Of a stretch of 26,219 bases of DNA, positions 1-26,219 are shown piece after piece. Under the pieces are notes generated by a model. That model searched no databases, was not told the DNA's origin, and was given only the letters and a program-made list of their open reading frames with translations. How positions within the stretch are numbered: position 1 is the first letter of the stretch; each line of letters opens with the position of its first letter. Source of the DNA: an uncultured Gammaproteobacteria bacterium (lineage in GTDB: Bacteria; Pseudomonadota; Gammaproteobacteria; Xanthomonadales; SZUA-36); assembly GCA_965652335.1 (NCBI GenBank), contig CBFGWJ010000001.1, positions 1 through 26,219 on the forward strand, read 5' to 3'. The translations under genes were made by a program, and so were the position numbers.

Positions 1-167
1 CCCACCTGGTACACGCGGTTTTCATAACTGTTGAGCGCCAGCAATCGGCCGTCGGTCAAAAGCCCGACGGATTCGATGGCCTGCAGCACGGTGTCCGGGT
101 CCAGCCGGTAGTAGGGCGTGAGCGCACTGGTGGGATGGTGTTCGTGGTGGTTGTGGTTCGGGTCCAT
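1..167 (-). CDS. srkA: Stress-response Ser/Thr kinase SrkA/RdoA (YihE), N-terminal fragment running off the window edge
   Basis: Not in the ORF track. Manual translation from the ATG at 167 gives MDPNHNHHEHHPTSALTPYYRLDPDTVLQAIESVGLLTDGRLLALNSYENRVYQVG. The L-x-PD and LNSYENRVYQ motifs are characteristic of RdoA/SrkA. Confidence 0.9.
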   Translation of the reverse strand, partial: MDPNHNHHEHHPTSALTPYYRLDPDTVLQAIESVGLLTDGRLLALNSYENRVYQV

Positions 168-372
168 CGGCGCATCATACCCGCGTTGCCAGGCCGAAAA
201 CCTGCAAACGTGAATCCGGCCTGCCAGCAGGACGGGATTCCAGTAGAATGCCCAGTTGAAAAACTGGCAGGCCCAACCCCACCAGAACCGGCATATCCCA
301 GGGCCCGGGTTCAAGCCGGCTCACTCACGGCTGACTGAGGCCCGCACCCCTTGCGGTCGGGCAGAAGGACTT

Positions 373-1191
373 ATGGCAAACGGTACCAAAAACCTCGCTT
401 TATTCTGTGATTTTGAAAACATCGCCCTGGGCGTACGCGACGCCAAATTCGCCCGCTTTGAAATTGAAGAAGTGCTCGAACGCCTGCTGGTCAAAGGCAA
501 TATCGTCGTCAAGAAGGCGTATTGCGACTGGGAGCGGTACAAGGACTTCAAAGCCGACATGCACGAAGCCTCGTTTGAGTTGATCGAGATTCCGCATGTG
601 CGGCAATCGGGCAAAAATTCGGCGGATATCCGCATGGTGGTGGACGCGCTCGACCTCTGCTACACCAAGTCCCACGTGGACAGTTTCGTGATCATTTCCG
701 GCGATTCAGACTTTTCACCGCTGGTTTCCAAGCTGCGCGAGAACAACAAGGAAGTGATTGGCGTGGGCGTGAAAAATTCCTCCTCCGACCTGCTGATCGC
801 CAACTGCGACGAGTTCATTTTTTACGATGACCTGGTGCGCGCCTCCGAAGCGCGGCGCAACCCGCGCAAGAAAAAGGCCGACAGGAAAGAACCGGAAGAG
901 AAATCCGGCGGCAGCGGTTCCACGGCAGATGCCCGCAATGAGCGGGCCGAGAAAGCCTTTGAACTGGTGATGGAAACCATCGACGACCTGTTCAGTGAGC
1001 GCGGCGATGAAGACAAGATCTGGGGCTCGATGGTCAAGCAGGCCCTGAAGCGCCGCAAGCCTGGTTTCAATGAGACCTACCACGGCTTCCGTTCCTTCGG
1101 CAAGCTGCTGGAAGAAATGCAGAACCGCAAAATGCTCACCATGGAGCACGACCAGAAATCCGGCGGTTACATCATCACCGGCGTCAACTAA
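373..1191 (+). CDS. NYN-domain protein (LabA/DUF88, PIN-like) with C-terminal OST-HTH/LOTUS domain
   Basis: Motifs FCDFENI, GKNSADIRMVVDALD and SGDSDF; C-terminal F-x-E-x-x-H-GF-x-SF-x-x-LL. Start moved from 256 to the ATG at 373, which has the RBS GAAGGA at 364-369. Confidence 0.9.
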   Translation: MANGTKNLALFCDFENIALGVRDAKFARFEIEEVLERLLVKGNIVVKKAYCDWERYKDFKADMHEASFELIEIPHVRQSGKNSADIRMVVDALDLCYTKSHVDSFVIISGDSDFSPLVSKLRENNKEVIGVGVKNSSSDLLIANCDEFIFYDDLVRASEARRNPRKKKADRKEPEEKSGGSGSTADARNERAEKAFELVMETIDDLFSERGDEDKIWGSMVKQALKRRKPGFNETYHGFRSFGKLLEEMQNRKMLTMEHDQKSGGYIITGVN

Positions 1192-1209
1192 AACGATGGA
1201 AGCCAGAAA

Positions 1210-1524
1210 GTGATTCGCCTGAGCGTGTTTTACACTATTCCCCCGGACGCCGATGAAGACCAGTACGTGGCATGGCGGTTGACCGCTCACCAGGACTACA
1301 TCAAGTCCATGCCTGGCGTCATACGCAGTGATTTCTGCCGTATCACCGACAGCTGGCCGGCCGAAACCGCCCTGAACTACCGGTTCATGTCGACCACCGA
1401 CTGGCCTGACCGGGAAAGCTATGAACGCGCCTTCCTCAACGACCAGGCCCAGGCGGACTTGCGCGAAAACCTCAGGAAGCTGGGTTCCTACGTCTTTACC
1501 GTAAGCGAAGTCCTGTCACATTAG
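1210..1524 (+). CDS. EthD-like dimeric alpha/beta-barrel protein
   Basis: 104 aa with the pattern of EthD/DABB proteins (W..AH..YIKSMPGV, later W.DRESYE.AF). It starts 18 bp after the NYN gene on the same strand. Confidence 0.6.
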   Translation: MIRLSVFYTIPPDADEDQYVAWRLTAHQDYIKSMPGVIRSDFCRITDSWPAETALNYRFMSTTDWPDRESYERAFLNDQAQADLRENLRKLGSYVFTVSEVLSH

Positions 1525-1544
1525 CGAGCGTTGACGCCTGGCAC

Positions 1545-2531
1545 TCACCAATGATCGACCAGGGTCGGCCAGCTTTCCATACCATCACCTTGAGTTTTCC
1601 TCGTCCAGAGATATTGAGCCGGGCGTGGTGGCGAAGGGCAATCCGCAGTTGTCCCCTGGCCTGATGTCTTCACCTTCAGTTCTGTTGCGAATGAATTGGC
1701 TGTCAGCTGAGTGATGCCATGGCTCTGATTGTGATCGACGTAGTTAACCTGGGAGATGAACACCACATAGTCATTCCCGGGCTTGAGTGTCATGGCCGGC
1801 ACGGTGGCTGACGTATCATTGAAGTCGACAAAATCCTCGTCGGTACCCGGTGCGCCGCCGGTGTAAACGACATCGCCACGGCAGTCGGAAACCAGCACGA
1901 ATATGAGGTCATCCCATTCGGTTCCTTCCAGGGTGGCACCGATGCTGAAAGGATCCCAGGACACGACCAGGGGCAAATCGGCATCCAGTTCCATCACGTT
2001 ATCAACCGGCGCACCGTTCTGATGCAGGCGAATGGTGCTGACCGGAGGAATCTGGGTCTTTCCTTCAGGGCCGCCAATCCGCACCGGGTCGAGCGTGAAA
2101 TGGCCGTTAGGTCCTTCGATCTCCCAGACATAGGTTTGCGTGGGTGAATGAACGGTTTCAAGGCTTGCCAGGTCATCGAAAGACCGGGTCTTGCGGGTGT
2201 AGAAATAGCCATTGGTAAACGCCCGCTTGTCCTTCCCGCCGTAGTCAGCCAGTGAGTCCATAGTGTCGCCGCGATACAGGGTTGCGGAAATGGCATCAAA
2301 ATCCCGCTCACTGTCAAAAATGATTTCTGCCAGGAAATGGACATCCGTCAGGTGCAACTGCCCTTCCTGGTTTTGTTCGTAGGTCAGGTATTTTTCAACC
2401 CAGGTCATGGTCACATCGGGGCTCTGGGTTGTGCCGGCAGTACCATCCTGTGCTTCGGCCTGAAAAGGCACCTGGCAGAGTGACGCCAGCACCAGCAGAG
2501 AGGTTGTTCGCAAGTTTCCTGACAGGTTCAT
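1545..2531 (-). CDS. Hypothetical secreted protein (signal peptide, acidic, beta-rich)
   Basis: 328-aa ORF with RBS GGAGGA (reverse complement of 2541-2546) and an N-terminal hydrophobic stretch ending AEA-Q. It starts 39 bp downstream of the ALDH stop. No family recognised. Confidence 0.75.
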   Translation of the reverse strand: MNLSGNLRTTSLLVLASLCQVPFQAEAQDGTAGTTQSPDVTMTWVEKYLTYEQNQEGQLHLTDVHFLAEIIFDSERDFDAISATLYRGDTMDSLADYGGKDKRAFTNGYFYTRKTRSFDDLASLETVHSPTQTYVWEIEGPNGHFTLDPVRIGGPEGKTQIPPVSTIRLHQNGAPVDNVMELDADLPLVVSWDPFSIGATLEGTEWDDLIFVLVSDCRGDVVYTGGAPGTDEDFVDFNDTSATVPAMTLKPGNDYVVFISQVNYVDHNQSHGITQLTANSFATELKVKTSGQGTTADCPSPPRPAQYLWTRKTQGDGMESWPTLVDHW

Positions 2532-2570
2532 GGCGTCTGTTCCTCCAGTGTTTGACGGGTTGCAGGGCAG

Positions 2571-4157
2571 TTACTGCAGAGCCGGCAGGGTCCAGCCGGC
2601 GGTGAGGTCACCCTCATCAAAAACGATCTCCCGGTGGCCGCTCCAGGTGCTGATGATGGCTTCCGGCGTGCCGATTCCCGCCGCACGGGGATCACCACAA
2701 GGGCCGAACCAATGGTTCTGCGGCGCTCCGGTGGTACGGGCGCGCATGCCGCAGTAAGTGGTTCCGTTCACGGTGGCGGCCAGGATGCGGTTCTGGAATG
2801 CGACGTCGGCGCTGACCACCGCTGCGGTGAGGTGATGCGACATGTCTTCCAGGAGTTGCAGCACCTGCGGTAGATCACGGCCTGAATAACTGGCCACTAT
2901 TTGAAAGGGGCCAAACAACTCCGTGGTCAGGACATCAAAATAACCACCCTGCAGCTGCGACAAGGGAACACTGACAGCGGTAGGTTCATACGCGGCATAG
3001 CACCCGGGTACCGAATGGCCCTGCAGCGGCGAACCTCCAAACAGCAATTTGCTGCCCGGCACCTGCAGGACGGCATCGATGTGGGCCTGCACCTCGCCAT
3101 TGGTCAGTGACAACAGAGGTCCGTTGCTGAGATCCTCCAGGCCGCGGCGACCCGCCAGGCTTTTCAGGCGCGGCAACAGTGCCGTCTCCCAGTTTTCGTG
3201 CACCAGCAGGAGGCTTTGCGCCGAGCACTTCTGCCCAGCTGCGTTGTAGGCGTCCTCATCGCACTGCCAGGCCACATAGTCCAGCCATTTCCCGTCAAAG
3301 TCCGGCCCGATGACTTTCCAGTCGAAACCCGCGTCTTCGATGCGCACCCGGCCGTTCACGCTGGCCGATACGGATTCGGCCACCGTGCTGGACCCGGTGA
3401 ACTGGATCATGCGGATCTGCTCCGACGCGGAATGTATCAGGTTGCCCATGCGCTCGCCGCGGCAGTGGATCAGATCGATGTCACCAGGCGGCAGGCCGCA
3501 ATGGATCAGAAGCCGCAGGAACTGCTCAAACACGATGCTGACTTTGGAATCCACTTTCACCAGCGGCCGGTTGCCCATGAACAGGGCTCCGAGCGCCTGC
3601 AAAGCGGGTATCTCGAGCGGAAAATTGAACGGGGCGATCACCACCACCGGCCCGTAAGGCCAGCGGTAGCCGCGGGATTCCTGTCCGGTCCGGTCTCCCG
3701 GGTTGGAAAAGCCCCGGCCGAGGAAACGAACGCCATCGCCACTGAAATTTTCCAGGAAGACTCGGGTGACGATGACTTCATTCACGCATTGCTGGCGGCT
3801 CTTGGGCATGACCCGCTGGACCAGACGGACAAAGAACTCTTCAATTGCAGGTTCGGCGAGGCTCGCAGCTGCGCGGGCGCAGACTTTTCCCAACAGGACA
3901 TAACGTTCCGTATTCTTGAACGGATTGTGCAGGCCGGATTTCGGGCAGCTGATCAGCCCCTGCAGGAAGGGCGCGGCATCGCGCGTATCAGGCACTTCGA
4001 GGAAGTGCTCCCCGTTCAGCGGATCGACAATGTCGTCCCGCCAGGTACCGGCGGCGTTCCACTCACCATTCACCAGGTTCAGGCATTGGCCGGGGCTCCG
4101 CCCGGTCATGCCGTTCACCGGATCGACGGTGGCAAAAGCAGCGACAGGGTCACTCAT
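2571..4157 (-). CDS. Aldehyde dehydrogenase of the ALDH12 family (plant-type delta-1-pyrroline-5-carboxylate / glutamate-5-semialdehyde dehydrogenase)
   Basis: ALDH catalytic motifs PFNFP, QFTGS, EDAG, GQKCSA and ELFGP. ALDH12-type blocks RWPYGP, LEDAGFDWK-like IEDAGFDWK, DYVAWQC and RTTGAPQNHWFGP.GDPR.AGIGTPEAI. The start is the ATG at 4157 or the TTG at 4160. Confidence 0.88.
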   Translation of the reverse strand: MSDPVAAFATVDPVNGMTGRSPGQCLNLVNGEWNAAGTWRDDIVDPLNGEHFLEVPDTRDAAPFLQGLISCPKSGLHNPFKNTERYVLLGKVCARAAASLAEPAIEEFFVRLVQRVMPKSRQQCVNEVIVTRVFLENFSGDGVRFLGRGFSNPGDRTGQESRGYRWPYGPVVVIAPFNFPLEIPALQALGALFMGNRPLVKVDSKVSIVFEQFLRLLIHCGLPPGDIDLIHCRGERMGNLIHSASEQIRMIQFTGSSTVAESVSASVNGRVRIEDAGFDWKVIGPDFDGKWLDYVAWQCDEDAYNAAGQKCSAQSLLLVHENWETALLPRLKSLAGRRGLEDLSNGPLLSLTNGEVQAHIDAVLQVPGSKLLFGGSPLQGHSVPGCYAAYEPTAVSVPLSQLQGGYFDVLTTELFGPFQIVASYSGRDLPQVLQLLEDMSHHLTAAVVSADVAFQNRILAATVNGTTYCGMRARTTGAPQNHWFGPCGDPRAAGIGTPEAIISTWSGHREIVFDEGDLTAGWTLPALQ

Positions 4158-4431
4158 CAAAACACGACTCCGAATAAAAGCATGAACGAAGGAACCCGCA
4201 AATCACAGGTGAACCGGGCGCGACTGTTGCTGCTGGATGTTCCGCAGGCGATCGCGATTCGATGCTCATACTAATGGCAGCGGAAGCCCTTCGCGATGAG
4301 CTTGTCAGCAAGCCGACTTCATTTATTTCTGATCTTAAAAGCCCTGCCGTACCGGTAACATCCATCGCTGATCCCTGACCACCAGGAAATCTGTGATACT
4401 GCCGTAACCCACCCCGTCAGGAGCCCAGGCC

Positions 4432-5640
4432 ATGAACCCAAGAATTCTCTGCATCCTGGCACTGGGTATGGTGGCCAATGTGTATATTCCCGCGGCGCCC
4501 TCGATACTGGGGGCGCTGGTCGACTACCAGGGCTGGTCCGAAAGCGCGGCGGGGCAACTCATCGCCTTCAATTTCTGGGGTGGCGCTGTTGCTACGGTGC
4601 TGGCCGTGTACTTCCTGCACCGCCCGGGCTGGAGCCTGCGGCTCACCATGTTGGCTTGTTTGCTGACGGTTGCACTTACCAGTGCGGGCTCGGTCTGGTT
4701 TGCCAGCAGCTTTGAATGGCTTGCTGCCGTCCGCTTCCTCAATGGCATGGGCGCCGGCCTGGGTTTTACCGTGGCTTCGGTTGCCCTGGTTGGCACGCCG
4801 CGGGCAGAGCGGTCCTATGCCCTGTTGTACGGGTCGCCGTTCGTGATCAGCGGCGCTGCGCTGGCCGGCCTGCCTCATGTCTACCAGGCGTTCGGCATCG
4901 AAGGCGCGTTTTACGGCATGGGTGCGTTGAACCTCCTGGCCTGCGCAGGGCTGCGATATTTTCCGGCAACCGTGAGCGGCAGCGTGGAGGGGGAAAAGGC
5001 CGACCAGCCGCTGGTGCTGCAATCGCTTTACCTGCTTCCCGGCCTGGTGTTGGCAGCGTTGTTCCTGCACTACGTATTCAACTCGGGAATCTGGACCTAC
5101 TTTGAAAGGCTGGGGGTTGCCTACGGAATGTCGGCGGCGACCGCCGGTACGATACTGGGACCGAGCATGTCCGCATCGATCCTCGGCATGATTGCAGCGG
5201 CTGTCCTCGGAGACCGTTTTGGTTACCTGAAGCCCATTTACTTTGGTACAGCGCTCATCACACTGGCAACGCTGTCCCTGTTGTTTTCGCGGTACGAAGC
5301 GGTTTTTGGCCTGGGCACGGCGCTTTTCAATGCCAGCATCCCTTTTGTCACGCCTTACTTCATCGTCCTGCTGGCAAAAATCGTTCCTTCCGGCCGCGGT
5401 GTATCCTCGGCAAACGTGGCCACGCTGCTGGGCTTTTCGGCTGGCCCTTTCCTGGTTTCATTCCTGCTCAGCGACTCCGACTTCAAGCCCGCCATTTTCC
5501 TCACGGCGGCCGGGTTCCTGGTGGTGCTGGGACTGATGACTCTATTCGCCTACAAGCTCAAGGCGGAGACCAGGGGAAATGCCGAGCTGAAGATCCTGTC
5601 AGGCAATCCGCGGGGAGGACATGAAGCCAAGAGCCACTGA
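4432..5640 (+). CDS. Major facilitator superfamily transporter
   Basis: 402 aa with about 12 hydrophobic segments, motif A-like GDRFGY in the C-terminal half, RFLNGMGAG in the N-terminal half, and RBS AGGAG at 4419-4423. Confidence 0.88.
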   Translation: MNPRILCILALGMVANVYIPAAPSILGALVDYQGWSESAAGQLIAFNFWGGAVATVLAVYFLHRPGWSLRLTMLACLLTVALTSAGSVWFASSFEWLAAVRFLNGMGAGLGFTVASVALVGTPRAERSYALLYGSPFVISGAALAGLPHVYQAFGIEGAFYGMGALNLLACAGLRYFPATVSGSVEGEKADQPLVLQSLYLLPGLVLAALFLHYVFNSGIWTYFERLGVAYGMSAATAGTILGPSMSASILGMIAAAVLGDRFGYLKPIYFGTALITLATLSLLFSRYEAVFGLGTALFNASIPFVTPYFIVLLAKIVPSGRGVSSANVATLLGFSAGPFLVSFLLSDSDFKPAIFLTAAGFLVVLGLMTLFAYKLKAETRGNAELKILSGNPRGGHEAKSH

Positions 5641-5658
5641 GGCCTTTGCTCAAACCAT

Positions 5659-6741
5659 TCAGTCGAGCTTGACGATACCATTTCTCACGATTTCCCGGTC
5701 ATCTACCCGGACGGTCGGGCGAAGCACCTGTACATCCCAGTGGACCGATGATTTCGAGGTGCGGAAATCCGCCCCGACAAACGGTGCCAGCAAGCTGTTG
5801 TCGCCAATGCCGAACACCATGCCGCCGCGCACGCGCTCCCATTCCAGGTGCTCGGTCAGGCGGGCATGGCGGCTGAGCCCGATGTTGGCGTGGATGGGAC
5901 CGTTGCGGCAACCTCCGTCATTGACCTCATCCAGCCAGCCTTCGAGCCGGTGCGCAATATACGGGTCGCCGCTGATGTGGGTGATCTGCCCGGCCTCGAC
6001 GGTAAGCATCACCGGCTGCCTGGGAATGTGATGCACATTCTCATAGAGGAACAGGCCATCCAGGGCCAGTACGCCATCACCCCTGCCTTGCGGAATCACC
6101 ACGCCCGGAGTGGCGCCCGGCGTGAACTGGTAGTTGGATACCCAATCATTCGATTCGCGATCCCACAGGAACCCGTCGAAGCTGTCGCCCTTCAGGTCAC
6201 TGATATCAACCGTGTAGTCCGTTCCTTCTTTTGACGTGACATGCAGGGTTTTGCCCACGGTCATTATGGCTGCCGCCGCCAGCGCCTCCTTGCGGATGGT
6301 GAACGGGTCATCCAGCAGCAGGCAGCGGATGAGCGAATCATCCATATGCGGCGCACCGGTGGCATCACCCGGGCCGATGATCCGGGCCCGGCCGCGCTGC
6401 ACGATTTTGACCATGAAGTCGGCATAACCAATGGCCATATCCACCACCAGGTCTGCATGCTCCGCCGCTGCCAGGATGGCGCTGGAAAAAAGCGGGTCCC
6501 AGGTAAAGCCGGGTTGGTAGGCCGGGTGTGGCCCCATCGGTACGCGCATTTCCAGCACTTCGGCATTGAACTGCATGGCAACGCCGGCAAAAGCCGTGGT
6601 GATGTGCTGGGGCGTGTGGGAATCGCTGATGATGAGCACGCGCCATCCCGGCTGGAGATTGCATTGCTCGCGGAATATAAAATGAATCGCCTTGAGCAAT
6701 TCGGGCCTGAGATTGACGCTGACATCAGAATATTCAGCCAT
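5659..6741 (-). CDS. Peptidase M29-fold metalloprotein, NicX (2,5-dihydroxypyridine dioxygenase)-like, paralog 1
   Basis: 360 aa with RBS GAGGA. Motifs VLIISD, ADLVVD, LHVTS..GTD, G.L.LDG, LTVE.G.IT.I.G, GPIHANIG and VHWD...P..VDD..IV..G fit the M29/NicX fold. The fold call is more secure than the activity. Confidence 0.7.
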   Translation of the reverse strand: MAEYSDVSVNLRPELLKAIHFIFREQCNLQPGWRVLIISDSHTPQHITTAFAGVAMQFNAEVLEMRVPMGPHPAYQPGFTWDPLFSSAILAAAEHADLVVDMAIGYADFMVKIVQRGRARIIGPGDATGAPHMDDSLIRCLLLDDPFTIRKEALAAAAIMTVGKTLHVTSKEGTDYTVDISDLKGDSFDGFLWDRESNDWVSNYQFTPGATPGVVIPQGRGDGVLALDGLFLYENVHHIPRQPVMLTVEAGQITHISGDPYIAHRLEGWLDEVNDGGCRNGPIHANIGLSRHARLTEHLEWERVRGGMVFGIGDNSLLAPFVGADFRTSKSSVHWDVQVLRPTVRVDDREIVRNGIVKLD

Positions 6742-6955
6742 GAACGGGATTCCTCGGTTGCAAACACGGCATCAGGGCAGCATGGAACGCAAAAGTGCCT
6801 CAGCCCCTGCTTTGCTGGCTATTCAGATTCTCAAATGTAAGCATGGCAAAAAACAGATTTACCACCAGCCGGGCTGTCGCTAGCTTATCAACATCCACAA
6901 TTTTTGTTGTCCCGGCAAATCATTCGAAAATGCGAACATGACTGGACCCATCAAT

Positions 6956-9334
6956 ATGACCAAAAAAACACCCCTGGCCCTGGCTGTTGCCATGGCCCTC
7001 CAGCCTGCGCTGGTGAGCGCTGCCGATGAAACCATGCTGGAAGAGATCATCGTGACGGCGTCCCGCCGGTCGCAGTCTGTCCAGGATATTCCCTACAATA
7101 TTTCCGCGATTTCAGCCGATCAGCTGGCTGCTGCCGGAATCACATCATCCAGCGAGCTGGTACGGCTGGTTCCCGGCCTCAACCTGGTGGATGAAGGCCC
7201 CAGGGTTTCCGGCAACCGCAACAACTTCAATATTCGCGGCCTGAACGTCAACGCCAGCAATAACAGCGACGATAATCCGGAGATCAGCCAGGCAACCGTT
7301 TCCACTTACCTCGGCGAAGTGCCGATGTACTTTCCATTGAAGCTGGTCGATCTCGAGCGGGTTGAAGTGCTGCGCGGACCCCAGGGAACGCTTTATGGTG
7401 CCGGTTCAGTGGGTGGAACCATCCGCTTCATTCCGAAGAAGGCCGAATTCGATCGCCGGACGGTGGAGCTCAATGCCGAGCTGTCCAGTACCGATCACGC
7501 CGGTGATCTTTCCTGGGATGCCAATGTGATCGCCAACCTGCCGCTGTCGGAGCGGGCTGCGTTTCGCGGCAGTGTGGGACGCGAGTACCTTTCCGGATTC
7601 ATCGACGCCATCGGCCTGATCGAGCAGACCGGCACGCCACGGCATCCCGGTGATATCGTGCTGGCGGACCCGGATGACATCCTGGGCAGCGGTACTGTTC
7701 CCGCTGCGCCCATCAAGGATTCAAACGAAGCCGAGCGCACCTACGCCCGCGCCAGCTTCCTGTTTGATGTCAACGACGCGGTGGAAATCGGCCTCAACTA
7801 CAACTACCAGAAAGTGAAAGCGGACAACCGCTACGAAGACAATCCCTTTTTCGGTTCCGGCGCCGAGTACGTGACCTACAAGGCTTTCACCGATCCGCAG
7901 GATGCGGAAGTTTCATTGCTGGACCTCGAAGTGGAGGCCGACCTCGGCTTTGCCCGGCTGACATCCTCATCAGCCTACTCAAACATTGATATTTACAGCG
8001 TTTCCGACTCCTCCGGCTTTTTGCGCACCAACCTGCCACAGTACTATTTCGGCAATCCGCGGCTTTATGCGCCGTTGCAGCGCGACCAGGATGTGAAAAC
8101 CTTTACGCAGGAATTGCGCCTCACGTCACAGGATGACGGGCCCATCGAGTGGGTTGCCGGCCTGTTCTACCTGCACAAGGAGCTGGATTTCACCATGCTG
8201 CAGATAGCTTCCGGCGCCAGTGATTACACCAATGCCTATTTCGGCACGCCGGAGCCGGTGGATTTCACCGATGTGCTCGCCCGTGGCGGCGCCAACCAGA
8301 CGTTCACCGACCTTGCGGGCTTCGGTGAACTGACCTGGCATGTCACCGAAAAATGGCAACTCACCGGTGGCCTGAGGGTGTTCAGCCAGGAACTCAGTGG
8401 CTCCGCGGGTATTCCCCTTCCGTATGCCTCCCGTACGCTCGAGTATTACTACTACGGCACCGCGACGGATGATTTCCTGCTTGGCGGGATCAACCCCACC
8501 AATTACGAGGCCGATGACCACGTCATCAAACTCAATACCTCCTACGATATTTCCGACAATGCCATGCTGTTCGCAACCTACGCCGAAGGCTTCAGGGCGG
8601 GCGGCGCGAACCAGTTGCCTGAAACCGACCCCTTCGGCAACGATAACCGGCCGTTCCTGAAGTTCGATCCGGACGTGGTGAAAAACTACGAGGCCGGCAT
8701 CAAAGGCGTGCTGGATTCACGGTTCAGTTACACACTGACCGGATTCTATGAGGACTGGAAGGATTTCCAGGCTTCACTGGTTTCACCGTTCGGCATCAAC
8801 TACGTGGACAACGTGCCGGCCGCCGAATCCAAGGGTATCGAGTTCGAATTGCAGGGCCGGGTGACGGACCAGTTCGACTTCAGCCTGGGCTATACCTATG
8901 TGGATGCCGAGGTTGCTGAATCATTCCTTTTCGTCGAGGGTGATCCCACCTCGGAAATCCCCAAGGGCAACCGGCTGCCCGGCGGAGCGGAGCACGAATG
9001 GTTTGTTGCGGCGAACTACTCGATTCCCCTTAGTGCCTCGGAGCTCATCCTGCATGCGGATTCTTCATATCGCAGCGAAGTTCTGAGCAACTTCAGGGAC
9101 CTGCCGCAGGTTCCGGCCATGAGCTTCACTGAGTTTGATTCATTCACCTTGTTCAATGCGGCGGTTACCTGGGTAAGGGATGACTACAGCATTTCCCTGT
9201 TCGGCAGCAACCTGAGCAATGAGCGCGGCACTTCGTCTGCAAGCACGGCAAGTTTTTACGGCGAGCGTGACCAGGGCTGGGGCGTCATACGTCCTCGCAC
9301 GTTTGGCGTGCGCCTGAACTGGCGTTTTGAGTGA
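6956..9334 (+). CDS. TonB-dependent outer-membrane receptor
   Basis: Signal peptide MTKKTPLALAVAMAL, TonB box EEIIVTAS, plug motif VEVLRGPQGTLYG, and C-terminal PRTFGVRLNWRF. An alternative start lies at 6938. Confidence 0.95.
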   Translation: MTKKTPLALAVAMALQPALVSAADETMLEEIIVTASRRSQSVQDIPYNISAISADQLAAAGITSSSELVRLVPGLNLVDEGPRVSGNRNNFNIRGLNVNASNNSDDNPEISQATVSTYLGEVPMYFPLKLVDLERVEVLRGPQGTLYGAGSVGGTIRFIPKKAEFDRRTVELNAELSSTDHAGDLSWDANVIANLPLSERAAFRGSVGREYLSGFIDAIGLIEQTGTPRHPGDIVLADPDDILGSGTVPAAPIKDSNEAERTYARASFLFDVNDAVEIGLNYNYQKVKADNRYEDNPFFGSGAEYVTYKAFTDPQDAEVSLLDLEVEADLGFARLTSSSAYSNIDIYSVSDSSGFLRTNLPQYYFGNPRLYAPLQRDQDVKTFTQELRLTSQDDGPIEWVAGLFYLHKELDFTMLQIASGASDYTNAYFGTPEPVDFTDVLARGGANQTFTDLAGFGELTWHVTEKWQLTGGLRVFSQELSGSAGIPLPYASRTLEYYYYGTATDDFLLGGINPTNYEADDHVIKLNTSYDISDNAMLFATYAEGFRAGGANQLPETDPFGNDNRPFLKFDPDVVKNYEAGIKGVLDSRFSYTLTGFYEDWKDFQASLVSPFGINYVDNVPAAESKGIEFELQGRVTDQFDFSLGYTYVDAEVAESFLFVEGDPTSEIPKGNRLPGGAEHEWFVAANYSIPLSASELILHADSSYRSEVLSNFRDLPQVPAMSFTEFDSFTLFNAAVTWVRDDYSISLFGSNLSNERGTSSASTASFYGERDQGWGVIRPRTFGVRLNWRFE

Positions 9335-9490
9335 GTCCGGCCGGGCGCGCGCAGCCGTCAGGCAGCTGCCGCGTGCACCCAGCCGCCAACTGGCCCAATG
9401 TGATGCTGGGGTGACCGCCTGGCCAGGGCGCAGCTGTTTCCCATGATTCGCTGATTTACGCGCCGGGCCTCGCGGCACTACTATCTCATC

Positions 9491-11074
9491 ATGGAATCGG
9501 AACTTGCACCGCTGTTGAAACGTGTGAGCCACCTGCTGCAGTCGGATCAGCTGGCGCAGGCAGCAACCACGCTGGCGCCGCTGAAGGCCTCCCATGCCAA
9601 TGTGGGTGATGTCTGGGCGCTGGACGGCGAAATCGCCATCCGCCAGGGGCGGCTGCAGGATGCCTTGCTGGCGGTGGACAAGGCTGCTGAACTGGAAAGC
9701 CACCTGCCCGACCGTCACATCCAGCGCGCCCGGTGCCAGGTCCTGGCCGGAAAGATCGATGAAGCCCGCCAATCAGCCTTGCGTTGCCTTGGCTCCGGCA
9801 TCACCCGGGCTGATCACCTGCTGGTCCTTGGCAGTGTGCTGGTTCGTTGCGGCGAACACGACAAGGCATTGCAGGTTTATCTCAAGGCAGCCGCTGCAGT
9901 TCCAGACCATCCGGAAGCCCACCGGGGCCTGGCGTCGGTGTACCGCTTCCTCGGGCGGTTGGAAGAGGCGGAAGCTGCATGCGACCGCACCCTGCAACTG
10001 GACCCGAATGACTACGAAATCCTTGGCCTGCGATCCTCGCTGAGAACACAGACAACCAGCCGGAATCATGTCGAGGAGTTGCTGAACTTGCAGGCACAGG
10101 GCATACGAAGCTGGCGTGGCCGCGTGCATGTGGCCTATGCCCTGGCCAAGGAATATGAAGACCTGGGTGAGTACGGGCTGTCGTTTGCCGCCCTGCAGCA
10201 GGGGGCCACCATCAAGCGGGAACATATCCGCTACAACCATGCTGATGACCTGCAAATATTTGCCAGCCTTAAATCCGCCTACTCAAAGGAAGCATTCCGC
10301 AGGATCCGCGGGACAGGGCACTCGAGCAAGGAGCCTGTTTTCGTGCTTGGCATGCCACCGACCGGCTCAACCCTGGTTGAGCGTATCATCACTTCCCACA
10401 GCGCAGTCCAGGGGATGGGAGAGCTGAGTACGTTCTCGCTGGAAATGATGGCGCTGGTGCGGCAGCAATCGGGTGGCCAGTCGCTGGACCGCCTGGGCCT
10501 GGCTGAACGGACCCTGGCACTGCCGATGAAAGCCCTGGGTGAAAACTATCTTCGTGCGGTAGCCCCGGCCAGGGACGGCAGTCCCAGGTTCGTCGACAAG
10601 CTGCCATTGAACTGCCTGAATACCGGCACCATCGCCGCCGCCCTGCCCAACGCAAAAATCGTGCATGTGGTGCGCCACCCGATGGATGCCTGCTACGCGA
10701 TGTACAAATACCTGTTCAAGAACGGCTATCCCTTTTCCTACACACTGCCGGAACTGGCTGGGTATTACATCGAATACCATCGCCTGATGCAGCACTGGCG
10801 GGAAATCCTGCCGCCGGGGCAGATGCATGAGATCAAGTACGAACAGCTGGTGGAAAACCTGGAGACTGAAGCGCGAAAGCTGCTCGCGTTCCTGGAGTTG
10901 CCGTGGCAAGAATCCTGCATCCGTTTTCACCAGAACAGCCAGGCTTCCACCACCGGAAGCGCGGCGCAGGTCCGCCGGCCCGTATACTCCTCATCGGTGG
11001 GAAAATGGCGATGTTTCGAGCAGCAGCTTCGGCCATTGCAGCAGGCGCTGCAATCAGCGGGAATTGAGGTTTGA
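9491..11074 (+). CDS. TPR-repeat sulfotransferase-family protein
   Basis: N-terminal TPR repeats, 5'-PSB-like PVFVLGMPPTGSTLVE, FVDKLP, 3'-PB RHPMDAC, and C-terminal TGSAAQVRRPVYSSSVGKW. Confidence 0.9.
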   Translation: MESELAPLLKRVSHLLQSDQLAQAATTLAPLKASHANVGDVWALDGEIAIRQGRLQDALLAVDKAAELESHLPDRHIQRARCQVLAGKIDEARQSALRCLGSGITRADHLLVLGSVLVRCGEHDKALQVYLKAAAAVPDHPEAHRGLASVYRFLGRLEEAEAACDRTLQLDPNDYEILGLRSSLRTQTTSRNHVEELLNLQAQGIRSWRGRVHVAYALAKEYEDLGEYGLSFAALQQGATIKREHIRYNHADDLQIFASLKSAYSKEAFRRIRGTGHSSKEPVFVLGMPPTGSTLVERIITSHSAVQGMGELSTFSLEMMALVRQQSGGQSLDRLGLAERTLALPMKALGENYLRAVAPARDGSPRFVDKLPLNCLNTGTIAAALPNAKIVHVVRHPMDACYAMYKYLFKNGYPFSYTLPELAGYYIEYHRLMQHWREILPPGQMHEIKYEQLVENLETEARKLLAFLELPWQESCIRFHQNSQASTTGSAAQVRRPVYSSSVGKWRCFEQQLRPLQQALQSAGIEV

Positions 11075-11094
11075 GCGGGTCTTCCTGAACGTCT

Positions 11095-12036
11095 TCAGCT
11101 CTCGGACCTGGGCAATGAGAGCCCCTGCTTTGAGGCGACTGCATCCAGCTCCTCCAGAAAGGCGCGCATCAGGCGTGATGCGCGTGCGGACTTCCGCTTG
11201 ATCAGGCTCATCGGTGTGGAGCGATGCGTTTTTTCTTCCAGGATCGGCCGCATCAATCCATCGCGAACCCAGTTCTGCGCGTAGTGCGTGGGCAAATACC
11301 CCACGTATCCACCCGACAGGATGAGGTAGGCAACGCCCTCGATGTAGGGTGAGGAAGCCACGTCGTTGAAGGTGAAGGGTGGTTGCCATTCATGCAGCCC
11401 TTCGCCATAACCCCAGCTGACGTAGCGGGTTGATCTCAAGGCATTGGCATCCAGCTCGCTGTCATCCATGCCGAAGAAGGGATGGGAGTTGGCGCAATAC
11501 AGTACGTGCTCTTCCTCCATCAGCTGCATGTAATCGATGCTTTCTATCCTGTGATGAAACAGGCCGATGGCGAGATGCAGCCGGTCGTCGAGGATCTGTT
11601 GCTCCAGTTCCACGGCGCCGCCTACGTAAATACTGATCCTCGCCTCTGTCGCTACCGCCACGAAACGTGAGATGGTGTCCCGGATCAGGGAATTCGAATG
11701 GGTGACGCTGTTATCAATCAGGCCCAGTCTCAACTCGCCCGTCAGGCGGCCCTGCGATTCCGCGACATCGGCGCGAAAATCCTCCAGCGCGCCGAACAGC
11801 TTTTCGGAGGCCCGCAGAACTGCCTTGCCATGGTTGGTCAGCTTGAATACACCGCGACCGCGCTCGCACAGGCGGCAGTCCAGGCGGGCTTCCAGCGTTG
11901 CCATCTGTGTGCTGATCGCGGATTGGCTCATGTTCAGCTGGGCCTGCGCTGCGGAAAAACCGCCGCACTTGGCGATCACATAGAACATGCGCAGCAACTT
12001 GATATCCGCGTCCTGGACAGATCCCAACAAACTCAC
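11095..12036 (-). CDS. LysR-family transcriptional regulator (resembles the BauR-like subgroup)
   Basis: HTH DIKLLRMF..IAKCGGFSAAQ..LN.SQSAIS.QM..LE.RL..RL.ERG..F.LT..G, followed by GELRLG. It is divergent from paralog 2. The subgroup resemblance is from memory only. Confidence 0.93.
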   Translation of the reverse strand: MSLLGSVQDADIKLLRMFYVIAKCGGFSAAQAQLNMSQSAISTQMATLEARLDCRLCERGRGVFKLTNHGKAVLRASEKLFGALEDFRADVAESQGRLTGELRLGLIDNSVTHSNSLIRDTISRFVAVATEARISIYVGGAVELEQQILDDRLHLAIGLFHHRIESIDYMQLMEEEHVLYCANSHPFFGMDDSELDANALRSTRYVSWGYGEGLHEWQPPFTFNDVASSPYIEGVAYLILSGGYVGYLPTHYAQNWVRDGLMRPILEEKTHRSTPMSLIKRKSARASRLMRAFLEELDAVASKQGLSLPRSES

Positions 12037-12292
12037 GGTTTCAGCCTGCTCCCCGACACGTGTTTATCAAATCCTGCAGCCACTGCAGTCGCCAATTATA
12101 CAGAACTGGCCAGCCGCGCCCGACACCACCCCATCGGTGTCGGAATGCCTCGTTCACCGCGGACAGGGCGGCAAGCCAACAGGACAGGCAAGCTGTTCAT
12201 TCCGGATGAATGTCGGCTTTTGTTAATCAGTATGTTTCTCCGGGCCGAATTCACCGACAATTCAAACCGCTTCCCCACTTCCTGGAACCCAC

Positions 12293-13372
12293 ATGAGCAT
12301 GATTTCACCCGATGTTTCCTCCCGGCTCAAGCCTGACCTGATTGCCGTGGTCAAGCTGATCTATGAACAGAACTGCAATCTGCAGGCCGGCCAGAACGTA
12401 CTGATCATCAGTGATGCCCGCACTCCGCACTACGTGGTCGCCACCTTCCAGGGTATGGCCCTGGCCATGGGGGCGGAAGCCGTGACCATGGAATGCCGGA
12501 TTCCCACCGGGGGCGCCACTTACCAACCCGGCTCAAAGTGGCCTGCCATGCTGGCCGCAGCAGCCATGGAGGCCGATCTCATCATCGACATGGCGGTGGG
12601 TTACGCCGACTTCATCATCAAGGCCATTCACAATGGCGCCAGGGTGCTGTGCCCGGGCGACGGTATTGGCGGCCCGTTCATGGACGATGTGCTGATCCGC
12701 ACCATGCTTCACACCGACATCCACGCGATACGCCGGCATGCCAAGCGCATCGCCCGAAGGTTTACCGACGCTTCCGTCTGCACGGTAATGACTGGCGATG
12801 ATGTGCTGGAGATCGACCTGACTGGCGTGGAGGGCATCGCAGGCTGCGGCTTCCTCTGGGACCCGGATGAACAGGACTGGATGTCCACCTGGGATTTCCT
12901 TCCACCCGCCCAACCGGGCATTGCGGTGCCGAAGGGTCGGGGCAATGGCTCCATCTGGGTGGACGGCACCCTGCTTTACCACCCGATCTATCATGAGAAG
13001 CCCGATTCGCCGGTGAGACTGACCTTCAAGGATGGACGGCTTGTAGCCATCGGCGGAAACGATGTGCTGGCCCCGCGGTTGGAAGCCTGGCTGGCGAAGC
13101 TGGGTGACGAGGGTGCCTACAACGGCCCGGTGCATCTCAACATCGGCAACAATCCGAACGCGATGTTGACCCAGAGCCAGGAATGGGAGCGGGTGTATGG
13201 GTCCATTACCTGCGGCATGGGCGATTTCAGTTTCGTGAACGCACTCGACCCCAGCATACCCCTGGAAACGCTGAGCAAGTCAACGGTGCATTGGGACTGG
13301 ACCGTACTACAACCCAGGATTTTCCTTGATGATGACCTGATCGTCGAACGCGGCAACATTTTATGCGATTGA
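12293..13372 (+). CDS. Peptidase M29-fold metalloprotein, NicX-like, paralog 2
   Basis: 359 aa, colinear with 5659..6741 (CNLQ.G, VLIISD, DMA.GYADF, GFLWD, EWERV.G). Carries GPVHLNIG and VHWD. Confidence 0.7.
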   Translation: MSMISPDVSSRLKPDLIAVVKLIYEQNCNLQAGQNVLIISDARTPHYVVATFQGMALAMGAEAVTMECRIPTGGATYQPGSKWPAMLAAAAMEADLIIDMAVGYADFIIKAIHNGARVLCPGDGIGGPFMDDVLIRTMLHTDIHAIRRHAKRIARRFTDASVCTVMTGDDVLEIDLTGVEGIAGCGFLWDPDEQDWMSTWDFLPPAQPGIAVPKGRGNGSIWVDGTLLYHPIYHEKPDSPVRLTFKDGRLVAIGGNDVLAPRLEAWLAKLGDEGAYNGPVHLNIGNNPNAMLTQSQEWERVYGSITCGMGDFSFVNALDPSIPLETLSKSTVHWDWTVLQPRIFLDDDLIVERGNILCD

Positions 13373-13421
13373 GCAACTGGCGCGAATCCACGCTCCCGGC
13401 CGGCGTCAACTGATTGATTTG

Positions 13422-13450
13422 TTGGCATAAGCAGGCTGTAAGTGTATGAT
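13422..13450 (+). promoter_or_regulatory. Sigma70-type promoter of the cold-shock gene
   Basis: TTGGCA (13422-13427), 17-bp spacer, TATGAT (13445-13450). Both hexamers match consensus at 5/6. Confidence 0.7.
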
Positions 13451-13613
13451 GCGATTGCTGCATAGCGTGGCGTGTTGTATTGAGTGAGGGCAAAACAACG
13501 GTTTGTTCACCGATTCGTTTCCGATCCAATTACCGTTTCGTACTAATCAGCAGGTCACTCGTCTGGGTGAGATCCCGGAGTGTAATTTCAGATCTAAGAA
13601 GTGAGTTCCAGAA

Positions 13614-13823
13614 ATGTCAGAACAAGTCATCGGCACTGTTAAGTGGTTCAACGACGAGAAAGGTTATGGTTTCATCGCCCGCGAAGGCGACCGTGACGTA
13701 TTCGTTCATTACCGCGCAATTGAAATGGAAGGCCGCAAAACCCTCAAAGAAGGGCAGCAGGTCAAATTTACCATTGGTGAAGGGCAGAAAGGCCCACAGG
13801 CGGAACACGTAAGTCCCGTCTGA
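13614..13823 (+). CDS. Cold-shock protein (CspA family)
   Basis: 69 aa with GTVKWFN, RNP1 KGYGFI, RNP2 VFVHY and GPQA. Confidence 0.97.
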
Positions 13824-13857
13824 ACCTGAGTAAAAGCAGGCAAAAAAGACAGAAAGG

Positions 13858-13895
13858 TCCCCGGTAAGCCCAAAGCTTCCCGGGGATTTTTATTT
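13858..13895 (+). terminator. Rho-independent terminator of csp
   Basis: TCCCCGG (13858-13864) pairs with CCGGGGA (13880-13886); inner AAGC/GCTT stem; followed by TTTTTATTT. Confidence 0.85.
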
Positions 13896-13928
13896 GCGCG
13901 CTCCGCGTGGCCGGACCGTGGATTTGGT

Positions 13929-13988
13929 TTCGCCTGAATATTCGGCTGAGTATTCGCCTGAATTTTCGTCTGAATTTTCGCCTGAATA
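13929..13988. repeat. Five tandem 12-bp repeats, consensus TTCGCCTGAAT(A/T)
   Basis: Units: TTCGCCTGAATA, TTCGGCTGAGTA, TTCGCCTGAATT, TTCGTCTGAATT, TTCGCCTGAATA. Confidence 0.92.
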
Positions 13989-14104
13989 GTCGGGCCGGCA
14001 TCCGCCGGCACACCTGGTCCTGGCCCTGTGGATGGCCACGTATTCCCTGTGTCACCCTGAAGCAGATTCCCACGGGTTTCGCATTCCCGGCATTTTCAAC
14101 AGGC

Positions 14105-14130
14105 AAAAAAAACCCGGCGGGTCGCCGGGT
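14105..14130 (-). terminator. Rho-independent terminator on the minus strand with no assigned upstream gene
   Basis: ACCCGGCG (14112-14119) pairs with CGCCGGGT (14123-14130). The A8 run at 14105-14112 gives a U8 tail on the minus strand. Confidence 0.85.
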
Positions 14131-14517
14131 CAGTTTCGAGTGATGATGTCCTGAATCACTGAGACACAGAGTCCATCTATTTTTGGATCCGGCCAAGTTC
14201 CCCCCAGGCCTTCTCCTTTCTTGCCTGTCCCCCATGCATTCTTTAGCAACATGAACAAGCTAATAACCTGTACTTTCTCTATCTCTGCCAGAGGCAGTAC
14301 AACTGATCTTTTGTCAGTTTGCAGGTGGCGAATTTCTGTCCAGTACATGGATGACCGGCTTTTTCTGGCCTTACCTGCATTGTCATCCATGACAAAAAAT
14401 CTTTTTTGGTCTTCATTCCCCGGATTTCCGATCCAGGTTGGGAAGAGACGGACCCTCGTTTGGGCAAAGAGGGGCGAGGATCCGTCTCGTCCCACTAACT
14501 GCTACCAGTCAGTTAGT
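14105..14517 (-). ncRNA. Candidate structured small RNA (unassigned); 5' end uncertain
   Basis: At least six inverted repeats (for example 14346-14355/14382-14391, 14439-14494 and 14494-14517) lie upstream of the orphan minus-strand terminator. The region is low in GC and has no convincing CDS. Confidence 0.35.
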
Positions 14518-14765
14518 TCGCAAGTATTAAAGCAAGAAGCGGGCCAAAATTGAGAAATATGGATAACGTATTGTAAATAAAAAGAAAAAAAACTTTTTTC
14601 GGCTCCAGATCGCTGGCGTAAGTACGGTTCCGTTGTCGGAGTCTGTCAGCGGCATGACAATATTTGTCACATCAACATCCGGCATCGGGCATCGCTGGCG
14701 ACCAACTGCCCCCAACCCAGACATGTCGCCAGCAACGCCGCCTTCTGCGCCTGTACAATTCGCAC

Positions 14766-15707
14766 ATGACCATCACGGCACCTGCAACCAGGCTCATATT
14801 CCTTCTGGGCATCGTTTGCTCGGAAGCGGTACTCGCCCAGGCTTATGTGCTTCCGCCCGGAAACCCCGGCCTGGTGGGCCGTGTCGAGACCATTCGAACC
14901 TTCGGGCAGGAAACCCTGGTAGACGTGGCCCGGCAGTACAACATCGGCCACGAGGAAATCCGCCTGGCCAACCCGGCGGTGGAATTCTGGCTGGTGAAAG
15001 ATGGTACCGAAGTGCTGTTGCCCAGGCGCCACGTCCTGCCATTGGCCAAACGCGAAGGCATCGTACTGAATGTTCCGGAGATGCGGATTTATTATTTTCC
15101 CAAGCCGTGCAGCGCCGAAGACAATTGCGAGATGCTCACGTTTCCGGTCAGCATCGGGCGGATGGACTGGCAAACTCCACTGGGTGAGACGCGGGTGACC
15201 CGGAAAGTGAAGGATCCTTCATGGATTCCCCCCGAGTCCATCCGGCGGGAGGCCGCGCTGGAGGGCCGCGAGTATCCGGCGGTAGTGCCGCCGGGACCGG
15301 ACAATCCGATGGGCGCCTATGCCCTTCACCTGGGGCTTCCGGGTTACCGCATTCATGGCACCAACCGTCCGAGCGGAGTAGGAATGCGCGTGACACATGG
15401 CTGTGTTCGCATGTATCCCGAAGATATCGAGTTCCTGTTTGGAATGGTTGAGGTCGGTACCCTGGTACAAATCGTCAGCCAGGAAATAAAACTGGGCTGG
15501 GATGGTGACATCCTGTTCATGGAAGTACATCCGCCACTGGAAGAAAACTATCGTTCAGTGGAAACCTTGAAGGATGAAGCGCTGCTCGAGTTGCAGAAGG
15601 TTGCCCAGGAGCGTCCTTTCACCCTGGTGGGCCGGGAGTTCCAGCATGCGTTTGAGCAGATGAACGGGATACCCGTGCCGGTTGGCCGGGCCATTCGAGG
15701 GGAATAG
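14766..15707 (+). CDS. L,D-transpeptidase, ErfK/YbiS/YcfS/YnhG family, with LysM-like N-terminal module
   Basis: Signal peptide from the ATG at 14766 (ORF track starts at 14664). Motifs LV.VARQYNIG..EI..ANP, LN.PEMRIYY, FPVSIG, P.W.PP.SIR, PGPDNPMG and IHGT..GMRVTHGCVRM. Confidence 0.92.
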   Translation: MTITAPATRLIFLLGIVCSEAVLAQAYVLPPGNPGLVGRVETIRTFGQETLVDVARQYNIGHEEIRLANPAVEFWLVKDGTEVLLPRRHVLPLAKREGIVLNVPEMRIYYFPKPCSAEDNCEMLTFPVSIGRMDWQTPLGETRVTRKVKDPSWIPPESIRREAALEGREYPAVVPPGPDNPMGAYALHLGLPGYRIHGTNRPSGVGMRVTHGCVRMYPEDIEFLFGMVEVGTLVQIVSQEIKLGWDGDILFMEVHPPLEENYRSVETLKDEALLELQKVAQERPFTLVGREFQHAFEQMNGIPVPVGRAIRGE

Positions 15708-15736
15708 GAAGCAGGGCTGGTCGCAGCCCTGCTTCC
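15707..15736. terminator. Perfect 13-bp hairpin between the convergent ldt and lpp genes
   Basis: GGAAGCAGGGCTG-gtcg-CAGCCCTGCTTCC. There is no U-tract on either strand, so terminator function is uncertain. Confidence 0.5.
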
Positions 15737-15772
15737 CGGAAGGTGTCGGCTAGCCTGTTCCAGGCGTGCGGA

Positions 15773-16063
15773 TCATCCTTTCTGCATGGATTTCTTGAAC
15801 ATGTTGTCAATCTTGGCGTCGGTGGCCTCCGCTGCCGCTTTGGCGTCCATGGCCGCTTTTTCAGCCCGCTCGGCAGCCTGGCGTGCCGCGGTGGCTTCCT
15901 GCATGGCGGAGTCAGCCTTGGCACTCGCGGCATTGGCGCTGGCCGTTGCGCTCTGGACTTCAGAACGGAGTTTTTCAACTTCCGCGGTGGTTGCGCATCC
16001 GCTCAGCATCAAAACGGCTGAAAAAACGAGCAAGATCAACGATCCGTTACGAACTTGTTTCAT
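15773..16063 (-). CDS. Lpp/OprI-family alanine-zipper outer-membrane lipoprotein
   Basis: Lipobox LSGC, Ala-rich heptad coiled coil, C-terminus KIDNMFKKSMQKG, and RBS AGGAG. Confidence 0.9.
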   Translation of the reverse strand: MKQVRNGSLILLVFSAVLMLSGCATTAEVEKLRSEVQSATASANAASAKADSAMQEATAARQAAERAEKAAMDAKAAAEATDAKIDNMFKKSMQKG

Positions 16064-16215
16064 GTTTGGCTCCTGATTGGCAAAGGCAACCGGAATGTGC
16101 GGTCAATAACCGGGTTGCCATCACTCAGCGTAAATGACCGCATTCTTTCAGGTTACCACGTAAATTCCTCAATGTTGATGCGTCAGGTCAACTATTCGGC
16201 GTTAATATTGAGCGT

Positions 16216-16791
16216 TCAGCGCACCTCTACCCGCGTTCCCGGCTTGATCCAGCGGGCCAGTTCGTCGACCTGCTCATTGGTGAGCGCAATGCATCCCTCC
16301 GTCCAATTGAAATCCTCGTGGATCTTCGGGTCGCCGGAGCCGATACCGTGAATCCCGATGTAACCGCCCAAGGGTGTGTCGGCCGGTGGCTCCCGCCCGC
16401 GAAGATGGGCCAGGTTGATGGCCTGCCATTGCTCCGACGAGATGGCCCTGGCCTTCAAGGCCGCCGTGGCCTGGTCCATGGTGGGGTAATCAAAGCCGAA
16501 GTACAGGTGATAACGGCTGTCGGTGTTGATGCGGCGGATACGATAGCTGCCCAGCGGCGTTGTCTGGTCACCAAGCCGCCTGGCGCGGCTCACGCCGTTG
16601 CGGCCGATGGCTATGTCGTCAAATGTGTGGGAAACCGTCTGGCCATCCATGACGTGAAGCGTCAGCGTCGAGGTATCGACGTCCAGCCAGACTTCACCGG
16701 CTGATGCGCCGGGCGACAGCAGAAAACAACAGGCCAGCAGCGCAGTCAATCGCCGGAAGCCGGCCCAGCCGAATGTGGCCATGTGATTCAC
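16216..16791 (-). CDS. YkuD-fold enzyme of the YafK (DpaA/LdtF)-like subgroup
   Basis: Signal peptide; GDQTTPLGSYRI, SRY....DYP, IGIHG and WTEGCIALTN (catalytic His/Cys). No LysM or PG-binding domain. Confidence 0.8.
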   Translation of the reverse strand: MNHMATFGWAGFRRLTALLACCFLLSPGASAGEVWLDVDTSTLTLHVMDGQTVSHTFDDIAIGRNGVSRARRLGDQTTPLGSYRIRRINTDSRYHLYFGFDYPTMDQATAALKARAISSEQWQAINLAHLRGREPPADTPLGGYIGIHGIGSGDPKIHEDFNWTEGCIALTNEQVDELARWIKPGTRVEVR

Positions 16792-16845
16792 TGTCCGGAT
16801 GCGGCCGAAGGCGCTTTCCTGCCAATACGTTTCTATGGTTCCTCC

Positions 16846-18546
16846 CTACTGCGCCAGCGACTTCATGGGCGAAGTCATTGGTAAAGTCATCGGCGCAGTC
16901 ACCGGCGCGTCGAGTAATTCCAGTACGGCCGGGTCGCGCTGGTAAACATCCGGATAGAACTGGGCCTGGCCGGTTTCATCCAGGGCGGCGGTAAGATAGA
17001 GAATCATCACCGGCAGGGGCTTCTCCAGAATCACCCGCCGGGTCTGGCCACGACGAAGTATTTCCTCGAGTTCGGCCACAGTGAAATTCTGCCGCTTCTG
17101 CAGCACCAGTTCCACCAGCCGGAACGGATTCTGCACCCGGATGCAGCCTGAACTGAAACTTCGCGCTGATTGCTCGAACAGCGCCTGGTTCGGTGTGTCG
17201 TGCATGTAAACCGAATATGGGTTTGGAAAAATGAATTTCACCCGCCCAAGCGCATTGTTGGGGCCGGGTTCCTGCCGCAGGGTGAACGGAAAAGTCCTGC
17301 CGGTGTGTTGCCAGTCAACCGTTGAAGGATCGACGCGCTTGCCACGGCGGTCGATGACCGAGATATTCCGCTCCGCCAGGTAACCGGGATTTTTGCGAAT
17401 GGCTGGAAGTGTGTCTTCGCGCAGAATGGTCGGCGGAATCGTCCAGTCCGGGTTGAACTCCACGTAAGTCATCAGGCTGCGGAAAACGGGCGTGCGGCGA
17501 TAGGGTGTGCCCACGATCACCTTCGTGGTCCATTCGATCTCCTGGCCTTTCACATAGGCCAGCCGGAACCCGGCGATGTTGACGGCGATGAATTCTTTGT
17601 CGGCATTGTGATCCAGCCAGCGCAAGCGCTCGAGCGACAGGCGCAACTGGTTTACCCGGGTTGCCGCGTCCACATTCATTGCCGCCAGGGTTTGCTTGCC
17701 CACCAGGCCGTCCGAAACCAGCCCGTGCCGGGACTGGAATCGCATTACCGCATGCTCCAGTTCTTCGGTAAATGAGTCGTGGGTGGAGTCGAGGGAGGAT
17801 TGCAGTTCACCGGTCACCTGCAGGCGTTTGCGTATCGCAATCACGCGCGGGTCACGATCATTCCTCCGCAGCGTTGGTCCAACCGGAACATGTGGCCAAC
17901 CGCCATGGGCTGCGAATGCACGGTAAACGTCCAGCTGCCGGCGCAGCACCTCGTAGTAGTGCGCCGTGGGTGCCTGGGCATCGATGAACCCGGCCAGGTC
18001 ATCCGCCGCAATGGCCTGCCGCAGCAGTTCGTCCGGTGGCAGGTCAGCAGAGTGATCGCGTTCGAAGTTGAATTCCGGGTACAGTTCGCCCGGATGCACC
18101 TTGCCTTCCCGGCGGTGGTGAATGTACAGCAGGATGCCGTCACTCAGCAGCACATCCAGCGCCGCCGCTGCAGCCGGATCCGCCGTTCTGCCGAGCAGCC
18201 CGGTGATAGCCGGCAGGTGGTAATCCCGAGGCTGCAAACCATATTCGATCGCCCCGCCGAGCGCCGCAACCGCTTGTTTGACCTGGCGGTCTCTGGCCCA
18301 CAATGGGTGGAACTGATGCTGCTTGTAGATTGCCAGCAGCGCATCCTGCATGTGCAGGGGCTCATGCAGGATGGCCGCGGGTGAGGCGCGCAGTATGTCT
18401 TCGAGCTGCTGGCTGGAAGCCGGTTGGAATCCGGCAGCCGCCGGGTCCGGCCCCGGTGACCGTTGCTGGAAATGGACCTGGGCACACCCCGCCAGTGCCG
18501 AAGCATTCAGCAGCAACGGGAGCAGAAGTGTTTTTATGCCATGCAC
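16846..18546 (-). CDS. ldtD: L,D-transpeptidase LdtD/YcbB family with peptidoglycan-binding domain
   Basis: Scaffold domain, PG-binding AV.RFQ.RHGL..DG.VG..TL, VNIAGF, VIVG.P.R.TP, PGP.NALG.VKF.FPN, YMHDTP and SSGCIRV. Confidence 0.9.
   Translation of the reverse strand: MHGIKTLLLPLLLNASALAGCAQVHFQQRSPGPDPAAAGFQPASSQQLEDILRASPAAILHEPLHMQDALLAIYKQHQFHPLWARDRQVKQAVAALGGAIEYGLQPRDYHLPAITGLLGRTADPAAAAALDVLLSDGILLYIHHRREGKVHPGELYPEFNFERDHSADLPPDELLRQAIAADDLAGFIDAQAPTAHYYEVLRRQLDVYRAFAAHGGWPHVPVGPTLRRNDRDPRVIAIRKRLQVTGELQSSLDSTHDSFTEELEHAVMRFQSRHGLVSDGLVGKQTLAAMNVDAATRVNQLRLSLERLRWLDHNADKEFIAVNIAGFRLAYVKGQEIEWTTKVIVGTPYRRTPVFRSLMTYVEFNPDWTIPPTILREDTLPAIRKNPGYLAERNISVIDRRGKRVDPSTVDWQHTGRTFPFTLRQEPGPNNALGRVKFIFPNPYSVYMHDTPNQALFEQSARSFSSGCIRVQNPFRLVELVLQKRQNFTVAELEEILRRGQTRRVILEKPLPVMILYLTAALDETGQAQFYPDVYQRDPAVLELLDAPVTAPMTLPMTSPMKSLAQ
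16862..16909 (-). repeat. Four imperfect 12-nt coding repeats at the LdtD C-terminus (P-V/M-T/K-x)
   Basis: Plus-strand units TTCATGGGCGAA, GTCATTGGTAAA, GTCATCGGCGCA and GTCACCGGCGCG encode the ...APVTAPMTLPMTSPMK tail. Confidence 0.6.
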
Positions 18547-18580
18547 AGGCCGGTCATGATTTGCCAGGTGCCAGGATGGG

Positions 18581-19111
18581 CTACCAGTAACGCGGACGTC
18601 CTGTGTCGATGTGCACGAAATCCGACTCGGCGTAGTAACCCACTCCGCCCAGCTTCAGCGAACGGGCGGTGTCTCGCAAAAAAGCCGTATCCAGGCCGCG
18701 CAGCCGTACGTCGATGGCGTTGCCGTCGATGTGCTGGCTGGATTGCGCCACGCCGCTGGTGGAGCTTCTCAGCATTTCATTGGTTTGTGGCGAACGGTAG
18801 GCGGAAATCACTTCAAACGTATCATCATTGCCGGTCATCCGCTGGATCTGCCACAGGATATCGAACAATGCCGGGTCGATATCCTGTTGCTCCGCAGTCC
18901 GCCAGTCGGCGAGAAACGCTTTCAGGTCCGTCAACGCTTCCGCGTCATAGTTGCCGTTCCGGAAATAGCTGGCTTCAATGCTCCGGCCCGTATGTGTGTG
19001 GTAGAACTTCAGCGTACGTGTTTCCGGAACATTGCCGAAGCTGCCCGTGGCGACCAGCAGCCCGGCGAACAAGCCGGCGGTCAATGCCAACCTCCGGGTT
19101 CCCCGAGACAT
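18581..19111 (-). CDS. mepK: YcbK/MepK family (DUF882, peptidase M15) murein endopeptidase
   Basis: Start at the ATG at 19111; the ORF-track extension overlaps ilvE. Twin-Arg-like TRR leader, SAYRSP.TN, SQH......ID (H-x6-D), and GVGYY..S.FVHIDTG..R.W. Confidence 0.9.
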   Translation of the reverse strand: MSRGTRRLALTAGLFAGLLVATGSFGNVPETRTLKFYHTHTGRSIEASYFRNGNYDAEALTDLKAFLADWRTAEQQDIDPALFDILWQIQRMTGNDDTFEVISAYRSPQTNEMLRSSTSGVAQSSQHIDGNAIDVRLRGLDTAFLRDTARSLKLGGVGYYAESDFVHIDTGRPRYW

Positions 19112-19131
19112 GGCCAAACGTCCGGACAAAG

Positions 19132-20049
19132 TCAGATATGCCTCAACCAGTTCCACTGGTCGGCGGTCTGGCCGTTGAAGAGGCCGAAGAACGCGTCCTG
19201 GATTTTGCGCGTGATGGGGCCACACCCACCTGCACCGATGGTCATATGGTCGATCTGGCGTACTGGAGTAACTTCAGCCGCTGTACCGGTCATGAACACT
19301 TCATCGGCCGCATAAAGCTGCTCACGGGCGATGGTCTGCTCCTGCACCTGGTAACCCAGCTGCGCGGCCAGGGTGATCACCGTGTTGCGGGTGATGCCGC
19401 TGAGAATGGAAGCCGACCCGGGAGGAGTGAGTATCCGGCCCTGCTGCACCACGAAAATATTCTCGCCGGCGCCTTCGCTCAACAGGCCGTCGTTGCCCAG
19501 GGCGATGCCTTCCTCAAAGCCGCGGTCGCGCGCTTCGAGGCCGATCAACTGGCTGGACAGGTAGTTGCCGCCGGCTTTCACGCCGGGAGGAATGGTGTTC
19601 GGTGCCAGCCGGTTCCAGGAGGTGACGCAGGCGCGAATGCCGTTGCGCAGGCCTTCCTCGCCGAGATAGGCGCCCCACTGGGTGGCAATGATGATCACGT
19701 CCACCTTGGTCATGTCCTTGGGTAGCACCCCCAGGCCGCAATTGCCGCGCATGACCAGCGGGCGCAGGTAAGCGCTTTTCAGGCCGTTGGCCTTGACGGT
19801 ATCGCAGCAGGCCTGGTTGATTTCCTCGTCGGAGTACGTCAGCGGGATGCGGTAGACATTGGCGGAATAACGCAACCGGCGGGTATGGTCTTCAAGGCGG
19901 AAAATGGCGGTGCCTTGCGGGGTATCGTAGGCGCGGACGCCTTCGAACACGGAACTGCCATAATGCAGCGCGTGGCTGAGTACGTGAACCTGGCAATCCG
20001 CAGCATCGCGCATCTCGCCGTTGAACCAGATTTTTTTGATATCGCTCAT
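19132..20049 (-). CDS. ilvE: Branched-chain amino acid aminotransferase (PLP class IV)
   Basis: HALHYGSSVFEGVR, YLRPL, KAGGNY, EGAGEN, GITR and ADEVFMTGTAAEVTPV; E. coli IlvE-like throughout. Confidence 0.96.
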   Translation of the reverse strand: MSDIKKIWFNGEMRDAADCQVHVLSHALHYGSSVFEGVRAYDTPQGTAIFRLEDHTRRLRYSANVYRIPLTYSDEEINQACCDTVKANGLKSAYLRPLVMRGNCGLGVLPKDMTKVDVIIIATQWGAYLGEEGLRNGIRACVTSWNRLAPNTIPPGVKAGGNYLSSQLIGLEARDRGFEEGIALGNDGLLSEGAGENIFVVQQGRILTPPGSASILSGITRNTVITLAAQLGYQVQEQTIAREQLYAADEVFMTGTAAEVTPVRQIDHMTIGAGGCGPITRKIQDAFFGLFNGQTADQWNWLRHI

Positions 20050-20113
20050 GAAATCTACTTTTGATCAGGGTTGAAGGATGTAAGTATCCTAGACGGCATA
20101 TCCCGAAGCAACC

Positions 20114-22063
20114 TCAGTTTGCCGCTGAATCTCGCCTGGCCCTGGGGAGCAACATCGTAATGCTGGTCCCGTTGCCGGGGGCTGAATCGATGTGGATTCC
20201 GCCCCTGGACTGTTTCACAAACCCGTGCACCATGCTGAGACCCAGTCCGGAACCTTGCCCGGGCGGCTTGGTGGTGAAAAAAGGCTCGAAAGCCTTGGTC
20301 ATTGTGTCCGGGTCCATTCCGAAGCCTGTGTCAGAGACCTCGAGCCTGATGTAATCGCCCGCCGCGACCTCATGTTCGTCCGCCTGTTCGCCGGACATCG
20401 CGACATTGCTGAGGTCGATCGTAATGGTGCCGCCATCGGGCATGGCGTCGCGTGCGTTGATGACCAGGTTCAGGATCACATTCTCGAGTTGGGAGGCATC
20501 GACCAACGCGGGCCACAACCCTTCTTCGGCGCGGAATTCGAGTTGTATATCCTCGGCCAGCGTCCGGTTCAGCAGTACATCGAGCCCACGAAAAAGAGAA
20601 ACCAGTTCCGTTGGTGTTGGGTCAAGCGGCTGCCGCCTGGAAAAGGCCAGCAGCCTGTGGGTGAGATCCGCGCCACGCTCGGCCGCCTGCAACGCCGCTT
20701 CAGCGAGTGGCTTCAACTGGGGATCATTGCCTGCCCTTGCGATGATCAGCTCGGCGCTGCTGAGCACTACCGTGAGCAGGTTGTTGAAATCATGTGCGAT
20801 GCCGCCTGTGAGACGGCCCACACTCTCCATGCGTTGCGAGCGGAGAAACTGTGCCTGGAGCGCCTTTTTCTCGGTGATGTCCGTATTGATGGCCAGAATG
20901 CACTGGGGGTTGCCGTCGGCATCGCGCACCAGGCTCCAGCGGGCGTCGATGACGAGCGACTTGCCGCCTTTCGTCACCTGCGCGATTTCTCCCACCCATT
21001 CGCCATTCGACCGGGTGCGTTGAATGGCATCATGGCACTCGGCTGGTTCCCTGAACAGGAATTCGGACAGGTTCCGGCCCAGCACCTCGGCGCTGCTCCA
21101 CCCGAACACATCCTCCGCTCCATGGTTCCAGTAAGTGATGCTTTGCGCCAGGTCACAAACGAAAATGGCATCGGTCGCCTTATCCAGCAGCGCGGCCTGT
21201 TCGCGGATTCGAACCTCGGCTTCCTTGATGTCGTGGACGTCAGTACAGGTTCCGAACCACTTGACCACCTTTTGGTCGGCATCCCTGAATGGCGCGCCGC
21301 GGACCAGCCACCAGCGATAGGCGCCATCCGAACGCCTGATGCGGGATTCCATTTCATAAGGACTTGCCGAGTCAGAGGCCTGCAGCCAGGCCTGCTCAAC
21401 TTTTTGCCGGTCATCCGGATGAAATGCTTCGAACCAGGCGTAACCGCTGCTTTCATCGGCACCCAGCCCGGTATATGCCGTCCATTGCGGATTCAGGTAG
21501 GTGACACGGCCGTCTCGCTGGCAGATCCAGATGATCTGCGGCACCACTTCCGTCAGTATCCGGAACTCCGCATCGCGTTGCTCGAGTTGGGTGGAACGCT
21601 GTTCCAGCTTGCGCACCAGTGTCTGGCTGTAAAGTTCGAGCAGGTCCGATCCGGCCTTCTGCTGTGCATCTTCCAATGGCGGAGCCGCTGCGCGGGGTTT
21701 GCTCTCGACGGATTTCAGCTGCGCCAGAAATTCCATCGGGTCCGAGGGCTTCCTGATGAACGCGTCGGCACCCAGGTTGACCGCCAGTTCTTCATCCTGG
21801 GGTTCGGTGTAGGTGGCCGTGTAAACGATAAATGGCACGCCCCTCAGCCGTTCGTCGCTGCGCCAGTGACGCAGCAGCGTGTATCCGTCCATTACCGGCA
21901 TCAACAGGTCGGAGACCACCACGGCCGGTTGCCGCCTGTTCGCGGCCTCCAGTGCCTCTGCACCGTTGCGTGCGATATCGGTGGTATACCCGTTGCCTTC
22001 GAGCAGAACCTTGAGCAGATACAGGTTATCTTCCCTGTCATCGACGATCAGAATGTGCTTCAT
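20114..22063 (-). CDS. Cytoplasmic hybrid histidine kinase REC-PAS-PAS-HisKA-HATPase
   Basis: N-terminal receiver (ILIVDD, SDLLMP, KP), two PAS/PAC domains, H-box AHDFNNLL, N-box NLVINARDAM, and G-boxes DTG.GM and GSGLGL. Confidence 0.93.
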   Translation of the reverse strand: MKHILIVDDREDNLYLLKVLLEGNGYTTDIARNGAEALEAANRRQPAVVVSDLLMPVMDGYTLLRHWRSDERLRGVPFIVYTATYTEPQDEELAVNLGADAFIRKPSDPMEFLAQLKSVESKPRAAAPPLEDAQQKAGSDLLELYSQTLVRKLEQRSTQLEQRDAEFRILTEVVPQIIWICQRDGRVTYLNPQWTAYTGLGADESSGYAWFEAFHPDDRQKVEQAWLQASDSASPYEMESRIRRSDGAYRWWLVRGAPFRDADQKVVKWFGTCTDVHDIKEAEVRIREQAALLDKATDAIFVCDLAQSITYWNHGAEDVFGWSSAEVLGRNLSEFLFREPAECHDAIQRTRSNGEWVGEIAQVTKGGKSLVIDARWSLVRDADGNPQCILAINTDITEKKALQAQFLRSQRMESVGRLTGGIAHDFNNLLTVVLSSAELIIARAGNDPQLKPLAEAALQAAERGADLTHRLLAFSRRQPLDPTPTELVSLFRGLDVLLNRTLAEDIQLEFRAEEGLWPALVDASQLENVILNLVINARDAMPDGGTITIDLSNVAMSGEQADEHEVAAGDYIRLEVSDTGFGMDPDTMTKAFEPFFTTKPPGQGSGLGLSMVHGFVKQSRGGIHIDSAPGNGTSITMLLPRARRDSAAN

Positions 22064-22066
22064 GCT

Positions 22067-22456
22067 TTACTCGGCATTCCCTTGCAAGTTGATGATACGA
22101 TTGATTTCAGCGATGAAAGTATCCGGATTGATGGGCTTCTCGATATAGCCGTTGCATCCGGCGTCCAGAGACTTCTCGCGATCACCCGCCATGGCGTAGG
22201 ACGTCACGGCAATGACAGGGGTTTCCCTCAATTCATCCATTTTGCGCAGTGCGCGTGCCACCGCGTAACCATCCATGCCGGGCAACTGGATGTCGAGCAG
22301 AATGACATCCGGCCGGAGAGCCAGCGCCATGTCGACCCCGCTCGGGCCATCCACGGCTGATGTGACCGTGTAGCCGTGCTTTTCAAGCAGGAAGGTCGCC
22401 AGGTAGCGATTCTGCAGGTTATCCTCGATCAGCAGTACGTGTTGCTTGGGGTTCAA
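22067..22456 (-). CDS. Single-domain response regulator
   Basis: LLIEDN, LDIQLPGMDG, AVTSYA and KP. The likely start is the TTG at 22456, overlapping the kinase TGA (TTGA), with GGAG 8 nt upstream. The ATG at 22462 is an in-frame alternative. Confidence 0.92.
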   Translation of the reverse strand: MNPKQHVLLIEDNLQNRYLATFLLEKHGYTVTSAVDGPSGVDMALALRPDVILLDIQLPGMDGYAVARALRKMDELRETPVIAVTSYAMAGDREKSLDAGCNGYIEKPINPDTFIAEINRIINLQGNAE

Positions 22457-24252
22457 CTGCATTTCTCCGTTGGCAGGGTCACGATGAATTCTGAACCTTT
22501 CGACCATTCGCTTTCCACCGTGATTTCACCCCCCATCAGGGCCGCGAGGCGGCGGCAGATTACCAGCCCCAGTCCGGTGCCCTCATGCTGGCGCGCGAGA
22601 CCCGTGTCAACCTGGCGGAAGGGCAGGAATAGCTGCTGCAGGTCTTCGGGCCGGATGCCGATTCCGGTGTCTTTCACGCGGATCTGCACGGCCGGAACGG
22701 GCCGGCTGCTGCCGGCCGGGTGGTATCCTTCCACCCGGTCCGCCCGCAAGGAAACGCTTCCCTGATCAGTGAACTTGATGGCATTGTTGAGCACATTCAG
22801 CAGAATCTGCTCGACGCGACGACGGTCTCCCACCATCTGGCCAACGCCGGGGGCGATAACCCGGGAAAAATCAATCTGCTTGGCATTCGCCATCGGTTCG
22901 ATCAACCCGGCAACTTTCTCGATCGAGGCCCGCAGATCGAACGGCTCCGATTGCACTTCCAGTTGATCTGCCTCGATCTTGGAAAGATCGAGCACGTCAT
23001 TGATCAATTCCAGCAGGTGATTTGCGCTGTTGCGCACCATGCCCAATTGCTTGCCCTGCTCGGGGTTCAATGGACCGGCCAGGCCCTGCAACACGATTCC
23101 GGTGAAGCCGATGATCGAATTGAGCGGCGTGCGCAGCTCGTGGGACATGGTGGCGAGAAAGGCGGATTTGAGACGGTCGGCAGATTCGGCTTTCAGCAAA
23201 GCTGCCGTGAGCTCAGCCGTGCGCTGTTCAACCTTGCGCTCCAGCGTCTCATTCAGCTCCTGCAGGGCCGCCTCCGCACGCTTGCGCTCGGTGATGTCCC
23301 TGGCGATTTTCGAGATGCCGATGATTTTGCCGGAGGGGTCCAGGATCGGCGAGTAGGTGATGAACACGTCAACCTGGCTTCCATCCTTGCGCAAACGCCG
23401 GGTTTCGATGCTTTCGATGTGATCGCCGTGCTTGATGCGCTCCATGGCATCGGACAATTCGGCAAGCCGGTCGGGGGGGCAGAGCAGGGACGCCTTCTTG
23501 CCAACGACCTCGGATGGCTGGTAACCGAAGATGTCGATGGCGCCTACATTCCAGCTGGTGATCGTACCGTCCAATGACTGGCCGATGATGGCATCGAAAG
23601 TCGAGTTTACGATGGCTGCAAGTTGCAGCTGAACCTCTTCCGCCTTGCGCCGTTCGCTGATGTCGATTCCCATGCCGACAAGGCAGGGCGCTCCATCCAG
23701 CTCCATGCGCTTGCCGGTCAGGAAGTAGGGCGTGGCGGTGCCATCCTTGGACACAAACGGGGCTTCCACGTATGAACCACCACGTTCAAACACTTCGGCG
23801 ATCCGGTTCGCGATCAAATGCCGGTCATTCGCATGGAAAAAATCCAGCGGGGACATGCCGGTGATTTCAGCCGCGGTGTAACCGGTTACGATTTCGAAAT
23901 TCCGGTTCCAGCGCAGGAATTCCCCGGACTCATTGTAGGAATAGACGATCCCGGGCATGCTCTCCAGCATGGCGTCGGAAAAGATTCGTTCCGATTGCGC
24001 GCTGGCTTCGATTTGCCGCCGGTGCCGGTCCTCCATGATCTGGAGGAGGCCGATCAGGACAGCGCTGATCAGGACGAATGCCAGGCCCTTGCCGACCTCG
24101 ATCTCGCGGTCAGACAGCGGAACGAGCGACGCAATCGAAGTCACCAGCTCGTTGCCGAGCAGGATCCACGATACGCCGAATATGATATAGCCCGCGACGG
24201 GAACCCAGCCGGTGCGGCTTCGGGGTGCGGTTGATTCTCTGGATATGGCCAT
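22453..24252 (-). CDS. Membrane sensor histidine kinase (2 TM-PAS-PAS-HisKA-HATPase)
   Basis: Start at the ATG at 24252 (ORF track extends to 24522). Two hydrophobic helices, two PAS domains, SHELRTPL, NNAIKFT, DTGIGI and GTGLGL. Confidence 0.92.
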   Translation of the reverse strand: MAISRESTAPRSRTGWVPVAGYIIFGVSWILLGNELVTSIASLVPLSDREIEVGKGLAFVLISAVLIGLLQIMEDRHRRQIEASAQSERIFSDAMLESMPGIVYSYNESGEFLRWNRNFEIVTGYTAAEITGMSPLDFFHANDRHLIANRIAEVFERGGSYVEAPFVSKDGTATPYFLTGKRMELDGAPCLVGMGIDISERRKAEEVQLQLAAIVNSTFDAIIGQSLDGTITSWNVGAIDIFGYQPSEVVGKKASLLCPPDRLAELSDAMERIKHGDHIESIETRRLRKDGSQVDVFITYSPILDPSGKIIGISKIARDITERKRAEAALQELNETLERKVEQRTAELTAALLKAESADRLKSAFLATMSHELRTPLNSIIGFTGIVLQGLAGPLNPEQGKQLGMVRNSANHLLELINDVLDLSKIEADQLEVQSEPFDLRASIEKVAGLIEPMANAKQIDFSRVIAPGVGQMVGDRRRVEQILLNVLNNAIKFTDQGSVSLRADRVEGYHPAGSSRPVPAVQIRVKDTGIGIRPEDLQQLFLPFRQVDTGLARQHEGTGLGLVICRRLAALMGGEITVESEWSKGSEFIVTLPTEKCS

Positions 24253-24582
24253 CGGAATCCCGTGACTGCGCGTGGTATACGGACACCAGAACTGCCCCCT
24301 TTGCCCGTTACACGACAGGCTGGAAACACAGGCCTGAAGTTGAGGAATCGCTCTCGTATCGGCAACTCTATGCCAATCAGTAACTTCTGTAAACCGGATG
24401 GAAAGAGACTTGCAAACAGGTGTGGCAAACTTTGCTTCCACAAAGTTGCCAGGCTTCGTCCTGAGGGTCATTGATTGACCTGGTGGCCAGGCGTGATACG
24501 GATCATCCCCTGGAAATTTCACTCTTCATCCAATGGATGAAACGTTTAGAATCTGCGCTTGCCACCAACCTGGAACCCGATC

Positions 24583-24867
24583 ATGGAATGGAAACTGTTC
24601 GCCACCGTATTTGCCAGTATCTTTGTTGCCGAACTGGCGGATAAAACCCAGCTCGTTACCCTGCTGTTTGCCGCTGACAAGGACGTGAGCAAATGGGTGG
24701 TATTTGCCGGATCGGCTTCAGCCCTGGTGGTGGCCAGCGCAATCGGCGTGCTGGCCGGAAGCGCGCTGTCACAATTCATCAACGTCAAATACATGGCATT
24801 GATAGCGGGCGCCGGCTTTATGTTGATTGGCGCCTGGACGCTGTACCACGGGTTCACCGCCACTTGA
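24583..24867 (+). CDS. Half-size TMEM165/GDT1 (UPF0016) family protein, putative Mn2+/Ca2+ transporter
   Basis: 94 aa from the ATG at 24583, three hydrophobic helices, and a single E-phi-G-D-K-T-like motif (ELADKTQ). Confidence 0.85.
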   Translation: MEWKLFATVFASIFVAELADKTQLVTLLFAADKDVSKWVVFAGSASALVVASAIGVLAGSALSQFINVKYMALIAGAGFMLIGAWTLYHGFTAT

Positions 24868-24884
24868 AGCATGATACCGGCGGC

Positions 24885-25799
24885 ATGAACCGACACAGCG
24901 ACCATCACCACCATCACGCGCCGCCGGATTACAACCGGGCGTTTGCGGTGGGTGTGAGCCTGAATGTGGCGTTTGTCGCCATTGAGGCGGTTTTCGGAAT
25001 ATTGTCGGACTCGCTGGCCCTGCTGACCGACGCCAGCCACAACCTCAGCGATGTGATCGGCCTGCTGCTGGCCTGGGGTGCGGCCACGCTGGCGAAACGC
25101 AAACCCTCGCTACGCCGCACCTACGGCTATTCCCGCGCAACCATCCTGGCTTCGCTGTTCAGCGGCTTGTTGCTGATGGGTGCCGTGGGTGCAATTGGCT
25201 GGGAGGCCGTCAACCGGTTAATGGAACCCGCGCAGCCGGCGGGTGTGACCATCATGCTGGTGGCGGCCGTGGGTGTGGTGATCAATACCGTCACTGCGTT
25301 GTTTTTCTTCAAAGGCAAGGACAACGACCTGAATATCCGTGGCGCCTATCTGCATATGGCGGCAGATGCAGCCGTTTCGCTGGGCGTGGTGATATCCGGC
25401 GCGCTGATCTGGCTTTACGGCTGGGCATGGATAGACCCCATCATCAGCCTGGTGATTGCCCTGGTGATCCTGCTGTCCACCTGGGGCCTGCTGCGCGATT
25501 CGCTCAACCTGGCGGTGGACGCGGTACCCAAGGAAGTCGACCCGGAAGCGGTGCGCACTTACCTGAAAGCCCTGCCCGGTGTCGAGGCCGTGCACGACCT
25601 GCACATCTGGCCGATGAGCACCACGGATACGGCGCTCACCGCTCACCTGGAGATGAACCCCTTACCTTCGGATAACCACTTCCTGCACGATGCGGCGCAT
25701 GGACTGGAACATGAATTCCAGATCAACCACGCTACCCTGCAGATCGAGGCAGCCAGCAGCGAGATCATCTGTCATCAATCCGAACATTGCGCCCTGTAG
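24885..25799 (+). CDS. Cation diffusion facilitator (CzcD/ZitB-like) transporter
   Basis: Start at the ATG at 24885 with His-rich leader HSDHHHHH. Motifs SLALL.DA.HN.SD, TYGY.R, N.RGAYLH..AD and HDLHIW. Confidence 0.93.
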   Translation: MNRHSDHHHHHAPPDYNRAFAVGVSLNVAFVAIEAVFGILSDSLALLTDASHNLSDVIGLLLAWGAATLAKRKPSLRRTYGYSRATILASLFSGLLLMGAVGAIGWEAVNRLMEPAQPAGVTIMLVAAVGVVINTVTALFFFKGKDNDLNIRGAYLHMAADAAVSLGVVISGALIWLYGWAWIDPIISLVIALVILLSTWGLLRDSLNLAVDAVPKEVDPEAVRTYLKALPGVEAVHDLHIWPMSTTDTALTAHLEMNPLPSDNHFLHDAAHGLEHEFQINHATLQIEAASSEIICHQSEHCAL

Positions 25800-25845
25800 G
25801 AGCAAGCCATGCTTGCGACCAATATCAACCTGAATTCAATTGACG

Positions 25846-26219
25846 TCAGCCCGCCGGAACCAGCGGCCAGAATTTCGGGATCAGCCACACTGAAACCAGC
25901 AGCGCCAGCACATTCATGGGCAGGCCGATGCGAATGAAGTCCACGAACCGGTAGCCGCCTGCCTGGTAGACAAAGGTGTTGGTCTGGTAGCCGATGGGCG
26001 TGGCGAAACTGGCGCTGCCGGCCAGCATCACGGCAACCACGAAGGGTTTGGGGTCCAGCCCCGCGCTCATGGCTGCGCCGATGGCGATGGGGGTGAGCAG
26101 GATGGCGGCAGCGTTATTGCTCATGAACTCGGTGCTCAGCGAAGTCGCGATGTAGAGCGTAACCAGCAAACCCATTGGTCCCAGCGTCATGGCCCACTCG
26201 GCCATGCCGTTCACCATCA
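25846..26219 (-). CDS. SLC13/DASS-family permease, C-terminal fragment (5' end outside the window)
   Basis: TEFMSNNAAA..L.PIA, ASASFATPIGYQTN..V and GGY.F.DF.RIG.P. Confidence 0.9.
   Translation of the reverse strand, partial: MVNGMAEWAMTLGPMGLLVTLYIATSLSTEFMSNNAAAILLTPIAIGAAMSAGLDPKPFVVAVMLAGSASFATPIGYQTNTFVYQAGGYRFVDFIRIGLPMNVLALLVSVWLIPKFWPLVPAG

Follow-up and report, generated by a model that had tools for sequence, protein, structure and literature searches.

An intact ALDH12-family aldehyde dehydrogenase gene in a gammaproteobacterial genome and its bacterial relatives

The window analyzed here is a stretch of 26,219 nucleotides (contig CBFGWJ010000001.1, assembly GCA_965652335.1) from an uncultured gammaproteobacterium. 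An ORF for an aldehyde dehydrogenase (ALDH) of the ALDH12 family lies on its minus strand. According to the ORF list and the minus-strand translation, this ORF (2571..4160, minus strand) is uninterrupted and encodes 529 aa from a TTG codon, and an ATG one codon later, at 4157, gives a protein of 528 aa. The plus-strand translation of the same coordinates is full of stops. A preliminary description of this DNA had called the ORF uninterrupted without naming the strand, and this was confirmed on the minus strand. The features of the gene are as follows.

2571..4157, minus strand: coding sequence of the ALDH12-family aldehyde dehydrogenase, 528 aa (ATG 4157-4155, stop 2573-2571; from the ORF list, PDB 6d97 and Pfam Aldedh)
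4160-4158, minus strand: alternative start codon TTG, one codon upstream of the ATG (ORF list)
4168..4171, minus strand: putative Shine-Dalgarno-like GGAG, read from the minus-strand sequence
4158..4431, no strand: divergent spacer of 274 bp between the ALDH12 gene (minus) and the MFS transporter gene (plus), from the ORF coordinates; presumed promoter region
3624..3626, minus strand: codon of Asn178, oxyanion-hole Asn in the motif PFNFPLE (invariant alignment column; position counted on the HMMER alignment to PDB)
3336..3338, minus strand: codon of Glu274, general-base Glu in the motif IEDAG (invariant column; aligned with LEDAG of maize ALDH12)
3225..3227, minus strand: codon of Cys311, catalytic nucleophile in the motif GQKCSAQS (invariant column; identical motif in maize ALDH12)

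With the GGAG 7 nt ahead of the TTG and 10 nt ahead of the ATG, both codons could serve as the start, and the difference is one residue. A scan for the sigma-70 consensus gave no promoter-like site in window 1200-4500, and the terminator-like sites numbered 5, against 3.0 expected by chance. The GC content of the gene (0.60-0.615) is like that of its surroundings (0.55-0.64), and there is no compositional sign of recent transfer.

The neighbours of the gene in the window are a 328-aa ORF, the divergent MFS transporter gene, and genes for a TonB-dependent receptor, a protein with TPR and sulfotransferase domains, a LysR regulator and two NicX-like paralogues. The 328-aa ORF (1545-2531, minus strand) lies 40 bp downstream of the ALDH12 gene on the same strand and has no relative in Pfam, NCBIfam or PDB. 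The NicX-like paralogues (5659-6741, minus strand, and 12293-13372, plus strand) are about 360 aa long, share 42% identity and belong to no Pfam family. The TPR protein (9491-11074, plus strand; 527 aa) combines TPR repeats with a Sulfotransfer_3 domain, and a 40%-identical relative lies near the ALDH12 gene of another locus, L030. In addition, a protein with an NYN domain (predicted RNase) and a weak C-terminal OST-HTH/LOTUS match is encoded at 256-1191 on the plus strand.

The best match of the window protein among PDB sequences was 6d97_A, 'Aldehyde dehydrogenase 12' (phmmer, E = 7.8e-191, 638 bits), which aligns at chain residues 28-545 with query residues 7-526, and the second-best solved ALDH reached only E = 8.4e-19. 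In the convention of ALDH nomenclature, proteins with more than 40% identity are placed in the same family. This threshold is exceeded by the identity to rice ALDH12 (P0433), which is 55% over 523 residues in BLASTP. The Pfam match is the generic Aldedh only (4e-37), and all clusters obtained from the ESM Atlas were likewise generic aldehyde dehydrogenases, from mixed taxa. No NCBIfam model was above its cut-off. The models for P5C dehydrogenases (P5CDH) gave 51-86 bits against curated cut-offs of 485-1750, for instance NF002852 (83.2 against 648), TIGR01236 (51.5 against 613.6), TIGR01237 (64.6 against 659.65), TIGR01238 (73.6 against 485.2) and NF008869 (86.3 against 747). We thus rejected a RocA, ALDH4 or PutA-type P5C dehydrogenase.

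The RocA/PutC type, the ALDH4 type and the C-terminal domain of PutA belong to the same superfamily (Pfam Aldedh) and presumably catalyze the same reaction, GSAL + NAD+ -> glutamate. However, they are another ALDH family: the P5CDH and PutA chains of PDB match the window protein at E values of 1e-13 to 1e-17, and the ALDH domain of PutA from the window's own genome is 27% identical to it. Meanwhile, the protein is collinear over its full length with the plant ALDH12 enzymes (maize ZmALDH12, PDB 6D97; Arabidopsis ALDH12A1; rice Os05g0536400). It keeps their catalytic Asn, Glu and Cys, the KVDSKVSIV motif of the cofactor region and the C-terminal block TTGAPQNHWFGP...GIGTPEAI. All eight motifs by which the resemblance had originally been recognized, namely FATVD, DPLNGEHF, CPKSGLHNPFK, RWPYGP, KVDSKVSIV, EDAGFDWKVIGPD, DYVAWQCDEDAYNAAGQKCSAQS and TTGAPQNHWFGPCGDPRAAGIGTPEAI, are present in the minus-strand translation. 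Plant ALDH12 carries a mitochondrial presequence, whereas the window protein lacks it and begins about 24-30 residues later, at the mature domain. Query residue 8 is aligned with rice residue 32, and the earlier remark that the protein starts about where the plant presequence ends is borne out. The absence of the presequence is expected because the copy is bacterial, and the presequence is not a family-defining catalytic feature. Furthermore, plant ALDH12 is eukaryotic, whereas the window member resides in a bacterium, its enzymatic activity is a predicted one, and the hosts of the bacterial copies usually also have PutA.

We then considered the columns that define the family, using an alignment of 27 eukaryotic, 17 bacterial and 2 distant sequences. 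There were 87 columns that are near-invariant in the 27 eukaryotic ALDH12 sequences, and the window protein retains 85 of them; the two departures, V for L and A for G, are conservative. All 17 bacterial copies retain 78 of the 87, and the distant bacterial relatives P0170 and P0180 retain only 57. Judged by these sequence comparisons, the window gene is a genuine, intact bacterial member of ALDH12, and the resemblance over nearly the full length that had been claimed for it holds.

To describe its distribution, we searched both proteins and genomes. The protein search gave 2866 proteins at E <=1e-30. The best 120 of these were 70-87% identical to the query, except the query's own entry and one plant protein (55%). 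They were mostly metagenomic, and the named ones were listed as 'Woeseiaceae bacterium' or 'Gammaproteobacteria bacterium' (NCBI) and '1-pyrroline-5-carboxylate dehydrogenase' (JGI). In a scan that took a single genome for each prokaryotic species, 280 related stretches came up. Of these 280, the best 80 were 67-75% identical, plus one at 99%, and all came from MAGs labelled Woeseiaceae, Woeseia, Gammaproteobacteria, Proteobacteria, Lysobacterales, Chromatiales or Wenzhouxiangellaceae.

Whole-genome searches found ALDH12 in 147 of the 267 species genomes of the Woeseiaceae-labelled family (the family of G1045; Woeseiaceae is the label in NCBI titles, and this family is distinct from the window's own). 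In the window's own family, ALDH12 occurred in 17 of 94 genomes and 8 of 19 genera, including 2 of the 6 other genomes of the genus. The order sample gave 3 of 200 other genomes, all from the own family, and there were none among 399 genomes of the class sample and 400 of the phylum sample. Outside the two families, the searches thus gave no ALDH12 in some 1,000 further Pseudomonadota genomes that were sampled. Bacterial ALDH12 is therefore routine in two gammaproteobacterial families, and the window copy is an ordinary member. That more than 150 genomes have full-length, stop-free copies is an argument for purifying selection.

Korasick et al. 2019 are said to have recorded ALDH12 in bacteria. 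A 2024 paper that cites this work states that ALDH12 occurs in bacteria (PMC10888605), and a 2025 review assigns the family to 'plants and some protist phyla' (PMC12041015). In the literature, we found no biochemical study or enzyme assay of any bacterial ALDH12 member, and nothing relevant on proline in Woeseiaceae or on horizontal gene transfer of ALDH12. The preliminary description regarded ALDH12 as rare in bacteria and held that homologs both common and already characterized in Gammaproteobacteria would speak against its reading. The rarity stands for the other Pseudomonadota sampled and not for the two families, where the gene is common; on characterization, the literature yielded no biochemical work.

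The genome that contains the window is a fragmented MAG (673 contigs, 74.7% complete), from which one might suppose that the gene is a eukaryotic contamination or sits on a mis-binned contig. However, it lies within a 26-kb contig together with genes for a TonB-dependent receptor, a LysR regulator and an MFS transporter, its GC content matches the flanks, and it has neither presequence nor intron. Furthermore, many genomes have orthologues on bacterial contigs that are 0.4-2 Mb long, and the gene was found in more than 160 species genomes overall. We give contamination next to no probability, and the preliminary description was right to argue against it. As for the organism itself, its DNA was found at 95-100% identity in contigs from sludge and rhizosphere runs and, by shared words, also in compost and invertebrate-gut metagenomes (8 studies overall). 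Two runs labelled 'METAGENOMIC RNA-Seq' gave short contigs that lie over coding and intergenic parts alike and are indistinguishable from DNA.

For the phylogenetic analysis, a tree was built with IQ-TREE (LG+C20+F+G4 PMSF, 46 rows, 551 columns). In the representative library at 50% identity there were 184 clusters at E <=1e-30, mostly fragments. Since the closest representative was only 56% identical to the window protein, the bacterial clade appears to have been merged with eukaryotic sequences at this level of clustering. The named eukaryotes in the tree were Cicer, rice, Ginkgo, Physcomitrium, Marchantia, Closterium, Chlorokybus, Haematococcus and Tetrahymena. Among ten representatives of the 50% clusters, one alone had a name. 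The eukaryotic or bacterial origin of representatives was inferred from gene context for four only, and several 'unk_' rows are presumed eukaryotic. For instance, P0122 is eukaryotic, with Rpb8 and the ciliary CFAP47 among its neighbours, and so is P0143, with SNF2, RING, kinase and EF-hand neighbours. The tree covered the ALDH12 group and two distant bacterial relatives; the other ALDH families score 1e-18 or worse against the window protein.

The result showed that the 17 bacterial ALDH12 copies formed one clade (support 100/99, stem 0.41). The ALDH12 group, with the window copy inside it, was split from the distant bacterial P0170 and P0180 by a 100/100 branch with a length of about 2.2 on each side of the root; the phylogeny thus upheld the placement in ALDH12. 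Within the group, the bacterial clade, the green plants, the ciliate and the other eukaryotic lineages all emerged from one basal polytomy. ALDH12 ranges over land plants, green algae (both charophytes and chlorophytes), a ciliate and other lineages whose eukaryotic nature is either shown or presumed.

The two distant proteins are bacterial, and nothing outside ALDH12 came closer in the search of the representatives (31-32% identity, E = 1e-56 to 1e-63); neither of them reaches the cut-off of a curated family model. P0170 (L101:2318-3928) and P0180 (L102:297-1892) adjoin a class II tRNA synthetase gene (proS), with an editing domain at P0170, and the genes for P5C reductase (proC) and glutamate 5-kinase (proB) are also near P0170. 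This family may be another unrecognized enzyme of proline metabolism.

Two origins had been proposed for the bacterial gene, a bacterial lineage ancestral to the eukaryotic family or a transfer from a eukaryote to a bacterium. The data fit either of the two: when the eukaryotes were constrained to be monophyletic, the cost was 5.5 log-likelihood units and the constraint was not rejected (AU p = 0.369). We infer that the bacterial clade goes back to a single ancient exchange with eukaryotes, and we lean toward the direction from eukaryote to bacterium, since this direction is more economical given the narrow bacterial and the broad eukaryotic range. The opposite reading, in which early eukaryotes received ALDH12 from a gammaproteobacterial lineage or from the ancestors of that lineage, would agree with the position of the bacterial clade in the basal polytomy, with the low cost of placing it as sister to an all-eukaryote clade, and with the bacterial nature of the more distant ALDH12-like proteins beside proS, proC and proB. 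However, ALDH12 occurs in only two families of one class among the sampled bacteria, whereas its eukaryotic range extends over land plants, green algae, a ciliate and presumed others. In addition, the bacterial crown, on its stem of 0.41, is shallow compared with the eukaryotic diversity, and no second bacterial lineage lies between the bacterial clade and the eukaryotes in the tree. We consider a bacterial donor rather unlikely. The more specific proposal, which takes the gammaproteobacterial clade as the sister group of all eukaryotic ALDH12 and as a marker of the donor lineage, seems quite improbable; if it were true, the last enzyme of plant proline catabolism would be gammaproteobacterial-like in origin, and not a eukaryotic invention later passed to bacteria.

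Inside the bacterial clade, the copies from the window's own family were scattered among the Woeseiaceae-labelled copies. L073 and L067, both from the own family, were basal, and L042 and the window copy fell into a 99/99 subclade with Woeseiaceae-labelled copies. Meanwhile, the window's genome contains a second ALDH12 fragment (L002; contig C633:7-354, minus strand), which consists of the N-terminal 132 aa at a contig edge. This fragment is 59% identical to the window protein and 72-73% identical to L073 and L067, which suggests either exchange between the two families, with a paralogue of different origin, or mis-binning.

The gene neighbourhood of ALDH12 is not conserved. When the ORFs within 5 kb were clustered, no neighbour occurred in more than 16 of 76 loci, so gene context gives no general functional clue, and no conserved neighbourhood tying ALDH12 to proline or arginine catabolism was found in these loci. 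The commonest neighbours (16 of 76 loci) were a class I/II aminotransferase followed by a CN-hydrolase, downstream on the ALDH12 strand (for example, L083:2926-4296 and L095:1686-3752, both plus strand). This pair resembles glutamine transaminase and omega-amidase, that is, glutamate/glutamine-family metabolism.

The setting in the window itself could hint at a substrate other than P5C, because the gene stands in a cassette of uptake and NicX-like genes. One might propose that ALDH12 was recruited there to an uptake-and-conversion cassette and oxidizes another semialdehyde made locally, instead of GSAL. The gene has an MFS transporter gene on one side and a TonB-dependent receptor gene on the other, and the two NicX-like paralogues nearby are putative ring-cleaving dioxygenases, one of which matches 2,5-dihydroxypyridine 5,6-dioxygenase NicX (PDB 7cn3) at E = 4.4e-5 over nearly its full length. 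The same set of genes, including both NicX-like paralogues, recurs around the ALDH12 gene of a second species (L058; ALDH12 71% identical). However, among the best 80 of the 280 related loci, the cassette recurs in only two, L058 and L017, and the latter is 99% identical and thus nearly the same organism; it is also the only one of these 80 with the 328-aa ORF. The neighbours in the other 78 are unrelated to the cassette. In addition, the retention of 85 of the 87 ALDH12 columns gives no sign of a remodelled active site. The known product of the NicX reaction is not an aldehyde. Such a recruitment is in our opinion very unlikely.

We therefore return to P5C and GSAL as substrates. As far as sequence can indicate, the window protein most likely acts on free P5C as an NAD-dependent glutamate-semialdehyde dehydrogenase. 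P5C would be oxidized in its open-chain form to glutamate through the thiohemiacetal and thioester steps of the ALDH mechanism, with Cys311 as nucleophile, Glu274 as base and Asn178 providing the oxyanion hole. The cofactor is probably NAD+, like that of the plant enzyme.

It can be argued against this role that PutA is already present, which leaves no obvious need for another P5CDH. In the window's genome, a single frame of at least 761 aa encodes a bifunctional PutA that combines the Pro_dh and ALDH domains. A Pro_dh match occurs in 237 of the 267 genomes of the Woeseiaceae-labelled family, and the frames among the Pro_dh matches listed are mostly of about 1050-1100 aa, in ALDH12 carriers and non-carriers alike. 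Thus, ALDH12 does not take the place of PutA. Since the bifunctional enzyme is present in this genome and in most other carriers as well, ALDH12 most likely handles P5C and GSAL that do not come through PutA, for example from the breakdown of ornithine or arginine.

A subgroup of the ALDH12 carriers in the Woeseiaceae-labelled family differs: the five genomes examined have only a monofunctional Pro_dh frame (254-387 aa) and no PutA (L103-L107, in G1136, G1133, G1143, G1148 and G1130), and no RocA-type or ALDH4-type model was above its cut-off in these five genomes. On this gene content, ALDH12 and the monofunctional proline dehydrogenase (PRODH) would form a eukaryote-like two-enzyme set for proline oxidation, in which ALDH12 may complete the pathway, probably as the step after the monofunctional PRODH. 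This co-occurrence is indirect support for GSAL as the substrate. However, three of the PutA-less genomes have a further ALDH at a distance of 7-8 kb from the monofunctional PRODH, so ALDH12 is not the sole candidate partner.

Taken together, we consider it likely that the window encodes a working cytoplasmic GSAL/P5C dehydrogenase of the ALDH12 family, in a single bacterial clade that came from one ancient exchange with eukaryotes. It is no new kind of enzyme, pathway or system; it is part of a well-populated, uncharacterized bacterial branch of a known family. Nevertheless, ALDH12 is usually presented as the P5C dehydrogenase of plants and protists, and here it is standard in more than half of the sampled Woeseiaceae-labelled species and also occurs in part of a second family. 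The bacterial orthologues provide easy-to-express material for ALDH12 enzymology, and they raise the physiological question of why a free P5C dehydrogenase is kept beside a bifunctional PutA. Furthermore, bacterial ALDH12 offers a clean, clearly bounded example of a core enzyme of amino-acid metabolism whose gene was exchanged between eukaryotes and bacteria in the distant past.

What the first reader, a model, noticed from the sequence alone, without database searches (positions are those of the whole stretch)
14766..19111. Contiguous write/erase cluster for L,D-peptidoglycan chemistry around an Lpp-like gene
Seen: five adjacent genes, namely an ErfK-type Ldt (+) converging on lpp, a YafK-like gene, ldtD and mepK (all minus). 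Known from E. coli: ErfK/YbiS/YcfS attach Lpp to peptidoglycan, DpaA (YafK) detaches it, LdtD makes 3-3 crosslinks and MepK cleaves them. There only ldtD-mepK are neighbours. Inference: both opposing enzyme pairs and their lipoprotein substrate are gathered in one locus, which would be a compact envelope-remodelling module.
Basis: partly seen in the sequence, partly recalled or inferred. Interest (0 to 1): 0.68.

Follow-up and report, generated by a model that had tools for sequence, protein, structure and literature searches.

The report
Braun-type tether trio beside crosslink pair
A Braun/OprI-type outer-membrane lipoprotein sits between the enzyme type that welds it to the cell wall and a related enzyme predicted to grip its tip and cut the weld; this trio is old and widespread, while the two extra crosslinking genes beside it are a recent, local neighbour.

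Summary
All five genes are real, in an uncultured Wenzhouxiangellaceae genome. They are two units, not one conserved module. (1) A trio: small DpaA/Csd6-branch YkuD hydrolase, Lpp/OprI-type alanine-zipper lipoprotein, and a converging ErfK-type transpeptidase. It recurs in Nitrosomonas, Halomonas, methanotrophs and Ectothiorhodospiraceae; all 13 of 94 family genomes with the lipoprotein have the whole trio. This scan had already reported such trios on other DNA. (2) A mepK-ldtD pair, in reverse of E. coli's order. The five-gene join was found only here and in a 98.5%-identical sister; one unrelated genome has all five in another order (chance about 0.18). New here: a complex model docks the hydrolase on the lipoprotein's conserved C-terminal tip (0.73 against 0.00 for controls); the lipoprotein-linked hydrolase clade mostly lacks DpaA's essential Lys83; and in a ten-genome clade the acceptor lysine is no longer terminal (KG, KSG, KGN; one origin). 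Most likely an attach/detach tether cassette like Pseudomonas OprI-LdtPae2-LdtPae3; no activity is shown.

The parts
14766..15707 (+). ErfK/YbiS/YcfS/YnhG-type L,D-transpeptidase, 313 aa, signal peptide, catalytic motif THGCVR; predicted to attach the lipoprotein to meso-DAP
   Evidence: PF03734 E 9e-24; 35-42% identical to E. coli LdtA/B/C/E; model matches Klebsiella 4LZH, TM 0.80; best PDB sequence match 9TYW E 5.5e-72
15707..15736 (.). Perfect 13-bp hairpin between the two converging stop codons; possible two-way terminator or RNA-stabilising stem (no U run)
   Evidence: I10; folding z -4.3, 0 of 200 shuffles
15773..16063 (-). Lpp/OprI-family alanine-zipper lipoprotein, 96 aa; lipobox LSG-C23, Ala at +2, 74-residue mature rod, conserved tip KIDNMFKKSMQK95 followed by Gly96
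   Evidence: PF11839 E 9e-13, NF040598 73.5 bits over cut-off 43; 31% to E. coli Lpp; strong AGGAG site; tip conservation
16216..16782 (-). Small secreted YkuD enzyme of the hydrolase branch, 188 aa; His145, Cys164, motif TEGCIA; predicted to bind the lipoprotein tip and release it from the wall
   Evidence: PF03734; profile best hits DpaA 8IKR, Bd1075, Pgp2; model pLDDT 94, nearest folds Pgp2/Csd6; complex model 0.73 vs 0.00
16846..18546 (-). LdtD (YcbB)-like 3-3 crosslinking transpeptidase, 566 aa; Scaffold, PG_binding_1 and YkuD domains, motif SSGCIR
   Evidence: NF007891 290 bits, under cut-off 425; 30% to E. coli LdtD over 553 aa; catalytic His/Cys kept
18581..19111 (-). MepK (YcbK)-like M15 endopeptidase, 176 aa; His127, Asp134, His167
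   Evidence: PF05951 E 1e-52; NF053624 176.7 bits, just under cut-off 185; 40% to E. coli MepK; metal ligands match

Best explanation
The core is a three-gene outer-membrane tether cassette. The lipoprotein is lipidated at Cys23, sorted to the outer membrane and forms an Lpp-like coiled-coil rod. The converging ErfK-type enzyme cleaves the mDAP-D-Ala bond of a tetrapeptide stem and transfers the tripeptide onto the side-chain amine of Lys95. The small upstream YkuD enzyme, which has Ala instead of Arg two residues after its catalytic Cys, recognises the conserved tip of the rod and hydrolyses the mDAP-Lys bond, so the tether can be reset. The mepK-ldtD pair makes and cuts 3-3 crosslinks as in E. 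coli; it came to lie upstream of the trio by a recent rearrangement in this one lineage, possibly allowing read-through but with no evidence of selection as a unit. Shown: gene content, order, motifs, distribution. Modelled: hydrolase-lipoprotein contact. Inferred from E. coli and Pseudomonas: all four enzyme activities and the covalent link.
For: Trio adjacency in 40 of 91 hydrolase homologues and hydrolase-lipoprotein adjacency in 27 more; in an independent class sample chosen by the lipoprotein, 18 of 27 have the converging Ldt, 10 of 27 the upstream hydrolase, 4 both directly. In the family, 13 of 94 genomes have the lipoprotein and all 13 have the full trio. Lys at the tip in 55 of 55 linked lipoproteins checked. 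Cys-x-Ala invariant, and DpaA Arg108, Tyr109, Tyr131, His135, Cys143 matched; the carboxypeptidase Trp (Csd6 Trp158) is an invariant Gly (PMC10653827). Complex model of three lipoprotein copies plus hydrolase: 0.73, best of 3 controls 0.00 (mark reached by 58 of 80 solved and 2 of 110 mismatched pairs, counts only roughly valid for my own alignments; runs agree in at least 65% of contacts; partner pLDDT at least 91); contacts fall on the lipoprotein's last 17 residues and on the enzyme's family-conserved IAIGRNG strand and the loop between His145 and Cys164. An OprI-like gene in G237 has the same converging Ldt. Recent join: congeners G001, G002, G003 and G021 hold mepK-ldtD without the trio, and 11 other family genomes hold the trio without it.
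Against: DpaA Lys83, whose loss abolishes activity (PMC10653827), is Ala67 here and Lys in only 4 of 73 members of the linked clade, against 18 of 18 in the unlinked sister group; 66 of 73 have Lys/Arg one residue later, but that it substitutes is untested. By fold the enzyme is closer to the carboxypeptidases Csd6 and Pgp2 (Z 15.4, 15.3) than to DpaA (Z 10.3). One of three complex runs scored 0.18 and the catalytic His/Cys are not among the confident contacts. Lys95 is not terminal. Attachment and 3-3 crosslinking cannot be told apart by phylogeny (PMC10434034). LdtPae3's release activity is itself only tentatively assigned (PMC10434034).
Confidence: 0.62

Rival explanations
1. The small YkuD is not an eraser but an L,D-carboxypeptidase (Csd6/Pgp2/ElsL-like) or a lipoprotein-guided trimming enzyme: it removes D-Ala4 from stems near the lipoprotein and so limits donor supply for tethering instead of cutting finished tethers.
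For: Nearest folds are Pgp2, Csd6 and Bd1075; profile E-values for DpaA (2.5e-7) and Bd1075 (4.4e-7) are tied; Lys83 missing; Cys-x-Ala is shared by both activities (PMC8263019).
Against: The aromatic D-Ala pocket residue (Csd6 Trp158) is an invariant Gly in 91 of 91 homologues, which opens room for a larger leaving group (PMC10653827); 22 of 63 family members hit the DpaA model NF040599 (best 2.7e-13) against 7 for ElsL (best 1.2e-5); the model puts the lipoprotein tip at the active-site loop.
Confidence: 0.15
2. In this clade the lipoprotein is not covalently tethered: the Gly-containing tail after Lys95 blocks transfer, and the ErfK-type enzyme works like LdtE (3-3 crosslinks or D-amino-acid exchange), which in E. 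coli also sits converging on lpp without being an attachment enzyme.
For: E. coli lpp/ldtE layout; a C-terminal Lys is described as necessary for the Lpp box (PMC12274547); 83 of 87 lipoproteins surveyed first end in Lys, so a tail is unusual.
Against: The Lys is kept in all ten tailed genomes across four genera while the tail varies in length and codons; internal-lysine attachment is reported for Coxiella LimB and Legionella Lpg1810 (PMC12729407, PMC11841132); the genome has a separate LdtD for 3-3 links and no other YkuD gene.
Confidence: 0.13
3. One reading: all five genes form one selected, co-regulated write/erase module for L,D-chemistry.
For: The lineage's whole YkuD set and its only MepK lie here; four genes are on one strand with 34-152 bp gaps and no terminator-like site between them; unrelated complete genome G080 also has all five within 8.1 kb.
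Against: Found only in G000 and G005 (98.5% DNA identity over 19 kb); in none of 79 other genome-contig loci with up to 8 kb flank, nor in 11 other family trios. G080 has another order and a 3.7-kb diguanylate-cyclase insert; 1 of 32 genomes with both markers, chance about 0.18. ilvE and a histidine kinase lie just as tightly upstream (20 and 64 bp).
Confidence: 0.12

Closest known systems
Pseudomonas aeruginosa OprI with LdtPae2 (anchoring) and LdtPae3 (YafK-like, proposed release) (PMC10434034)
   Same: Alanine-rich Lpp homologue with a tip lysine, an ErfK-lineage attachment enzyme, and a small Cys-x-Ala YkuD enzyme; an OprI-like gene in G237 has the same converging Ldt.
   Different: Here the presumed eraser is directly upstream of the lipoprotein (from my own knowledge it is unlinked in P. 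aeruginosa; not checked); it has a 28-residue helical insert and lacks the Lys83 equivalent; the lipoprotein is longer (74 mature residues) and ends Lys-Gly; 3-3 links come from an LdtD-type protein.
E. coli Lpp, LdtA/B/C, DpaA (YafK/LdtF) (PMC8263019, PMC10653827, bioRxiv 10.1101/2021.02.24.432682)
   Same: Same predicted chemistry; lpp also converges on an ErfK-lineage gene (ldtE); DpaA Arg108, Tyr109, Tyr131, His135, Cys143 and Ala145 are matched.
   Different: dpaA, ldtA, ldtB, ldtC are scattered in E. coli; only 25% identity to DpaA; Lys83 absent; lipoprotein is PF11839, not PF04728.
E. coli ldtD-mepK pair
   Same: Adjacent same-strand genes with the same domains and catalytic residues.
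   Different: Order reversed (mepK first), as in five other family genomes and in 0 of 29 class-wide mepK loci, 17 of which have E. coli's order.
L,D-carboxypeptidases Csd6, Pgp2, Bd1075
   Same: Closest solved folds, Cys-x-Ala-type hydrolase branch, long L1 and L3 loops.
   Different: No aromatic D-Ala pocket residue before the catalytic His (Gly143); single small domain.

Membership tests
Lpp/OprI lipoprotein tether | Lipobox with Cys and outer-membrane sorting residue at +2 | tested here: met
   LSG-C23, Ala24; LPAM_1 weak hit
Lpp/OprI lipoprotein tether | Short alanine-rich coiled coil matching the family model | tested here: met
   NF040598 73.5 bits over cut-off 43; PF11839; profile hits solved Lpp variants
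Lpp/OprI lipoprotein tether | C-terminal lysine as last residue | tested here: not met
   Lys95 is followed by Gly96 in G000 and G005; KG, KSG or KGN in 10 of 13 family members
Lpp/OprI lipoprotein tether | Covalent link to meso-DAP | not testable with these tools
   needs muropeptide mass spectrometry
DpaA/YafK amidase | Ala or Asn instead of Arg two residues after the catalytic Cys | tested here: met
   TEGCIA; Ala in 91 of 91 homologues
DpaA/YafK amidase | Essential Lys83 in loop L1 | tested here: not met
   Ala67; Lys in 4 of 73 linked-clade members, 18 of 18 in the unlinked group; Lys/Arg at the next position in 66 of 73
DpaA/YafK amidase | Tyr109 and Tyr131 cleft residues; no carboxypeptidase Trp | tested here: met
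   Tyr91, Tyr141, Gly143
DpaA/YafK amidase | Match to curated model NF040599 | tested here: inconclusive
   window protein no hit; 22 of 63 family members hit weakly, best 2.7e-13
Csd6/Pgp2 L,D-carboxypeptidase | Aromatic D-Ala pocket (Csd6 Tyr133 and Trp158) | tested here: not met
   Trp158 position is invariant Gly by sequence alignment through DpaA Met133 (PMC10653827)
Lpp-attaching Ldt (LdtA/B/C, LdtPae2) | ErfK lineage, His-Gly...Cys-x-Arg motif, full fold | tested here: met
   THGCVR; TM 0.80 to 4LZH
Lpp-attaching Ldt (LdtA/B/C, LdtPae2) | Attachment rather than 3-3 crosslinking activity | tested here: inconclusive
   E. coli A/B/C/E form one clade apart from the window protein; PMC10434034 says lineage does not separate the two
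LdtD (YcbB) | Scaffold, PG-binding and YkuD domains with catalytic His/Cys | tested here: met
   NF007891 under cut-off
MepK (YcbK) | M15 fold with His, Asp, His metal ligands | tested here: met
   PF05951; His127, Asp134, His167 against E. coli His133, Asp140, His173; NF053624 8 bits under cut-off
Conserved five-gene module | Same five genes together beyond near-identical genomes | tested here: not met
   only G000/G005, plus G080 in another order

The most novel reading that the evidence does not exclude
A distinct, widespread clade of YkuD hydrolases detaches alanine-zipper lipoproteins by gripping the protein's coiled-coil tip, rather than through DpaA's Lys83 contact with the peptide stem, and in one clade the tether is made through a non-terminal lysine. 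That would give many 'Lpp-less' bacteria (Nitrosomonas, Halomonas, methanotrophs) a reversible covalent outer-membrane tether and supply a substrate for DpaA-like enzymes found without Lpp.
Probability: 0.35. Interest if true: 0.66.

Novelty: new variant of a known kind. Interest (0 to 1): 0.44.

Why it matters
Covalent lipoprotein tethering is described for a subset of Gammaproteobacteria (about 3% of genomes by PF04728), and DpaA-like enzymes without Lpp were left unexplained (PMC8263019). That survey used the Lpp Pfam family; the PF11839/NF040598 lipoprotein here matched 64 of 250 sampled class genomes (the model also matches E. coli Lpp). The trio names writer, substrate and eraser in one place, so the question can be tested with three genes in a laboratory strain. 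The missing Lys83 and the buried acceptor lysine test two stated rules of this chemistry. The five-gene cluster itself adds little: it is a convenient single locus, not a conserved system.

Tried and rejected
Five-gene module: looked for ldtD/mepK beside 80 genome-contig homologues, 11 other family trios and 20 widened class loci; found only in G005 and, rearranged, in G080. Co-variation test of the lipoprotein tip motif with an adjacent hydrolase in the class sample: 7 of 10 against 8 of 17, p 0.42, and kin are not independent: no support. Fusion of hydrolase and lipoprotein among ten long homologues: none. Tree of ErfK-type proteins could not assign attachment versus crosslinking. The hydrolase tree is the quick version; DpaA is on a very long branch, so its position is not reliable. 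Synonymous/non-synonymous counts for the hydrolase and ldtD were misaligned and are discarded. Rfam: nothing. Promoter and terminator scans: no more than shuffles. Tried to identify PDB 9TYW by fold search: not in that library. No paper on the trio was found in ten searches, but subscription papers are missing. L145 (probable false match) and unpublished G076 were left out of neighbourhood counts; G076 is among the 64 matches.
Full report
Observation. Pfam and NCBIfam agree. The nearest named relatives are uncultured Wenzhouxiangellaceae. The three YkuD genes are the only ones in this 74.7%-complete assembly and in the 100%-complete sister G005.

In E. coli K-12, lpp and ldtE are converging neighbours 63 bp apart, so the lipoprotein-Ldt layout is not special. 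E. coli has ldtD then mepK; here mepK comes first, as in G001, G002, G003, G005 and G021 of this family and in none of 29 class-wide mepK loci, 17 of which have E. coli's order.

The five-gene join is recent. G005 has the same cluster but is 98.5% identical over 19 kb. Congener G002 has the trio and the mepK-ldtD pair on different contigs with other neighbours; G001 and G003 have only the pair; eleven other family genomes have the trio with no ldtD or mepK in the DNA fetched. None of 79 other genome-contig loci, with up to 8 kb of flank, has them (some are cut by contig ends). One complete genome from another family, G080, has all five within 8.1 kb, as ldtD-mepK-ErfK facing hydrolase-lipoprotein across a 3.7-kb GGDEF/EAL insert. 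That is 1 of 32 sampled genomes with both markers; chance alone gives at least one about 18% of the time. So a pull toward clustering is possible but not shown.

The trio is old and widespread. Of 91 hydrolase homologues, 40 are in the full trio, 27 more are directly upstream of the lipoprotein and 24 stand alone; carriers include Nitrosomonas, Halomonas elongata, Methyloprofundus, Thiogranum and Ectothiorhodospiraceae. Starting instead from the lipoprotein in an even sample of 250 class genomes, 64 match NF040598; among the 27 best usable loci, all end in Lys, 18 have the converging Ldt, 10 the upstream hydrolase and 4 both directly, with two more split by short inserts. In the family, 13 of 94 genomes have the lipoprotein and all 13 have the trio, so it is gained or lost as a block. 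This scan's earlier notes report similar trios in Geobacter, Nitrospirota, a myxobacterium and an alphaproteobacterium (not checked by me). I found no paper describing the trio.

What the small YkuD is. It has Ala, not Arg, two residues after Cys164, the mark of non-transpeptidase members (PMC8263019), in 91 of 91 homologues. A family profile ranks DpaA (2.5e-7), Bd1075 (4.4e-7) and Pgp2 (1.4e-5) first among solved structures. The model (pLDDT 94) is nearest to Pgp2 and Csd6, with DpaA lower. Residue tests from the DpaA structure paper (PMC10653827) are mixed. Arg108, Tyr109 and Tyr131 are matched, and the carboxypeptidase Trp is an invariant Gly, which favours an amidase. But Lys83, essential in DpaA, is Ala67. 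It is Lys in 18 of 18 members of the unlinked sister group and only 4 of 73 in the lipoprotein-linked clade, 66 of which have Lys or Arg one residue later. That is a single evolutionary split, not many. So it works like a DpaA-branch hydrolase but is not a textbook DpaA.

Complex model. Three lipoprotein copies folded with the hydrolase scored 0.73, best of three controls 0.00; that mark was reached by 58 of 80 solved complexes and 2 of 110 mismatched pairs, counts that hold only roughly for my own alignments. Runs scored 0.75, 0.18 and 0.73, agree in at least 65% of contacts, partner pLDDT at least 91. Contacts involve only the lipoprotein's last 17 residues (Lys84, Asn87, Met88, Phe89, up to Lys95 and Gly96) and, on the enzyme, the IAIGRNG strand (Arg61, Asn62) and the loop between His145 and Cys164 (Phe158, Asn159, Trp160). 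Both surfaces are conserved (Met88 54 of 55, Phe89 52 of 55; Arg61 69 of 73, Trp160 73 of 73), and Ile59, Asp151 and Phe158 differ in the unlinked group. I know of no solved DpaA-Lpp complex (the DpaA paper used docking), but a pass from likeness cannot be excluded. The model supports binding, not catalysis, and His145/Cys164 are not among the confident contacts.

The lipoprotein tail. Lys95 is followed by Gly. Ten family genomes in four genera end KG, KSG or KGN with differing codons and form one clade (100/99) on a tree of the two flanking enzymes, with Lys-ended members basal. The Lys is always kept. A terminal Lys is described as necessary for the Lpp box (PMC12274547), but internal-lysine links exist (LimB, Lpg1810: PMC12729407, PMC11841132). 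Either the side-chain amine is used in place, or the tail is trimmed, or tethering is lost in this clade.

The writer. The ErfK-type protein has the transpeptidase motif and fold. Phylogeny cannot separate attachment from 3-3 crosslinking (PMC10434034). Its best PDB match, 9TYW, shares its active-site stretch with the Ldt next to an OprI-like gene in G237, so it may be Pseudomonas LdtPae2; I could not verify this. With an LdtD present for 3-3 links and no other YkuD gene, attachment is the likelier job (inference).

Verdict. Observation confirmed, interpretation partly supported. The chemistry is known from E. coli and P. aeruginosa. The five-gene cluster is a local juxtaposition of a conserved tether trio and a crosslink pair. 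The value lies in the trio as a testable answer to what DpaA-like enzymes do without Lpp, and in two departures from the rules (no Lys83, non-terminal acceptor Lys). New variant of a known kind; interest 0.44.

Noticed in passing
G080:C1:3218250-3226400 (L189:7254-15395): Complete genome of another gammaproteobacterial family with all five genes in 8.1 kb in a different order, split by a PAS-GGDEF and EAL insert.
   Followed up: partly
window 18490-18546 (-): The LdtD-like protein has a lipobox-like LAG-C at residue 21 in G000 and G005 but not in congeners; it may be lipid-anchored in this lineage only.
   Followed up: partly
window 13824-14765: 940-bp low-GC spacer between the cold-shock gene and the ErfK-type gene, with five to six 12-nt tandem repeats (13928-14006) and several hairpins (14096-14146, 14439-14494); no Rfam match.
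   Followed up: partly
L204, L214, L219, L220: In four class genomes mepK lies directly downstream of a divergent ErfK-like YkuD gene instead of ldtD.
   Followed up: no
L064, L071, L073, L083: Nitrosomonas europaea and eutropha keep the linked-clade hydrolase but have no lipoprotein gene beside it, unlike most other Nitrosomonas.
   Followed up: no
PDB 9TYW and 9TZ4: Recent entries for an ErfK-type Ldt (322 aa) and a 59-aa major outer-membrane lipoprotein are the best or near-best matches; possibly Pseudomonas LdtPae2 and OprI, unverified.
   Followed up: partly
window 1545-2531 (-), 5659-6741 (-), 12293-13372 (+): Three long ORFs (328, 360, 359 aa) with no confident Pfam family (the last a faint M29 peptidase hit), amid aldehyde dehydrogenase, MFS, TonB receptor, TPR-sulfotransferase and LysR genes: a possible uptake and catabolism cluster.
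   Followed up: no
P0018, P0024, P0016: Some hydrolase homologues carry 100-250-residue low-complexity N-terminal extensions with no known domain.
   Followed up: partly
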